From Candidatus Woesearchaeota archaeon (lineage in GTDB: Archaea; Nanobdellota; Nanobdellia; Pacearchaeales; UBA284), in the NCBI GenBank assembly GCA_964354405.1, contig CAYGZP010000002.1, positions 71,671 to 135,670 of the forward strand: a stretch of DNA of 64,000 bases. Reading direction: 5' to 3'. Made by a program: the position numbers and the translations under genes. Positions 1 through 64,000 of this stretch are shown here, one piece after another. Below the pieces are notes generated by a model. That model did not search any database. It saw only the letters and a list, made by a program, of their open reading frames with translations, and was not told the DNA's origin. Every line of letters starts with the position of its first letter. The first letter of the stretch is position 1.

Positions 1-17
1 ATAAGAAAAAGTGTAAA

Positions 18-278
18 ATGAAATATAAAGTAATAAAAGGCGAACATTATGAAAGCATTGAAAAGCCTTCAATGAAGGCTTTCTTAGAAACATTTGTTGG
101 AAAATCTCACGATTCACTTGATACACTTGTCAAAAATCTTAGTCCTAATTTTATTGTGAGATCTGAAGATAAAAAATTGATTGAAGAAGGATGCTTTGAA
201 AAAATTCCGGTTTATTATAAACCCACAGATTACATTGTTGTGTATATAACTAAAGAAAGAGAAGATTCTTTATTCTAA
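18..278 (+). CDS. hypothetical small protein (86 aa)
   Basis: Intact ORF with no recognisable motif; sits at the window edge upstream of the convergent ppsA. Confidence 0.3.
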   Translation: MKYKVIKGEHYESIEKPSMKAFLETFVGKSHDSLDTLVKNLSPNFIVRSEDKKLIEEGCFEKIPVYYKPTDYIVVYITKEREDSLF

Positions 279-282
279 TTGT

Positions 283-2712
283 TCAATTGCTGTTAATCGC
301 TTCCCTTATCAGTTTTACAGAATCTATATTCGCTGAGATGCTCGAGATTCCTTTCTTAGCGAGAAAGCGAGCCATCTCCGCTCTCGAGCCAGCTTGCCCG
401 CATATGCTTGTCTTGACACAATAGGTTTTGCAAACGCTTATCACCATCTCCAATAATCTCAAAACTCCAGGATGCATTTCATCATACAATCTTGCTAAGC
501 GTTCATTATTCCTGTCAATTCCAAGAGTAAGCTGAGTCAAATCATTTGTCCCGAAGCTTATGAAATCTATGCCTTCTGCGCACAAATCCTCTATAATCAT
601 GCAGCTCGCAGGAGTTTCAATCATAACGCCAAACTCAACATCCTTGCGAGGCTCTAATCCAATTTCTCTGCACAATGCTTTGGCTTTCTTCACTTCCTCT
701 GTTCTTATGACAAAAGGAAGCATGATTCCAACATTTTTGTAGCCTTTATCATGCAAAATCTTTATTGCTTTGAACTCTGCTTTGAGAATTTCTTTGTCAT
801 CTAATCCTCTTCTGATGCCATGCCAACCGAGCATAGGATTGTCTTCTTCTGGCTCTTCGCCCGCGCCATTCAAATTTCTGTATTCATCTGTCCTTATATC
901 GCTTGTTCTAACCCAAACGCTTTTTCCTTGGAAAGCGTGAGCAATTTTCTCAATTCCGTCTGCTAAAAGCTGCGAATATTTATCAGTCTCGTGTTTTCTT
1001 ACATATTCTGAAGGATGAACCCCGCCCTTCGCTATAATAAATTCAACTCTCACAAGTCCAACACCATCAGCCCCAGTTGCAGCTGCTCTCTCTGCAACAT
1101 CCGGCAAATCACAATTAACCTTGACAAGAGTTCCTTGCTGCTCTCCTGCTCTCTCTTTCCTTTGCTTTGCCATCTCAAAAGCCTCGCGGACTTCAGGAGG
1201 AATTAACATCTGTGCTAAAGCCGGCTTTGGGGGGATGGTTACAGGTTTTGCCTCTGTCTTAGTTTTTTTTATCTCGCTTGCTTTTACCTCACCCTCATAA
1301 ATCTTGCCATTAGTTCCGTCGACAGTTACAATTGAGCCTTCTCGCAATACACTTGTTGCATTTTTTGTTCCTACAACACAGGGCAATCCAATCTCTCTTG
1401 AGACTATGGCAGCATGAGCAGTCAATCCGCCCTCGTCTGTAACAATTGCCTTGGCTCTCTGCATCGTAACAACCATGTCAGGATTAGTCATCTTAGTCAC
1501 AAGTATATCCCCTGCCTTAATCTTGTTCAAATCTTTCAAATCTTTGATTATCTTGACACTGCCGAAAGCAACTCCGTTTGAAGCAGCCAATCCTTCCAAA
1601 AGAACGCGGCCCTGAACCTCAAATTTCTTAGATTCTTTTTCTACAGTTGTCACGGGCCTGGATTGCACAATATAAATCTTGTTTTTTTCAATTGCCCATT
1701 CAATATCCTGCGGCCACTTGTAATGCTCTTCAATGTCTAATCCATAATTAGCCAAGCTTTTCAATTCCGAGTTAGTCAGAACTTCTTTGCTCTGCTCTTT
1801 CTCAGGAACTTCTTCCTTGATTGTATGCCCTTCTTCATCCTTGACAAAGCGCAATTTTTTTAGCCCGAGCCTTCTTTTTAATATCGCCAAGTTCTTTTTG
1901 TCAAGAACATAGCTATCGGGCTCGACTGTTCCCGAGACAACCCCCTCACCCAATCCAAAAACACTTTCGATAACAATCTCGTTTTTGTTATTAGTCAATG
2001 GATTGATAGTGAACATGACTCCTGATTTTTCCGAGTCAATCATCTTTTGAATCACAACAGCGATATAACTTGTCTCGTGGCTGAATCCTTTCTTCGTCCT
2101 GTAATAAATCGCTCGTGCAGTGAATAATGATGCCCAGCATTTCTTCACAGCCTCAAGCAGTTCTTCATTTCCTTTTATATTCAAAAAAGTCTCTTGCTGC
2201 CCTGCAAAGCTCGCAGTTGACAAGTCTTCTGTTGTCGCTGAGCTTCTGACGGCAACAAAGCATTGCTCGCCTTCAATCTCAGTAATGCTTAAAATGTCTC
2301 CGTCCTCTACTTTTTCTTCAACTTTATCTTTGTCAAGATTAAGATTGGGATAAGATTCCACAATTTCATCAGCGAGTTCTTTAGGCATCTCAACTGCTAC
2401 AATCATATTTCTGATCTCTTTTGCCTTAGTCTCAAGCTGAGTCGTGTTTTCCAGATCAATTGCATTTACAGTCTCAAGTATCTTATCTTTTATGCCTGTT
2501 TCGCGCAAAAATGTCACGAAAGCCTGTGCAGTTATAATAAAAGCCGGAGGAACAGGAAATCCAGAATTGAACATTTCAGCCAAGTTTGCTCCTTTGCCTC
2601 CTGCTATAGGGATGTCTTTCTTGCCTATTTCAGAAAGCCATACAATATTTCTCGAACCATCAACGACTTTTTGTGAATCGGTCATCTTGCTTCCTCTTTT
2701 ATAACGATACAA
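283..2712 (-). CDS. ppsA: phosphoenolpyruvate synthase (pyruvate, water dikinase)
   Basis: 809 aa; N-terminal ATP-grasp-like region (GGKGANLAEM), central phospho-His swivel region (TDEGGLTAHAAIVSREIGLPCVVG) and C-terminal PEP-utilising TIM-barrel motifs (GTNDLTQ). Confidence 0.9.
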   Translation of the reverse strand: MYRYKRGSKMTDSQKVVDGSRNIVWLSEIGKKDIPIAGGKGANLAEMFNSGFPVPPAFIITAQAFVTFLRETGIKDKILETVNAIDLENTTQLETKAKEIRNMIVAVEMPKELADEIVESYPNLNLDKDKVEEKVEDGDILSITEIEGEQCFVAVRSSATTEDLSTASFAGQQETFLNIKGNEELLEAVKKCWASLFTARAIYYRTKKGFSHETSYIAVVIQKMIDSEKSGVMFTINPLTNNKNEIVIESVFGLGEGVVSGTVEPDSYVLDKKNLAILKRRLGLKKLRFVKDEEGHTIKEEVPEKEQSKEVLTNSELKSLANYGLDIEEHYKWPQDIEWAIEKNKIYIVQSRPVTTVEKESKKFEVQGRVLLEGLAASNGVAFGSVKIIKDLKDLNKIKAGDILVTKMTNPDMVVTMQRAKAIVTDEGGLTAHAAIVSREIGLPCVVGTKNATSVLREGSIVTVDGTNGKIYEGEVKASEIKKTKTEAKPVTIPPKPALAQMLIPPEVREAFEMAKQRKERAGEQQGTLVKVNCDLPDVAERAAATGADGVGLVRVEFIIAKGGVHPSEYVRKHETDKYSQLLADGIEKIAHAFQGKSVWVRTSDIRTDEYRNLNGAGEEPEEDNPMLGWHGIRRGLDDKEILKAEFKAIKILHDKGYKNVGIMLPFVIRTEEVKKAKALCREIGLEPRKDVEFGVMIETPASCMIIEDLCAEGIDFISFGTNDLTQLTLGIDRNNERLARLYDEMHPGVLRLLEMVISVCKTYCVKTSICGQAGSRAEMARFLAKKGISSISANIDSVKLIREAINSN

Positions 2713-2757
2713 ATAAGAAAAAGAGATATTTAAATTTAACTCGCTTTTTATTTCTGC

Positions 2758-3309
2758 TCACTTCTTGATTTCTTCCACGACTACAGATTTGCTTCCGGGC
2801 AGCTTTGTCTTAATATCATTGAAAATTTCCCTGACAAAAACTATTGCTTCTTTATGACATGCCACTATAAAAATTGCCCTCCCTTTGCTTATCTGGGCCG
2901 CGACCCCTACAGGTTTCCCAAAGCTCAATTGCATGCCCGTCTGCATTCTGTCTGCTCCAGCTCCAGTCAACATCTTGTTCTCGCGCAAGATATGATGAGG
3001 ATAAACACTCACAGCAAAATAGAAATTGCCCTTGAATTTTTCTTCCAAAGCTCGATGACCCCATTGTCTTGCAGATTCTATTGCATTGTCCCTTAGCTGT
3101 ATGGCTTCATTCATAATCAAAGAAACTTTCCATTCATATTTCCCTTGCTCAAACCCAGAGACATCGCCCATGCTAAACTTGGCGATTTTCAAAGGAGGGA
3201 TGGTTTTGACATAGCTTTTGCTCCTTACTTTAGACTTTCGAGTATAACTTCTCTTCACAGTTGTATAACAATGTCCTTTTCTTAGTCCCATAAGAATTTT
3301 ATATAACAA
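2758..3309 (-). CDS. rpl10e: 50S ribosomal protein uL16 (L10e)
   Basis: 183 aa; N-terminal basic RK(G)HCYT...PPLKIAKFSMGD pattern typical of archaeal L10e. Confidence 0.8.
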   Translation of the reverse strand: MLYKILMGLRKGHCYTTVKRSYTRKSKVRSKSYVKTIPPLKIAKFSMGDVSGFEQGKYEWKVSLIMNEAIQLRDNAIESARQWGHRALEEKFKGNFYFAVSVYPHHILRENKMLTGAGADRMQTGMQLSFGKPVGVAAQISKGRAIFIVACHKEAIVFVREIFNDIKTKLPGSKSVVVEEIKK

Positions 3310-3335
3310 GTATTTTTAAAGCTTTCTCGAGAGCT

Positions 3336-5264
3336 TTATCCGAACAAATGCCACAGTTTAACAAAGAATTTTTCTACAGGATTGACATCCTTTACAACAA
3401 AAACAAGTTCTTGTGAAGTCTCATAACTCTTGTTATTCTTGTCTTCATAAGTCAGTTTAAGGGAGATGGGATTCTCGCCAAGGTTCATTTTCCAGGTTTT
3501 CATCTCTACAGGAAGCACATTTGGGCCCTTTTTCAAAAATATAATCTGCTGTTCCTGATATTTCCCATTGTCTATGAAAAGTCTTGCATTTAATGCCATG
3601 TTAGATTCCACGATAAGGTTCATCGGGCCTGTCGAGCCATATCTTGCCCCTATATTTTGCACAGAAGTTATATTTACTTGGGGCGATGACAATAATTTCA
3701 TGTCGATACATGAAACCGCCAAGACATCTCTGTATTCTCTTGTTATTATGCATAACACAAGACATTGCATTTGTAAGGAGTCATTGCCTCTGACAGCAGG
3801 CACTTCCAAGGCAATTTGTTCAATCTGATTCTTGTGTAAAGTCAAATTCTGGCATATCTTCTGATTGCACACGCTGACTCGGGTTTCTTTAGAGCTTCTT
3901 GCATTACAAATCACAGAGACATTTTCATATTCGTAATAAAATTCCTTGTCAGCCTTGCAGTAAAAATCTATCTCGCTTTCTGCCTTGCCGTAAATCTTGC
4001 TGTAAGCTCTCACAACTTCCTGAACTTCCTGCAGAGTCATTCTTGGTTTGTCTCTTCCAATCAATATTGTTGTCTCATCTTTGTTGCCAAATGCATCTTC
4101 AACAGCGATAGTAGCAATGCATTCCTTGCCACATTCTTCTAGATTTTCAGAATCAGGGATGCTTATAATGAAAAAAACTCTTGTCTCGCTGTTTGGTTTC
4201 AAGAAAACAATTTTTTCCTGCTCGCCGAAAACTCCTGGTGCCACAGAAACTCGCACAGGAACCGAGACATAATAATCTCCAAGATTCTCCACAGTAACTT
4301 CAAGAGGCACATAACCATTGAAATCCGATTTCTCACGATATGAAAAAGCCTCGAGCTCGATAGGCAAAGAGGTTTTTTCCTGAGTTTCAATAATGGATGT
4401 ATCAATCTTCAACGCGCTTACATCAATCTGGCCGCTGTAATAATATTCTACACTCGAGCCCACATCCAAGCTCTTTTTCATCACAACGTGGCTTGAATCA
4501 AGCCAACCATACTGCCCGAATGTGACATCATAAGGAATCCATCCATCGCCACCATCCCCAGGCAACCACACTTCAGCCCACGCATGTTCTCTAAGCATCT
4601 TGTCTTTGCCAGAATAAGCAACCCCCGAGACAAACCTCGCAGGCAATCCCAGCGAGCGCGCAAGGGCAATAAACAATATAGTAAAATGCGAGCAAACTCC
4701 TTGTTTATTCTGCATAATCCACGAAGAGTTCTGCATATCTTGTTGTTGTATACTATAATTCATGTTTCTTCGGACATACTCAGCAAGATTATAGAGAGTT
4801 TCAACAGCATCGCTCACCGCGAGTTGTTTCGCCTTATTTCTGATGTAAGGATCCATCACAACAAATCTTGATTCTTCTGTATAATCTTGAAACTCAGAAG
4901 GAATACTAATACCAGTCAAAGATAAATTCTCCTTTAGTTCTTTCAGGAAAAATTCTGTTTCAACAATCGAGTTTACCTTAAACACCAGCGAGCCTGTTTC
5001 ATTAAAATTAAAAATTATTGAATTGCCATCTATTTGAGCTTCAGGAATTGTCATCAAGCTGACTTTTTGATTTTCATCATCGCGGGGAAACAAAGTAAGA
5101 TTAGCAATAATCTTTGTCGCGCTGCTCTGGATTGTGCTTGAAACATTCATTGACAAGGTCAATTTCTTCGTGCTCAAATTAAATTCCTGGGCAAATACAG
5201 GAACTATCGCAAAGAGATAAGTGAATACAATGAACACCCCCATAATCAAAAATCGCTTTTCCAT
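3336..5264 (-). CDS. secreted transglutaminase-like (Cys-His-Asp papain-fold) protein
   Basis: N-terminal signal peptide (MEKRFLIMGVFIVFTYLFAIVPVFA). Core motifs GVCSHFTILFIALARSLGLPARFVSG (Cys), EHAWAEVWLP (His) and downstream Asp, as in the transglutaminase-like superfamily. Confidence 0.6.
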   Translation of the reverse strand: MEKRFLIMGVFIVFTYLFAIVPVFAQEFNLSTKKLTLSMNVSSTIQSSATKIIANLTLFPRDDENQKVSLMTIPEAQIDGNSIIFNFNETGSLVFKVNSIVETEFFLKELKENLSLTGISIPSEFQDYTEESRFVVMDPYIRNKAKQLAVSDAVETLYNLAEYVRRNMNYSIQQQDMQNSSWIMQNKQGVCSHFTILFIALARSLGLPARFVSGVAYSGKDKMLREHAWAEVWLPGDGGDGWIPYDVTFGQYGWLDSSHVVMKKSLDVGSSVEYYYSGQIDVSALKIDTSIIETQEKTSLPIELEAFSYREKSDFNGYVPLEVTVENLGDYYVSVPVRVSVAPGVFGEQEKIVFLKPNSETRVFFIISIPDSENLEECGKECIATIAVEDAFGNKDETTILIGRDKPRMTLQEVQEVVRAYSKIYGKAESEIDFYCKADKEFYYEYENVSVICNARSSKETRVSVCNQKICQNLTLHKNQIEQIALEVPAVRGNDSLQMQCLVLCIITREYRDVLAVSCIDMKLLSSPQVNITSVQNIGARYGSTGPMNLIVESNMALNARLFIDNGKYQEQQIIFLKKGPNVLPVEMKTWKMNLGENPISLKLTYEDKNNKSYETSQELVFVVKDVNPVEKFFVKLWHLFG

Positions 5265-5284
5265 TTTATTTTATCACTCTTTTT

Positions 5285-6229
5285 TTATTTTTTCAATTTA
5301 TCTAACAGCGAAGCATATAATAAAGGCAGCGCGATAGTTGCATCACAAAATACATCTACGAACTTAGCTTTGGAAGACATTTTGCCCCAACTAATCCCTT
5401 CTTTCAGGGGCGCTCCGCTCGAGCCTCCTGGCTCTGCCCTGTCCGTAGTAATTTGCACTCCGAAACTTGCAGGTTTAGTGAATTGCAGAGCCTGCTGAAT
5501 ATAATTTTTAGGCACTCCTCCGCCGACATATAAAATCGCAGTTTTCTTCGAGCCCCATGACAACTCGATAATCTCGGCCAAATCCTTGAAGAAATCTAAA
5601 GATATTTTTTTCTTTCTGATAAGTTGGCCCCAAACCATGAGTCCTATGCCAGAATCAGTCAATGCAGGACAGAATATAGGAATCTTGCGCTCGTAACATG
5701 TTTTTAAAATCGATTTGCCAGGAATAAGCTCGCCAAGTTTCCATAAAAATTCTCGAGGCGATTTTGTTTTACTCAATTCATCAAAATTCTGTGTGAAAAA
5801 ATCTTCTGTGGCATCATAAACTTCCTCTTTCATGAATACATTATAAATTCTATCAATTTTTTTCTTATTAAGCTCGACATCATCGATATTCGCCGAACCC
5901 TGATAATGATTAAATCCAAGAGCTTCAATCAAGTCATGAGTTAAATTCGCGCCTGTCGTGACAAACACATCCACTAACTTTTTGTCTAACATATCTATGA
6001 TTATCTCCCTCATTCCGCCAGGAACAAGAGCTCCTGCCATGCCGAAGAAAACTTTGCATTCTTTATCATTGACAGCAATCTCAAGTATCTCAGAAGCCTC
6101 TCCGAGAGCCTTTGCATTAAAGCCGATATCTTTCATTCCCGCTACAAGCTCGCTCGCCTTCATTCCCCTTGTAATCTTGAGATGCTTTATTGGCTTGAAT
6201 TCCGCCTTATCCTTCACCTTGTCTTTCAT
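5285..6229 (-). CDS. dys: deoxyhypusine synthase
   Basis: 314 aa; DHS-like N-terminus and NAD-binding segments (VFVTTGANLTHDLIEALG, GGGVPKNY); the length fits archaeal DHS. Confidence 0.65.
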   Translation of the reverse strand: MKDKVKDKAEFKPIKHLKITRGMKASELVAGMKDIGFNAKALGEASEILEIAVNDKECKVFFGMAGALVPGGMREIIIDMLDKKLVDVFVTTGANLTHDLIEALGFNHYQGSANIDDVELNKKKIDRIYNVFMKEEVYDATEDFFTQNFDELSKTKSPREFLWKLGELIPGKSILKTCYERKIPIFCPALTDSGIGLMVWGQLIRKKKISLDFFKDLAEIIELSWGSKKTAILYVGGGVPKNYIQQALQFTKPASFGVQITTDRAEPGGSSGAPLKEGISWGKMSSKAKFVDVFCDATIALPLLYASLLDKLKK

Positions 6230-6276
6230 AATATATTTTACAGTAAAATTAAATTTTTAAACGTTTGGCACATTGA

Positions 6277-6915
6277 ATGATGATGGAAAAGGGGAAAGAA
6301 AAGAAAGAAAAAGAAGGAGAGGAAGAAAAAGACAAACTCGAAAGAACTGTGTTATATATTGGCTTGGATGATTCAAACCATGCATGGAACAAGAAAATCG
6401 GAGAGGTTGTAGCCGCAGTTTTTTCTTTTAATTGTGAGGATAGTGTTATTAAGAGACACCCGCACACAAGAGACTCGAGTTTTGTCAATAAATGGTTCAA
6501 AAATCCTAACCGAGATTACTTATTTGCCATTCTTACAAGAGAGGAATTCAGGCACACGTCAACTAATCTTCCTTATGCTGCGCATTATGTAATCGAACAT
6601 TACTTAAAAAATAATACAGATTATGCTTCAAAAATAGAGATGTACCTCGATGGTTGGATTAGATCCTGGCAGAAAGAGCGCCTTAAAGAACATTTTAATT
6701 ATATTAAAGACTGTCCTCGGATAACCATCCGCAATTTCCCAAAAAAGAAAGGGGTTCATGAGTGTCCTACAGTTGTGTATGTCGCGGACATTCAGGCGCG
6801 AAGGCTTTTCCGGACTCCACTAGAAAAGTTGAATGAAAATCCAGGATTGATAACAGTCCCATTCAATGAAGAAATCTTCAACAAATATCGTTACAAGTAT
6901 TGTCGTTACAAGTAA
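6277..6915 (+). CDS. hypothetical protein with Lys/Glu-rich N-terminal tail; possible RNase H-like (RuvC/YqgF-like) fold
   Basis: VLYIGLDDSNHAW...EVVAAVFS resembles the first beta-strand and catalytic Asp of RuvC/YqgF-like nucleases. VVYVADIQARRLF resembles the C-terminal ADxxA motif. The match is weak. Confidence 0.3.
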   Translation: MMMEKGKEKKEKEGEEEKDKLERTVLYIGLDDSNHAWNKKIGEVVAAVFSFNCEDSVIKRHPHTRDSSFVNKWFKNPNRDYLFAILTREEFRHTSTNLPYAAHYVIEHYLKNNTDYASKIEMYLDGWIRSWQKERLKEHFNYIKDCPRITIRNFPKKKGVHECPTVVYVADIQARRLFRTPLEKLNENPGLITVPFNEEIFNKYRYKYCRYK

Positions 6916-6932
6916 AATTGTTACACGTAACC

Positions 6933-7976
6933 TCATCTCATCAGTCTAAGAAGATTCTCGCGGAATCTTGGCAAATCCTCAACTTGGGCTGTTGCTCCGC
7001 ATGCTTTTTCATGCCCGCCGCAAGTGCTTTCAATGTTCTCAAGCGCTTTTGTTGTCAAGTCTCGAATGTTAATATTGCCTCTTATAGAAATATTTGCCTT
7101 GGAGCCTCTGATATAAGCCACTACAATAATTCTATCAGGAAATCTATAGATGAGCTCGTTAGAAATCTCCGAGCTCAAGCTCAAATCCCCCCCATACTGG
7201 AAAAATAAAAGTTTTCTGTGAATCTTGGCAAGTTCCTTAGCTCGCTCGATGATTTTTTCATATCTCCTTCCTATTTGCTTGTATCTTCTGTGTATCGAGG
7301 CAGTTTTAGGAGTCACATCAAGAATCTCCCGAGGACTCTTGATTGTCAGCAAGTTCTTTAACATCTTGACAACATTACTCGTTCTGTCCTTGAGCGCAAA
7401 GTTCAACATTTTGATTATCTTGCCTAAATCTGTTTCGTACAATGCTCGCGCTGGATTCTGGGTAAAAGTGAACAAATCCGAGTATTCCTTGGCAAAATCT
7501 TCCGCGAACTCAGGGATAAACCAGTCTGACAAGCATCCCATAAGCGCAATCCACTCATCTTCTTTTTTCTTCACAACCTTATAACACAAGTAAGATGTAG
7601 GAAAATTGCTCTTGGCATCGTTGAGCAAAGGATTGAAATAATGGATTCCTTCTTCATTGTGATACTCGGGAACAGGATGATGGTCTATCCAGATTATAGG
7701 AATATTCCTCTGATGAGCTTCATCTCTGAACTCTTTGTCTATAAGCGGCTTGTCCAAAACAAAAATATAATCTGGCTTGAATTCTTCTAATTTTCTCGCA
7801 TATGCCACATTCAATTGAGGGAAGCTCTTGATGGCAATTCCCTTGCCCTTATCACAGAATCTTCTCAACAGCAAAAAACTTGCCAGTCCATCAACATCAT
7901 TGTCAAAAAAGAATACCGGGTTCTGGGCGCGCTCAAGATAATCTCTGATTTCTTCAAATTGTTTTTGGCTGAGCAT
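6933..7976 (-). CDS. DHH/DHHA1 family phosphoesterase (NrnA/Pde2-like nanoRNase / c-di-AMP phosphodiesterase candidate)
   Basis: 347 aa; motifs FFFDNDVDGLAS (DHH motif I/II), IWIDHHP (motif III, DHH) and C-terminal GGHEKACGA (DHHA1 GGGH motif). Confidence 0.7.
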   Translation of the reverse strand: MLSQKQFEEIRDYLERAQNPVFFFDNDVDGLASFLLLRRFCDKGKGIAIKSFPQLNVAYARKLEEFKPDYIFVLDKPLIDKEFRDEAHQRNIPIIWIDHHPVPEYHNEEGIHYFNPLLNDAKSNFPTSYLCYKVVKKKEDEWIALMGCLSDWFIPEFAEDFAKEYSDLFTFTQNPARALYETDLGKIIKMLNFALKDRTSNVVKMLKNLLTIKSPREILDVTPKTASIHRRYKQIGRRYEKIIERAKELAKIHRKLLFFQYGGDLSLSSEISNELIYRFPDRIIVVAYIRGSKANISIRGNINIRDLTTKALENIESTCGGHEKACGATAQVEDLPRFRENLLRLMR

Positions 7977-8023
7977 TTTTTATTTTAGTTTTTGCTTAAA
8001 GATTTTTTAAATCTTTACTTCAA

Positions 8024-9133
8024 TTAAATCTTTTTTCCTATCAACGCTTGCTCTTTCAAATTCTCAAGATCTTTGACAAGTTTTCTCGTGTCTTTTTCTC
8101 CAATAAGCCCTGTAAGTTTGCTCGACTGCACGCTTAAAGTATCAATCAAAGCTTGCAAGTTCCCAAAAGTTTCCATAAGTCTCTCGACAGACTCGTGGCT
8201 TATTGAAGTTTTGCTCAATAATCTATAACCTTTTGGTTTGACGGAGTCAGTTATACTTGAATAAAGCAGGATCTGCGCGATATTGCTGGGCTCGAGCAAT
8301 TCATCTAAAGATAATGATGGCAACGCGGTCTTAGAAAAATCCCAATTTCTGCTATAGTCTTTCAAAAGCAAATCTTTCTCTTTCTCCAAATCTTTTATAA
8401 CCTCTTTCAAGAGCATCTTGACAAGGTTTCCCTCGACTCCTAATTCAATGATATATTTTTTTATTGTCCTTGCGATTCTCGATATGATTTCCATTCGCTG
8501 TATGCACAAAGCAACTTCATTGAGGGTTATGAAATTTGTAAATTCAAGAATATTCAAGTTCACGAGCAACTCATTCAAGATTTCTCGATGTTTTTCCAAC
8601 ATTCTCAGAGTTTCAGTAGCCTTGCTCAATATCTCTTCAGAGCTTCTGAGGACATATCTTGTGTTTTTGTAATATAATGTTATAGTTTTTCTTCTTTCCG
8701 AGACTGCTATAACCGGCCTTGTTGTCTGTTTGGCTGTTCTTTCAGCTGCTCTGTGTCTTGTTCCTGTTTCATTAGTATCGATGTTCGCATCCGGCACAAG
8801 CTGGGTGTTGCAGCAAACAATTTTTTTCAAATCATCAGAGAGAATTATAGCACCATCCATCTTGCAAAGCTCAACAAGTTGCTGAGGAGTAAATTTAGAG
8901 CCAATTTTTATGCCGCCGTTAGTAATCTTAAGCACTTCAGGAGAATCTCCCAACACAATCAACGCACCCATCCCCGCACGGGCGATATCTTCTATGGCAG
9001 CGCGCAAATATGTTCCGGGAGTCATTGGCTTTAAAACACTCAAAAGCTCCTCGAACTCTCTCTCTTTCTTCTCATCTTCCAGGGCTTTAAGCTCAAGCTC
9101 TTCCTTAAACTCCTCTTCTTTTTTGTCAGTCAT
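8024..9133 (-). CDS. disA: DNA integrity scanning protein DisA (diadenylate cyclase, DAC domain + linker + HhH)
   Basis: 369 aa; it can be aligned along its whole length to bacterial DisA. Diagnostic motifs are GALIVLG, MDGAIILSDD (DGA) and ETGTRHRAAERTAKQT (RHR). A PKGYRLLSKT linker segment and a C-terminal helix-hairpin-helix region are also present. Confidence 0.85.
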   Translation of the reverse strand: MTDKKEEEFKEELELKALEDEKKEREFEELLSVLKPMTPGTYLRAAIEDIARAGMGALIVLGDSPEVLKITNGGIKIGSKFTPQQLVELCKMDGAIILSDDLKKIVCCNTQLVPDANIDTNETGTRHRAAERTAKQTTRPVIAVSERRKTITLYYKNTRYVLRSSEEILSKATETLRMLEKHREILNELLVNLNILEFTNFITLNEVALCIQRMEIISRIARTIKKYIIELGVEGNLVKMLLKEVIKDLEKEKDLLLKDYSRNWDFSKTALPSLSLDELLEPSNIAQILLYSSITDSVKPKGYRLLSKTSISHESVERLMETFGNLQALIDTLSVQSSKLTGLIGEKDTRKLVKDLENLKEQALIGKKI

Positions 9134-9284
9134 TTTTGTCAGTCATCCTACATCACATTTCAAAAATAAAAAATCCTTAAATATCTTTCTATTAATTTAC
9201 AAATTTACATTAAAGTTTAGAATGCCTATACTTCTACTAAATCTACTAAAATTTCCATCGAGAAAATCCCCGAGTTAGCTCAGC

Positions 9285-9479
9285 TTATTGCCCTCTTGCT
9301 TTTTCTAATCCTTCCCTATAGCTTCTTTTTTCTTCAGCATCACTATCCACCTCAACCATAACCTGCTCTGCGCTAGGAGTTGGATTTACAGTGCCTGTCT
9401 TGCCGCAAAATGGGCATCTCAAGGGCTGTTTCTGATTTTCAAACCTATAGTTGCAAGAGTCACATTGATATTCTGCCAT
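9285..9479 (-). CDS. zinc-ribbon protein (64 aa)
   Basis: CDSC...x16...CPFCG four-Cys ribbon with an acidic C-terminus; it is first in the apparent Zn-ribbon-disA-DHH unit. Confidence 0.45.
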   Translation of the reverse strand: MAEYQCDSCNYRFENQKQPLRCPFCGKTGTVNPTPSAEQVMVEVDSDAEEKRSYREGLEKARGQ

Positions 9480-9735
9480 TTTTTTCTTTTCTATCTATCC
9501 TCGTTTATTATTTTACTTATTTTTAACATCGCCAAACTATTTATAGTTTTCTTTAGTAAACTGCTATAATAAATTTTCAAGAAAACACCTAAAAGTCAGC
9601 AATAAGAACAATAGTGAGAGCAGTAATAGCTAAAATAAGGATAACCACAATCGCTTTTTCCACACCCTTTTTATTCATCTTAATATTAAACCAAGACAAT
9701 TTATAAATTTTCTCTATCTCTATTCTTATCTATTC

Positions 9736-10317
9736 TTATTTTCCTTGTCTATCATGAGCTCGTAAAGATGGCCTGACTTTTATCGCCCTTGCGCCTTTCT
9801 TTCTCAATCCGCGAGACTTGCGCGCCGCGCTCGTAAGTCCTCTGAAAACTCTCGCATTGTGCTTCTCGCTTAAAATCCAGTTGATATTTTTATCACTGGC
9901 AATTTCTGGGCGAGATGGATCAACTAAGATTATCTCAAAAAAGTAATTTATTCCATCTTGGCCTATCCAATATGAATTCAACACCTCCAAGTTTGGGAAC
10001 TTTCTAGCAACTCGCTGCTCAGCAATCCATCGATAATTCATCTTCAGAGTTTTGCGGATAGTCTGTCTTTTGCTTCTTCTTCCAGTACATCTTCGTGGTC
10101 TTGTTCTTCCTCCTCTTAAAATGCGCACTCGGACAACAACAAAACCTTGCTTGGCTTTATAACCCAAAGCTCTGGCTTTATCAAGTCGCAAAGGTTTCTC
10201 AACTCTTACAACTGTTTCGCCTTTCCTCCATTCAATTAACCTTGATCTCCATAAATCTCCAAGGTTTTCTTGGGGCTTTTTCCACAGCGCTTTCATATAA
10301 GAATAACTACTTCTCAT
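9736..10317 (-). CDS. rpl15e: 50S ribosomal protein eL15
   Basis: 193 aa; MRSSYSYMKALWKKPQ...LIEWRKGETVVRVEKPLRLDKARALGYKAKQGFVVVRVRILRGGR matches the eL15 signature. Confidence 0.9.
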   Translation of the reverse strand: MRSSYSYMKALWKKPQENLGDLWRSRLIEWRKGETVVRVEKPLRLDKARALGYKAKQGFVVVRVRILRGGRTRPRRCTGRRSKRQTIRKTLKMNYRWIAEQRVARKFPNLEVLNSYWIGQDGINYFFEIILVDPSRPEIASDKNINWILSEKHNARVFRGLTSAARKSRGLRKKGARAIKVRPSLRAHDRQGK

Positions 10318-10455
10318 TTTTCAATATCCAAATTAAGAAAATTTTGCTTTTAAAACTTTACTTTTGCTTATTTTTCAGTCTTCTTCTCATTTTTAATGTC
10401 ACTCTAAAATAGCAAAATAGATAAATTATTTAAACTCTTCAAGACTGATTTATTC

Positions 10456-11406
10456 ATGCCAGGGGAACCCCAAATTGACCATCTCAAAAATCTTGAAGAG
10501 ATAGTCCAATATTTAATGTGGGTGCTTCAGCCAGATACAATTCTTACTGAACTGCCTTATGATTTAGACTTCTTAAACAAGTCAGAGCTGGAGAAATATG
10601 CAGAATGGTGCCGGGGGTCAGTTTCAGAAAAAGAATTTGACGAAGGCGCCCTCAATATAAATGAGCCCATTACAAGATATTATGTCGAAAGGCTCTATCC
10701 CAAGCTCGATAAAATAAAGCAGACAGAGAAAGTAAAATATTGGTTAGGAGAGATGCGCAAGTTGCTTAAAATCCCCGAAGATTATAATATTAAGTTAAAT
10801 CCCGAGAATATAGACAAAATAAAAGAGAAAATCGCTGAAAGTCCGGGGGAGGGCCATTTTGCCAAGGCAAAAAGAAGAATAAAAATTGCGATAGTTTTGA
10901 GATGGCTGCATGACAAAGAATTGTCAAAAAAACTCTCCAACGCGACTAATGAATATATAAAAAGAATTGGGGATTTTTATGGCAAGTGCAAGAAAGGCGA
11001 GAATATTGACATCAAAGCAATCGGAGCTTACAAACCCCCTAAAGAGGATTTGGAGTGCATACAAGAGAATCGCGAAAAAATTGACATTGCTTTAATTGAA
11101 GCTTCCAAAGAGATCATAGGGATTAAAGAATCCCAAAAGAGAGAGGGGGCGAAAACAGGTATTTATGGGCATTTTGAGGTTGTAGTAAATGCTGTTAACA
11201 GAATAAATCTTTTTACAAAGGGCGGAGCAATGGAGGGATATGATTATATTGAACGTTTTAAGGACTCGCTGTTTATGGCTATAATTCTTAATTACGCTCA
11301 GGATCCTTACATCAGGCAAACCGCAGAGGTCGTTAAATTACTTGAATGGATTGTTCCTATATATAAGGCATATAAGGGAAAAGAATCAATTGAAGAACTG
11401 ATTTAA
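10456..11406 (+). CDS. hypothetical protein (316 aa)
   Basis: Long intact ORF with no recognisable catalytic motif; Lys/Glu-rich and predicted soluble. Confidence 0.4.
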   Translation: MPGEPQIDHLKNLEEIVQYLMWVLQPDTILTELPYDLDFLNKSELEKYAEWCRGSVSEKEFDEGALNINEPITRYYVERLYPKLDKIKQTEKVKYWLGEMRKLLKIPEDYNIKLNPENIDKIKEKIAESPGEGHFAKAKRRIKIAIVLRWLHDKELSKKLSNATNEYIKRIGDFYGKCKKGENIDIKAIGAYKPPKEDLECIQENREKIDIALIEASKEIIGIKESQKREGAKTGIYGHFEVVVNAVNRINLFTKGGAMEGYDYIERFKDSLFMAIILNYAQDPYIRQTAEVVKLLEWIVPIYKAYKGKESIEELI

Positions 11407-11456
11407 TAAAACACTTCTTTAAAAAAATTTAAAAACAGTACATTCTTAGAAGCATT

Positions 11457-11648
11457 ATGAATAAGTGGTTAGAAATTTTAATAGGTTTAATCTTGATAAT
11501 AGTTCCTATTTTGCTAGTGACTTCAGTGCCTGTGTTCTACAACTGGGGCCTCGCGGCCTTGGAGTTCTTGAAAGGTGGAGTAGTAATTGTTTTGGTTTTA
11601 ATAGGCGCGTTGTTTGTAATCTTAGGCATAAGTGATTTGAAAGGTTAA
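11457..11648 (+). CDS. small two-TM membrane protein (63 aa)
   Basis: Two hydrophobic helices (ILIGLILIIVPILLVTSV; VVIVLVLIGALFVILGI). Confidence 0.3.
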   Translation: MNKWLEILIGLILIIVPILLVTSVPVFYNWGLAALEFLKGGVVIVLVLIGALFVILGISDLKG

Positions 11649-11695
11649 ACAAGTTAAAGGAAAAGAGAACAGAAAGAAGGAGAAGTAACATTTAC

Positions 11696-12457
11696 TTAAT
11701 ACTCTCCTACATAGCCCGTGCTCATGCTTTTTATTGAACACAAAAATGGGCACAAGAAACTGATTATATCTTTCATGTTCTGTCCTGGAATTGTAAGTTC
11801 ATTCGGCAACAGAACAAAAGGATCAACTTTCTCTCTTTGCAGCAAATTAATTTCTCCCATTCTATAATTATAAGGAGCTTCTTTTTTCTTCAAATAAGCA
11901 TAAGCATTATCATTGTTTAATTGGCCAAGTAAATCAACAAATCTTCCAATATATGATTTACTTATTGTGGTATCTGAGAGTATCCTAGAACCTTTTATAA
12001 CATGTACTATAGGGAACCTTTCGCTGTTATAATGGGAATAGTTCCCTTCATATTCTTGCTCTACTAAATTATAATTAGTATAATTTTCTTTTCCAATGCT
12101 TTTACAAGGATCTCTATTTTCTATAAGATGTTCCAAGGCACCAAGATAAATTTTTACAAGGTCAAGATTGAAACATGCTCCATTACTTAAGTCCCAATCT
12201 TTTCCAAAACGCGCCTCTCCAATTTCTTGGGCATGTTCTTTTATGATTTTTATAGCTTTTGGATTTGCAACAGTCATCCTAAAATGATATTCAAAATTTC
12301 CCAGATTAATATCCAGGGGGTCATAAATTTTTTCTAATGCGTCTCTCACAGAATTTTTTAGGAATTCCAAATGATACTGGGGGTGATAATCTCTAGGCAC
12401 CTCTATATCAATCGGCTTGTTATTTTTGCATATTATTTTTATTTTTTCTTCTGACAT
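11696..12457 (-). CDS. hypothetical protein (253 aa)
   Basis: Intact ORF convergent with the 10456..11406 ORF; no known motif. Confidence 0.4.
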   Translation of the reverse strand: MSEEKIKIICKNNKPIDIEVPRDYHPQYHLEFLKNSVRDALEKIYDPLDINLGNFEYHFRMTVANPKAIKIIKEHAQEIGEARFGKDWDLSNGACFNLDLVKIYLGALEHLIENRDPCKSIGKENYTNYNLVEQEYEGNYSHYNSERFPIVHVIKGSRILSDTTISKSYIGRFVDLLGQLNNDNAYAYLKKKEAPYNYRMGEINLLQREKVDPFVLLPNELTIPGQNMKDIISFLCPFLCSIKSMSTGYVGEY

Positions 12458-12586
12458 CAGTGGATTAATATTTTTTGCCTTTTAATCCTTGTTGTCATAA
12501 AACATATATTTTTAATAATAATTTTATTTGTGGAAAAGTATTTTAATTCTTGATAGTTTGTCTTGCAGTGTTAAGGGGGCGAGAGA

Positions 12587-13831
12587 ATGACATCAGAATA
12601 TCAAGTATCTCAAGATTTATGCATTAGATGCAAAGGCCGCGGTTGGTGTGGTCAGGGCTGTAAGATTTTGCGCGAGTTAAGACAATTTCAGCCAAAAGTT
12701 GGGACAAGTTTCTCTGGCTCGAGCCCTCCCGAAATATTTGTGGGGCATTATGGTTATCCTAATGTATTCACAGGAATCCTCTCGCCTAACGAATATGGCG
12801 ACACAGAATATTTGAGCATGCCCGAGTCATGGCACTCAAGCCAAGCATCAATACAAGATATTTTGTCATATCGTTCAAGAATGATTTATTCAAGATTCAT
12901 CTCAGAAATAAAAAGCGCAAGATCTCAGCAAAAACAAAACAAATTCTTGGATTCAATGCAGCAAATCGCTCTTGCCAACAAAGCTGTCGATGCGAGTTTT
13001 GAATTAAAGAAAAAACCCCAAATCCGCATCCATCTGGATTCTCATATCGCGATGATAGGAAACCCCGCGCCCCTCAAGAAAGTTACAATAGATTCAAATC
13101 CAAAAATCGAAAAGAAAGTTGATTATCTTGCGAATGATACAGATGCAAAGGCAACAACTTCTATCCAAGAACTCTACAAAGCAAATATCGCTGTAAGCAA
13201 CATCATCAAGATTCTTAGCGCTGGCATGTTAGGCATGAGGACTCAAAGAAAACTTGTTCCGACAAGATGGGCAGTCACAGCAACTGATGACACACTGAGC
13301 AAAAATCTATTGAGAAACATAAGGCATTATCCTGAGTTATCAACATATCAGTTGTTCATCGCAGATTATCTCGGCAATCATTATAACATTTTGCTGATGC
13401 CCGGCTGCTGGGGCTTTGAAGTCATCGAAGCATCGAGCAAAGGATATTTTGGCATGGGCTCCAAAAAAGAAATTGCGATGTGGCACGATTACGAGTTCTT
13501 CCAGGCCCGCAAGAGATATGCATCAAGTGTGACAGGAGCATATTATGCAAATCGTCTCGGAATTTGTGAATATTTAGACAAGATAAAAAAACAGGCTTCT
13601 GTGCTAGTATTCAGAGAAGTCCGCGAAGAATACTGGGCGCCTTGCGGTGTGGGAATTTTGAGAGAAGTTACAAGAGAAGCAATGTCGAAGAAACCGCAAG
13701 AATTCGCAACAATAGAAGAAGCTTTGAGCGCAGCTCAGAACAATTCCAAGCTTCCCCTCTCGCTTTACACAGAAAAATCAAAACTCTTGGCAAATTTCAA
13801 GAAACAAACTAGACTTAGTAGATTTTTGTGA
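12587..13831 (+). CDS. Nre-family (COG1602-like) putative DNA repair protein
   Basis: 414 aa; the N-terminal CIRCKGRGWCGQGCKIL zinc knuckle and overall size recall archaeal NreA-type proteins. The call is from memory only. Confidence 0.4.
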   Translation: MTSEYQVSQDLCIRCKGRGWCGQGCKILRELRQFQPKVGTSFSGSSPPEIFVGHYGYPNVFTGILSPNEYGDTEYLSMPESWHSSQASIQDILSYRSRMIYSRFISEIKSARSQQKQNKFLDSMQQIALANKAVDASFELKKKPQIRIHLDSHIAMIGNPAPLKKVTIDSNPKIEKKVDYLANDTDAKATTSIQELYKANIAVSNIIKILSAGMLGMRTQRKLVPTRWAVTATDDTLSKNLLRNIRHYPELSTYQLFIADYLGNHYNILLMPGCWGFEVIEASSKGYFGMGSKKEIAMWHDYEFFQARKRYASSVTGAYYANRLGICEYLDKIKKQASVLVFREVREEYWAPCGVGILREVTREAMSKKPQEFATIEEALSAAQNNSKLPLSLYTEKSKLLANFKKQTRLSRFL

Positions 13832-13835
13832 ATTC

Positions 13836-14555
13836 TTACAAAGTTTTTAACACTAGCATCAGGGCCAAACCAATTATTATGAAAATGAACTGCAAAAGGG
13901 ATTCTGAAACCCTGGTTTTTTTATGCAATTCTGGAATCAAATCAGTTGCAGCAATATAGATAAAGCCTCCTGCTGCAAATGGCAAAAGAAATGCTACGTT
14001 AATTGCAGAACCAATGAAATAGCCAGTTAATGCCCCAAAGAATGCTGTCAAAGCAATTAAGAAATTATAAAATAGGGCCTTACTTTTCTTGAAACCGCCA
14101 TAAACTAAAACCCCAAATTCTCCTATTTCCTGGGGAATTTCGTGCATGATCACTGCAATCGTAGTTGTAATCCCGAGGTTTAAGTTTATTAAATAAGCAG
14201 CTGCAATGATTAAACCATCAATAAAGTTATGCAAGGCATCGCCGAAAAGAATTGCGTAGTTAAAGGGGTGAATAGAACAATGTTTTTTATGACAGTGCCT
14301 CCAATGCAAAAATTTTTCAAGAATAAAGAAGCTTAGAATCCCAAAAATTACGAATAAAGAAGCTTTTTCTATCCCCAATTCAAGTGATTCTGGCAAAAGA
14401 TGGAAAAAAGCTCCTCCAAGCAATGCACCTGAAGCTAAAGCTATCAATAAGGTAAGGATTTTGTTAAGAAATTTTTCTTTTATTGCTAAAAAGACTATTC
14501 CTACAAGAGATATTAAGCTTACTACAGCTACAGAAATTAAAATCCACAGCAACAT
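13836..14555 (-). CDS. zupT: ZIP family divalent metal transporter (ZupT-like)
   Basis: 239 aa; multi-TM protein with HNFIDGL and HEIPQEIGEFGVL signature motifs. Confidence 0.8.
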   Translation of the reverse strand: MLLWILISVAVVSLISLVGIVFLAIKEKFLNKILTLLIALASGALLGGAFFHLLPESLELGIEKASLFVIFGILSFFILEKFLHWRHCHKKHCSIHPFNYAILFGDALHNFIDGLIIAAAYLINLNLGITTTIAVIMHEIPQEIGEFGVLVYGGFKKSKALFYNFLIALTAFFGALTGYFIGSAINVAFLLPFAAGGFIYIAATDLIPELHKKTRVSESLLQFIFIIIGLALMLVLKTL

Positions 14556-14593
14556 ATGTTATCTTTGTAAATCTATTTTAAATATTTTTGTAA

Positions 14594-15565
14594 CTATAAA
14601 AGTTCCATCGCTTTCTCAAGCATAATCATCTCTTCATTAGCCTTGACAACAGCTGTCCCAAACTTCAAAGGCAGATAGCCGCAGATTTTATTTCTTATGA
14701 ACTCGCTCTCCTCGCCGATTCCCCCAGAGAAAACAACAAAATCAATGTAACCCAATGCAGCTTTGTATGCGCAGACTTGTTTCGCTATATTATAACAGAA
14801 AATATCTAAAGCCTGGGCATTTTTAACATCCCCCCTCCTGTCAACAATCTTTTTTACATCTCTCGAGCCAGTCAAACCATATAATCCACATTCATTATTC
14901 AAAATATCTTTAGCTTTCTTCAATCCAAATTGTTCTACAAGAAACAAAACAATTCCAGGATCTATGCTCCCCGCTCTTGTCACCATCATGATTCCTTCTA
15001 AAGGTGTCAGCCCCATGCTTACATCAAGTGCTTTTCCCTTTGATATAGCTGCAACACTGCATCCCGCTCCGAGATGGCATGAAACAATATTCTTGTCAGG
15101 GAAATGTTTCGCGATATACTCGTGATTCAACCCATGGAACCCATAACGCTTAATTCCATATTTCTTCGAGATTGCCGTCGGCAAAGCATAAGTTTTTGCT
15201 TTGTCAGGAAGCTCAGTAAAGAAAGAAGTGTCAAAGACAGCGATTTGTTTAGCATGTTTCGCGCATTTCTGGGATAACTTGATTACTTCAAGCTCGCGGG
15301 GATTGTGCAAAGGAGCGAACTTAGAGTATTTCACAATCTCCTTAATAATTTTTGCAGTTATGAAACAAGGCTTGCTCAACTCGCCGCCATGAACCACTCT
15401 GTGGGCAATACAAGAAGGATTACATTTCTTCACAGCCTCGCGGACAATCTTCTGATAATCCTTGGATTTGTTTGTACAGAAGGTTTTTTTCTCCTTCAAG
15501 TTCTTGTTATCATAAAAACTGTATTTCACTGTCTCTGAACCAACATTAAATATCAAAAATCTCAT
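14594..15565 (-). CDS. ackA: acetate (acyl) kinase, compact form
   Basis: 323 aa; motifs NVGSETVKY, HRVVHGG, PLHNP, FDTSFF, YGFHGLNH, HLGAGCSV, GLTPLEG...GSIDPG. It overlaps the CooS-like stop by 4 nt. Confidence 0.8.
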   Translation of the reverse strand: MRFLIFNVGSETVKYSFYDNKNLKEKKTFCTNKSKDYQKIVREAVKKCNPSCIAHRVVHGGELSKPCFITAKIIKEIVKYSKFAPLHNPRELEVIKLSQKCAKHAKQIAVFDTSFFTELPDKAKTYALPTAISKKYGIKRYGFHGLNHEYIAKHFPDKNIVSCHLGAGCSVAAISKGKALDVSMGLTPLEGIMMVTRAGSIDPGIVLFLVEQFGLKKAKDILNNECGLYGLTGSRDVKKIVDRRGDVKNAQALDIFCYNIAKQVCAYKAALGYIDFVVFSGGIGEESEFIRNKICGYLPLKFGTAVVKANEEMIMLEKAMELL

Positions 15566-17148
15566 TTTTTAGTTTTTGCCCTCGTTTTTCTTAAGTTTTC
15601 TTTCTTTATTATTCTTTTGAACAAGTGCTCGGGAGAGGTTTCAAGGAAAACTCTGCTTTCAAACTTGTCTCGCAATACATTTTCCAAGAACTGGGCGATG
15701 GTTGTGTCGCTTGATATCATGAAAGGATAGCCAAAATGAACATCGACTCCCAAGGAAGCAAAAAACATTCCAATTGCGATGGCTTTTTCAGTTATCGGCA
15801 TCGGACATGATATCAAGAAAGGCATGTCAGTTATTCTCTTGCCACTCAATTCCGAAATTCTTTTAAAAACTTCCGCGATTCTCGAGTTGTTAACACAAGA
15901 ACCCATGTGATAAACTCGCTTGCCATCCAACAATCCATTCTGTCCGAACTTGAAAGCCATGCATCCTGTAGTAAGAATAATATAATCTTTGCTTAATTTC
16001 TTATATATTGGAATCCAATCTTCTTTAACTCGGGGGTTTGCACATCCAACCACTCCGATAATCCCTTTGACCTTTCCTTTCTCAAGTTGCTCTTGCCATT
16101 TTTGCAGAGGCAAATTGTCCTCGGAAAAACCCACAACAACTTCTCTCCTTACTTTCTTGAGTGAGATTTCCTTTCTCTTTCTTCTGTTCGCTCTTGCAAG
16201 CTGGATAATTTTCTTCGCGTTTTCCTCAGCTTCTTTAGGATTTCTGAAAGGCATATGCATTGCATTAGGGATTCTGCATAATTTGTTAGTTGTTATAAGA
16301 ACAGTATGATAACACTCGCACAAATCAGCCAAGGAGGGCATAATGCATTGAACATCTACAACCATTGCCTCGACAGCTCCTGAAGCAATCACATCCTCCT
16401 GCAGAATAAAATGTGCAGCCATCGGGATTCCATATCTCGCCAGAACACTCGCGCCAGTGCAGCAGACTCCAATCAGATTGATATCTTTATTTTCGGGCTT
16501 TTTCATCTCTTTCGCAAGAGCAATCGCCAACATGGGCTCGTGTCCATGAACCGCGATATTCACTTTATCCTCGCGAATAACCCCCATATCCAAAATTCCC
16601 TTTCTAACTTCAGGCTTGCCATAATATCTGTCCTCAAGTTCTGTAGCGAGATACAATCCATAATAACCGTCAACAATCCCCATCCTCATTGTTCTTTTTA
16701 ATATGCTCGTGTAGTCTGCATCAACACCCATTGATGAGGCATGCAAGGCTTCGCTGATGTCTTTGAAATGCTCAAAATGAATCACAGGCACAATTCCCAA
16801 CTCTTGCCATAACTTGTAAAGATAGCTCGGAGCCTTTTTTTCAATATAAAGTTGAGGATAATCTAATTCCAAAAAGTTTTTGAGATGATAAGCATGTCCG
16901 ACATGGCAAGCTGCTCCTGCAGCTGCAAATCTCAATAAATTGCGAGCCACAACCAAATCTTGATTTGCTCCGCACACTCCTCGTTGTTCTTTTGCCACAA
17001 CTCTGCAAGGCCCCATCAAGCAGTTCCTGCAGCACTTGCCCTGCAATCCTATAGGACAAGGAGCCATTAGTTTCTCCCTTTCGCAAACTAATGGGATATT
17101 GCATTTCTTTTTTTTCTCTATCTTCTTTTTTTTCTTCTCTTTTTTCAT
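15562..17148 (-). CDS. cooS: CooS-family protein (Ni,Fe-CO dehydrogenase catalytic subunit-like), compact
   Basis: N-terminal CPIGLQGKCCRNCLMGPCR...GVCGANQDLVVARNLLRFAAAGAACHVGHAYH matches the CooS B/D-cluster region. Downstream VHGHEPMLAIAL, IGVCCTGAS, TTGCMAF, HMGSCVNNSR and VGCANP match the C-cluster ligand segments. The true start may be the internal MAPCPIG near 17067, because the Lys-rich N-terminus derives from a homopolymer tract. Confidence 0.7.
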   Translation of the reverse strand: MKKEKKKKKIEKKKKCNIPLVCEREKLMAPCPIGLQGKCCRNCLMGPCRVVAKEQRGVCGANQDLVVARNLLRFAAAGAACHVGHAYHLKNFLELDYPQLYIEKKAPSYLYKLWQELGIVPVIHFEHFKDISEALHASSMGVDADYTSILKRTMRMGIVDGYYGLYLATELEDRYYGKPEVRKGILDMGVIREDKVNIAVHGHEPMLAIALAKEMKKPENKDINLIGVCCTGASVLARYGIPMAAHFILQEDVIASGAVEAMVVDVQCIMPSLADLCECYHTVLITTNKLCRIPNAMHMPFRNPKEAEENAKKIIQLARANRRKRKEISLKKVRREVVVGFSEDNLPLQKWQEQLEKGKVKGIIGVVGCANPRVKEDWIPIYKKLSKDYIILTTGCMAFKFGQNGLLDGKRVYHMGSCVNNSRIAEVFKRISELSGKRITDMPFLISCPMPITEKAIAIGMFFASLGVDVHFGYPFMISSDTTIAQFLENVLRDKFESRVFLETSPEHLFKRIIKKENLRKTRAKTKK

Positions 17149-17975
17149 TTTTTCTTTTTTCTCAGTTCATCAACTTGTAGAACAGTTATCGCAGCCAAGT
17201 TTACAATATCTTGTATTGAGCATCCTCTTGACAAATCATTTACTGGCTTGTTCAAGCCCTGTAATATCGGGCCGATAGCATGCCATCCTGCAAATCTTTC
17301 AACAAGCTTGTAGCCAATGTTACCTGCATCGAGGCAAGGGAAAATCAAAACATTATAAGCTAAAGCTTTCGCGCCCTTCATTCTGGCTACATTCAAGTTC
17401 AGCGCCGCGTCAGCTTGAATCTCACCTTCAACATTCAAATCTGTTTGTTTTAAAATTTTTACAGCCTCGCGCACATTATCAACACTCAAGCCCTTGCCCG
17501 AGTCCTTGGTAGAATAAGACAACATCGCTACTACAGGCTCAGTTTTTGTGATAAGTTTGAAAGTTTTCGCGCTCAGCTCTGCAATTTCAGCGAGCTGTTC
17601 TGGATTCGGCTCAGGCTGCGCAGCGCAGTCAGCGAAGAGCATCGCGCTTTTCTTGTCAGGCGATATCATGAGAAAAGCACCGCTGGTTCTCTTGACTTCT
17701 GGCGCCATAAACTTAAAAGCAAGATATAATGTCATCGAGCTTGAATGAGAAGCTCCAGTTATTATCGCATCTGCCTCGTTGTTGTGCAGCATTAACTCTG
17801 CTTTCTCAAGATTTTTCTCAATTCTCCTGTCTTTCAATGTAATCACTTTAGCTATATTTTCATCTTCTATAATTTGTATCGCTTTGTTCACTCTAGAATC
17901 CTGCTCGGGAAAAACAATCCTCACAACTCGATGTTTGTTAATCCCTCTAGCTCTTTTTCTTATATTCTCAATCAT
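17145..17975 (-). CDS. pta: phosphate acetyl/butyryl-transferase (Pta/Ptb family)
   Basis: 276 aa; it has the fold signature of Pta/Ptb phosphotransacylases and its stop overlaps the CooS-like start (ATGA). Confidence 0.75.
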   Translation of the reverse strand: MIENIRKRARGINKHRVVRIVFPEQDSRVNKAIQIIEDENIAKVITLKDRRIEKNLEKAELMLHNNEADAIITGASHSSSMTLYLAFKFMAPEVKRTSGAFLMISPDKKSAMLFADCAAQPEPNPEQLAEIAELSAKTFKLITKTEPVVAMLSYSTKDSGKGLSVDNVREAVKILKQTDLNVEGEIQADAALNLNVARMKGAKALAYNVLIFPCLDAGNIGYKLVERFAGWHAIGPILQGLNKPVNDLSRGCSIQDIVNLAAITVLQVDELRKKKK

Positions 17976-17993
17976 CTCGACCTCTTTTTATTA

Positions 17994-18581
17994 CTATCTC
18001 AAAGCTTTTCCAAAAACTTTTTTATTTTCTTCCAAGAACTGCGGCCTTATCCTTTCCTTGATTGCTTCCCATAGTTTTTCTTTTTTGAACGGCAGTGCTT
18101 TCTTTTTCAAGGCATAACCCACCATAAAAATATTAGTTCCTGTTACATTGCCTGTCTCTTTCCTCACAATCGCATCAGCATCCACAACATAAACTTTTTT
18201 TGAAATCTTTTTTAATTTTTTCACAATATCCTGCAAACTCAATGACGAGCGGAAGGCTTTTGCATTTACAATGAATACAGTTTCCTTGTTCGCCCAATAG
18301 CTCGCGCGCAAAGCCTCCAAAGCCTCGAGAGCAATAATCAAGTCAGCATCGCCTTTCATCACAACTGGCGAATAAACTTTTGAGCCAAATCTGACATGAC
18401 AATCCAAAGCGCCTCCGCGCTGAGCCAACCCATGCAACTCAGATTGTTTCACATCATATTTGTGTTTCAGGGCAGCTTGGGCAATAATCTCAGCAATAGT
18501 CAATATTCCTTGTCCTCCATATCCTCCGACAATCAAATTAAAATTTTTATTTTTCTCTTTTTTATTAATTTTCTTTTCCAT
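17994..18581 (-). CDS. iorB: indolepyruvate:ferredoxin oxidoreductase subunit beta (IorB; 2-oxoacid OR gamma-type domain)
   Basis: 195 aa; IVGGYGGQGILT motif of the pyruvate/2-oxoacid:ferredoxin oxidoreductase gamma domain; lies directly downstream of the IorA-like gene. Confidence 0.7.
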   Translation of the reverse strand: MEKKINKKEKNKNFNLIVGGYGGQGILTIAEIIAQAALKHKYDVKQSELHGLAQRGGALDCHVRFGSKVYSPVVMKGDADLIIALEALEALRASYWANKETVFIVNAKAFRSSLSLQDIVKKLKKISKKVYVVDADAIVRKETGNVTGTNIFMVGYALKKKALPFKKEKLWEAIKERIRPQFLEENKKVFGKALR

Positions 18582-18591
18582 TTTATTTTTC

Positions 18592-20412
18592 CTATTTCTC
18601 CTCTTTGACTTCTTCTTTTACAATCTCAATGCAATCAGGATAAAGTTGTTTACACACAGAGCAGCTCCAGCACAAGTTCTTATCAATAAACCATTTGCTT
18701 TTCTTTCCTTTTTCTTTCTGAATTGCAGGACAATCAAATTTTGCTAACTCATTCAATTCAGGTTTTTGTTTGATAATCTGATATTTTGGAAGTTTCACTC
18801 CCTTTCGCGAAGCTTGTCTCACGAAAGCCAAGCGACATTCTCCCTTTGCTACTATAACAGAAACTCCTTGAGACTCATAAGCATCCTTGATATCGCTGCA
18901 CAATTTGTCAAAATTGTAAACCTGAGATGTCTTTACAAAATCAACTTTGCATGCTTTAGCAATTTGCTCTATATCGATGACTTTTGTCTCATCTCCCATC
19001 GCTGTGATTCCTGTGACCGGATTTGGCTGATGTCCTGTCATCGCAGTCCATCTATTATCAAGAACGATGACAAGAGCATTTGCTTTATTATAAACCAAAT
19101 TTAACAGAGCAGGAATGCCTCCATGCAAGAAAGTCGAATCTCCGACAAAAGCAACAGTTTTCTTGCCGGTTGTTTTAGAAATTCCATGCGATATTCCAAT
19201 TCCAGCACCCATGCTGACAATATAATCAGGAAGTTTGAATGGCTCGGTTGCTGCTAAAAGATAACATCCTATGTCTCCACCAAAAATCTTATCTTTGCCC
19301 AGGACTTTGGAAACAGCATAAAATGTCGCGCGATGAGGACATCCAGGACAAAAGAAAGGCAATCTTCTCTCAACTTCAACAGAAGCTCGTAAAATTTCTT
19401 CTGAAACTGGCTTGTTTAATATTTTTGCCAATCCCATAAGAACAATTTCGGGTTTCAGTTCTCCTGTTTCAGAGAAAAATTGTTTTCCATAAACCTTCAA
19501 CGAGCATAATTTCTTGATTTCTTCCTCGATAATCGGATCAAGCTCTTCGATAATCACAACTTCTTGCAGATTTTTCATAAATCCCTTGATTTTTTCAGCG
19601 GGGAACGGATAACTGAAGCCAAGCTTGGACAAAGGCAATTTAATATTTAATTTGTCAAAAGCCTCTCGAACATAATCATAACTAACTCCAGAAGTGATAA
19701 TTCCTATCTTGCCCTCTCCTTTCTCAATCGAGTTGAAAACTGATTTTTCAGAAAGCTCTTTTATCTTAACAATTTTTTCAAGAATTTTTTTATGCAAGCC
19801 TACAGTTACTGCACAGCCAATATTAAACTCCTTTTTCTTAAAGCTCGCTTGAGTTCTTGTCTTGACAATTCGCCCAAAGTTAACAATCGACTTGGCATAG
19901 GAAACTCGCGTTGTGAGTCTGATAATCACAGGAGTCTTGTAAAGCCACGCCAAAGAGAACGCAGCTTTAGTCATATCCAAAGCCTCTTGCGCGTTACTTG
20001 GCTCGAACATCGGAATTTTGCTCAACTTTGCAAAGTGCCTCGAATCTTGCTCTGTCTGTATAGAGCTGAAACATCCAGGATCATCTGCAACTACAACAAC
20101 TATTGGACAAGAAAAATAAGCCAGAGGCATCAATGAGTCAAGAGCAACATTCAATCCATAATGTTTCATTGCTACGAGAGATTTTGCTCCAGAGAACGCA
20201 GCTCCAGCAGCAGCTTCCAAAGCAACTTTTTCATTAACGCTCCACTCAAAATAAATTCCTGTCTCTTGGGCAATGCTCGCGAATGTGTTGCCTATTTCAC
20301 TCGCAGGAGTGCCAGCATAGCTAGAAGCAAAGCTCATGCCTGATTCCAAAGCACCGCGAACAATGGCCTCATTGCCAAATATTAAACCTCTTTTATCTTT
20401 CAACACTTCCAT
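18592..20412 (-). CDS. iorA: indolepyruvate:ferredoxin oxidoreductase subunit alpha (IorA)
   Basis: 606 aa; TPP-binding domains (GDIGCY, GDSTFLHGG) and a C-terminal CPGCPH...ferredoxin-like CWSCSVC cluster; the size and layout fit IorA. Confidence 0.75.
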   Translation of the reverse strand: MEVLKDKRGLIFGNEAIVRGALESGMSFASSYAGTPASEIGNTFASIAQETGIYFEWSVNEKVALEAAAGAAFSGAKSLVAMKHYGLNVALDSLMPLAYFSCPIVVVVADDPGCFSSIQTEQDSRHFAKLSKIPMFEPSNAQEALDMTKAAFSLAWLYKTPVIIRLTTRVSYAKSIVNFGRIVKTRTQASFKKKEFNIGCAVTVGLHKKILEKIVKIKELSEKSVFNSIEKGEGKIGIITSGVSYDYVREAFDKLNIKLPLSKLGFSYPFPAEKIKGFMKNLQEVVIIEELDPIIEEEIKKLCSLKVYGKQFFSETGELKPEIVLMGLAKILNKPVSEEILRASVEVERRLPFFCPGCPHRATFYAVSKVLGKDKIFGGDIGCYLLAATEPFKLPDYIVSMGAGIGISHGISKTTGKKTVAFVGDSTFLHGGIPALLNLVYNKANALVIVLDNRWTAMTGHQPNPVTGITAMGDETKVIDIEQIAKACKVDFVKTSQVYNFDKLCSDIKDAYESQGVSVIVAKGECRLAFVRQASRKGVKLPKYQIIKQKPELNELAKFDCPAIQKEKGKKSKWFIDKNLCWSCSVCKQLYPDCIEIVKEEVKEEK

Positions 20413-20468
20413 CTTACTTCTGTTTCAATGTTTTTTGAATTTAAAAAGTTTTATTAAAAAGCTGATGA

Positions 20469-20738
20469 TTAACAGTTGATTTTCAGCTCCTTTGCGTTTA
20501 CTATGGCATCTGACACCTTTTTTCTTGCTTTTAGCAAAACCCTATGAAATGTGGGTTGGGAGATTCCCATGGCTTTTGCAGCCTTTTTCTGCTCCATCCC
20601 TATAACATCTTTGAGCCTTAAGGCTTCCAGCTCCTCTCTCGCCAAGTACAAAGTATCGAGGACGAGTGGTACAATTGGTACAAAATCCTCGCACTTTATT
20701 TCACAGCTTGTTTTTTTCAGTTTTTTTGGGCGCGCCAT
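20469..20738 (-). CDS. DUF134 (UPF0251) family predicted DNA-binding regulator
   Basis: MARPKKLKK...LYLAREELEALRLKDVIGMEQKKAAKAMGISQPTFHRVLLKARKKVSDAIVNAKELKI matches the DUF134 pattern, a sigma-70 region-4-like HTH. The track ORF (to 20936) probably over-extends the N-terminus. Confidence 0.6.
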   Translation of the reverse strand: MARPKKLKKTSCEIKCEDFVPIVPLVLDTLYLAREELEALRLKDVIGMEQKKAAKAMGISQPTFHRVLLKARKKVSDAIVNAKELKINC

Positions 20739-20909
20739 TTTCAGTGACAGCATTAGCCAGAGCCAGTGACACCTCCTCTTACTCAGTAGATATATTATGA
20801 ATATATATTCATAACCATATTTAAATATTTCTATCTTGTCACTATTCTGTTTTTGATATAACTTTCTGAGCACAATAATCTTTTTTAGGGGTAGAAAAAT
20901 AATAGGGCC

Positions 20910-21635
20910 ATGGTTGAGGGATTTAGCGAAGCACATTTAGAATTTATTCAACATTTAAAACCACAATTAGTTGAGCACGACTACATTGTTCCACTAAAAA
21001 ATTTTGATGAGTTGCATAGAATACTTTCTCATTTATCTTGCGGTGCGCGCAAATTATCAAATGAAGAATATGGTTATTTTGGTGCTCGTAATTTATACAG
21101 TACTCTACGATTTTGTAAATTTTGTCCAGTTGAAGATTTACCAACGCTCTATGCTGGAACAAGCAGCGAGGGTCTCGGGGCTTTTATAGGTTTCCCAAAA
21201 GAAATTTATCAAATAACTACTTCTATTGGTGTAGAATTCGGCAAGGCAGAAGAAATGCTTCGCGCCTATTTAAATACATGGCATAAAATTTTAGAAAATA
21301 AATCTCTTGAATTATTGTCAGATTCAGAAAATGAACATTTTCCAACTCGTAGCATTGCTAATAACAGCCCGATTAATGAGATGTTCTTTTCATTCTGGGA
21401 TCTTTTGTTTGATTTAGAAGAAGTTGTAAAAAAGAAAGAAGAACATCCACATGGTGATAAGTATAAGTATAAATTTAAGATTTGTTCAGATCATAACAAT
21501 GAAGATTCTTTGTCGCAATTAAGACCTATATACATAGAAATGACAAGAGGGCGCTTTAAGAAGTATGATTTAGCTCTTCAAGAGGGGGATATAGAAATTA
21601 TTTTTAGTAAAAAGAAAATTTTTAGTTTAGATTAA
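20910..21635 (+). CDS. hypothetical protein (241 aa)
   Basis: Intact ORF divergent from the DUF134 gene; no recognisable motif. Confidence 0.4.
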   Translation: MVEGFSEAHLEFIQHLKPQLVEHDYIVPLKNFDELHRILSHLSCGARKLSNEEYGYFGARNLYSTLRFCKFCPVEDLPTLYAGTSSEGLGAFIGFPKEIYQITTSIGVEFGKAEEMLRAYLNTWHKILENKSLELLSDSENEHFPTRSIANNSPINEMFFSFWDLLFDLEEVVKKKEEHPHGDKYKYKFKICSDHNNEDSLSQLRPIYIEMTRGRFKKYDLALQEGDIEIIFSKKKIFSLD

Positions 21636-21669
21636 TAAGAATTCTTAAAATCAGGACTAACAGAACTAT

Positions 21670-22827
21670 CTAAAGAACAATTTCTATGTCAATCTCATCT
21701 TCGACAGTGTTGCTGTCTTCGTCATATGCTCTTGCCATGATTGTGTGCTCGCCTTCATCAAAATCCTCAGGGTTGTTAAAATCCCATTTCCAAGGATAAT
21801 CTTCATCAGTAAATTGATGATCACCATCAATATAAAATCTTACTTCAGTTATCGCGCTTTCATTGCCTGTAACAGTTGCCTTGACATCAACTCCATCTTC
21901 CCCTATCTCCTCGCCATCATCAGGATCTGTTATCTCAATGCTAAAGTCACTAGGCTCTTCCTCTTCTGCCTCGCATACACAATCGCTGCTGCATGTTTCA
22001 TCTGATGCACAGGTGTTGTTAGTAGACATGTAATCGCATTCTTCCTCTCCGTTGACTTTCCCGTCTCCGCACACAGGAGGGGATATCATAAAACACTTGC
22101 ATGAAACACATATTGCCCCCTCTTCACAGCCGCAAGGCTCTAACTTATGATCGCATTCCTCACCTTCGTCAATTTTAGCATTTCCGCAGCAGCACTTGGG
22201 TTTTGGACAGGCATTGCTCCCACAGATTTTTGTGGCAATAGCATTTATCTGGGCTTGTGTGGGTTTTGCTTTATCACTCCATGTCCTTCCCATAATGTTT
22301 TCGCCGTAAGTTCCGCTGCTCGCGTTATATTCGTCTCCTAACCCCATCATATGGCCTGCTTCATGAGCCGCATCATGGATAGTTCCTTGGACTCCAGGCA
22401 GCGCTTCATTCATATGATTAGACCACCATCCAGAGATATCACCAACTCCGCTCGCTGCAATTCCTCTCATGTATCCTCTATAAATCTTGCCCGAGGCATC
22501 TTTGGCATAATCTGCAGTAACATCAATGCAATGATATCCTGGCGTTGGATTGTTTTCACATAAGCCAGAGATGCTCTTCCACTCAACCTCGACTTTCAAA
22601 GGACATTTACAGTCGCCTAAAGTGTAGCCATTCCATACAGTTTCAATATCATTAACCCAATTATTAATTGTGGTATTATCGCCTCCAGAGAAAGCAATCT
22701 TGATAGTTATCTTTATCTCACAACCAGCTGTCGAACAAGTGGTTTCAGCCATAGCCAGATTCGATAAACTGATAAGAACTACAAATATTCCGATTAACAT
22801 CAATAATTTATATCGTGAATTTTCCAT
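21670..22827 (-). CDS. secreted zinc metalloprotease (HExxH) with Cys-rich disintegrin/Myxococcus-type repeats and acidic C-terminal domain
   Basis: Signal peptide; HEAGHMMGLGDEY zincin motif; repeated CGNAKIDEGEECD / CGDGKVNGEEECD units resemble CGxGxxExGEECD repeats; Asp/Glu-rich C-terminus. Confidence 0.55.
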   Translation of the reverse strand: MENSRYKLLMLIGIFVVLISLSNLAMAETTCSTAGCEIKITIKIAFSGGDNTTINNWVNDIETVWNGYTLGDCKCPLKVEVEWKSISGLCENNPTPGYHCIDVTADYAKDASGKIYRGYMRGIAASGVGDISGWWSNHMNEALPGVQGTIHDAAHEAGHMMGLGDEYNASSGTYGENIMGRTWSDKAKPTQAQINAIATKICGSNACPKPKCCCGNAKIDEGEECDHKLEPCGCEEGAICVSCKCFMISPPVCGDGKVNGEEECDYMSTNNTCASDETCSSDCVCEAEEEEPSDFSIEITDPDDGEEIGEDGVDVKATVTGNESAITEVRFYIDGDHQFTDEDYPWKWDFNNPEDFDEGEHTIMARAYDEDSNTVEDEIDIEIVL

Positions 22828-23524
22828 TTGTTTTATTCCATTTTAAATTATTTTTATTATTATCCCACCATGCGTTCCACTGAGCTTTGTCAACTCCGAA
22901 AGTTTGATTAGTGTATGCTTGCAAAACCATTGCACAATGCGAGTTGATTTGCATGACAGGTTCGCTTGGTTTTAATATCGCTGTATTCTCCAATTCTGCT
23001 ATCAACACAGGAATCCCATCTTTAGAGCCAAAAGACATAGCTAACTCAGCTGCTGTAACTCGAACATTTACATCAGTGTCAGTCATCGCGTCTTTCAGAT
23101 AGCTTAGAACAGACACAGAACTGTTGTGCCCCACTGCAGATAATCCGACAACAGCTGCATATCTTTCATTGCTGTTGTTGCTGTCGAGCATTTTCACAAG
23201 CGTCGGGACAGCAAACTTCCCAACAGCTGTAAGCGCATCTAAGTTAAGGGTATTGATATTAACTCCGTCATAACCAGAAACAATTGTCACAACAGCAGCC
23301 TTGCTCTCATTAGTCTCTGCTGTTGGAACAAATCTCATAAATATGTTAAATAAAGAACTCATGTCAAAAGATTTTATTGAAGGTATTAAAAAGTATACCC
23401 CTACGCCAAGGCCGATCACAACAATAACTCCTATAATGATAAACAAAAGTTTCTTGCTAAAATGAAACCCCCCCTTATACTTGCCGCTTACCTCCTTGTC
23501 TTTGTGATGATTAATATCTCTCAT
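22808..23524 (-). CDS. membrane-anchored HEAT/PBS-lyase-like repeat protein
   Basis: N-terminal TM helix followed by repeated ...ERYAAVVGLSAVGH... / ...NVRVTAAELAMSFG... HEAT-like units. Confidence 0.4.
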   Translation of the reverse strand: MRDINHHKDKEVSGKYKGGFHFSKKLLFIIIGVIVVIGLGVGVYFLIPSIKSFDMSSLFNIFMRFVPTAETNESKAAVVTIVSGYDGVNINTLNLDALTAVGKFAVPTLVKMLDSNNSNERYAAVVGLSAVGHNSSVSVLSYLKDAMTDTDVNVRVTAAELAMSFGSKDGIPVLIAELENTAILKPSEPVMQINSHCAMVLQAYTNQTFGVDKAQWNAWWDNNKNNLKWNKTNGKFTI

Positions 23525-23598
23525 GCTTGTTATGCCTCGTTTTTCTTACTACTTTTTGTTTTCGGTGCTTTTTATATTTTATTATTTTTCCTTTCTAC

Positions 23599-24180
23599 TC
23601 ACTTTTTGATTAATTTCAGTATCTTGTCAACTTGTTTCTGAGTTTCTTGAAGCGAGCTGCCATTATCTATCTTGAAATCAGCCATCTTGAAAGTTTTGTG
23701 GAAGTTAAATGTCGCTGATTCTATCGCCTCCTGATGCAAAAATTGCTCATAAGTTTCGCTGTCTCCTTTCCTTCCTCGCTTCCTCGCGCGCATGAATCTC
23801 ACAAATGGCTCTGCATCAACCATAATAATCTTGGCCCCGAGCTTTTTCTTGGCAAGTTCAATATCTATGGTTGTTCTCAAGCCGTCGACAACAACATTTT
23901 TCATTGACATGTGATCCTTGGTTTTTATCTCAGCAATTGCTTTATTTACAAGATAATCCTCGCCATATCGAGCTCGAAGCTCATGCTGTAATTTTCTTAA
24001 GTTATCTCGAGTAGGTTTGATTTCCCTTTTTCTTGCTTCCGCGCGTAGAAAGTTGCTCATGACAATTTTCTTGAAATGATATTTCTTTACAAGATGATTA
24101 GAAACAGAATCTTTTCCAGAAGCGATAGTTCCGATAACTCCTATGACAAACGGCTTGAATCCTAACTTTTGTAACACCAT
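23599..24180 (-). CDS. P-loop kinase, dephospho-CoA kinase (CoaE)-like
   Basis: VIGVIGTIASGKDSV P-loop; the spacing of downstream segments (VVVDGLRT..., IIMVDAEPFVRFMRARKRG) parallels bacterial-type CoaE. Confidence 0.5.
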   Translation of the reverse strand: MVLQKLGFKPFVIGVIGTIASGKDSVSNHLVKKYHFKKIVMSNFLRAEARKREIKPTRDNLRKLQHELRARYGEDYLVNKAIAEIKTKDHMSMKNVVVDGLRTTIDIELAKKKLGAKIIMVDAEPFVRFMRARKRGRKGDSETYEQFLHQEAIESATFNFHKTFKMADFKIDNGSSLQETQKQVDKILKLIKK

Positions 24181-24308
24181 CTTACCTCTTTTACTGATTA
24201 TCTACGAGAAAGAGATTTAAAAGGTTTTTGAATATATCCTTTAAAAAAATAGTTTTGCATGATATAAATGTTTAAAATAATAAACAACAATGAACTAAAG
24301 GAGTTAAG

Positions 24309-24590
24309 ATGAGCGAAGAATTTGAAAAAAAACTAAATGAGTTGTATGGAGAAACTTTCAGAGATACTGGAGAGAGGTTTACAGTATATTGCAACAACGC
24401 AGACAAACACGGGCATCCATTAGGTGGAACTGAAATGAGAAGAGTTGATTCTACATTGACTAGCAGAGGAGGTTTAGACGAGCCTATTTTTATATATAAT
24501 TATCACTGTGATTGTGGTGCTAAAGCGACAGTGATTTATCGATGCGATGGTGCTAAAGCGACAGTGATTATAGAAAGTTACAAGAAATAA
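24309..24590 (+). CDS. hypothetical small protein with internal tandem repeat
   Basis: 93 aa; the DNA carries a direct duplication (ggtgctaaagcgacagtgatt twice) that yields CDCGAKATVIYRCDGAKATVII. Confidence 0.35.
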   Translation: MSEEFEKKLNELYGETFRDTGERFTVYCNNADKHGHPLGGTEMRRVDSTLTSRGGLDEPIFIYNYHCDCGAKATVIYRCDGAKATVIIESYKK

Positions 24591-24651
24591 AAAAATTAAA
24601 GTTGCAAGGCGGCGCGAAAAGATTAAATAATAGTTTTTTTCTATTAGAATT

Positions 24652-25056
24652 ATGGAATCTGAAGAAGAGTTTAATAAAAGGTTTTTCAAAGAAGGTGTTG
24701 CAGTTCGTTCCATTGATGAATGGGGCACTCATTTTTTTGTAAGAGTCACCAAAGATAGTATAGAGCTTTATGAACCAACTGAAATACATATTCAGAGAAA
24801 GGACCTTAAATCACAAAGATTGGAATATCTTGCTTTTGATTTAGAATATGATCACAATTCGATTAAAAATACTATTAATTCTTCATTTTTTTATTCTTCA
24901 CGTGAAAAATATCGGAATTATCTAAAAGAAAAAATTCAACATACTAGAAACGCTGCCACAAAACTAGCTCATGAAATATTAAACTTATATGGTGATGGTT
25001 GTGGTGGGGAAGACTGCGGAAGTTGTGGGGAGTATAGTTTTTGTAGCACGATTTAA
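24652..25056 (+). CDS. hypothetical protein with Cys/Gly-rich C-terminus
   Basis: 134 aa; the EEEF-K N-terminus resembles the neighbouring 93-aa ORF; C-terminal GDGCGGEDCGSCGEYSFCSTI. Confidence 0.35.
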   Translation: MESEEEFNKRFFKEGVAVRSIDEWGTHFFVRVTKDSIELYEPTEIHIQRKDLKSQRLEYLAFDLEYDHNSIKNTINSSFFYSSREKYRNYLKEKIQHTRNAATKLAHEILNLYGDGCGGEDCGSCGEYSFCSTI

Positions 25057-25091
25057 ACGCCATCGAGCAATTAATCTAAATTGAGATTATC

Positions 25092-27278
25092 TTATTGTCC
25101 AGCTGCCAATCCTTTTCTTTCTCTTATTTGTCTGATGATTTTTTCCTGGAGTTCTTTTGGCACAGGCTCGAAGCTCTGGTCAATTAAAAAGAATGTGGCT
25201 CGGCCTTCTGTCGCGCCTCTCAAATCATTGCTCAATCCAAACATCTCGCTGACTGGCATCTTTGCCTCTATCTTCACATGGTCTTCTTCCTGCTCGACAT
25301 TAAACAATTGTCCTCGCTTGCTCTGGATTATTCCATTTATGTCAGCCATAAAATTAAGCGGGCCTTCGAATCTCAAAATCTGCAATGGCTCAAATAGAAT
25401 AGGTCTCGCGTCAAACATGCACGCTTTTACAGCGTCGCGGACAGCAGGGAGGACCTGAGCAGGCCCCCTATGAATAGCATCTTCATGAAGCTTACAGTCC
25501 ATTAATGAGACTTTGAGCTTAGTACAAGGCTCTCGCGCTAATGGCCCTTGATCAACGACTTGCTCAAAACCATCCATGATAAGTTCGATGACTTCTCCTA
25601 TGGCAACAATTCCTCTTGTCTTGTCCAAGAGAACGCAGTCTTTGTAAATCTCTCTGTACTGCTTGGCCTCGTCATTGCTAATCCCAAATGAAACCAGAGT
25701 TTTGACAAGTGTATCATCTTTTTTCTTGATTCTTTTTTCTGCAAGATTGCCTGAGCGCAAAGCATTGTAAACCGCGTCTTCAAGAGGCTCGACAATTAGA
25801 TAAAAAACATTGTGCTTGTTCGGACTTCTTCCCTCTAGTTCTCTAGAAGCCTTGGTGATTGTCTCTCGATAAACAACAATTGGTTCAGATGTATTAATCT
25901 CCACGTTTTTTTCAGTCTTGATTCTGTTAGCAATAATCTCCAAATGCAGCTCGCCCATGCCAGAAAGCAAATGCTGTCCTGTTTCCTCATTAATCTGAAC
26001 TTTAATTGAGGGATCTTCCTTGCCGACTTGTTTCAAGACACTAATTAACTTCGGCAAATCCTGAGGTTTCTTAGCCTCGATAGCCTGGGTGACAACAGGC
26101 TCGAACAAATGAGTTATCTCTTCAAAAGCCTGCTCGGGTTCAGTAGTCAAAGTCTCGCTGGCATTGCTCTCAATTCCTCCGACAGCCAAAACATTTCCAG
26201 CAGGAATCTCTTCCATCTGTTCTGTCTTGATTCCGTCGTAGATGAAAACCTGCTGGACCTTTTGTCTTGCCTTTGCATTATTCAGATAAACCTCCATGCC
26301 CGCGCGTATCGTTCCTGAGAATAATCTTCCGATCGAGAGTTCCTTGCCTGTTCTCTGATCAACAATAATTCTTGTGATAATAAAAGCAACTTTTCCTTGG
26401 GCATTGCAATTCAAAAGATCCTTGCCCAGCTCGCTCTCAAGTTCGCCATGCCATATCTTAGGGATTCTGTATTTTTGCGCCTCGAGCGGCGAGGGATGAT
26501 GCTTAATAACCATATCAAGAATTACTTCGTATAAAGGAGCATTTTTCCAAACCCAGTCATTCCTTTCTTTCTCACCCATTTCATAAATTTTGCTGATATC
26601 CTTGAACGAGACGCTTTTCTTCTGCATAAAAGGCAATGACAAAGCCCAATTATCTCGCGCACTTCCAAAAGCAACCGACCCATCAGCAATATTGACTTGC
26701 CATTTTTGTTTATACTCGGGCTCGGCGATTCTTTCAATAAGGCTGTTAAAATTCGCGATGATTTTAACAATTCTTTGCTGCATCTGTTCAGGCGATAGTT
26801 TTAACTCTTTGATGAGCCTATCAAACTTATTGATGAACAGTGTTGGCTTGACTCGTTCTTTCAAAGCTTGTTTTATAACAGTCTCTGTCTGCGGCATTAT
26901 TCCTTCGCTCGCGCACACAAGGACAATTGTCCCATCAACAGCTCTCATAGCTCTTGTTACATTTCCAGAAAAATCAATATGCCCCGGAGTGTCAATCAGA
27001 TTAATCAGATACTCTTGACCTTGGAACTCGTGAGCCATTGAAACATTTGCAGCATCGACAGTCAATAATCTTGTTTGCTCATCTTCATGCTGCCATGTCA
27101 TCATTCCCTTGTCCAAATCTCCTGCGCTCATCTCTGACATCAATCCTGCTGCCGCGAGAAGGTTATCAGTCATCGCTGTCTTGCCATGATGTATATGGGC
27201 AGAAGTGCAGACATTTCTAATATTAGCCGGCTTAGTAATAATCCTCTTAAATTTGTCAATCCTTGATTCCTTTGCCAT
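25092..27278 (-). CDS. fusA: translation elongation factor 2 (aEF-2)
   Basis: 728 aa; G1 AHIHHGKT, DTPGHIDF, NKFD motifs and EF-2 domain order; it follows rps12-rps7 on the same strand. Confidence 0.9.
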   Translation of the reverse strand: MAKESRIDKFKRIITKPANIRNVCTSAHIHHGKTAMTDNLLAAAGLMSEMSAGDLDKGMMTWQHEDEQTRLLTVDAANVSMAHEFQGQEYLINLIDTPGHIDFSGNVTRAMRAVDGTIVLVCASEGIMPQTETVIKQALKERVKPTLFINKFDRLIKELKLSPEQMQQRIVKIIANFNSLIERIAEPEYKQKWQVNIADGSVAFGSARDNWALSLPFMQKKSVSFKDISKIYEMGEKERNDWVWKNAPLYEVILDMVIKHHPSPLEAQKYRIPKIWHGELESELGKDLLNCNAQGKVAFIITRIIVDQRTGKELSIGRLFSGTIRAGMEVYLNNAKARQKVQQVFIYDGIKTEQMEEIPAGNVLAVGGIESNASETLTTEPEQAFEEITHLFEPVVTQAIEAKKPQDLPKLISVLKQVGKEDPSIKVQINEETGQHLLSGMGELHLEIIANRIKTEKNVEINTSEPIVVYRETITKASRELEGRSPNKHNVFYLIVEPLEDAVYNALRSGNLAEKRIKKKDDTLVKTLVSFGISNDEAKQYREIYKDCVLLDKTRGIVAIGEVIELIMDGFEQVVDQGPLAREPCTKLKVSLMDCKLHEDAIHRGPAQVLPAVRDAVKACMFDARPILFEPLQILRFEGPLNFMADINGIIQSKRGQLFNVEQEEDHVKIEAKMPVSEMFGLSNDLRGATEGRATFFLIDQSFEPVPKELQEKIIRQIRERKGLAAGQ

Positions 27279-27296
27279 TTTTTTATTTCCTTCTTT

Positions 27297-27623
27297 TTAT
27301 CGTTTCCTGAAAACCATTTTTTTAGGACTGCAAATCATCACAAAAATATCCTTCTTTTTTGTCAAATAAGTCATAACTGACCTTAATCTCTCATATCCCT
27401 CGGCAATCAAGTTTGATTTATCTATAGATTTGTCCTCAGCTGAAACTCCTTCTTCATATAAGTGTTTATTGATGGAATATTTAGTCCAAACCAAATTTCC
27501 CTTTCCCTCATATCTTACATCCTTGACTTCTACTTCAACATATTCCTCTTTTTCCAAGAGTTTTAAGATAGTTTGGTCTAAAAAATCGATGGTTTTTGTT
27601 TCTTCTTTCTTCATTTTCGCCAT
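27297..27623 (-). CDS. hypothetical protein (108 aa)
   Basis: Intact ORF inserted between rps7 and the EF-2 gene. Confidence 0.35.
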   Translation of the reverse strand: MAKMKKEETKTIDFLDQTILKLLEKEEYVEVEVKDVRYEGKGNLVWTKYSINKHLYEEGVSAEDKSIDKSNLIAEGYERLRSVMTYLTKKKDIFVMICSPKKMVFRKR

Positions 27624-27710
27624 TTAACATCTATCAAAGGAGCATTTTTAAAAGTTTTCTTTATCTAACGCTACAATAATATTTTTAAAGGCATATCGAT
27701 AAGATAAAAA

Positions 27711-28358
27711 ATGGAAAAATTAAAGAATATTATCTTGGCAGGTTGCTTTTTGTGCTCCAGTCTTTTTTCTAAAGAATTAGTCGACAGTTTATCATATAAG
27801 TTTAACATCTTGTGTTTTGATGGCAAATGTACTCTAAAAATCTATGATTTAGGCAATAACATCCTTGAGCTGTATAGCAAGATAGAGCCGCGAGGACTGC
27901 TAAGCACAATTATTCCAGTAATAACCAAATTTGAGTGCAGGACAGAAATGCAGAAAGAGCAGAGCATTTATACTGAAAGTGGCAGTAAGAATATCTATTA
28001 TTTTAATGCAGGCAGTAAAAGGAAAGACATCCTGTCCGCGGTTCATGGTTTCTTAGAATACTGCCGGGGCGACAGCCTTGAAAAGCATCCCATTTTCAGT
28101 GAGAATTCTTTGGAAGTGTTTGTTAAAAATAAGAATAGTATAGTCAAAAACGCAATCTTAGAAGATTATCTATTGTATTACAATAATGAGGTTGTCCAAA
28201 CCAAAAAAGTCACGATAAAAAACTGTCCGGATAACAAGACAGATATTTATCTCTATATTTTTGAGGGCAAAGTCATCCGTGCAGACATGACTGTAAGCAC
28301 CATTTTTGGGACTCCAACTCTAACAGCAATACCCATAGAACCCGAAGAGAAAAAATAG
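27711..28358 (+). CDS. hypothetical secreted/lipoprotein-like protein
   Basis: 215 aa; N-terminal hydrophobic segment ending in LAGCFLCSS. Confidence 0.4.
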   Translation: MEKLKNIILAGCFLCSSLFSKELVDSLSYKFNILCFDGKCTLKIYDLGNNILELYSKIEPRGLLSTIIPVITKFECRTEMQKEQSIYTESGSKNIYYFNAGSKRKDILSAVHGFLEYCRGDSLEKHPIFSENSLEVFVKNKNSIVKNAILEDYLLYYNNEVVQTKKVTIKNCPDNKTDIYLYIFEGKVIRADMTVSTIFGTPTLTAIPIEPEEKK

Positions 28359-28367
28359 CTAACGCGC

Positions 28368-28964
28368 TTACCTCGCCGAGTCTGCTTGCTTTTCTGTCTC
28401 GATTTTCTTTGTAACTGCAAAACTTTCATTGCTTCTCTGGCTGGCGAGTATAATCTCGTTAGCAAGAGTCTCTTGAATTTTCTTTTTCTTGCCGAATGAC
28501 TTGTCATGCGCGCCATGAATCATATTTCTTAATGCAAGATTAACCCGTCGCAAAGGAGAAATATCAACAGCCTGGGGATATCTCGCTCCACCATATTCGA
28601 TAGTTGTGATTTCGTCGCGAGGCGAAGCATTCTCAATCGCCCTCACAAGAATCTGCACAGGATTTTCTTTAGTTTTCTCGCCGATAAGTTTGAGTGTGTC
28701 AAGAACAATATTCGCGCCTTGCGTATACTTGCCCGAGACTTTTGTCATAATCTTGTGTTTCTTTCCCCTATGCCCAGGAACTGCCAATTCATTGATGAGC
28801 CTTTCAACAATGTTGACTTTTGCCTTGCCAAATTTTTCAACATGTCTCCCTTTTGACTTTAACAGCAATCTCGCATCCAAATTGATATATTTCCTCAATG
28901 CAGGATCTTCCACTCGAATTTCAGAAACATCATAAACATCAAACAGTTTCATATTATCCCCCAT
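28368..28964 (-). CDS. rps7: 30S ribosomal protein uS7
   Basis: 198 aa; archaeal S7 N-terminus KLFDVYDVSEIRVEDPALRKYINLD and conserved core. Confidence 0.9.
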   Translation of the reverse strand: MGDNMKLFDVYDVSEIRVEDPALRKYINLDARLLLKSKGRHVEKFGKAKVNIVERLINELAVPGHRGKKHKIMTKVSGKYTQGANIVLDTLKLIGEKTKENPVQILVRAIENASPRDEITTIEYGGARYPQAVDISPLRRVNLALRNMIHGAHDKSFGKKKKIQETLANEIILASQRSNESFAVTKKIETEKQADSAR

Positions 28965-29386
28965 TATCTCCTACCCTTCTCTATCTTTCCATGAACAAGC
29001 ATCGAAAGGGGCTGGTCATTTACTTTTATTACCTGATAACGAACACAAGGAATATCGCCTTTGGCTCTTCCCTGTTTTCCGCCGATACTTTCAATCAGGA
29101 CTTCATCGTGCTCGTCGATAAACTTCTGTGCCAAATTGCCGGGAAGAAAGGCAGTAACCTGCCTGTTATTCTTGATAAGCTGAACTCTAACGCACTTTCT
29201 CATTGCTGAATTTGGCTGCTTAGCCTCCATTTGAACTTTTTCAAGGACAATTCCCTTGGCTTGAGCAGCTCCCTCAAGAGGATCTGATTTTTCCTTTAAG
29301 TGTAAAAGTCTTTTCTTGTAATTCCAAATACTCCAACGCGCGCTTTGGCGCTTTTTCTTCAATTTTCTTCCACTCATTAATCCCAT
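28964..29386 (-). CDS. rps12: 30S ribosomal protein uS12
   Basis: 140 aa; [26 protein letters not shown]...CVRYQVIKV signature. Confidence 0.9.
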
Positions 29387-29454
29387 TTTCCAAGTTCCTT
29401 AGCAAAGTAAATGTCCATAACTAACTTTATAAATGTTTTTCTCCTATTAGCGAT

Positions 29455-29874
29455 ATGACAACAATTCATTATGAAAATGCCGAGGACATCAAGAGAAAAA
29501 TTGAATTAATTGTCCGAATTCTCGATATGAAACATGTCAATCCATCTCGAGTCTATTGTATCAGGAGCCATGGCTCGAGTTCTCGAGGAATAATCGCGAG
29601 ATGTCATTCGCTGCCAAAAATCATGCAGCAAGTTCTCGCGATAGAGCCCGCATACATAATTGAGGTTATCAGCGAGAGTTTTGACAAGCAAAAGGAAGAA
29701 GAACAAGTCAAAACTTTAATTCATGAACTCATGCACATCCCAAAAACATTCGGCGGAGGATTCTTGCATCACAATGTTGTGACTCGAACAAAAATAGACA
29801 GACTTTACAACAAATTCCGCCAGTTCCAAAGTTCGTCGCTGTCAAGTAAAAATATCGTCGAGCAAAAGATTTAA
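29455..29874 (+). CDS. putative HExxH zinc metallopeptidase (SprT/WLM-like minimal zincin)
   Basis: 139 aa; single LIHELMHIP HExxH motif followed by a Gly-rich segment (KTFGGGFLHHN). Confidence 0.4.
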   Translation: MTTIHYENAEDIKRKIELIVRILDMKHVNPSRVYCIRSHGSSSRGIIARCHSLPKIMQQVLAIEPAYIIEVISESFDKQKEEEQVKTLIHELMHIPKTFGGGFLHHNVVTRTKIDRLYNKFRQFQSSSLSSKNIVEQKI

Positions 29875-29960
29875 ATATTCGAGAGCATTTGAAATTGCAT
29901 AATAAATGGCTAAGGCTTTATTACATTCACATTAAAGCTATGAAAAGGAGGTAAATCAAA

Positions 29961-30086
29961 ATGGGAAAAGTTCTCGTAAGAGGCGTAGTTAAAAGAAAGA
30001 AAGGTTATCTTTACTATGTTGACGGAAAAGGAAACGTCTGCGAAGCAAAGATGGCACGCGGCGGACGAAAGAAGAAAAAGAGATAA
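29961..30086 (+). CDS. conserved-looking small basic protein (41 aa), not in ORF track
   Basis: ATG preceded by the strong SD AAAGGAGGT; translation MGKVLVRGVVKRKKGYLYYVDGKGNVCEAKMARGGRKKKKR. Confidence 0.4.
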   Translation: MGKVLVRGVVKRKKGYLYYVDGKGNVCEAKMARGGRKKKKR

Positions 30087-30140
30087 AACTCTTTTTTATT
30101 TTTTTATTTTAATTTTCTTTTTTTTTGTTTTTTATTAGTT

Positions 30141-31073
30141 CTATGTTTGTGTTGTAATGTTAAAGCAGATTTCTTTCATATTATATGCTGTGCTTTTTAT
30201 TTCATTACAAAGACTTGCGTTTCCGTTTTCAATGGCATACCACTGAATGCATAAATCCTTTTGAGTATCAAGATTTTCCATTGTGCATGAGAAATCACAT
30301 GAAATGTTTCTACACTCTGTCCAGTCTTTAGTCGCCTTTGCCTTGCAGAATCCCCTGGCTTTGGGCATACTGCACTTGTCGCATACAGAAATATCCCCTG
30401 TAATAATAACATACTCTTGAATACATCCATCATAATCTGTCACATTGAATAACTTGAACAATAAGTCACAGGCATAGTCACTCCTAGATTCAAGTGCAAT
30501 GTTTGCCACGCATCTGCTAATTTTACCATCACGCGACCATCCGTTTGCATCAACAAGGGGTTCGGACATCAAGGAGCTGCAATTATCAATGATTATTTTC
30601 TCAAGCGCAGCGCGCTGCGCTTCTAAGTCAATTATAGAAAAATTAGTTCTTGCGACTATAATCCCGCTATCGTTTTTAATTGTCAGAAGCTCAATAATGT
30701 ATTCGCCCACTACAAGCCCATGATAATATTTATTTTGTTCTACCCAAGTGGAGGTTTTTGCAACGAATGTTTCATACACCGGCTTTATTACATTCCCTCC
30801 CTCATCAAGGATTCTAAACCCATAGATTGTTCCTTTAACAAGTCCTCGCTGCTGGAGAAAAAACCATAAGTCTATTCCAAGAGAGCTTATCACATTTTTA
30901 TCATTATCCAGAACAACCACTTGGACATCAGGAGAAATATTTTCAGAAATGCTTAAATTTAATCCCGGAGGCGTTTCAGTTTGTTGAAAACACCCACTTC
31001 CGCTCACTAAAACTATCACAATTAACAATATTGCAAATAAAATATAAGATGTTACACCCCATTTTTTATTCAT
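30141..31073 (-). CDS. secreted hypothetical protein (310 aa), Cys-rich
   Basis: N-terminal TM/signal (YILFAILLIVIVLVSGSGC) and many Cys residues in the C-terminal half. Confidence 0.4.
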   Translation of the reverse strand: MNKKWGVTSYILFAILLIVIVLVSGSGCFQQTETPPGLNLSISENISPDVQVVVLDNDKNVISSLGIDLWFFLQQRGLVKGTIYGFRILDEGGNVIKPVYETFVAKTSTWVEQNKYYHGLVVGEYIIELLTIKNDSGIIVARTNFSIIDLEAQRAALEKIIIDNCSSLMSEPLVDANGWSRDGKISRCVANIALESRSDYACDLLFKLFNVTDYDGCIQEYVIITGDISVCDKCSMPKARGFCKAKATKDWTECRNISCDFSCTMENLDTQKDLCIQWYAIENGNASLCNEIKSTAYNMKEICFNITTQT

Positions 31074-31117
31074 ATTAAATATAGAATCTGTTTGTTTATA
31101 GGTTTTTCGGAGGAGTA

Positions 31118-31143
31118 AATTGCAACTAATCGCTGTTGAGTGA
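31118..31143. repeat. 27-bp direct repeat copy A flanking TA cassette
   Basis: attgcaactaatcgc-tgttgagtgag, a 25/27 match to the copy at 31726..31752. Confidence 0.6.
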
Positions 31144-31166
31144 GGTCAAGCGTAGCAAGAAAATTT

Positions 31167-31418
31167 TTAATCTTCGTAAATATTCTTTCTGTGTCCAGCT
31201 TTCACAACTATAAGAGTCTTTGTCGAATTATCTATATCAATAATTAATCTATAATCTCCAACTCTCAACTTAAAACCTCTAATTTCTTCAAGATGCTCGA
31301 GAAAGTGAAATGGGTCTTCTTTACATTGTTGGAGTTTATTCCAAATTCTTTCTTTAAGTTCTTTTTCAAGATTATTAAGAAAGTCTAGGGCTTTCTTTTC
31401 AAAAATAAGATTATACAT
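31167..31418 (-). CDS. relE: RelE/ParE-family toxin
   Basis: 83 aa; C-terminal GDYRLIIDIDNSTKTLIVVKAGHRKNIY matches the RelE/ParE fold signature. Confidence 0.7.
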   Translation of the reverse strand: MYNLIFEKKALDFLNNLEKELKERIWNKLQQCKEDPFHFLEHLEEIRGFKLRVGDYRLIIDIDNSTKTLIVVKAGHRKNIYED

Positions 31419-31424
31419 CTCTTT

Positions 31425-31667
31425 TTACAAGCCAAGAATTTTCTTAGCTTCTTCTTCAGTATAGAACTCGCCTTTTTTAATTCTTTCTCTAGCTTCTTTT
31501 ATTTCAAGAATAGTTTTTTGACTTAATTTTGGTTCTTTTTCGCACATTTTTGCTAAATAAATAAGTTTTCTAACTAGTTCATCATAGCTTTCGCTTTTGT
31601 ATTGTTTGAAAGCATCTAATTCTGTCTTTGTTGTTTGATTAAGTCTTATTGTTGTTTCCATATACAA
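31425..31667 (-). CDS. putative antitoxin (80 aa) of RelE-type pair
   Basis: Small ORF immediately upstream of the toxin, separated by 6 nt; helical and Lys/Glu-rich. Confidence 0.5.
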   Translation of the reverse strand: MYMETTIRLNQTTKTELDAFKQYKSESYDELVRKLIYLAKMCEKEPKLSQKTILEIKEARERIKKGEFYTEEEAKKILGL

Positions 31668-31725
31668 TTGTATACCTATGTATATTTAAATCTTTCGATT
31701 GCTACCTTTTCAGCCCTAATTTTGA

Positions 31726-31752
31726 ATTGCAACTAATCGCCTGTTAAGTGAG
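31726..31752. repeat. 27-bp direct repeat copy B flanking TA cassette
   Basis: attgcaactaatcgcctgttaagtgag, followed by a GC-rich segment (gcgaaagtgcaacgtcccgagcaaccgaggggcgg). Confidence 0.6.
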
Positions 31753-31814
31753 CTGAAGGCGAAAGTGCAACGTCCCGAGCAACCGAGGGGCGGAGAGTAA
31801 ATTTTAGCACGCGT

Positions 31815-32525
31815 CTATTCATTACTCTTATTATCCTTTATTTTTCTATAATACCATACAAACCAAATTCCCCCGATTAAGGTTATCAGAGAAAGAATTA
31901 TGAACATTGGTTCATTGATTGATTGAATCCCATTCCCGATATAAGCTAAACTTAAACTCCCGCTAATATGCCCAATTGCCATCAATGGTAAGAATATTCT
32001 TGGACCCATAGCCGAAAATCCTGCAAAGTATGAAAGCTCATCGTCAGGGAATAATGGCAAGAAATATGCTAAGAACAGCAACAGCTTACCCTTTTCAAAA
32101 TAATGATCATATTTTTTTATGGTTTCTTCTTTTACAACATGCTTTATTATTTTTCTTCCTAAATATCTTCCTAAATAAAATGCTATTGCTGTTCCGATAA
32201 CTCTACCAATCCAATTATAGATAAATCCCCACCATGTTCCAAAAATAAATCCTCCTGCGATAGATACGGCATAATGGCTAAAAGGAGTAATTACGACTTG
32301 TAGGATTTGAAGAACAATAAAAACAAGCGGAGCGAATATTCCAAATTGATTAACAAAATTTCTTATCGTCTCTTGACTTCCAAAAAATGAAGATGGAAAA
32401 ATGTAACCAAGAATCAATAAGGCGATTGGAATAAATATTAATAGATACCATATAAGTTTAGCTTTTTTCATATAATAATAGTTAGGGAGGATTTGTTTAT
32501 TAAACTTTTTCTTTTGGCGCACCAA
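31815..32525 (-). CDS. DedA/TVP38 (SNARE-associated) family membrane protein
   Basis: 236 aa; multi-TM protein with the GxxxG...FLPLFPDDEL pattern of DedA/TVP38. Confidence 0.55.
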   Translation of the reverse strand: MVRQKKKFNKQILPNYYYMKKAKLIWYLLIFIPIALLILGYIFPSSFFGSQETIRNFVNQFGIFAPLVFIVLQILQVVITPFSHYAVSIAGGFIFGTWWGFIYNWIGRVIGTAIAFYLGRYLGRKIIKHVVKEETIKKYDHYFEKGKLLLFLAYFLPLFPDDELSYFAGFSAMGPRIFLPLMAIGHISGSLSLAYIGNGIQSINEPMFIILSLITLIGGIWFVWYYRKIKDNKSNE

Positions 32526-32585
32526 AATTTATTTCACATAATCGCTGTTCTAAAAATATAAAAATCCTGCTTAAGTGAATAATAT

Positions 32586-33578
32586 ATGAAAAAGAGATTG
32601 TTGTGTCTAGGCATCGAAGCCACAGCTCACACTTTCGGGGTAGGTGTTATGGATTCGACAGGCAAGATTCTTAGCAATGTCAAAGACACTTACACAACAG
32701 AGAAAGGTGGCATTGTTCCAGTTGAAGCTGCGAAGCACCATGATAATGTTAAAGATAAGGTTTTGAATCAGGCCTTGGATGAATCAGGTTTATCTCTTAA
32801 TGATATGGACATTATAGCTTACTCTCAAGGCCCTGGTTTAGCTCCATGCTTGTTGAGAGGCTTGCATCTTGCTAAAGAGCTGGCAAAGAAATACAAAAAG
32901 CCATTAGTTCCTGTTAACCATTGCATTGCGCATATTGAGATCGGCCGAATTCTTTGTAAATGCAAAGATCCTGTGTTGCTTTATTGTTCAGGCGCTAATA
33001 CTCAAATCATTAGTTATGTCGCTGGGAAATATCGCATTTTTGGCGAAACTCTAGATATAGGCATAGGCAATTTTATTGACACTTTTGCAAGGCATGCTGG
33101 AATAGGATTTCCAGGCGGCCCAAGAATCGCAGAACTCGCGAGCAAAAGCAACAATCTGATTGAACTGCCTTACACTGTGAAAGGCATGGATGTCGCTTTC
33201 TCAGGATTATTAACAAACTTGAAACAGAAATATGATAAAGGCTTGAAACTTGAAGATTTGTCTTTTTCTTTACAAGAACATGCTTTTGCAATGCTAGTTG
33301 AAGTGGCTGAGCGAGCCATGGCACATCTCAAGAAGAAAGAACTCTTGCTTGGGGGTGGGGTAGCCTGTAACACTAGACTTCAAGAGATGTGTAATGTGAT
33401 GTGCAAGGAAAGGGGGGCGAAATCTCACTGCCCGCCCAATCAGGTTCTTGTGGATAACGCAGCAATGATAGCCTGGACAGGCATTTTGATGTTCAAAGCC
33501 AAGCAAGTTATCGCGCCAGACAAGGCAGAGATCAAGCCTTATGAAAGAACAGATGATGTTGATGTCAAGTGGCTCTAG
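32586..33578 (+). CDS. kae1: tRNA N6-threonylcarbamoyladenosine synthase Kae1
   Basis: 330 aa; LGIEATAHTFGVGV start and the HCIAH metal-binding motif, as in the Kae1/TsaD family. Confidence 0.9.
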   Translation: MKKRLLCLGIEATAHTFGVGVMDSTGKILSNVKDTYTTEKGGIVPVEAAKHHDNVKDKVLNQALDESGLSLNDMDIIAYSQGPGLAPCLLRGLHLAKELAKKYKKPLVPVNHCIAHIEIGRILCKCKDPVLLYCSGANTQIISYVAGKYRIFGETLDIGIGNFIDTFARHAGIGFPGGPRIAELASKSNNLIELPYTVKGMDVAFSGLLTNLKQKYDKGLKLEDLSFSLQEHAFAMLVEVAERAMAHLKKKELLLGGGVACNTRLQEMCNVMCKERGAKSHCPPNQVLVDNAAMIAWTGILMFKAKQVIAPDKAEIKPYERTDDVDVKWL

Positions 33579-33825
33579 AAAAGCTATTAAAATTTGTCAC
33601 CACCATCTTATCCTCACGAGTTTTACCGACGATATTCTATAATTCATTAAAACCCCTTTCTCGTCATGCCGAATTATGTTACTAATAGACAGTCGTAACA
33701 GAAAACCGAATATCGAAAGGTTTATATAGGTGTTTTAACTGTAGAATAGTAATAATATGGCGGGTCAATTTACTTTGAATCGCCTAATAGATAAATTAAA
33801 TTTTTTAAAAAAAACGAAAAATAAA

Positions 33826-35187
33826 ATGAAAGGCAAACTATTTGGTTTGTTTTTTTTAGCTTTAGTAGCAAGTGTTCTAGCATTAACAGCTGTTTCTGCT
33901 GAGAGCTGGAAAGAGTATTCCACACCAGACGTCAAAGAATTGACAGTATATGTCAATGGCAATGCGGTTTGGTATGGTTACTGTTACGGCCCAACACACT
34001 ATGATCCTTCAGAGGATCCAGCTGGTGTGAGACCTTGGCCTCCTTACTGGAACTGTAATACATATCAGTATGCAACTCCGGCCTTAGAGAGAGGCGAGCA
34101 GCTTGTCGTAAAAGCTGTCTTCAAGGCAAACAAAGACATAGGCAACATGAAAGTTCATGTTTGGCTCAACGGCTACAGAGAAGAGTTAGAAGCAAGAACT
34201 GGCGAGTTCGATGTTTTCAAGGACAATCTATATTCAAAGACTTTGTTCATAGATGTTCCTACAGACATTGATGCCAGAGATGTTTACACTCTTTATGTAA
34301 AACTTGAGAAAAACGCAGAGCTTACAGGTGTCGACGAAGCTAAAGTAGACATGAATGTCCAAAGAATAGCTAATATCTTGGATATTTTAAGCATCGATTT
34401 ATATGACCACAACAGAGATAACATATTCAACGTAGGTTCAAACCTTTACGCTGATGTTGTTGTTAAAAATCGTGGTAACCATATAGCAGATGATGTCTAT
34501 GTCAAGGTTAGCATCAAAGAACTTGGCATAAGCAGAAATGTTTACTTAGGCGATCTCGAAGCTTATGACAACCACTTCCCTAACGACAACGAAGATGCAA
34601 AAAAGGTTACTGTTGCATTGGCTCTTCCACAGAGCACTGTTCCAGGAACTTATACAGTAGAAGTCGAGACATACAATTCAGAGCTTAGTGAGAAAGCAAC
34701 AAGAACCATCACTGTTGAAAAACAGTTGAACAAACAGGTTCAGGTTACTCCACAGGTTTCAGAAGCTGATGTCAAAGCAGGAAGCAAGGCTCAGTACAGC
34801 TTGTTTATAGTTAACACTGGCGACACTCAAGAGAATTTCATCGTTGAAGTATTAGGGGCAAACGGTTGGTCAACAACTGTAATCACTCCTGCTGCATTCA
34901 GCCTTGAATCTGGCGAAAGCAAGATTGTTGCTCTTGACTTAACTGTCGCAAAAGACGCTGAAGCAAAACAATATCCTTTCACAGTCCGAGTGAAATACGG
35001 AAATGAAGCTAAGCAATTTAACTTCATGGCTAACGTTTCAAAAGGCGCTGTATTTGATTGGAAAGTTGTTTTGATGATAATCGGCATCGCTTTAGCAGTA
35101 GCAATAATTGTTTTGCTTGTCATCACATTGATAAAGCAGGGCAAATCTGGAATCGAAGAGAAACCAGAACTCGAAAGCTACTACTAA
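33826..35187 (+). CDS. cell-surface (S-layer-like) protein with Sec signal and C-terminal TM anchor
   Basis: Signal peptide MKGKLFGLFFLALVASVLALTAVSA (the track ORF starts earlier, at 33757); beta-rich body; C-terminal VVLMIIGIALAVAIIVLLVITLIK anchor plus a charged tail. Confidence 0.5.
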   Translation: MKGKLFGLFFLALVASVLALTAVSAESWKEYSTPDVKELTVYVNGNAVWYGYCYGPTHYDPSEDPAGVRPWPPYWNCNTYQYATPALERGEQLVVKAVFKANKDIGNMKVHVWLNGYREELEARTGEFDVFKDNLYSKTLFIDVPTDIDARDVYTLYVKLEKNAELTGVDEAKVDMNVQRIANILDILSIDLYDHNRDNIFNVGSNLYADVVVKNRGNHIADDVYVKVSIKELGISRNVYLGDLEAYDNHFPNDNEDAKKVTVALALPQSTVPGTYTVEVETYNSELSEKATRTITVEKQLNKQVQVTPQVSEADVKAGSKAQYSLFIVNTGDTQENFIVEVLGANGWSTTVITPAAFSLESGESKIVALDLTVAKDAEAKQYPFTVRVKYGNEAKQFNFMANVSKGAVFDWKVVLMIIGIALAVAIIVLLVITLIKQGKSGIEEKPELESYY

Positions 35188-35447
35188 AATAGCTGAGAAC
35201 TCAAAAAGCTAAAAAAGCTAATACAAACAAGCTAAAAACAAACAAGTCAAGGTTGATATTTTATTTTTATTTTTTCAACCTTTTCTTTTTTTTCTTTTTC
35301 TTTTTTATTTTTTTATTTTTTCTTCCTTTTTTATTTTTAATATCTTCATTTAGTAACATTTTTAAATTAAAATCCTTTAAATCAATTAAGAGGTGGTGGT
35401 GCCTCGGAGCCTTATTCTGAGTGAGTTAAATTTGATGGGAGATTAAA

Positions 35448-36428
35448 ATGGGAAAGAGCACTTTAGCTTCAGCATTGGCATTGATGACTTTATTTTCACT
35501 CAGATGCTCATATTTCCTAAGAAATGAGTACGTATATAAACCTAAAGAGAATATCGTTGCTCCAAGAGGCTACAATATAACTTACCCAAATGAAATGGAT
35601 AGTTTTCTTTTAAATTTTCCCACAGAAATTCCAAGAGCAAGCAAAGTAGACAGGTATCTTACACCAGGAGCAAAATATTGTTTAGTCCACATTCGCCAAG
35701 CGCATTTAGTTGAAGACACTCCTGATAAATTTAAAAAACAAGTTGAAGATGTGCAAGAAGACATCTATCAAATTCTGGCTTATCTTATTCAACATAATGA
35801 TTTAAACCAAGTATATTTGGAGGGGGGAACTCGCCAAGTATGGACAGACAGTTTAAATATGCTGATAGATATGACTAGAGAATTCAATACAGATTATAGA
35901 GAAGAAAAAAGGAAAGTTAGTGAACTTGAAACTAAAATTAAAGATATCCAAGGAGGAAAATTAATTCCTCAAGAGCTATCTGATAGATGGCCAAACATCA
36001 TGAACAGATACCTATGCGACTTAAGGGAAGAGTTAAACCAGAGAAAATATTATTTAAAATTTTTGAAAGAGGTTAAAGAAAATGGTGAAGAACAATTTAA
36101 AGATGTATGTAAGTATGATGCTGCTATTAAAGCCGCTATCGAACATGGAATTAAAATAATGGCTGCAGAGGATGGCTTAACTGACAATCGGGATAACCTA
36201 GAACAAAGAGAGGAGGTTCTTTTGCAAATTATTGCAAGACAAAACAATCCTTTAGCTGTATGCATCTATGGGGGTGCCCATGCATGGGGAGGGAATCGAT
36301 CCTTTGGCAAACCTTATTCCTTAGTGGGTAGATCATCTCTAAAAGATAATATTGCTGAATGGAATATAAAATATCCTGAAAAGAAGTTTTCGCTGATAGA
36401 AATAATACCAATGTCTTATAGTAGATAA
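35448..36428 (+). CDS. hypothetical secreted protein (326 aa)
   Basis: N-terminal hydrophobic signal-like segment; no identifiable motif. Confidence 0.4.
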   Translation: MGKSTLASALALMTLFSLRCSYFLRNEYVYKPKENIVAPRGYNITYPNEMDSFLLNFPTEIPRASKVDRYLTPGAKYCLVHIRQAHLVEDTPDKFKKQVEDVQEDIYQILAYLIQHNDLNQVYLEGGTRQVWTDSLNMLIDMTREFNTDYREEKRKVSELETKIKDIQGGKLIPQELSDRWPNIMNRYLCDLREELNQRKYYLKFLKEVKENGEEQFKDVCKYDAAIKAAIEHGIKIMAAEDGLTDNRDNLEQREEVLLQIIARQNNPLAVCIYGGAHAWGGNRSFGKPYSLVGRSSLKDNIAEWNIKYPEKKFSLIEIIPMSYSR

Positions 36429-36518
36429 ATTTTTAAATCTCCTTTTTCTCTAACAACTATAAACCATATGACCAAAGCCAAGGCTGAAAAAGCTGAAGCT
36501 AATGAGGGAGGTTAAAAA

Positions 36519-36875
36519 ATGGTTTCTGCATATGAAATAGTAGAAGTTGCTAGAAAGACAGGAAAAATTGAGAAAGGCGTTAATGAAGTTACCAAGGCTG
36601 TTGAGCGAGCCACTGCAAAACTTGTTGTCATAGCTGAAGATGTTAATCCAAAGGAAATAACACAACATCTTCCAATGTTATGCCAAGAGAAGGGGATTGC
36701 TTATACTGTAGTTGACTCAAGAAAGAAGTTAGGGGTTGCTGCAGGCATCAATGTTAGCGCAGCAACAATCGCTGTCATCGAAGCCGGAGATGCTGCCAGA
36801 GACATCGCTGTTTTCAGCAAGGGCAAGGCATCAAAAGCCCACGAAAAAGCAACTGAAGAAAAAGCTACTGATTAA
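36519..36875 (+). CDS. rpl7ae: 50S ribosomal protein L7Ae (eL8 family; also C/D and H/ACA sRNP component)
   Basis: 118 aa; [29 protein letters not shown]...[15 protein letters not shown] core; SD GAGGGAGGT lies upstream. Confidence 0.85.
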
Positions 36876-36901
36876 ATAAAACACAAAACACACACGCGAA
36901 C

Positions 36902-37198
36902 ATGGGAAGCAATAAACAGCAAAACATCAAAGAAGGCAAAGCCGGCGAAACGAGGGGCATGGAAAAATTCTTAGGAGAGGCTGTGCCCGCCGTAGTTGAA
37001 GAAATATCAGGACGAACAGGATTTAGAGGAGAGCTAACACAAGTTCGTGTAAGAATTATCCAAGGAAATGACAAGGGCAAAGTCATAAGAAGAAATGTAA
37101 AAGGTCCTGTAAGATTGAAAGATATTTTAATGTTAAGAGAGACTCAAATCGAATCCCGAAGAATAAGAACAAAAGTGATGAAAGGAGCGTTCACTTAA
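36902..37198 (+). CDS. rps28e: 30S ribosomal protein eS28
   Basis: [49 protein letters not shown] matches the eS28 signature; the true start may be the internal Met at 36959. Confidence 0.85.
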
Positions 37199-37214
37199 AA
37201 AAACAAATCGAAAA

Positions 37215-37397
37215 ATGCCAAAATGTTTTTTCTGTTCGAGAGATGTTGAACCTGGCCGCGGGATAATGTTTGTTACTCTTGAAGGCAAAATATTATATTT
37301 CTGCTCGCACAAATGTCGCAAGGCTTTCAAGCACAACAGAAGCAGAAAGCAGAAATGGATTACGAAGCAAAGGAAATCTGAGAAAACTGCCAAATAA
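37215..37397 (+). CDS. rpl24e: 50S ribosomal protein eL24
   Basis: 60 aa; [34 protein letters not shown] zinc-binding eL24 signature. Confidence 0.85.
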
Positions 37398-37515
37398 AGC
37401 AAAGTTTAAATAACAATTCTTCTATTTTAATCTATATATTGCAATATACTAAATATTGTACTATACTAAAAGAGGTAAATCAGTTAAACAGAAATATAAA
37501 CTGTAAAATAAAAAA

Positions 37516-39081
37516 ATGGCTCTGCCACCACCATCATTCAAAGCTTCCGCGCTTCCCAAACCCGCCCATCCTGTAATAAATCTTAACCCGGAGATTCCTC
37601 GGCTGCGAAGGGTTGAAGACAAGACAAAAATTAATGTAAGATATGCATTGATTGTTCCTCATGCAACTGTGCATATATACTGGAATCCGAACATCGGCGA
37701 GGTTATCTATGAGATTGAAGAGCCCCTTCTGAACGAAACCGAAGTCAAGATTCTTGGCGAGTTGGAGACAGGGATGTATGAATTGATTAATCTTGGAGCT
37801 GTAGTTGAAAAAACCCAAGAAGCATTGCTAAGTTATCTCGAGAAGATGGCAAGATTGCTGTTGAAAGAGCTTGGAAGAAGCATCAATGAGGAGAGTTATG
37901 GCAGAATTTTCTACTATCTATATCGCGACTTCATAGGATTGAATGAAATCGAACCAATGTTGCGCGATTTTTTCATTGAAGATATTGAGTGCAACGGAGT
38001 CGGAACTCCAGTATATGTTGTTCACCGAGTCTATCGAAACCTAAGGACAAATTTAATCTACAAAGATATGAACAGGGCCGCGAGTTTCGTAGAAAAGTTA
38101 GCACAAAGATGCGGGCGCTATGTTTCATATGCCTCCCCACTCTTGGATGGAACTCTTCCAGATGGCTCAAGAGTCAATGCAACTTACACAACAGAAGTCT
38201 CAAGCAGGGGGCCAACATTCACAATAAGAAAATTCACAAAAGTCCCTTGGACGCCTGTTCAACTTATCTCAATGAATACTCTCTCGCCAGAAATGTTAGC
38301 TTATTTCTGGATATTGATGCAATATAAGTGTAACATTCTTGTGGCAGGAGGCACTGGCTCGGGCAAGACATCCTTGCTAAATGCATTTGCGTTTTTCATT
38401 CCTCCAGAAGCGCGAGTTGTTTCAGTTGAAGACACTCGTGAGATTAATTTGCCAAGAGAAAACTGGCTGCCAAGTGTCGCGAGAACAGGACTTCCAGGAG
38501 GAGTTGGAGAGGTAGATATGTTCGCCCTGCTCAAAGAAAGCTTCAGGCAAAATCCAGATTATGTTATTGTTGGAGAAGTCAGAGGAAAAGAAGCCTTTGT
38601 ATTATTCCAGGCAATGGCATCTGGCCACCCAAGCTTGAGCACAATGCACGCAGAATCAGTTGAAACAGTGATTCGAAGATTAGAAACCCCGCCGATTAAC
38701 TTGAGCCCAACACTAGTCAATAGCTTGGACGCAGTTGCTATAATGACTCATGCACTCGTGGGCAAGCAGGAAACAAGACGATTGAAAGAAATAGTTGAAG
38801 TTATCGATGTCACAGCAGAAGGTGTCGCAGTAACCAACACTCCATTTGCATGGAATCCTGCAGAGGATAAATTTTATTTCAAGACAGAGAGCAAAGTTTT
38901 CGAGAAGATAATAAAACGATATGGCTTGAAGAAAGAACAACTCGCAGAGGAATTCAAATTAAGAACAAAGTTGCTTTACACATTATTCAAGAAAAAAATA
39001 TTTGATTTTGAAACAGTACAGAAAATAATCAATGAGTATTACAAGAACCCTTCAGGTGTATTGAAAAGATACTCCATATAA
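37516..39081 (+). CDS. type IV pilus/archaellum-family secretion ATPase (TadA/FlaI/PilB-like)
   Basis: 521 aa; Walker A VAGGTGSGKTSLLNA, Asp/His boxes (VVSVEDTREI, GEVRGKEA) and a GHPSLSTMHA motif, as in the VirB11/FlaI superfamily. Confidence 0.8.
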   Translation: MALPPPSFKASALPKPAHPVINLNPEIPRLRRVEDKTKINVRYALIVPHATVHIYWNPNIGEVIYEIEEPLLNETEVKILGELETGMYELINLGAVVEKTQEALLSYLEKMARLLLKELGRSINEESYGRIFYYLYRDFIGLNEIEPMLRDFFIEDIECNGVGTPVYVVHRVYRNLRTNLIYKDMNRAASFVEKLAQRCGRYVSYASPLLDGTLPDGSRVNATYTTEVSSRGPTFTIRKFTKVPWTPVQLISMNTLSPEMLAYFWILMQYKCNILVAGGTGSGKTSLLNAFAFFIPPEARVVSVEDTREINLPRENWLPSVARTGLPGGVGEVDMFALLKESFRQNPDYVIVGEVRGKEAFVLFQAMASGHPSLSTMHAESVETVIRRLETPPINLSPTLVNSLDAVAIMTHALVGKQETRRLKEIVEVIDVTAEGVAVTNTPFAWNPAEDKFYFKTESKVFEKIIKRYGLKKEQLAEEFKLRTKLLYTLFKKKIFDFETVQKIINEYYKNPSGVLKRYSI

Positions 39082-39113
39082 ATCGATATAATCACCCAAA
39101 AAAATAAGTAAAA

Positions 39114-39290
39114 ATGATAACACAGCAAAAGATAACTTTTATTCTGCAGCTCGTGAATTCAACACAAGAAGTTCTAGCAGCTTTGGAAAAAGCCGCAAGA
39201 CAGGGCTTCAAGCCCGAGTTCGAGTCAGTAAAGCAAGAGTTGTTGAATATGCTTAATGAAGTAAAAGGAGAAATCAAGAATTTGAGATAA
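39114..39290 (+). CDS. possible small helical ORF (58 aa), not in track
   Basis: ATG-to-TAA ORF between the ATPase and platform genes (MITQQKITFILQLVNSTQEVLAALEKAARQGF...); no upstream SD is evident. Confidence 0.25.
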   Translation: MITQQKITFILQLVNSTQEVLAALEKAARQGFKPEFESVKQELLNMLNEVKGEIKNLR

Positions 39291-39324
39291 GATAAAAAAT
39301 AAAGCAAAGTAAAATGATAAAAAA

Positions 39325-40623
39325 ATGCAAGAGATAGTTAAGATAAAAGCAAATTTGGAACAGGCAAAGAAAATATTGCAGGAGTTGAACTCTGTTGCTC
39401 TAGCTAACACAAGAGCAAAGATAGATGAGCGAACACTTTTAGAAAAAACTTCCAAATCTCTTGTAGACCAATTATCCATGCTCTATGAACCTCTGCCAAG
39501 TCTCGCACAAAATATAATTTATGAAGGCAAGCGAGCTCCTGAGAAGCCCACAGCAAAAAAAGAAACAACAATTGTTGAAGTCGAGAGAATTCCAACAGCA
39601 GGCGGCTCAGTATATGTCACAACAGAAGGAAAAGAAAAGTTTCTTGAAGAATTAAATCTAAGCTCAAAGCAACTTAAAGAGGCGAAAGCAAAAATATTCA
39701 AGAAAAAAGGGAAAGAGAAAGAGCAAGAAGATATAACATTTGGTATAAAACCCTCGAGTCTTGGAGCATTTTCAAGCAAGCTTTTCGGCGAGTTTTCATC
39801 AGGCCTGACTAAAGCCTCGTTATTCAAAAGCGTCGAGAGAGACTTGAGAAAAGCGAACATGCCATTCATGCTCTCTACTTATATCTCCATAATATTTTTC
39901 TGGACTTTCCTCGCATTCTTTGTTTCATTGATTGTCGCGCTGGCAGTAAGCTTTGCGATGAACGAAGCCATTCTTGGAATAGTGAGAAATATTGGTTTAG
40001 GGGTGCTCGCCACTGTTGTTGTGTTTCTTGTAGCGCTGACATATCCTGCTAACATCGCAGGGGGCAACAGAAGAAAGATTAACTCTGAGCTTCCTTTCGC
40101 AGCAGCGCACATGGCAGCGATAGCCTCAAGTAAAGTTGAGCCTTCAAAAATTTTCGCGATAATGGCTCTGACAAAAGAATATAAAGCATTTGGCGCCGAG
40201 ATTCGCAAAATTGTGAATCAGATAAATGTCTATGGCTATGATTTAACAACAGCTTTGAGAAACGCAGCTAAAACCAGCCCAAGCAAAAGACTCGCGGACT
40301 TGTTCGGCGGCATGGTCACAACAATCACAACCGGAGGCAACTTGACAACATATCTCCAGGAAAAATCCAAATCTCTTTTAATTGATTACAGGCTCAGCCA
40401 CGAGCGTTACACAAATGTTATAGGGATGTATTCTGACATCTACACCGCGCTGCTTATTGCCGCTCCTCTAATCTTCATGCTTCTCTTGGCAATAATCTCA
40501 ATCATGGGCTCGACTTTCTTGGCAATGGATATCACAACTCTCGCTAATCTTGGGATAATTATCATTGCCGCACTCAACATATTATTTCTGGTATTCCTTA
40601 AATTCACCCAACCCGAAGTTTAA
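39325..40623 (+). CDS. T2SS-F domain membrane platform protein (TadC/FlaJ-like)
   Basis: 432 aa; soluble N-terminal region then TM helices flanking a cytoplasmic T2SSF-type domain (LPFAAAHMAAIASSKVEP...YLQEKSKSLL). Confidence 0.65.
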   Translation: MQEIVKIKANLEQAKKILQELNSVALANTRAKIDERTLLEKTSKSLVDQLSMLYEPLPSLAQNIIYEGKRAPEKPTAKKETTIVEVERIPTAGGSVYVTTEGKEKFLEELNLSSKQLKEAKAKIFKKKGKEKEQEDITFGIKPSSLGAFSSKLFGEFSSGLTKASLFKSVERDLRKANMPFMLSTYISIIFFWTFLAFFVSLIVALAVSFAMNEAILGIVRNIGLGVLATVVVFLVALTYPANIAGGNRRKINSELPFAAAHMAAIASSKVEPSKIFAIMALTKEYKAFGAEIRKIVNQINVYGYDLTTALRNAAKTSPSKRLADLFGGMVTTITTGGNLTTYLQEKSKSLLIDYRLSHERYTNVIGMYSDIYTALLIAAPLIFMLLLAIISIMGSTFLAMDITTLANLGIIIIAALNILFLVFLKFTQPEV

Positions 40624-40655
40624 AAAATTTCAAAAAAAAGAAAATAAAAAATAAA

Positions 40656-41510
40656 ATGATAAGCAAACCACAAATCACAGGCATTATAATAGGATTAGTC
40701 ATGGCTATCCTTAGCTATATTATTTTTCCCCAGTCAAAAATATTCTGGTTTTTGCTAGGCATTTCAATACTTGTCGCCGGCATCCCATTCCTCGCATCAA
40801 TGATAGTTGAGAGGGGCAGAGAGAAAGAAAAAGAAGAATTGTTCCTTGCTTTTGCTCTTGATTTAGTAGAAAGTGTCAAGGCTGGCGCCCCAATTTCAAA
40901 GAGCATTGTTCAAATAGCTCAGAAAGATTATGGCTCGCTAACCCCGCATGTAAAGAAACTCGCGAATCAGGTTGCTCTTGCCATTCCAGTAAGACAAGCT
41001 CTAAGAACTTTTGCTTCTGACATAAACAATAAAGTCATCTCGCGCAGTATCGAGCTCATAATTGAAGCCGAGGCTTCTGGAGGAGAGATAGGCAAGATAA
41101 TTGATGCAGTTGTCAAGAGCGTTACAGAAATAGAGGATTTGAAAAAAGAACGAGCCTCAAGAATCTTTGGCATGGTTGTCCAAGGATATATCATCTTTTT
41201 CATATTCGTTGCTATAATGTTGTTTGTTGAAATCAAGTTCATGCCTTTAATCACTGGCGCGCTATCAGGAACACAGATGCCTACAGGCACAGTCGGAGTA
41301 GGAAGCACAAGTTTCACTTTAGGAGGAAGCGTTTCACAAGCCATAATCGAACGTTCATTTTTCATCCTATTGCTCATGCAAGCATTGTTCGCAGGCTTAG
41401 TTATAGGAAAGTTAAGCGAGGGCTCAATCAAGTATGGAATCAAACACAGCGCCATTCTCTTGGCAGTCGCTTATCTTACTGTGACAGCTGCTCGAGCGCT
41501 CGTGGCATAA
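40656..41510 (+). CDS. T2SS-F domain membrane platform protein (TadB/FlaJ-like)
   Basis: 284 aa; TM helices flanking a T2SSF-like helical domain (ALDLVESVKAGAPISKSIVQIA...). Confidence 0.6.
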   Translation: MISKPQITGIIIGLVMAILSYIIFPQSKIFWFLLGISILVAGIPFLASMIVERGREKEKEELFLAFALDLVESVKAGAPISKSIVQIAQKDYGSLTPHVKKLANQVALAIPVRQALRTFASDINNKVISRSIELIIEAEASGGEIGKIIDAVVKSVTEIEDLKKERASRIFGMVVQGYIIFFIFVAIMLFVEIKFMPLITGALSGTQMPTGTVGVGSTSFTLGGSVSQAIIERSFFILLLMQALFAGLVIGKLSEGSIKYGIKHSAILLAVAYLTVTAARALVA

Positions 41511-41541
41511 AGTGCATAATTCTTTTACTTTTCAATAAATT

Positions 41542-42816
41542 TCAATACACTTGTTTTCCCCATCTGACTTTTTTTCTTAGAATCCATTTGTATGCGATTG
41601 TGTAAAGCCACCAACCAGGGAATATCAGCCAGTAAGTCAGGAAGAAATACAAATAAGCCAAGCCCAAGTTTCCTTTATCTTTTGATTGGCTCTTCCCTAT
41701 ATACAAAACAATCATCGACAAGACAATACCAACAAGCATAAACACAATAAAAGGATTGGTAATATAGCTATACAAGAACTCCATAACATCGCGCCATTTA
41801 AAATTGTATAAAAATGGGCTTATATCAAAATTCGTGACAAAAAATCTTACAACCATGTCTTTCGCACTGATGAAAGCCTGATAAAACAGGACAAAAAGCA
41901 TTGCAAATGCTATGAGCACAGCCGCGAATGCAGAAGGCAATATCAATACAGCAAGATTATCCCATCTCTTTGGAGGAAATAATTCTGGATAATTAAAAGC
42001 GTTCTTAGTAAATCCATAATACCATCTCAATCTCTGTTTGAAAACACTCGCAAAACTGTGCGGCTGCTTTACATACACGCATGCACTCATGCTGTTCTTG
42101 ATTTTGTAGCCTTTGGCCTGGATTCTCAATGCAATTTCAGTGTCTTCAGTTGGATTATGCTCGTCAAAATATCCATGTTTCTCGAAAAAGCTTCTCCTAT
42201 ATACAGAGAATGGCCCTGGGATAATATGGATTGCCTCATTCAAGTCAAAGACTTTTCTCAAATAAATCCCCAGCATAAATTCCGCGAGCTGCAGATGAAG
42301 CCAGAAACCTTTTGGCTTGTGAAGGCTCATTGCCGGGGTGACTGAAGCAACTTTCTTGTCTTCATCAAAATATCCAAGCATTTTTTTCAACGAGTCTGGA
42401 GCGACAAAAGAATCAGCATCCATGCTAACGACAAATTCTCCATGAGCTCTTTTCAGTCCATGATTCATTGCGCTGCCCTTGCCCCCGTTCTCCTTGCTAT
42501 AAAGTTTGATGTCTCGATTTCTATACTTTACAATAATCTGTTTCACAATAGAAGCTGTGCGGTCAGTGCTGCCGTCATTCACAACAATTATCTCTATTTT
42601 TTCTTTGGGATAATCCAAGTCAAGCAAAGTTTGAATTGTTCTCGCGATTGTCTTCTCCTCATTCCAAACCGGAACTACAACAGAGACTTTAGGAAATCGC
42701 TTTAATGGAGGATCTTCCAATTTTGATAAATTCTCCAGATAACTCAGTAAAAAGAATACAGAAGTAAACAGTCCAACATAAACTCCTATGTACAAGATGA
42801 TATGTGTCCACAACAT
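41542..42816 (-). CDS. processive family-2 glycosyltransferase (cellulose/chitin/PNAG-synthase-like, membrane-integrated)
   Basis: 424 aa; VVVPVWNEE...VVNDGSTDRT, DADS (DxD), QRLRW (QxxRW) motifs plus multiple C-terminal TM helices. Confidence 0.75.
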   Translation of the reverse strand: MLWTHIILYIGVYVGLFTSVFFLLSYLENLSKLEDPPLKRFPKVSVVVPVWNEEKTIARTIQTLLDLDYPKEKIEIIVVNDGSTDRTASIVKQIIVKYRNRDIKLYSKENGGKGSAMNHGLKRAHGEFVVSMDADSFVAPDSLKKMLGYFDEDKKVASVTPAMSLHKPKGFWLHLQLAEFMLGIYLRKVFDLNEAIHIIPGPFSVYRRSFFEKHGYFDEHNPTEDTEIALRIQAKGYKIKNSMSACVYVKQPHSFASVFKQRLRWYYGFTKNAFNYPELFPPKRWDNLAVLILPSAFAAVLIAFAMLFVLFYQAFISAKDMVVRFFVTNFDISPFLYNFKWRDVMEFLYSYITNPFIVFMLVGIVLSMIVLYIGKSQSKDKGNLGLAYLYFFLTYWLIFPGWWLYTIAYKWILRKKVRWGKQVY

Positions 42817-42964
42817 TTTTGATAAACCACAGATATAAGTCCAACTTTTATTTTTATAGATTTATGTACAATAATATATAACATTAATAATAACAAAAAT
42901 ATATAATTTAATTCTTATATCGCAGTTTAATTATATTTAAATACAATCCAGCACATTAATAAAC

Positions 42965-43639
42965 ATGGCTAAGGAAAAGGGTAAGAAAAGCAAGGGAGAC
43001 AGAAAAGGCACTACAAGCAGATATATAGTTACATTTTCTTTCGCAACTTTACTTTTCATAATAGGAATTCTCATAGGCTCGGCAATAACAGCCACTAAAG
43101 TAGAAAATATGATAAACACCCGCGAGGAATTAAGATTGGAGATGCTTGATTTAGAGCTCCAAGGTGCATTAGCAGAACAAAATCCTTGCGGCAATTATGT
43201 TGTATATGGCTTGGGCGAGAAACTTGATGATTTGGGCACAAGATTAACAATGTTGGAAGATCAATTGGGCAAGAGCGATTCAAGAGTCATTGAACTGAAA
43301 CAGCCCTACACTTTATTGATGATACAGCACTATATCTTAATAAAGAAGCGAGTTGAGAAATGCAATGAAAACTATCATATAGCTTTATTTTTCTATTCAA
43401 ACAAGCCCGAGTTTGTTGAAGACAGCAAGAAACAGGGTTTTGTTCTCAGCTATTTGGCCAAAAAATATGGTTATGAGCAAGTGAAGGTTTATTCATTAGA
43501 TGTTGATTTGAACATGGGAGTTGTCAATACATTAAAGGAGATGTATAATGTCTCAACAGTGCCAACAACAGTGTTCAATGACAAAGTTTATTCGGGTTAT
43601 CATGAGTCAGAAGAATTCGAAAAAGAATTCATTGCGTAG
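42965..43639 (+). CDS. hypothetical single-TM protein within glycosylation cluster
   Basis: 224 aa; N-terminal TM (IVTFSFATLLFIIGILIGSAI), coiled region and a C-terminal alpha/beta region with a VPTTVF cis-Pro-like loop but no CxxC. Confidence 0.3.
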   Translation: MAKEKGKKSKGDRKGTTSRYIVTFSFATLLFIIGILIGSAITATKVENMINTREELRLEMLDLELQGALAEQNPCGNYVVYGLGEKLDDLGTRLTMLEDQLGKSDSRVIELKQPYTLLMIQHYILIKKRVEKCNENYHIALFFYSNKPEFVEDSKKQGFVLSYLAKKYGYEQVKVYSLDVDLNMGVVNTLKEMYNVSTVPTTVFNDKVYSGYHESEEFEKEFIA

Positions 43640-45119
43640 ATGGCATAAGATAATTTGTAGAATAAAGATATATTCTTCTACCGCACTTGTCAAAAAATTC
43701 TTTTTCTAATTTTAAGATATTACTCTTGTCTAATATTTCTTTATCAAATTTAGTTCCTATACTGTCGCTATAGATAACATATGGCGCTTTATATTGGTCT
43801 ACCAGCGCAATTATATTATCACTCCAAAAAGTAAACGCTTTGACATTTAAAGAATAACCGAACCATGGCCAAGCATTGCTTAGGATAGTATCATTCTCAT
43901 TTAACCTGTAATCTGCATCGTTTTTCAAATAGTCTATTGCTTGAGAAATTGAACTATTCTTCCCGCAAACATATTTTTCTTTAAGTAAAGCATAGGCGAT
44001 TAAAAGATTGAAAAATAAAGATAAAACAATTAATCCTATCACAATCATAAAAATTATTTTTCTGAAATTTATTTTTTTCTTGTTAAACCACCCAAACAGG
44101 GAAGTAAAACCCCTGAACGCAATCAAGTAGACGAAAGGCAAGAATGCAAAATAATAGCGCTCGTCCTTGAGCTTTACAAAAAACAGATAGTAAACTAAGG
44201 ACAACAAAACATAAATTAAAATCAGAAGGTTTAATCTTTCATCTTTTCTGTTTTTCCTTGCAAGAGAATATAGACTCGCGTATAACCCTATAATCAAGAA
44301 GACAGGCACTAAAAAATTAGTAAAAAAGAAAAGATTCCAGACTTGTTTCATAATTGGCTCAGGAGAGGTGTAAGTCTGTACAACTGAGTACAATGCTCTT
44401 AAATCCCAAATAGGATTATTATAATTAACCTGATTGTAGATGAGCCAGGGCGATAGTGCTATTAAAAAAGCGAGAGCAAAAATCAAAAGATGCTTGATTC
44501 TTTTTTTGATTATAAGATAGATTGAAAGAGAAATCGCAAAAAGAAAAAGAGGGAATCTTGTTAAGAAGGCTAATGCCGAGAAAACCCCGGCTAAAGCAAC
44601 AAATACCAAGCAGCTTTTTTTGTTCTGTTTTTCCTCACTCTTCATGATAAAATAAAAAGCGAGAGTAACAAAAAACATCGCAGGGATGTCTGCATAGACA
44701 TGCAGGCCCCAGACCAAGAGCAACGGTGACAGAGCAAAAAGACTGCAAAGCAGAAGCGAAAGTTGCCACGAGAAATATTTTTTTCCTATCACATAAACCA
44801 AAAAAACTGTTGCGAGGGTCATTAAGATAATAACCATTCTTGCAATGAACACGTTTTCGCCAGTAAAAACCCATGCCAGAGCTATAATCCATTCAAGAAG
44901 GGGGAATCTAAAATCTTCAGTGAAGTTGCTCTGGGTAATATGGCTTCTCGCATTTCCCAAATAAACATTTTCATCCCATAAAAGTCCCAAGTTGCTTAAA
45001 TTTAAAAACAGAAAAAAAGCAAAAAAAATCAAAAGAACAATCCAGATAATCCATTTCTTTTCTTTATTTGTTTTTTCCCTGAATTTTTTGATATTTCTTT
45101 TCATTTCCATACCCACCAT
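43629..45119 (-). CDS. GT-C fold glycosyltransferase (ArnT/PMT, GT39/GT83-like)
   Basis: 496 aa polytopic membrane protein; first-loop WDENVYL (DE motif) typical of ArnT/PMT-family GT-C enzymes that use polyprenyl-phosphate sugar donors. Confidence 0.6.
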   Translation of the reverse strand: MVGMEMKRNIKKFREKTNKEKKWIIWIVLLIFFAFFLFLNLSNLGLLWDENVYLGNARSHITQSNFTEDFRFPLLEWIIALAWVFTGENVFIARMVIILMTLATVFLVYVIGKKYFSWQLSLLLCSLFALSPLLLVWGLHVYADIPAMFFVTLAFYFIMKSEEKQNKKSCLVFVALAGVFSALAFLTRFPLFLFAISLSIYLIIKKRIKHLLIFALAFLIALSPWLIYNQVNYNNPIWDLRALYSVVQTYTSPEPIMKQVWNLFFFTNFLVPVFLIIGLYASLYSLARKNRKDERLNLLILIYVLLSLVYYLFFVKLKDERYYFAFLPFVYLIAFRGFTSLFGWFNKKKINFRKIIFMIVIGLIVLSLFFNLLIAYALLKEKYVCGKNSSISQAIDYLKNDADYRLNENDTILSNAWPWFGYSLNVKAFTFWSDNIIALVDQYKAPYVIYSDSIGTKFDKEILDKSNILKLEKEFFDKCGRRIYLYSTNYLMPSTQ

Positions 45120-46192
45120 AAACTTATAAGATATGCAAAAATTGTTGCTAAAGCTATCCCTATAAGATTAGAAACAAGATAATGCAAACCAAGTGAAGTT
45201 AATATCCATAAAGCTCCAAAATTAATTATTAATGTAAATATCCTAGCTAAATTGAACTTCCCAAGTCTCATAAGAAATTTTCCTTTTCTTTCTCTCTTAA
45301 AAGTCCATATATCATTTAAAATAAAATTGGATAATATAGAAATTTCTATAGCAATAATGCTCGAGAACAAATAAAATAATCCTGCAAACTCTGTCAGGAG
45401 CCAAAGCAACCCTTCGTTCACAAAAATGCCACTTAATCCTACAGCACCAAACTTTAGAAAACGCTTATGTTCCTTAGAATATATAGCAAGTTTCAATAAA
45501 TGTCTTACTGCCAAGATAGTCTGCTTCAAGCTAAACTTACTTTTACCCCTTTCTCTATTTTTAAAATTAAAGGGGATTTCTACTACCTTATTGTAATCTC
45601 CTTTTGCTAATATCTCTAATAATATTTTAAAACCTTGGGGTTTAAGTTTAGTTTTTTTGATTACACTTCTCCTGAAAGCAAAAAATCCGGTTGAAGGATC
45701 TTTGATATGGCTTGTTTTAGGTACTGCAATATGTGCAAGAAAACAAAAAACCCTGGATACAAAAGTTCTCCAAAGGCCAAAATTAACTTTTGAGCCCTTC
45801 ATTAATCTCGACGCTATAACAATGTCATTTCCTTTTTCCAAATTTTTGATTAATTTTGGAATCAACTCAGGGAGATGCTGCAAATCCGCATCCATCACTA
45901 CAACAATCTCGCCTTTTGTTTTAGGTAAAACATTAACTATAGCATTGCTCAAGTCAGTATTGCCGGTTTGTATCGCTCTAATGGGCCACCCATATCTTGA
46001 AGCCAAACGTTTAGCCATGTTTACTGTGTCATCTTTGCTATTGCTATCTGCTACAATAATTTCATAATTTTTTAAGTGCAATTTTGCGATTCTTTTAAAT
46101 AGAATTTCGAGATTTTGGGATTCGTTCAATGTAGGCACTATAATAGATATCATAAAACATCGAAAAATATTAAAAGTTATAAATCTTGCCAT
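45101..46192 (-). CDS. polyprenyl-phosphate hexose synthase (Dpm1/GT2-like) fused to GtrA-like TM domain
   Basis: 363 aa; ISIIVPTLNE...VADSNSKDDT, DADLQH motifs, and a C-terminal four-TM GtrA-like domain (KFGAVGLSGIFVNEGLLWLL...). Confidence 0.7.
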   Translation of the reverse strand: MARFITFNIFRCFMISIIVPTLNESQNLEILFKRIAKLHLKNYEIIVADSNSKDDTVNMAKRLASRYGWPIRAIQTGNTDLSNAIVNVLPKTKGEIVVVMDADLQHLPELIPKLIKNLEKGNDIVIASRLMKGSKVNFGLWRTFVSRVFCFLAHIAVPKTSHIKDPSTGFFAFRRSVIKKTKLKPQGFKILLEILAKGDYNKVVEIPFNFKNRERGKSKFSLKQTILAVRHLLKLAIYSKEHKRFLKFGAVGLSGIFVNEGLLWLLTEFAGLFYLFSSIIAIEISILSNFILNDIWTFKRERKGKFLMRLGKFNLARIFTLIINFGALWILTSLGLHYLVSNLIGIALATIFAYLISLWWVWK

Positions 46193-46208
46193 CTCTTGCT
46201 TTTAAAAA

Positions 46209-46949
46209 ATGTTCGAATCAATAAAACTGTCTAATGAAAAAGAAGAAGGGTGCGAAGAGTGCTTGGCAAGGGCTTACTTGATTGAGGCGATAATTGACGG
46301 CCAGCAAAAGCGGCTTTGCAATAAATGTATTGTGGCTAATAATGCGATTGTTCTGAAAGGGCCGAAGCATATAGAGATGGACATAATCAACAGACCATCT
46401 GTCCGCGATGCAATCTTCAGAGCATCAGGGATGCATCCCCATCCTATTCAACCAACATATCGCGAAGCCAAGCTCGAGGACTTGCGCGAGCGTTATGAGG
46501 AAGTGAAGAAAAAGAAAGCAGAGGAGCAGGCAAAGCTAATGAGTATAGTGCTCCCAAAAAGAGAGAACCCCAAAGTCTTGGATGAAAAAGATTTCATTAA
46601 CTATATGAAATCTCTGCCTCCAGAGCAAACTAAATCTCAAACAACTTCACAAACTTCTCAAACCCCTTCTTCACAAATATCTCCCTCAATCCAACCTCCA
46701 CAGCCAATTCAACCAACCCCTCCCATTCAGCCCATTCAACCTTTATCTCCTTCCTCTCCTTCTCCTCAGCCAATTTCCCCTAAGCCAGTTCAACCAGAAA
46801 AAGGCGGCGGGAAAAAAATTCTTGATTTTAGCATAGAGGGCGCGAGAAGAACAAGAATCCGCGATCTTTTGGAAAGCATGCAGAAAAAAGACGATGATGC
46901 AGATGCCCAAAATTTAGAGAAAGAGAAAAAGCGAGAGGAAAAAGTTTAA
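46209..46949 (+). CDS. zinc-ribbon protein with Pro/Gln/Ser-rich disordered region
   Basis: 246 aa; CEEC...x20...CNKC ribbon at the N-terminus; PQPIQPTPPIQPIQPLSPSSPSPQPISPKPVQP low-complexity tract; acidic/basic C-terminus. Confidence 0.4.
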   Translation: MFESIKLSNEKEEGCEECLARAYLIEAIIDGQQKRLCNKCIVANNAIVLKGPKHIEMDIINRPSVRDAIFRASGMHPHPIQPTYREAKLEDLRERYEEVKKKKAEEQAKLMSIVLPKRENPKVLDEKDFINYMKSLPPEQTKSQTTSQTSQTPSSQISPSIQPPQPIQPTPPIQPIQPLSPSSPSPQPISPKPVQPEKGGGKKILDFSIEGARRTRIRDLLESMQKKDDDADAQNLEKEKKREEKV

Positions 46950-46985
46950 ATATCAAGTTTAAGACATTCTATTGTAACCATTAAG

Positions 46986-47258
46986 ATGGACATTAAAATA
47001 ATCAAAAAGGAAAAGAATTATATTGAAATCGAGTTGAATGATTTGACAGTTGCCGAGTTGCTCAGAGATACTTTATGGCAGGACAAAGCCACTGAACTTG
47101 CGGCATGGAAGCGCGAGCATCCAAGTAAAAACCCGCATCTAATTCTTAGAACCCAAGGCAAAGAAGCCAAGAAAGTTCTTTTAGACACAATAGAACGAGT
47201 TCAAAAATTGAACACTGAGATGCTCTCAGAATTCAAAAAAGCCATGAAAGGCAAATAA
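46986..47258 (+). CDS. rpoL: DNA-directed RNA polymerase subunit L (Rpo11)-like
   Basis: 90 aa; IEIELNDLTVAELLRDTL...AAWKREHPSKNPHLILRTQGKEAKKVLLDTIERV parallels the RpoL/Rpb11 pattern. Confidence 0.5.
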   Translation: MDIKIIKKEKNYIEIELNDLTVAELLRDTLWQDKATELAAWKREHPSKNPHLILRTQGKEAKKVLLDTIERVQKLNTEMLSEFKKAMKGK

Positions 47259-47273
47259 AGAAAGAGGAAAAAA

Positions 47274-47390
47274 ATGAAGCGCTCATCCCGAAGATGGAAA
47301 AAGAAAGGACAGATGAGATGGAAATGGCAGCGCAAGCGCATGAATCGCGAAAAGCGCAAGAGAAAACAGCGCCGAATGGCTGCTGTTTAA
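47274..47390 (+). CDS. rpl41e: 50S ribosomal protein eL41 (38 aa), not in ORF track
   Basis: Translation MKRSSRRWKKKGQMRWKWQRKRMNREKRKRKQRRMAAV, the Arg/Lys-rich eL41 pattern (RWKKK..MRWKW); AAAGAGGAAA SD-like sequence upstream. Confidence 0.65.
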   Translation: MKRSSRRWKKKGQMRWKWQRKRMNREKRKRKQRRMAAV

Positions 47391-47439
47391 AGATAATTAA
47401 TTTCAGATAATTTTAATTCTTAGAAATAAGAAATAAACT

Positions 47440-48840
47440 TTAATCAAAGGCTAATCTTGCTCCGGCTTCCAATCCGCCTTGTGTGGTGCTATACTTATTA
47501 TCACTATCCCATTTGCCTTTTGAAGTTCCTTTCAAGTATAATTTAGTAGATGGGTTTAATTCCCATTCCCCGCCGATATTATACTTTAACTCAGTTCCTT
47601 GCAAGAAACTCTTGAAAGTTTGATCGCCAATATCCTTGGCGCCGACACCATTTGCCCCGCCAAAGCCAAGCAATAATCTTGCTTTGTTTCCGAATCCAAG
47701 ATTCATTTCAGCTGAATTTGTATGAGCCATTCTTAAAATATCATTGCCGCTTCTTCCCTTGAGTTCCAAAGCAAAATTCTTTGAGCGAGTTTGATAATTC
47801 AAGGCAGCTTCGACATAATGTCTAAAAGTCTCATCATTAGTATTGAAATCCACCCCTAGTTTGCCACTTATGACAGGGCCATAATTTCCTAAACTCATCG
47901 CGCCATTTACATAAGGCCCGACCTGCCCAACACCACTTGAATCAATCAAAGCATGCAAACCTCCGCCAATGTTTCTGTTGTAAACCCCAGCATTGCAATC
48001 AATTATTCCTCGGGCGCCATTATGTCCTCTATTTGGCAAAATAAGTCCATAAGCATCAACTGCAAAATTGCCTCTGACATTCTCGCCAATAGTTCTTAAA
48101 TCAAAACCAATATTTCCCGCAACCATGTTTTCATTCTCGTTTCTGTAGAATCCGCCGAAATGTATGTTATCTCCTTTAATATCATTCAACCTGAATAATC
48201 CTTCTTCGCTCGGAGGATATTGAATATGAATAGTGTCTTGGACAATTACAGGCACAGGCCATTTTATCTTCTGGCTGTCTGGCACTGGAACCGGCACTGG
48301 AATTGATACTGGCAACCAGGTTGTGTCTGGTTTGTCAACATAAACTGGCTTTTTGACATATTGAGTGTCCGGAACAACGACTACCGGTGGTTTTGGCCCA
48401 GGAATTGTTCCGCCATGTCCAGTTCTTTTTCCTCTTTTTGGAGGTGCAGGAGTCGCAACAGGAGTTTTGGGTTTTTTGCCGTTGCAGTAATTGAACCAGT
48501 AGCTTCCGTCGTTGCGTTTCATTATGTTTCCATTCGCGATGAAATTTGCAATGCTGTAGCTAGTGTCTATGCCTGTTTTGTTCATAGAATAAATATAATT
48601 GTAAAGATATCTCAAATCATTCTTGACAGATTCTGTATAATTAGCCTCGCCAGCATCGAGCTTTCCATGAATCTTAAGCTGATTTCCTTGAGCATCCACT
48701 TTCTCAACATAACAGGTGTTTTGTACTTGTGCAGGAACTTTTTCAGGAGTTTTAGCTGCTAGAACTGCTGGGAATAAAATTGACCCCACTACAAATGTGC
48801 CTACAGAAATTTTTTCTAAAAGTCCATTATCCTTAGCCAT
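47440..48840 (-). CDS. secreted protein with Pro-rich linker and Gly/Asn-rich beta-rich C-terminal domain
   Basis: 466 aa; signal/TM ISVGTFVVGSILFPAVLAA; PVPVPVPD linker; C-terminal half has alternating amphipathic beta-like segments rich in G/N/Y. Confidence 0.45.
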   Translation of the reverse strand: MAKDNGLLEKISVGTFVVGSILFPAVLAAKTPEKVPAQVQNTCYVEKVDAQGNQLKIHGKLDAGEANYTESVKNDLRYLYNYIYSMNKTGIDTSYSIANFIANGNIMKRNDGSYWFNYCNGKKPKTPVATPAPPKRGKRTGHGGTIPGPKPPVVVVPDTQYVKKPVYVDKPDTTWLPVSIPVPVPVPDSQKIKWPVPVIVQDTIHIQYPPSEEGLFRLNDIKGDNIHFGGFYRNENENMVAGNIGFDLRTIGENVRGNFAVDAYGLILPNRGHNGARGIIDCNAGVYNRNIGGGLHALIDSSGVGQVGPYVNGAMSLGNYGPVISGKLGVDFNTNDETFRHYVEAALNYQTRSKNFALELKGRSGNDILRMAHTNSAEMNLGFGNKARLLLGFGGANGVGAKDIGDQTFKSFLQGTELKYNIGGEWELNPSTKLYLKGTSKGKWDSDNKYSTTQGGLEAGARLAFD

Positions 48841-48972
48841 ATCGATTTCAAGAGGAGCGTATTTATAAATCTTTCGTTATTTATCTACTTAAAAATGACA
48901 AATAAACCCGAGAAACTTTAGAAAGTTATTTATACAGATTTCAATTTTTATTGATGGAGGTTAAGGTTTCAA

Positions 48973-49485
48973 ATGGCAGAAGCTAATTTATTGGTTACTT
49001 TCGATCCAGTGCATCAAGAGAGCGCGAAAAAAGAGATAGATACTTTGATGAAGGAAGTGAAGCAGGAAGGCAAGATAGTCAAGGTTAACGAAGGCATGGC
49101 TCAACTAACAGCCAAAGACGCGAGAAAAGTTGTTGGCGAGCTGTTAAAACTTGCAAAGAAGCAGATAAACAAATTTGCATATACTTTTAATTGGTGGCCT
49201 GTTGACAAATGGTGCAAGGCCGAAGTTAAAGACATGCAGAAAGTTATTGCTGACTTGCAGAAAGGCATAGACAAGAAAGATAAATGGAAGCTTGACTTGG
49301 CAAAGAGAGATACAACAAAAGAATATCCGAAGAATTTGGTCATACAGCTTACAGAAGTGATAGACAAGCCCAATGTTGACTTGAGCAACCCGCACAAAAC
49401 AATCAAGGTTGAGATTATCGGAGACAAGGCCGCTATAGCATTGATAACAGAGGGCGAGGCTCTCAACATTCCTAAGTTAAAGTAA
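48973..49485 (+). CDS. hypothetical protein, possibly THUMP-like RNA-binding
   Basis: 170 aa; NLLVTFDPVHQESAKKEI N-terminus and C-terminal IKVEIIGDKAAIALI weakly resemble the THUMP ferredoxin-like and THUMP modules. Confidence 0.3.
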   Translation: MAEANLLVTFDPVHQESAKKEIDTLMKEVKQEGKIVKVNEGMAQLTAKDARKVVGELLKLAKKQINKFAYTFNWWPVDKWCKAEVKDMQKVIADLQKGIDKKDKWKLDLAKRDTTKEYPKNLVIQLTEVIDKPNVDLSNPHKTIKVEIIGDKAAIALITEGEALNIPKLK

Positions 49486-49675
49486 TTGCAGCCAAGTAGT
49501 CAAACAGATTTTCAGTTTTTCTTAAAATTATTTTTGTTTTCCTAGCTTGCGCTATAAAAAATTATAAAGAATAAAAAATCCTAAAACCGAAAAGCGCGAG
49601 AAACACAGCAAAGTTTATAAATAACTTATTTTTGTAAAAACTAATCATATTAATCTACTTTAATGGAGGTTAAAG

Positions 49676-49831
49676 ATGCCAAAGGAAAAAAAGATTGAAG
49701 AAGAGGAAGAAGATAAGGAAGCCAGTAAAGAGGACAGTGAAGACGAAGAGGACGAAGAATTCAGTGAGGGCGAGGAAGAGGGCAAAGAAGACAAGGAAGA
49801 AGAGGAAGACACTGGCAGCGAGGACTGGTGA
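49676..49831 (+). CDS. small poly-acidic protein (51 aa), not in ORF track
   Basis: ATG preceded by AATGGAGGTTAAAG; translation MPKEKKIEEEEEDKEASKEDSEDEEDEEFSEGEEEGKEDKEEEEDTGSEDW. Confidence 0.35.
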   Translation: MPKEKKIEEEEEDKEASKEDSEDEEDEEFSEGEEEGKEDKEEEEDTGSEDW

Positions 49832-49937
49832 GCGTTTTTTAATTTTTCTATTTCTTTTATTTTTTATTTTAACGATTTTAAAATCAATTGTATGATGTTT
49901 AAAAAAGGTTTAAAAAAGAGGGAGATTTAATCTAATT

Positions 49938-52727
49938 ATGTACGACTTCAAACTAATTGAGCAGGAAGCGAAGAAGATATTGAAAAAGGAAGAAATCAAG
50001 AAAGCTGTGTCTGACGACAAGTCAAGGAAAAAGACATTCAGCTTCCTGGAAGGCCCTCCGACTGCGAACGCGCCCCCTGGATTGCATCATCTCGAGGTTA
50101 GGACATACAAAGACATCATCAACAAGTTCCGATATATGCAGGGGTTCAATGTACCGAGAAAAGCAGGATGGGATTGTCATGGGCTCCCTGTAGAAGTGCA
50201 GATTGAAAAAAAACTGAAGCTCAACAGCAAGAAAGATATCCTGAAACATGGCGAAGCAAAGTTCATCAAAGAATGCCGCGAAAGTGTCTTCTCATATATC
50301 AAGGAATGGAACGCGTCAACAGAAAAACTAGCTTATTGGATTGATTTGGATAATCCTTACATAACTCTGACAAATGAATATATCGAAAGCGTTTGGTGGA
50401 GTCTGAAAGAACTTTACAATAAAAAATTACTTTATGAGGATTTCAAGGTTGTGCCTTTCTGCCCAAGATGCGAGACTCCTCTCTCAAGCCATGAAGTCGC
50501 CCAAGGCTACGAGAAAATCAAGGAAGACTCGGTAGTTTTGAAATTCAAGATTAAAAACAAGGAGGAATATTTCCTTGTATGGACAACAACTCCATGGACC
50601 CTGCTTTCAAATCTCGCAATTGCAGTAAATCCTACAATAGATTATGTTTACGCAGAAGAAGACGGAGTTACATATGTCATCGCTAAAGATCTTGCAAATA
50701 AATTCTTGGAAAATCCCAAGATAAAGAAAAAAGTCAAAGGAAAAGAGCTCCTTGGCATGCGCTACGAGCCCTTGTTCCCTTATTACAAAAACTTGGATGC
50801 TTTCAAAGTCATAGGTGGTGATTTTGTAGCAGTTGACGAGGGAACAGGGTTAGTTCATATGGCTCCTGCATTCGGCGAAGTTGATTATGATGCCTGCAAG
50901 GCTGAGAAACTTCCGTTTGTCCAGCCGATAGATGAAACCGGCCATTTCACTGATGAAGTGGCAGAATATTCAGGCAAATTCATCAAAGATGCAGACAAAG
51001 AGATTATGACAAGGCTCGAGGAAGAACACAAGTTATTCAAAGTCATAAAGTATGAGCACGATTACCCTTTCTGCTGGCGCTGCGATTCACCTTTGATGTA
51101 TTACGCTATCAAGTCATGGTTTGTAAAAGTAACTGCTTACAAAGATAAGTTAGTCAAGCTTAATGAAAAAATAAACTGGGTTCCAAAACACATCAAAGAA
51201 GGAAGATTTGGCGAGTGGCTGAGAAATGTCAAGGACTGGGCATTGTCTCGCAAGAAATTTTGGGGCACACCTCTTCCGATATGGAGATGCAGCTGCGGCA
51301 ACGAAGAAATCATCGGTTCGATAGAAGAACTGAAAAAAAATTCTGTGAAAAAACTTAATGATAAAGAAATCGATCTGCACAAGCCATGGATTGATTCAGT
51401 AAAAATAAAATGCAAGAAGTGCGGCGAAGAAATGTCAAGAGTCTCGGATGTGATAGATTGCTGGTATGACTCAGGCTCGTCAGCTTTCGCACAGTTCCAT
51501 TATCCTTTTGAAAATAAAGCCGAGTTCAAGAAAAGATTTCCTTATGACTTTATCGCAGAAGCAATTGACCAAACGCGCGGATGGTTCTACACATTACATG
51601 TCTTAGGAACTTTGCTCTTCGATGATATCGCATACAAGAATGTCATATGTGCCGGCCATATAGTTGATGAAAAAGGTGAGAAGATGAGCAAGAGCAAGGG
51701 AAACATCTTAGATTCCAACAAAGTTCTCGAGACCATAGGGGTTGATGCCACGCGATTACAATTCTGTATTGTTGATATAGGAAGTTCAAAGAGATTTGGG
51801 ATAAACATGGTTAAAGAAACTGTGCTGCCTTTCTTGAACATTCTATGGAACACTTATCAGTATTACAAACAGCTCAATGTTACTGAGAAAGCCCAAGTAA
51901 AGGCAGAAGACAAGTGGATTTTATCAAGGTTGAACTCAGTAATAAAGGAATCCACAGAAGCTTTGGAGAAATATTACATTGAGAAGGGTTTGTTGCCGGT
52001 GATGGATTTTGTATCAAATGATTTTTCAAGAACCTATATCAAGATGGTAAGAGAAAGAAACGATGAGAATGTTAAACATGTTATAATCGAAATTCTTGAC
52101 AAAGTCTCAAGATTATTGGCTCCTTACGCTCCAGACATATCAGAAGTCATCCACAAGGACTTTGGCAAAGGCTCTGTTCACATGAGCGAGTGGCCGAAAG
52201 TCAATGAAAAAGCAATTGACACAAAACTTGAACAAGAATTCTCGGCAGCGCTTCAGATAATCGAGAAAGCTCTCGCGCTACGCTCAGCAGCAGGCATAGG
52301 AGTGCGCTGGCCTTTAGCATCAGTCACAGTAAAAGCAGAGCAAAAGTTGAGCAAAGAGCTCGAGGAGATAATTTTAAGGCAAGTAAATGTCAAGAAACTT
52401 GTGTTCAAGCAGGAGAAAGGCAAGTTAGATGTTGCTTTGGACACTAAACTTACAAGTGAACTTGAAACAGAAGGCTATGCGCGCGAGTTGACAAGAGCAA
52501 TCCAAGAGACAAGGAAGAAAGCTGGCTTGAAAAAAGAGCAAATCATCTCTCTTTCGTTGGAATTGGATAAAATTTTGGAAAATTCTGTGAAAAAATTTGA
52601 AAAAGCAATAAAAGAAAAAGTAAATGCTAAAGAAATTTTAATAAATTCAAAAAAAGGTAAATATCATCACGTTTACGACGACAAAATCAAAGATAAAAAG
52701 ATAAGAATATCTTTTGATGTGGTGTGA
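49938..52727 (+). CDS. ileS: isoleucyl-tRNA synthetase
   Basis: 929 aa; PPTANAPPGLHH (HIGH-like), GWDCHGLPVE, zinc knuckles CPRCETP/CWRCDSP, KMSKSKGN. Confidence 0.85.
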   Translation: MYDFKLIEQEAKKILKKEEIKKAVSDDKSRKKTFSFLEGPPTANAPPGLHHLEVRTYKDIINKFRYMQGFNVPRKAGWDCHGLPVEVQIEKKLKLNSKKDILKHGEAKFIKECRESVFSYIKEWNASTEKLAYWIDLDNPYITLTNEYIESVWWSLKELYNKKLLYEDFKVVPFCPRCETPLSSHEVAQGYEKIKEDSVVLKFKIKNKEEYFLVWTTTPWTLLSNLAIAVNPTIDYVYAEEDGVTYVIAKDLANKFLENPKIKKKVKGKELLGMRYEPLFPYYKNLDAFKVIGGDFVAVDEGTGLVHMAPAFGEVDYDACKAEKLPFVQPIDETGHFTDEVAEYSGKFIKDADKEIMTRLEEEHKLFKVIKYEHDYPFCWRCDSPLMYYAIKSWFVKVTAYKDKLVKLNEKINWVPKHIKEGRFGEWLRNVKDWALSRKKFWGTPLPIWRCSCGNEEIIGSIEELKKNSVKKLNDKEIDLHKPWIDSVKIKCKKCGEEMSRVSDVIDCWYDSGSSAFAQFHYPFENKAEFKKRFPYDFIAEAIDQTRGWFYTLHVLGTLLFDDIAYKNVICAGHIVDEKGEKMSKSKGNILDSNKVLETIGVDATRLQFCIVDIGSSKRFGINMVKETVLPFLNILWNTYQYYKQLNVTEKAQVKAEDKWILSRLNSVIKESTEALEKYYIEKGLLPVMDFVSNDFSRTYIKMVRERNDENVKHVIIEILDKVSRLLAPYAPDISEVIHKDFGKGSVHMSEWPKVNEKAIDTKLEQEFSAALQIIEKALALRSAAGIGVRWPLASVTVKAEQKLSKELEEIILRQVNVKKLVFKQEKGKLDVALDTKLTSELETEGYARELTRAIQETRKKAGLKKEQIISLSLELDKILENSVKKFEKAIKEKVNAKEILINSKKGKYHHVYDDKIKDKKIRISFDVV

Positions 52728-52850
52728 TTGGAATATCTACAATTTTAATATAATATCGGTAAAGATATGGATAAATTATAGAAAGCTTTATATACCACTT
52801 CGGGCTAAATACAATAAAGCATACATAATTGCTATGCTAAAGTAAATAAA

Positions 52851-53666
52851 ATGATTGTTAAAGAAGAGTTTTTGGGCAGATTAAGAAAGATTTTTGGTTT
52901 GAATCTGTACGAAGTGAAGGTGTGGACAGCTCTACTTTCTCGAGGTGTTTCTACAGCAGGCGAACTAAGCGACATTTCTTCAGTCCCAAGATCAAGAACA
53001 TATGATATCTTGGAGAGTTTGGAGAAGAAAGGTTTTGTCATCATGAAACTCGGCAAGCCGATAAAGTTCGTGGCATTGAAACCAGAGGAAGTTGTAGAGC
53101 GAGTGAAAAGAAATGTAGTGAGAGATGCTCAAGACATGTCTAAGAGACTCGAAGAATTGAAGGGCAGTGATGTCTTGGAAGAATTGACAACATTGCACAC
53201 AACCGGAATCAAATACATCGAGCCAACAGATTTGTCAGGGGCAGTCAGAGGCAGAAACAACATCTACAACCACATGGACATGATGATAAGAGGCGCAAAC
53301 AAACATGTAACAATAGCGACGACAGCAGAAGGGCTCGGCAGAAAATTCGAATCATTGAAATCAGCAATTGAAAAAGCCAAGAAAAAAGGTGTAAGCGTGA
53401 GAATTGCAGCTCCGGTGACTCCAAAGAATTACAGTGTCGCGAAAGAATTGAACAAAATCGCAGAAGTGAGAAGCGGCAAGATAAAATCAAGGTTCACAAT
53501 GATTGACGGAAAAGAGCTGATGTTCTTGTTGCTCGACGATGAGGATGTCCATCCCAACTATGATGTTGGTGTATGGGTCAACAGCCCATTTTTCGCGAGC
53601 GCATTAGGACAGATATTCGAGCACAGCTGGGACAAGATGACACCTTTGAACAAAGTCAAAGTATAA
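52851..53666 (+). CDS. TrmB-family transcriptional regulator
   Basis: 271 aa; N-terminal winged HTH LNLYEVKVWTALLSRGVSTAGELSDISSVPRSRTYDILESLEKKGFV, as in the TrmB family. Confidence 0.7.
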   Translation: MIVKEEFLGRLRKIFGLNLYEVKVWTALLSRGVSTAGELSDISSVPRSRTYDILESLEKKGFVIMKLGKPIKFVALKPEEVVERVKRNVVRDAQDMSKRLEELKGSDVLEELTTLHTTGIKYIEPTDLSGAVRGRNNIYNHMDMMIRGANKHVTIATTAEGLGRKFESLKSAIEKAKKKGVSVRIAAPVTPKNYSVAKELNKIAEVRSGKIKSRFTMIDGKELMFLLLDDEDVHPNYDVGVWVNSPFFASALGQIFEHSWDKMTPLNKVKV

Positions 53667-53818
53667 ACTCAAATTTGTTATAATTTGTTAGCTGCTCAGA
53701 ACAAAAAAAGAGGCAAAAGGTAATTTTCTTATTTTTTCCTATCTTTCATAGCTTTCTCTATCTCGTTTATTCTTAACTTTTACGTAAAATATATAAATAT
53801 TAAATCTATCTCTCTGTT

Positions 53819-54775
53819 ATGAAATTCAAAAAAATTGTTTTGCTTGATTTTGAGAAATCTATTCTTGAAAGAGAATATTTAGATAAACTTTCTAAATTGG
53901 CAGAGACGGTTAATATAGTTGAAGAAAAAGAGGAAAATAAGTTAAATAAAATCAAAGATGCTGATGTTTTGCTTATAAGACTTACTACAGTTATAAACAA
54001 GAATATTATTGATAATTGTCCCAATTTAAAGTATATAGGAGTATTTGCTACAGATTTTTCAAACACAGACATACAGTATGCAAAACAAAAAGGGATTGTG
54101 GTTACAAACTTAGCAGGCTATAGCACAGAAGCTGTTGCAGAATTTGTTTTCGCTGCTTTATTGGAATATGTCAGAGAGCTCGAAAGAGCAAAGAATAATG
54201 CACGTAGAGGGGATTTTTCTTTCAAAGATTTTCTTAGTTGGGAGCTTAAAGGAAAAAAATTTGGTGTACTTGGGTTGGGAAACATTGGAAAAAGAGTTTC
54301 TGAAATAGCTCATGGTTTCGGCTTGGATGTTAGATACTGGTCAAGAAACAGAAAACCTGAATACGAAGCTAAAGGTATAAAATACGACGAGCTAGATAAA
54401 ATTTTAGACAGTGATATTATTGCGATTCACTTAGCAAAAAATAAAGAAACAGAAGGCATATTAGACAAAGAAAGATTAGATAAAATAAAGGAAGGCGCAA
54501 TTATTATTTGTCTAACTTCTCTATTACTCACAGATATTGATTATTTGATTGAATTATTAAAGAAAAATAAATTTGTTCTTATAACTGATTACATTGATGA
54601 TTACTTAGAATTGTTGCCCGAAGATGAGAAAAAAGAAATTCAAAATCTTTCTAATTTAGTAATATATCCCCCAGTAGCTTTCAGAACAAAAGAAGCATTA
54701 AAAAGGCAAAGAGAGCTGCTAATTGACAACTTAACAAAATTTTCAGATGGAATTCTACAAAACAAGGTAAATTAA
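53819..54775 (+). CDS. D-isomer-specific 2-hydroxyacid dehydrogenase (NAD-binding)
   Basis: 318 aa; Rossmann GVLGLGNIGKRVSEIAHGFG and the catalytic-domain arrangement of the D-2-hydroxyacid DH family. Confidence 0.7.
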   Translation: MKFKKIVLLDFEKSILEREYLDKLSKLAETVNIVEEKEENKLNKIKDADVLLIRLTTVINKNIIDNCPNLKYIGVFATDFSNTDIQYAKQKGIVVTNLAGYSTEAVAEFVFAALLEYVRELERAKNNARRGDFSFKDFLSWELKGKKFGVLGLGNIGKRVSEIAHGFGLDVRYWSRNRKPEYEAKGIKYDELDKILDSDIIAIHLAKNKETEGILDKERLDKIKEGAIIICLTSLLLTDIDYLIELLKKNKFVLITDYIDDYLELLPEDEKKEIQNLSNLVIYPPVAFRTKEALKRQRELLIDNLTKFSDGILQNKVN

Positions 54776-54798
54776 CTAAATCTTATTTTTATTTATTT

Positions 54799-56103
54799 TT
54801 AATAGCCTTTCTCTATGCAAACTCGAGCAATCAGATAATGGAAAGCAGCTTTCTCAACAACAACATCAAGAGTTTTGCCAAGTAAATTTTCCTTGCTTTT
54901 GACAACAACAAGTTTATAATTTTCATCTCTTGCCAACCAAGAATCTGCGAAGCTGCGGGAGTCCACAAGAACTTTCATTCTCTTTCCGATATATTTTTTG
55001 TTCTTCTCAATGCAAATCCCGTTATGCAGTCTTATAATCTCAATTGCTCTTTTCTTTTTTTCAGCATCACTCACTTGATGAGGCATAGTCGCTGCTTTAG
55101 TCTCTGGCATGGGCCAAAACTTCGAGATATTAAAAATCTCAGGATTTATTTTCCCAATCAATGCTAAAGTTTTATTGAAATCTTCGCGAGTCTCGCCTGG
55201 AAAACCAACAATCACATCAGTGCTCAGTGTCCCTTGAGGGAATTTTTTCCTGAATTTATTGACAATGAGCAAGAAATCCCGAACTTTATACTTCCGATTC
55301 ATTAACTTTAACACTTTGTCCGAGCCGCTCTGAACAGGCAGATGCAAAAACTTGAACATCTTCTCGTTTTTGTAACACTCTAACATCTCATTCAAGATTG
55401 GAGCAAGAGACGAAGGATGCATCATGCCCACCCGCACAAAAAACTTTGATTTTTTTCCTTTTAATTTAAAAATATCTTTCAACAACACTGGCAGCTCATG
55501 TTTTTTCCTGTCCCATCCATAACAAGCATTATCCTGAGAAGTGAGCCAAATCTCCTTGCATCCCGAATCCAAAGCATGCTTGACATCTTTAATCACAAGT
55601 TCGCGTGGATACGAGAACAGAGAACCTTTAACAAGTCTAACAATGCAATAAGCGCAATTATGAACACAGCCATGAGCAACTTGAGTTATTCCAATTGCTT
55701 TTTGCTGAGGAACTCGCGGTAAATTTAATTTTATCTCTTGCGATTTGCCAATCAACTCAACCCTCTTTCCTTCAAGAACATCTTTCACAGCTCTCGCAAT
55801 CTCACGAATATGATGAACACTGACAAAAGAAGCCCGCGGTGCAAGCTTTTTGATGCGATTTGACAGAACCTCCGGCATGCAGCCCGCAACTATTAATTTT
55901 CTTGAAGAAAAATGTTTAATCCTCGTCTCGATTTTTTTTATAGTCGGCTCTTTCACAATACAGGTGTTGACAATCACAACATCCGCAATTTTTTCATTAG
56001 TCACAATATTAAACCCCCTATTGACAAGAATCCCTTTGATTATCTCAGCATTGCTAAGATTCGCCGAGCATCCATAGCTTTCAACATAAACATTGTATGG
56101 CAT
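54799..56103 (-). CDS. MiaB/MtaB-family radical SAM methylthiotransferase
   Basis: 434 aa; N-terminal MTTase domain cysteines (YGCSANL, VNTCIV, VAGCM), radical SAM CVHNCAYC, C-terminal TRAM-like region. Confidence 0.8.
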   Translation of the reverse strand: MPYNVYVESYGCSANLSNAEIIKGILVNRGFNIVTNEKIADVVIVNTCIVKEPTIKKIETRIKHFSSRKLIVAGCMPEVLSNRIKKLAPRASFVSVHHIREIARAVKDVLEGKRVELIGKSQEIKLNLPRVPQQKAIGITQVAHGCVHNCAYCIVRLVKGSLFSYPRELVIKDVKHALDSGCKEIWLTSQDNACYGWDRKKHELPVLLKDIFKLKGKKSKFFVRVGMMHPSSLAPILNEMLECYKNEKMFKFLHLPVQSGSDKVLKLMNRKYKVRDFLLIVNKFRKKFPQGTLSTDVIVGFPGETREDFNKTLALIGKINPEIFNISKFWPMPETKAATMPHQVSDAEKKKRAIEIIRLHNGICIEKNKKYIGKRMKVLVDSRSFADSWLARDENYKLVVVKSKENLLGKTLDVVVEKAAFHYLIARVCIEKGY

Positions 56104-56154
56104 AAAACAACAAGAAAACGGTTATTTTTTAATCTATCTTTTTTAAGTTTTAAA

Positions 56155-56535
56155 TTAAATCTCTTTTTCAAACTTTATTATTTGCTTTTTAACATAATAT
56201 TTTGTGCCTTCATAAATAATTCCCCCATATTTTTCCTTGAAAGAGCCAAAATTCTTATCGAGTCGTTCTTTCGCCCCTGCCTCACTGAAAAGCCCAAAAA
56301 ACTCATCGTTTATTAAAAAATCTAAAGTTCTTTTATCAAAATTTCTTACCCTGGTGGGGATTTTTTCTTTATATTTGGGATTAGTTCTTACCCAGTTAGT
56401 TAAGCATTGGGGGTGGTATCCTAAGATAGCCATATATCTCTTTCTAGAGATGCCATGTAAAATAACAATATAATTTCCATCAGCAATATCATAGTGATTT
56501 TTAATCCTCAACAAACGCAATTCTTCCTCTGTCAT
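56155..56535 (-). CDS. hypothetical protein (126 aa)
   Basis: Intact ORF divergent from the 56602..57741 ORF. Confidence 0.35.
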   Translation of the reverse strand: MTEEELRLLRIKNHYDIADGNYIVILHGISRKRYMAILGYHPQCLTNWVRTNPKYKEKIPTRVRNFDKRTLDFLINDEFFGLFSEAGAKERLDKNFGSFKEKYGGIIYEGTKYYVKKQIIKFEKEI

Positions 56536-56601
56536 TTTTAATTTAAGCGCAACTTATATTTTTAAATTTTAAAGTGCTAAAAACATCATATTAAAGAATA
56601 T

Positions 56602-57741
56602 ATGTCTTTTATGACAAGAAAGGTTATAAATGTTTATTTATTAATATTTTATTCAAAAATGGGCGGCGGAACTGGCGAAGGAAAAATAGATTTGAAAGGA
56701 ATAGAAAAAATTCTTGAACAAAAAAGAACTTGCCAAACTAAAGATAATGCGCTAAGTGATAACGTATCAAAGAAAATAGAAAAATTACAAGAAAGGATAA
56801 AAAAAGGCGAGACGACAGGAGACTATGTTACAGATTTATGCATTTTACAGTTTGGTGGGTTATACAGCCATTATATAAAAGAGCTCAGTCAGACCTATTC
56901 TGAATTAAAAAAACATGATGGGGAATTAGTCTTATATGAAGAAACCATTGAAAGAGCTCTAAAAGAAGATAGAGGACACTATACCCCCAAACCAGATGAG
57001 ATAGTTACTCTTGAGACTGGACTCATTACTCCACCTTATTTACAAAGAAGAAAAGAAGATATAGTAAATTTTATAGGAATTACAGTTAAAGATAAACTTT
57101 ACGGTAAAGTGGATGAAGTTTTTATAGAATATCTTCGTTGGGAACGATTGCCAGGAGATATAATAAGAATTGCGCCAACAAAAATACCAGAAAAATCTCT
57201 TGAGAATATCTTAGGCATTTCTAAAATTGATTTTCATAGTGATGGGGATTATAAGCTATCTTTATTATCAACCAACCAATTAATAGGAGACAAAAAAGTA
57301 GAAAAATACCTTAGGTCTTTAGGTGTCAAAGAAATGCCCATTCATGACAGAATATTGAAGAGAGATAATAAGATAGCACTTAATGAACAGACAAATCTCA
57401 TAACTAGATTGGTAGAAAAAACTGAAACAGGACAAAAATTAAAAGAAAAAATTAAAGAACTTGAACCAGAATATAAAAAAATAACATATCGTAGAGGGAG
57501 AGATCAAGACGGGTCGTCTTATGAAGTAAGTAGTAATCCGGAATTAAAGATGAGATATAGTGATCTAATAAGATCTTATGACAAAATAAAAACAGAAATT
57601 AATGAAATTTTATCAAATATAAGGACAAACATTCTTCCTCCAAAAGTGGATTTATCAAAAGTTGAAGGGATGAAAAAAGAAATTAATGTTGGGGATTTTT
57701 TAGAATTCGTTTCTTCTGAATATAAGACAAAAAAGAAATAA
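56602..57741 (+). CDS. hypothetical protein (379 aa)
   Basis: Long intact Lys/Glu-rich ORF with no recognisable motif; the real start may be the internal MGGGTGEGK near 56659. Confidence 0.4.
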   Translation: MSFMTRKVINVYLLIFYSKMGGGTGEGKIDLKGIEKILEQKRTCQTKDNALSDNVSKKIEKLQERIKKGETTGDYVTDLCILQFGGLYSHYIKELSQTYSELKKHDGELVLYEETIERALKEDRGHYTPKPDEIVTLETGLITPPYLQRRKEDIVNFIGITVKDKLYGKVDEVFIEYLRWERLPGDIIRIAPTKIPEKSLENILGISKIDFHSDGDYKLSLLSTNQLIGDKKVEKYLRSLGVKEMPIHDRILKRDNKIALNEQTNLITRLVEKTETGQKLKEKIKELEPEYKKITYRRGRDQDGSSYEVSSNPELKMRYSDLIRSYDKIKTEINEILSNIRTNILPPKVDLSKVEGMKKEINVGDFLEFVSSEYKTKKK

Positions 57742-57743
57742 TT

Positions 57744-59435
57744 TTACATCGCCTCGATAACTGGAATTCCAATCAAATTCAAGCAATTAGCCAAGACTTG
57801 TCTTGTAGCACTGACTAAAGCCACTCTGCGTTCTTTGATGCCTTGCTCTGCATTGAGCACATTGCAATTTTCATAGAAATCATTGAAAGCCTGTGAGAGT
57901 TCATGACAATAGTTGCATAACAAGTTAGGCTTGAGCTGTTCTAAGGTAGCGCGGACAATCTCTGGAAAGAATCCAAGTTCTTTTGCAAGTGAGTATTCTT
58001 TATCGTCGATATTTTCATAGTTTTCCTTGCCAAGAGCGCCTTTGCCTAATTTTTTCAGGATGTTTGAAGCTCTCGCATAACTATATTGCAAATAAGGAGC
58101 AGAATTTCCTTCAAAACTCAAGGCTTCTTGCCAGTCAAACAAAATTTCCTTGTTAAGCTCGAACTTAGCGATTCCATAACGAACCGCGCCGACACCTATT
58201 GCCTCAGAAACCTTATCCAAGACAACTTGTTTATCGCGCTTTCTTTTTTTAATTTCTTGCTTTGCCTTGCTTATCGCTTCCTTGATAAAATTGCTTACAA
58301 GAATAACCTCTCCTTTCCTCGTTGACATCTTTTTCGCGCTGGCGCTGTCTTTCTCTTTAAGCAAAGTGAATGAATAATGCACAACTCTAGGAGCATTGTA
58401 TCCAAGCAACTCTAAAGCTGCGCTAAGCTGTTTGAAATAAAGTTTTTGGTCCTCTCCCAAAACTATAATATTATTCTGGGCAGTATCAATTTTGGCCATG
58501 GTGTAGGCGATATCTCTCAGAGGATAAAGTCCAGTTCCATTGCTTCTTGTCAGCACAAGAACAGGAGATTTCATCTCCCTTTCAAAATTCCATTCCATGT
58601 TGCTTTGATCAAGAATAAATCGCCCCTCAACATCTTTTTTTAGTCTTTTGCTTTTCTCCAGTTTTTTCAGGATTTTTTGTAATTCCCCTTTCTGCAGATA
58701 AACTGACTCGTAATCAAAATAATCATAAGTAATCCCGAGCTTAGCAAGAATCTTTTTCTGACCTTCCACTGCAGTATTGACAAGCTTGTTTAAATTTTTC
58801 ACAGTTTCCTTGTCCTCATTCTCAATTTTCTCCAGAATATCAAAAACCTGTTTCTCAATCTCAGAATCCTGTTCCATTGCCTTGGACATTCTCACATATA
58901 AATCAAGCAAATCATCAAATGTCTCATCTCCTTTTGTTCCAAGCAATAACAAAGCCATTTGTTTTGAAACATCGTTCACATAATAATGCACTTCAGTCTG
59001 ATAACCATTGAATTTCAAAACTCTGGCAAGAATATCGCCAATGATAGCATTTCTAACTCTGCCGACATGTGGTGATGAGTTTGGATTTAAGCTTGTATGT
59101 TCAATGAGCGCATTGCCTTTCAAATTCAGCGAGCCATATTTTTCTTTCTCGCTCAGAACTTTTTTAACACTCTCCTCAAAGAAAGCGCTTTTATCGACGA
59201 AGAAATTGACATAACCTCCAACAGCCTCAACTTTTTCAATATCTTTTGTCACGAGTTTCTTTAGCTTAACCACAAGCTCCTTTGCAATCACTAAAGGGTT
59301 TTTCTTCTCTTTCTTTGCAAGTTCGAAGCAAGGGAAAGCATAATCGCCGAATCCCTGCTTAGGAATTTCAAGCGAGATATGTTTCAAACCAGTTGCTTTT
59401 CCAACAATCCCTTTTATCTTCGCCTCAATTTTCAT
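57744..59435 (-). CDS. argS: arginyl-tRNA synthetase
   Basis: 563 aa; PNSSPHVGRVRNAIIGD (HIGH region) and a C-terminal DALR anticodon-binding domain ending ...EAM. Confidence 0.9.
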   Translation of the reverse strand: MKIEAKIKGIVGKATGLKHISLEIPKQGFGDYAFPCFELAKKEKKNPLVIAKELVVKLKKLVTKDIEKVEAVGGYVNFFVDKSAFFEESVKKVLSEKEKYGSLNLKGNALIEHTSLNPNSSPHVGRVRNAIIGDILARVLKFNGYQTEVHYYVNDVSKQMALLLLGTKGDETFDDLLDLYVRMSKAMEQDSEIEKQVFDILEKIENEDKETVKNLNKLVNTAVEGQKKILAKLGITYDYFDYESVYLQKGELQKILKKLEKSKRLKKDVEGRFILDQSNMEWNFEREMKSPVLVLTRSNGTGLYPLRDIAYTMAKIDTAQNNIIVLGEDQKLYFKQLSAALELLGYNAPRVVHYSFTLLKEKDSASAKKMSTRKGEVILVSNFIKEAISKAKQEIKKRKRDKQVVLDKVSEAIGVGAVRYGIAKFELNKEILFDWQEALSFEGNSAPYLQYSYARASNILKKLGKGALGKENYENIDDKEYSLAKELGFFPEIVRATLEQLKPNLLCNYCHELSQAFNDFYENCNVLNAEQGIKERRVALVSATRQVLANCLNLIGIPVIEAM

Positions 59436-59510
59436 TTTTATTACAGTTATAAAAAAAGCAAAAAGCTTTATAAACCTTATTGGCTTTTTAACACTGAAAA
59501 AGGTGAGAGT

Positions 59511-60221
59511 ATGAGAATAGAATTAGATGAGAGGCCGCAAAAACCAATAATCATCGAAGGTTTTCCAGGATTCGGTTTTGTTTCTACTATAGCAACTGAG
59601 TTTCTGATAAGACATCTAGGAGCTAAACCTATAGGCAGAATTGTAAGTGATAAAATCTCGCCTGTAGCCGCGATTCACAAATCCGCGCTCATCTATCCTT
59701 TAGAGATATTTTACGATAAAAAAACAAACATCTTGTTAGTTCAGGCTGTAACTCCAGTTGATGGCCTCGAGTGGGACATCGCCGATACTTTAGTAAGATT
59801 AGCCAAGGAACTCAAAGCAAAGGAGTTTATCGGACTCGAAGGAGTTTCATCAACAGCCCAGATAAAAGATCCTCAAGTTTTCTTTTATTCTGCCCAGCAA
59901 GGAAAAAACAAAGCAATGCAGGATATGAAAATCAAGCCCTTAGATGAAGGTATTATCATCGGAGTCACAGGAGCATTATTAATGAAAATGAAAGAGACTC
60001 CAATCTCATGTTTCTTTGTCGAGACACATTCAGACTTGCCTGATAACAAGGGGGCGGCAAAGTTAATCGAGACATTAGACAAATATCTTGGATTATCAAT
60101 CGACCCCAAGCCACTTTTAGTCAAGGCCAAGGAGTTCGAAGAAAAGCTCAAAGACTTGTTCACAAAACTCGCAGAAGTCAAGACAGAAAAAGAAAAGAAA
60201 CAATTAAGTTATATGGGTTAA
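59511..60221 (+). CDS. PAC2-family proteasome assembly chaperone-like protein
   Basis: The internal start MRIELDERPQKPIIIEGFPGFGFVSTIATEFLI, with SD AAAGGTGAG, matches the PAC2/DUF75 N-terminus; the track ORF from 59379 overlaps argS and is probably over-extended. Confidence 0.6.
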   Translation: MRIELDERPQKPIIIEGFPGFGFVSTIATEFLIRHLGAKPIGRIVSDKISPVAAIHKSALIYPLEIFYDKKTNILLVQAVTPVDGLEWDIADTLVRLAKELKAKEFIGLEGVSSTAQIKDPQVFFYSAQQGKNKAMQDMKIKPLDEGIIIGVTGALLMKMKETPISCFFVETHSDLPDNKGAAKLIETLDKYLGLSIDPKPLLVKAKEFEEKLKDLFTKLAEVKTEKEKKQLSYMG

Positions 60222-60255
60222 TCAATCACGATTTAATCAATCGCAATTATTATTC

Positions 60256-60627
60256 TCACTTATCTTTCTCAAAGAATTTGAATGTCGACGCAATATCAAT
60301 GATATACTTGCCTTCCTCAAGCTTGTAGATGACTGGTTTTTTCTTGAACAGCGATACAATATCAATCTCAAACTTGCCTGGTTTGGTTATTTTAATTGAT
60401 TCCAAGTCAAGAATCACTGGTTTATCAATCTCCGACCCTATAACCTCTTTGATATCCTCCATAATCTCCTCTCTCTCAACCTTTGTCAATTTCTCAGTCT
60501 CTTCTTTCATCAATATATCTTCATTCCTGAAAAAGAAAAAATAATGGCTCCCGCATTCACAGCCTTTCAAAATCTCAGGAGCTGTTGACTCATAAATATT
60601 GCCGCATTTAACACATCTGTGACTCAT
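60256..60627 (-). CDS. zinc-ribbon domain protein (123 aa)
   Basis: CVKCGN...x14...CECGS ribbon at the N-terminus followed by a Lys/Glu-rich domain. Confidence 0.4.
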   Translation of the reverse strand: MSHRCVKCGNIYESTAPEILKGCECGSHYFFFFRNEDILMKEETEKLTKVEREEIMEDIKEVIGSEIDKPVILDLESIKITKPGKFEIDIVSLFKKKPVIYKLEEGKYIIDIASTFKFFEKDK

Positions 60628-60674
60628 GATTAATTTAAAACTCGATAGTTTTTATTCTTTTCTATGATTCAGGA

Positions 60675-61058
60675 CTATTTTCTAAGAAGCAGTTGTAATT
60701 TTGTCGGGTCTTTTTTGATTTCCCGCACAACTGTTGCTGGCCCGATTATTGTGAAAACATCACGATTAGCACCAAGTAAAGCTTTGGCGAGATTTTCCTT
60801 GATTGACTGTCCGAAAGGCAAGTTTTTTGTTTTTGGTGCGAAACTTGCAAGCTCGATGCCCTTGAATCTCGAGCTCCCCCGAATCTTTTTCATTGTCTCT
60901 TGAATTAAATCAGCTTCCTCTTCCGAAGCGAGTTTACCCTGAACAAGAAGAATCTTGTCTTCTGTAACCAAATCTATAAGTCTTTTAACTCTCTGAAATG
61001 AAGTTAGATAAGCAATTTCACCATAAGGCACAAATTGTAATGTTACATTTTTTGCCAT
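60675..61058 (-). CDS. hypothetical protein (127 aa), weak SepF-like alpha/beta pattern
   Basis: KILLVQGKLASEEEADLIQETMKKIRG resembles the SepF core (vVvnL..l..e.a.RiiDFl.G); weak, inference only. Confidence 0.25.
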   Translation of the reverse strand: MAKNVTLQFVPYGEIAYLTSFQRVKRLIDLVTEDKILLVQGKLASEEEADLIQETMKKIRGSSRFKGIELASFAPKTKNLPFGQSIKENLAKALLGANRDVFTIIGPATVVREIKKDPTKLQLLLRK

Positions 61059-61244
61059 TTTTCTATACTCCAGCGCGAGTTTCTAATCCTCCTTTTTTAT
61101 TCTCTTCCATTATCTTTCGCAATCGTACAGAATCTTTTATAAGTAGTTTGGTGCCTTCTCTAAGTGCATCTATTTGTTTTTTTTTGATAGGATATTCTCT
61201 ATAATAACATACCCCATATTTTCTTTTGATTAATCTATACATTT

Positions 61245-61892
61245 TTACTTGCCCCTTCTCTTTTTTATCAGATCAAATAATTGCGAGTAAAATTCCGCAA
61301 TATTCCCTCCGCTCTTGGCGCTCATCCCGACAACCTTATATTCTGGAAAAGCAGCTTCAATTTTCTTGATGTTAGCACCCCTCAAATCTGTCTTGTTCGC
61401 CGCGATTAACACAGGAATCTTTCGTGCCACAAGATTTCCAATGATAGTTATGTTAACTTGCGTGTAAGGATTCTTGCTCGAGTCTAACACAACTATAACA
61501 GCATCCATGTCATCAAGCCATTTAATAGCCTCTATCACACCCTGTGTTGCTTCCTTGGCCCTCTTCTTGGCTTCCTTGACACTCATTCCATAAGGCAAGA
61601 AATCTTCATAATCAATCTTTGTCGCGATTCCAGGAGTGTCAATGATTTTGAATGTAGCTTTTTTGTTGTTGAACTTGATATCCACCTTCTCTTTTGATTG
61701 GATCTCGCGAGTCTCATGAGGAACTTTGCTCACTTTGCCTAATTCATCGCCTGTCCAATCCTTGCAGATATGATTAGCCAATGTAGTCTTGCCTCCGTTC
61801 GGCGGCCCGTAAAAGCCAAGCTTGACATTTCGCTTCACAGCGAACAAATCGCCGAAAAAATTCATGAAAAAATCTGTAATGAAATTTGCCAT
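61245..61892 (-). CDS. small TRAFAC-class GTPase (MMR_HSR1-like)
   Basis: 215 aa; G1 GPPNGGKTT, G2 Thr in PHETRE, G3 DTPGI, G4 NKTD, G5 SAK. Confidence 0.65.
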   Translation of the reverse strand: MANFITDFFMNFFGDLFAVKRNVKLGFYGPPNGGKTTLANHICKDWTGDELGKVSKVPHETREIQSKEKVDIKFNNKKATFKIIDTPGIATKIDYEDFLPYGMSVKEAKKRAKEATQGVIEAIKWLDDMDAVIVVLDSSKNPYTQVNITIIGNLVARKIPVLIAANKTDLRGANIKKIEAAFPEYKVVGMSAKSGGNIAEFYSQLFDLIKKRRGK

Positions 61893-62029
61893 CTTTTTCT
61901 TTTCTCCCTTTTGCTCTTTATCGCTTGGGTATTTAATTAAATCAACGCGCTACTATTTAAACATTACGCTACTAAAATAGATAAATTATAGAATTTACCG
62001 ACGATAAATTTAAATAAGCACTAAGAAAT

Positions 62030-62284
62030 TTATTTCTCATAAACTTTACTACGATGCTCAAATCTCAAGAAATAGATTGTATTGCTATCGAATGCATAGA
62101 TTAATCTGAAATGTCCTATTCTAACACTTCTTTCCCCTTTTAGATTATATCTTAGAGGTTTGCCAGTTTCGGGTTTTCCTAGTATCTTAGCAATCTGTTT
62201 TTTTATTCTTTCTTTTGTCAAAGAATCTTTTATTTTTTCAGTCTGTTTTATAAAGTCGGGCGACCTCCAAACATTTCTTACCAT
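62030..62284 (-). CDS. RelE/ParE-family toxin
   Basis: 84 aa; KPLRYNLKGERSVRIGHFRLIYAFDSNTIYFLRFEHRSKVY matches the RelE/ParE core; it overlaps the upstream antitoxin by 7 nt. Confidence 0.65.
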   Translation of the reverse strand: MVRNVWRSPDFIKQTEKIKDSLTKERIKKQIAKILGKPETGKPLRYNLKGERSVRIGHFRLIYAFDSNTIYFLRFEHRSKVYEK

Positions 62285-62529
62285 TTTTCTAAATCTTTTA
62301 GAAATTCGGCAGTATTTTGTTTTTTACCTTTTCCTGCTGCAAGATCGTCCCATGCTTTCTTAATACTCTTTAGAGTCTCAAGCTCTTCTCTTGTTATATT
62401 GGGAATACTTTTCAAAATAACCATACCATCAACTTCTGTCACTAAAAAAGGTGTGCCTGGCTTAAAGTCTTTTCTGATTTTTTCAGGTATGACAACTTGT
62501 CCTTTTGAACTCAACTTTGTTATTTCCAT
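62278..62529 (-). CDS. AbrB/MazE (SpoVT-AbrB swapped-hairpin) family antitoxin
   Basis: 83 aa; N-terminal LSSKGQVVIPEKIRKDF swapped-hairpin motif. Confidence 0.65.
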   Translation of the reverse strand: MEITKLSSKGQVVIPEKIRKDFKPGTPFLVTEVDGMVILKSIPNITREELETLKSIKKAWDDLAAGKGKKQNTAEFLKDLEKW

Positions 62530-62602
62530 ATAAAAGTAAGAATTTCTTACTTTATAAATATTCCGCTTAGCTCCCTTACAAAGTAAAATTTATCTTAACT
62601 CA

Positions 62603-63901
62603 TCACTCAACATCCGAAGGCCAGATGATTGTGCAAGGCTCACTGACTCCATTCATGCACTCATCATAGCATTTCACAAACCAAGGGGCGCCGTCCCATA
62701 TCGTTCTATGTTCACTATCGCCAGTTGGTTCAAATTTCTTAGCATTTAAAGTATTGTTTGCCATAAAGTTACAGTTATCTATCTTATTGCCAAAAGCATA
62801 ATGATATGTACATGTAGCTCTCTCGTCAGTTCTCAAGACTAAACTTCCTGAATCTTTGTATAATCGTGTGACTAAAGGCACGACATTATCAACCTTAACT
62901 TCAAAAGTAGTTGAATTCTGAACAATGTTCGCGACATCCTTGCAGGAGATTTCTATAGTATTCATACCCATGCTAACTCCTGCTTTAGTTTCATGACTCG
63001 TGTCTCCTGTCTCGCTGAATACAGTCCATATCGTTTCAGTAGGTTTTTTCCAATAGCATGTCGCAACGCCATTATTAGTTCCTTCAGCTGTTGTAACTTT
63101 CAAATCCACTCGAGGAGTGAACCCGCAGCCACTTACAACAGCGCCATCAGCAGGTTCAATGCTTGTAACAAGTAAAGGAGGCGCAGGGAAAAGTTCAAGC
63201 ACATAACTTTGAGGCATTGTATTGTTCTGAGGACTCATATCTTTGCATCTCAAATAGAAGAAATTAGTAACCTCAGGCTGCAATCCGGTTAATGTAGTTC
63301 TCCCAAAGAAATTTATTCCAGTAATCTCAGAAACATTAAATTCGTTGCTCATCTGTTCATAAATTACATCTTGTTTAGCCCATCTGCAAGTCGCGGGCTC
63401 ATTAGTGTAAACATATAATGTTAATTGCTCAACTCTTCCAATGCTTGAGCCAGTTGCCGGAGATGTCGCAACTATTTCAGGCGCGGTAGTATCCGGCTCT
63501 GTACAAACTTCAAATAAAACAGTGTCTGTATTCGCTCTATTATCATTTCTATCTCGGCATTTATAATAAATTGTATGCGAGCCGTTTTGTGTCGGAGTGA
63601 ACTTAGTTTCAAACATGTGCTCTTGCCAATATCCATTATCACCAAAATAAGCCATAGGATTATCAAAGTCAAGTGATTGATTATCTAAATCAAGGATACA
63701 TTGGGCCCTTTCATCTGTTGTTAAGTTAAAGCTTATTGGCATCCATGCTTTGACACAAGGTGAAGCGCTCTTACAACCATATTCATTGTTTTCAATCTTT
63801 TTCTTGCACGAGATATATCTTGGGGCGGTTGTGTCATTTTGATTCTCCCATACACATCTTCCAGTGTTGCTATTAAACACGCATGCTTGTCCTAAGCTCA
63901 A
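62603..63901 (-). CDS. secreted Cys-rich hypothetical protein, possibly N-terminally truncated by window edge
   Basis: 432 aa with many Cys and N-glycosylation-like NxT/S sites; the reading frame may continue upstream beyond 63901 to the window end. Confidence 0.35.
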   Translation of the reverse strand: MSLGQACVFNSNTGRCVWENQNDTTAPRYISCKKKIENNEYGCKSASPCVKAWMPISFNLTTDERAQCILDLDNQSLDFDNPMAYFGDNGYWQEHMFETKFTPTQNGSHTIYYKCRDRNDNRANTDTVLFEVCTEPDTTAPEIVATSPATGSSIGRVEQLTLYVYTNEPATCRWAKQDVIYEQMSNEFNVSEITGINFFGRTTLTGLQPEVTNFFYLRCKDMSPQNNTMPQSYVLELFPAPPLLVTSIEPADGAVVSGCGFTPRVDLKVTTAEGTNNGVATCYWKKPTETIWTVFSETGDTSHETKAGVSMGMNTIEISCKDVANIVQNSTTFEVKVDNVVPLVTRLYKDSGSLVLRTDERATCTYHYAFGNKIDNCNFMANNTLNAKKFEPTGDSEHRTIWDGAPWFVKCYDECMNGVSEPCTIIWPSDVE

Positions 63902-64000
63902 GCATCTATCGTCATTGCAAGGCTTCAGAGGATCCTCATTGCAAACATGACAGTCCTTACCTCCTGGAGGTGCTTGCCACTCTAGGCAGTTGAAATCATA

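Follow-up and report, generated by a model that had tools for sequence, protein, structure and literature searches.

A candidate four-gene envelope-glycan module in DPANN archaea combines three glycosyltransferases with an uncharacterised thioredoxin-fold membrane protein

Organization of the locus

The window analysed here is a 64,000-nucleotide stretch from a DPANN archaeon (Pacearchaeota/Woesearchaeota-like), of which we studied positions 41542–46192 by sequence comparison and structure prediction. On the minus strand, the interval encodes a membrane GT2 synthase of the BcsA/NodC/PgaC/chitin-synthase type (SYN, 41542..42816, 424 amino acids), a GT-C glycosyltransferase (GT-C, 43629..45104, 491 amino acids from the database start; the full open reading frame, 43629–45119, has 496) and a type-III-like dolichyl-phosphate mannose (hexose) synthase (DPMS, 45101..46192, 363 amino acids). 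The initial annotation had placed three glycosyltransferases here, and all are present with support far beyond chance. That account of a three-gene cluster is right about the enzymes and incomplete as to the locus, as it omitted a plus-strand gene inside the interval, ORF224 (42965..43639, 224 amino acids), which encodes an N-terminal membrane anchor, a helical stalk and a predicted thioredoxin-fold domain.

The genes are tightly packed. The stop codon of DPMS and the start codon of GT-C overlap as ATGA, an operon signal for this pair, and the 3′ end of ORF224 overlaps that of GT-C tail-to-tail by 11 nucleotides. SYN and ORF224 diverge from an AT-rich intergenic region of 148 bp (42817..42964) with TATA-like runs, read directly from the sequence, which presumably contains promoters. 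Because SYN and ORF224 lie on opposite strands, the two are not co-transcribed here. In most relatives they are co-directional and abut or overlap; SYN is inverted in the window and in its nearest relative (L047).

A type-III-like DPMS

DPMS matches the Pfam families Glycos_transf_2 (E = 1.4e-32, residues 16–180) and GtrA_DPMS_TM (1.6e-27, residues 247–362), and aligns collinearly over its full length with PfDPMS (PDB 5MLZ; residues 10–362 with 20–372; E = 1.7e-92, 47% identity over 350 residues). It shares with PfDPMS (PDB 5MLZ, 5MM0, 5MM1 and 9EP0) a GT2 domain followed by a four-helix GtrA-like membrane domain. A soluble Dpm1-like protein would have counted against the initial annotation; the membrane domain is there in both the Pfam and the 5MLZ comparison. 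The ‘Dpm1–GtrA fusion’ is thus real, but it is not new, being the known type-III DPMS architecture, which has been solved for Pyrococcus furiosus and is described as a trait of hyperthermophiles (PMC12992685). The window, by contrast, comes from a low-GC DPANN archaeon with close relatives from groundwater and sediment metagenomes.

At the metal/diphosphate motif, the type-III signature 89-DADxQHPP-96, in which x is L, F or Y (PMC12992685), aligns with D101-A-D-L-Q-H-L-P108, with seven of eight positions matching and the first proline replaced by leucine. The ligands of the dolichyl phosphate, Arg117 (in SRY), Arg131, Ser135 and Lys178 (in KIL), have counterparts in R129 (in SRL), R142, S146 and K189-I-L, and the polar-pocket residues Asn248 and Asn277 are conserved as N259 and N289. 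The gating Phe338, and Arg341, both proposed to act in flipping by PfDPMS (PMC12992685), are missing, as they align with T350 and A353; a phenylalanine lies two residues past T350. Since the gating Phe338 is not retained, we classify the protein as type-III-like rather than as a strict type-III member. Flipped Dol-P-Man has been seen bound in the membrane domain of PfDPMS, and a flippase role for the GtrA-like domain is a hypothesis of that work (PMC12992685).

A GT-C enzyme coupled to DPMS

GT-C matches PMT_2 (6.5e-16) and PMT (7.3e-08) in Pfam. The Asp-Glu loop whose absence the initial annotation had singled out as contrary evidence is conserved: W43-D44-E45, invariant among 50 homologues, sits in the first outer loop after TM1, whose N-terminal flank has nine K/R residues. 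N51, E63, P68 and R316-Y317 are also invariant in this set. The AF2 model (pLDDT 93.3, pTM 0.92) has the multi-pass fold and conserved helical core of the superfamily, with the acidic motif in the first extracytoplasmic loop, and every PDB fold match to about E = 0.1 is a GT-C enzyme, among them ArnT (TM 0.66–0.67 by query, 0.61–0.62 by target), AglB, STT3, ALG9/12, AftA, Pmt4 and, weakly, PimE. From this fold and the ATGA-coupled DPMS gene, the donor is likely to be a polyprenyl-phosphate-linked sugar.

More specific identities were tried and rejected. A protein O-mannosyltransferase of the PMT1/2/4 type (GT39) is not indicated, as the PMT match (32.7 bits) covers residues 76–233 only, Pfam finds neither a MIR domain nor other PMT-specific features, and the fold search places Pmt4 and Pmt1/2 behind ArnT, AglB and ALG9/12. 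Nor is GT-C an ArnT (GT83) equivalog (NCBIfam PRK13279 gives 30.2 bits, the cut-off being 567). Its C-terminal soluble part is a small α/β domain of about 90 amino acids.

The proposal that a lipid-linked sugar is made inside the cell and used by GT-C outside agrees with the predicted fold and topology and with the precedents of Gtr-type three-component glycosylation systems (PMC11127046) and of AglD/AglR/AglS in Haloferax (PMC3871713). As in GtrB/GtrA/Gtr*, ArnC/ArnEF/ArnT, CsbB/GtcA/YfhO and AglD/AglR/AglS, a GT2 enzyme that makes a polyprenyl-phosphate sugar goes together with a GT-C enzyme (PMC11127046, PMC3871713), the two genes are translationally coupled and the GT-C catalytic loop faces outward. 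Unlike those systems, the interval has no separate flippase gene, the GtrA_DPMS_TM domain being fused to DPMS. The linked genes differ as well: in place of a Wzx/Wzy, ABC-transporter or teichoic-acid pathway, the pair is accompanied by a synthase-type GT2 and a thioredoxin-fold protein.

A membrane GT2 synthase

SYN carries the complete motif set of processive membrane GT2 enzymes, with flanking membrane helices. Across 50 homologues there is no variation at D81, D133xD135, E224-D225 or Q261-R262-x-R264-W265, and the full T223-E224-D225 and Q261-R-L-R-W265 motifs are invariant or nearly so, which bears out the earlier description of a membrane-integrated GT2 with DxD and QxxRW. Its membrane segments (6–24, 290–308 and 356–374, plus an aromatic-rich C-terminal segment) comprise a single one at the N terminus and, towards the C terminus, at least two that are strongly hydrophobic. 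In Pfam, SYN matches Glycos_transf_2 (9.4e-39), Glyco_trans_2_3 and Chitin_synth_2. The best NCBIfam family is PgaC_IcaA, although the score of 168.7 bits is far below the cut-off of 422.3 for the poly-β-1,6-GlcNAc synthase equivalog (TIGR03937), to which SYN does not belong. By length, BcsA (aligned over profile positions 17–280) and HAS1 lead the PDB sequence matches; archaeal Pcal_0481 (6YV7) scores 89.7 bits.

QxxRW-type membrane GT2 enzymes include lipid glycosyltransferases (GT21) and the non-polymerising archaeal minimal CesA-like enzyme Pcal_0481. SYN could accordingly be a lipid glycosyltransferase of the GT21, ceramide-glucosyltransferase or processive glycolipid-synthase type, with GT-C extending the glycolipid outside from Dol-P-mannose in the manner of mycobacterial PimE, itself one of the weak fold matches. 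The resulting lipoglycan could suit scavengers of host lipids; CPR bacteria and DPANN archaea, which share the SYN–ORF224 pair, are lipid-dependent symbionts. SYN scores above the cut-off for Glyco_transf_21 (1.3e-13), a PDB ceramide glucosyltransferase aligns over residues 7–265, and the membrane helices are few for a channel. We nevertheless consider this quite unlikely: the PgaC/IcaA, cellulose synthase and NodC models outscore GT21-type models, and TED and QRxRW are invariant as in polymerising synthases. PIG-L domains (GlcNAc de-N-acetylase family) fused to ORF224 homologues (P0416/L048, L051 and L125) fit a GlcNAc polymer at least equally well.

We read SYN, from its motifs, as a putative polymerising and translocating synthase. 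These PIG-L fusions, with PgaC/IcaA as the best-scoring curated synthase family, make a GlcNAc-containing polymer the favoured candidate product. In its length of about 420 amino acids, its N- and C-terminal membrane helices and its cytoplasmic GT-A domain with D, DxD, TED and QRxRW, SYN resembles PgaC/PgaD, IcaA/IcaD, BcsA/BcsB, NodC and chitin and hyaluronan synthases, and in most relatives a small membrane-protein gene follows SYN in the operon, as in exopolysaccharide systems that pair a synthase with a small membrane protein. That protein differs from PgaD-, IcaD- or BcsB-type partners in being single-pass with a thioredoxin fold. There is no PgaB/IcaB-type CE4 deacetylase, and a few relatives have the fused PIG-L domain in its place.

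A membrane-anchored thioredoxin-fold protein

ORF224 has no match in Pfam or NCBIfam, with no Pfam thioredoxin model above threshold, and no sequence relation to any solved protein. Its family, which is uncharacterised, comprises 1,225 clusters when grouped at 50% identity. The AF2 model of ORF224 (pLDDT 90.9) combines a single long membrane helix and two more helices with a β-α-β-α-β-β-α domain, for which the Foldseek list is headed by thioredoxins (E about 1e-4, target TM 0.6–0.67); the model thus points to a thioredoxin fold. There are eight K/R residues ahead of the membrane helix, and the thioredoxin-fold domain is predicted to face outward.

Invariant residues are E98, K112, Y115, H122, C133, F143-Y-S-N146, Y176-S177 and D179. 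A CxxC motif occupies the canonical site in 48 of 243 sampled family members (about 20%), alongside an invariant cis-Pro-like proline. The CxxC is absent from most DPANN members and from the window protein, which reads FFYSNKPEFVEDSKKQG; this loss makes a redox enzyme unlikely here. Membrane-anchored extracytoplasmic thioredoxin-like proteins are known, both of the DsbA/ResA/TlpA type and as the Ost3/Ost6 subunits of the eukaryotic OST. ORF224 appears to resemble these in its N-terminal anchor and predicted external thioredoxin fold, and is set apart by its frequent lack of CxxC in DPANN and by a three-helix stalk before the fold, with its own conserved cysteine pair and E/K/Y/H cluster.

Conservation of gene linkage

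We compared 34 species-level DPANN loci anchored on GT-C (Pacearchaeota, Woesearchaeota, Nanobdellota and Nanoclepta minutus). Within 10 kb of GT-C, ORF224 is present in 22 of them, SYN in 21, and both in 21; DPMS is present in 17, immediately upstream in 16. Gene order and strand vary, and this co-occurrence of SYN with GT-C in shuffled arrangements supports the earlier suggestion that the three enzymes belong together. Of the 22 loci with ORF224, the tightest partner of SYN, 16 have it directly next to GT-C, and it remains beside GT-C when SYN is displaced. L011/L001, L003, L025 and L029 keep the tail-to-tail arrangement despite the absence or relocation of SYN, and a complete Pacearchaeota genome (CP061211) has all four genes with SYN relocated.

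The two halves also occur apart. In about one-third of the well-flanked GT-C loci, DPMS is followed by GT-C but neither SYN nor ORF224 is close by (L013, L032, L037, L041 and L042 among them); DPMS–GT-C pairs also stand alone in L026 and L031. Outside DPANN, SYN is immediately upstream of ORF224 in 53 of 56 informative loci; three of these contigs that were checked (L048, L111 and L114) are bacterial and CPR-like. In this set CxxC is intact in ORF224, which is twice joined to a PIG-L deacetylase, and neither GT-C nor DPMS is near the pair. The halves can therefore work separately, and the locus might hold two independent systems that are neighbours in a small, compact genome, SYN and ORF224 making an exopolysaccharide and DPMS and GT-C glycosylating proteins, either by O-mannosylating S-layer proteins or others at the surface or by adding the last N-glycan mannose as AglD/AglS do in Haloferax. 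The matches of GT-C to PMT and PMT_2 and the archaeal precedent of AglD/AglR/AglS (PMC3871713) would fit such a division. We regard it as somewhat unlikely, given that no PMT-specific features were found in GT-C and that the linkage of SYN and ORF224 to GT-C, including the abutting position of ORF224, persists through rearrangement, which makes compaction alone hard to credit as its cause.

Neighbouring pilus genes

Next to SYN lie genes that Pfam assigns to T2SSE (37516–39081) and T2SSF (39325–40623 and 40656–41510). The initial annotation was correct that pilus genes adjoin the glycosylation genes; the functional link that it drew, a surface-adhesion and glycan locus, is not supported. Were GT-C to mannosylate pilins of this machinery, as that idea would have it, the adjacency in the window and in relatives (L001/L011, L003/L004, L012, L034 and L047) and the pilin-like open reading frames after a relocated synthase in two genomes would count in its favour. 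The relatives, however, carry near-identical pilus genes and amount to only 3 of the 34 species-level loci, no pilin gene was identified within the interval, and a 58-amino-acid open reading frame between the ATPase and T2SSF genes has no hydrophobic segment. The pilus genes also sit in a conserved block that includes ribosomal L7Ae and S28e along with L24e and IleRS in unchanged order, which gives the adjacency the look of inherited synteny. We thus find the pilus explanation very improbable; from these comparisons, the pilus genes appear to be neighbours by lineage-specific synteny, with module membership unsupported.

Proposed function

Our tentative reading takes the interval as an instance of an envelope-glycan module of four genes found repeatedly in DPANN archaea, in which a glycan made by the synthase is decorated outside the cell from Dol-P-mannose. 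SYN would polymerise sugar, possibly including GlcNAc, from a nucleotide sugar and pass the chain outward, with ORF224, to judge by gene linkage, as its extracytoplasmic partner. DPMS, on the strength of its homology, would charge dolichyl phosphate with mannose or another hexose at the cytoplasmic face, and its GtrA-like domain may, as hypothesized from the PfDPMS crystal data, move the Dol-P-sugar to the outer face. There GT-C would transfer the sugar to an acceptor, perhaps what SYN makes or else a glycoconjugate processed jointly with ORF224. The nature of the polymer, of the dolichol-bound sugar and of the GT-C acceptor is inferred in each case.

The enzymes are individually ordinary; the module and ORF224 are moderately new. 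In the many tiny DPANN archaea in which it is conserved, the module probably serves to make a sugar polymer of the cell surface and to decorate it.

Four linked genes in the interval

Three glycosyltransferases had been recognized between positions 41542 and 46192, and all three are present; a fourth ORF, ORF224 (42965-43639, + strand), had been overlooked, giving four linked genes in all. The membrane GT2 synthase (SYN), the ArnT/PMT-like enzyme (GT-C) and the type-III-like dolichyl-phosphate mannose synthase (DPMS) are each a new but unremarkable addition to a known family. New are the recurring four-gene arrangement, its uncharacterised thioredoxin-fold partner and the pairing of SYN with this partner, common to DPANN archaea and CPR-like bacteria. 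A literature search, not exhaustive, returned no paper on this pair or on the four-gene module in DPANN or CPR.

The window has a GC content of about 0.37 and encodes archaeal ribosomal proteins L7Ae and S28e, Kae1, a TrmB regulator, EF-2, Nre and a PAC2 proteasome-assembly protein; tRNA and Rfam scans of the entire window found none. Homologues of the interval genes come nearly all from genome bins of Pacearchaeota, Woesearchaeota, Nanoarchaeia and Nanobdellota, which marks the organism as a DPANN archaeon. Elsewhere in the window, a hybrid-cluster (prismane) protein is flanked by acetate kinase and phosphotransacetylase (14594-17975, - strand), a kinase–transacetylase pair that is unusual in archaea; the kinase, at 323 amino acids, spans only model positions 84-348 of 392. 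A DisA-type diadenylate cyclase with DAC and DisA-linker domains is also encoded in this archaeal genome (8024-9133, - strand).

Three glycosyltransferases

SYN (41542-42816, - strand; 424 amino acids) matches the Pfam families Glycos_transf_2 (9.4e-39), Glyco_trans_2_3, Glyco_transf_21 and Chitin_synth_2. Its features are those of the BcsA/NodC/PgaC group, yet it misses the curated cut-offs: the top family, PgaC_IcaA, scores 168.7 bits against a cut-off of 422.3, and no NCBIfam curated cut-off was reached. Invariant in 50 homologues are D81, D133xD135, E224-D225 and Q261-R262-x-R264-W265, with T223 near-invariant, and hydropathy indicates one N-terminal membrane helix, a K/R-rich loop of 265 residues containing the catalytic domain, and membrane segments at the C terminus. 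In sequence searches against solved structures, cellulose synthase BcsA and hyaluronan synthase gave the longest matches. Because SYN likewise matches the archaeal Pcal_0481 (6YV7), a membrane GT2 described as having a ‘minimal cellulose-synthase-like fold’, it may instead have a non-polymerising role; a passage in PMC8993221 presents Pcal_0481 as thought to function in N-glycan assembly.

GT-C (43629-45119, - strand) matches PMT_2 (6.5e-16) and PMT (7.3e-08) in Pfam. The Asp-Glu loop expected of such an enzyme is there: directly past the first membrane helix lies a W-D-E motif that is invariant among 50 homologues (28-59% identity), and it should face outward, given the strongly basic flank on the N-terminal side of that helix. 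Neither single-sequence nor profile searches of PDB sequences gave a match, and GT-C was placed by fold search alone. Its AlphaFold model (pLDDT 93.3, pTM 0.92) retrieved from the PDB, among matches to about E 0.1, exclusively GT-C enzymes (AglB, STT3, ArnT, ALG9/ALG12, AftA and Pmt4), with ArnT giving the highest TM-scores (0.66/0.62). GT-C is not a PMT-type enzyme, as MIR domains are absent, nor an ArnT equivalog, as it scores 30 bits against a cut-off of 567. Homology and models support the predicted fold, a WDE loop that would face outward and probable translational coupling to DPMS.

DPMS (45101-46192, - strand; 363 amino acids) combines GT2 and GtrA_DPMS_TM domains, which bears out the membrane domain proposed for the Dpm1-like protein, and its stop codon overlaps the database start of GT-C (Met6 of the GT-C ORF) as ATGA. 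Its close relative Pyrococcus furiosus DPMS (PfDPMS) has a solved structure, and the two align end to end (E 1.7e-92, 47% identity). With residues defined as in PMC12992685, the metal/diphosphate motif reads DADLQHLP, agreeing with DADxQHPP at seven of eight positions, with Leu in place of the first Pro; both asparagines of the polar pocket and all four ligands of the Dol-P phosphate are kept, and the gating Phe338 and Arg341 align with Thr and Ala. We term DPMS type-III-like because the gating Phe, one published defining feature, is missing. Type-III DPMS has been described as a hyperthermophile trait with possible Nanobdellota members (PMC12992685, 2026); the many DPANN copies recovered here are largely from groundwater and sediment bins, which suggests that PfDPMS-like enzymes, at least as an architecture, are spread more widely than hyperthermophiles. 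Together, DPMS and GT-C resemble the three-component Gtr/Arn/CsbB-YfhO systems (PMC11127046) and Haloferax AglD/AglR/AglS (PMC3871713), with the difference that the putative flippase is fused in DPMS.

At one homologous locus (L007:2287-9344), a carotenoid-type operon leads through overlapping stops and starts directly into a DPMS–GT-C pair. It comprises an amine-oxidase/CrtD-like gene, SQS_PSY, a polyprenyl synthase, UbiA and Caroten_synth, a hint that isoprenoid lipids or pigments might be glycosylated as a further class of acceptor for the GT-C family.

A candidate partner with a predicted thioredoxin fold

ORF224 overlaps GT-C tail to tail by 11 nt. Sequence searches of Pfam, NCBIfam and the PDB returned nothing significant, and the predicted fold alone was informative. 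The AlphaFold model (pLDDT 90.9) has a membrane helix running into a long helix, two more helices and a beta-alpha-beta-alpha-beta-beta-alpha domain that is thioredoxin-like; Foldseek ranked thioredoxins first (E ~1e-4, target TM 0.6-0.67). Given the eight K/R residues ahead of the membrane helix, the body of the protein should be extracellular. The family comprises 1,225 clusters at 50% identity (E ≤ 1e-3; 912 at E ≤ 1e-10), nearly all of 205-240 amino acids, and every member is labelled ‘hypothetical’ in its source. E98, K112, Y115, H122, C133, F143-Y-S-N146, G158, Y176-S177 and D179 are invariant, and C75 nearly so.

Thioredoxins carry CxxC at the active site. The window protein lacks it, reading FFYSNKPEFVEDSKKQG at that site, whereas 48 of 243 sampled family members (~20%) have CxxC at the canonical position, and in this subfamily both cysteine pairs and the proline at the cis-Pro position are invariant. 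The family thus appears to consist of membrane-anchored, thioredoxin-like proteins, with loss of the redox site in the window's branch.

Gene linkage across DPANN archaea

Species-representative genome loci were gathered with a GT-C alignment as anchor, ORF224 alignments being too variable for this purpose, and their ORFs were scored with the window proteins. The 34 usable loci span Pacearchaeota, Woesearchaeota, Nanobdellota and Nanoclepta minutus. Within 10 kb of GT-C lie ORF224 at 22 loci, SYN at 21 and DPMS at 17 (immediately upstream in 16); all three are found jointly in that range at 8. In 19 of 21 cases SYN directly precedes ORF224 on the same strand, and ORF224 abuts GT-C in 16 of 22. 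Order and strand differ among loci, which favours selection on proximity over inherited synteny. Where SYN is missing or has moved (L011, L003, L025 and L029), ORF224 is still with GT-C and thus bridges both halves of the cluster. Two ORFs that follow a relocated SYN (L009:8277-8969 and L010:8285-8815) have pilin-like N-termini (KRG/ISHFE... and KKG/ITHIE...); with 11-15% identity and this pilin-like look, they were ruled out as ORF224 paralogues.

Close relatives keep a block that runs Kae1, L7Ae, S28e, T2SSE, two T2SSF genes, a variable slot, ORF224, GT-C, DPMS, a homologue of ORF246, RpoL, IleRS and TrmB. The slot holds an inverted SYN in the window and in L047, its nearest relative (SYN 92% identical), and lacks SYN in L003; in L001 a GH3 glycoside hydrolase and a 113-aa ORF (L001:10111-11539) fill exactly this position between T2SSF and ORF224. 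The genomes of L001 and L003 have SYN elsewhere. SYN and ORF224 usually point the same way, and SYN was seen inverted only in the window (41542-42964) and L047 (6887-8275). ORF246 itself (46209-46949, + strand) has no match in Pfam. Its N-terminal part resembles a zinc ribbon (CxxC...CxxC), its middle is of low complexity and rich in P/Q/S, and its tail is rich in K/E; homologues in divergent orientation adjoin DPMS or GT-C in L001, L012, L015, L017, L044 and L047.

The initial annotation read the interval, with the adjoining pilus genes, as a surface-adhesion and glycan locus. The core of this glycosylation reading is reasonable; its pilus connection is unsupported, since pilus genes lie within 10 kb of GT-C at 3 of the 34 loci. 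They accompany the module only in relatives that have near-identical pilus genes, alongside ribosomal genes, and an inherited gene order is the best explanation of their proximity. Glycosylation of pilins, which the adjacency in the window would favour, is therefore very improbable. The window also has a 58-aa ORF (39114-39290, + strand) that separates the pilus ATPase gene from the first T2SSF gene; it is hydrophilic, helical and not pilin-like, and L001, L003 and L047 have ORFs of 58-63 amino acids in the same slot.

The SYN–ORF224 pair in bacteria

One member of the family, P0416, joins an ORF224 domain to a PIG-L domain (GlcNAc de-N-acetylase family) in 475 amino acids, and its gene directly follows that of a 412-aa SYN homologue on a contig that also encodes RecO, NusA and alanine racemase and is hence bacterial. 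A metagenome scan with a five-sequence alignment of the CxxC subfamily recovered at least 513 relatives, of which 80 loci were kept. Of the kept loci, 56 reach far enough upstream to be scored; 53 of them have a SYN homologue as the immediate upstream neighbour, and the PIG-L fusion recurs in two more of the kept loci. Two long, low-GC contigs (593 kb and 362 kb) that encode DnaG, RpoD, EF-Ts, S2 and MreB look like CPR/Patescibacteria genomes, the phylum being inferred. Bacterial copies of the pair are established from L048, L111 and L114; P0168, labelled ‘Paceibacterota’, was discarded as a bacterial copy, its contig (L050) having archaeal L31e, S19e and RpoL.

On the CPR-like contig L111, a divergently oriented gene for a DsbA-like Thioredoxin_4 protein (3875-4666), a second redox protein at that locus, adjoins the pair of SYN and CxxC thioredoxin-like genes. 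About 5 kb upstream of a bacterial SYN/ORF224–PIG-L pair, L048:303-1522 encodes a reverse transcriptase (RVT_1) and bAvd, a combination that we take to be typical of diversity-generating retroelements.

Neither GT-C nor DPMS was found within 6 kb at any of the 80 kept metagenome loci. Two independent systems, SYN with ORF224 and DPMS with GT-C, are thus a possible though doubtful reading of the archaeal cluster, set against the retention of ORF224 beside GT-C.

A candidate surface-glycan pathway

An integrated model, in which all four proteins build one surface glycan, seems plausible to us, if slightly short of an even chance. DPMS would transfer mannose, given its identity to the mannose enzyme, and its GtrA-like domain may help the product to cross the membrane, as proposed for PfDPMS (PMC12992685). 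From its full set of processive motifs, SYN probably makes a polymer, which could contain GlcNAc, PgaC/IcaA being the top match and relatives having PIG-L fusions. That the genes instead serve a glycolipid or lipoglycan appears improbable. Within the integrated model, gene linkage suggests that ORF224 may be the outer-face partner of the synthase and that GT-C may decorate its product.

More speculatively, and with considerable doubt, SYN and ORF224 could form an undescribed two-protein glycan machine common to CPR and DPANN ultra-small symbionts, with CxxC intact in CPR and mostly lost in DPANN. In DPANN it would be joined to a Dol-P-mannose synthase/flippase and GT-C, making an envelope polymer or lipoglycan, decorated and perhaps built on GlcNAc, within the cell surface with which these organisms live on hosts.

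For the window, the annotation becomes four linked genes rather than three, and the pilus genes should not count as members of the pathway. DPANN archaea and CPR bacteria are abundant, mostly uncultured and reliant on contact with host cells, and to our knowledge next to nothing has been established about their surface glycans. The conserved four-gene module of DPANN, the two-gene core common to CPR-like bacteria and one annotation-free protein family provide leads on how these organisms build their surfaces.
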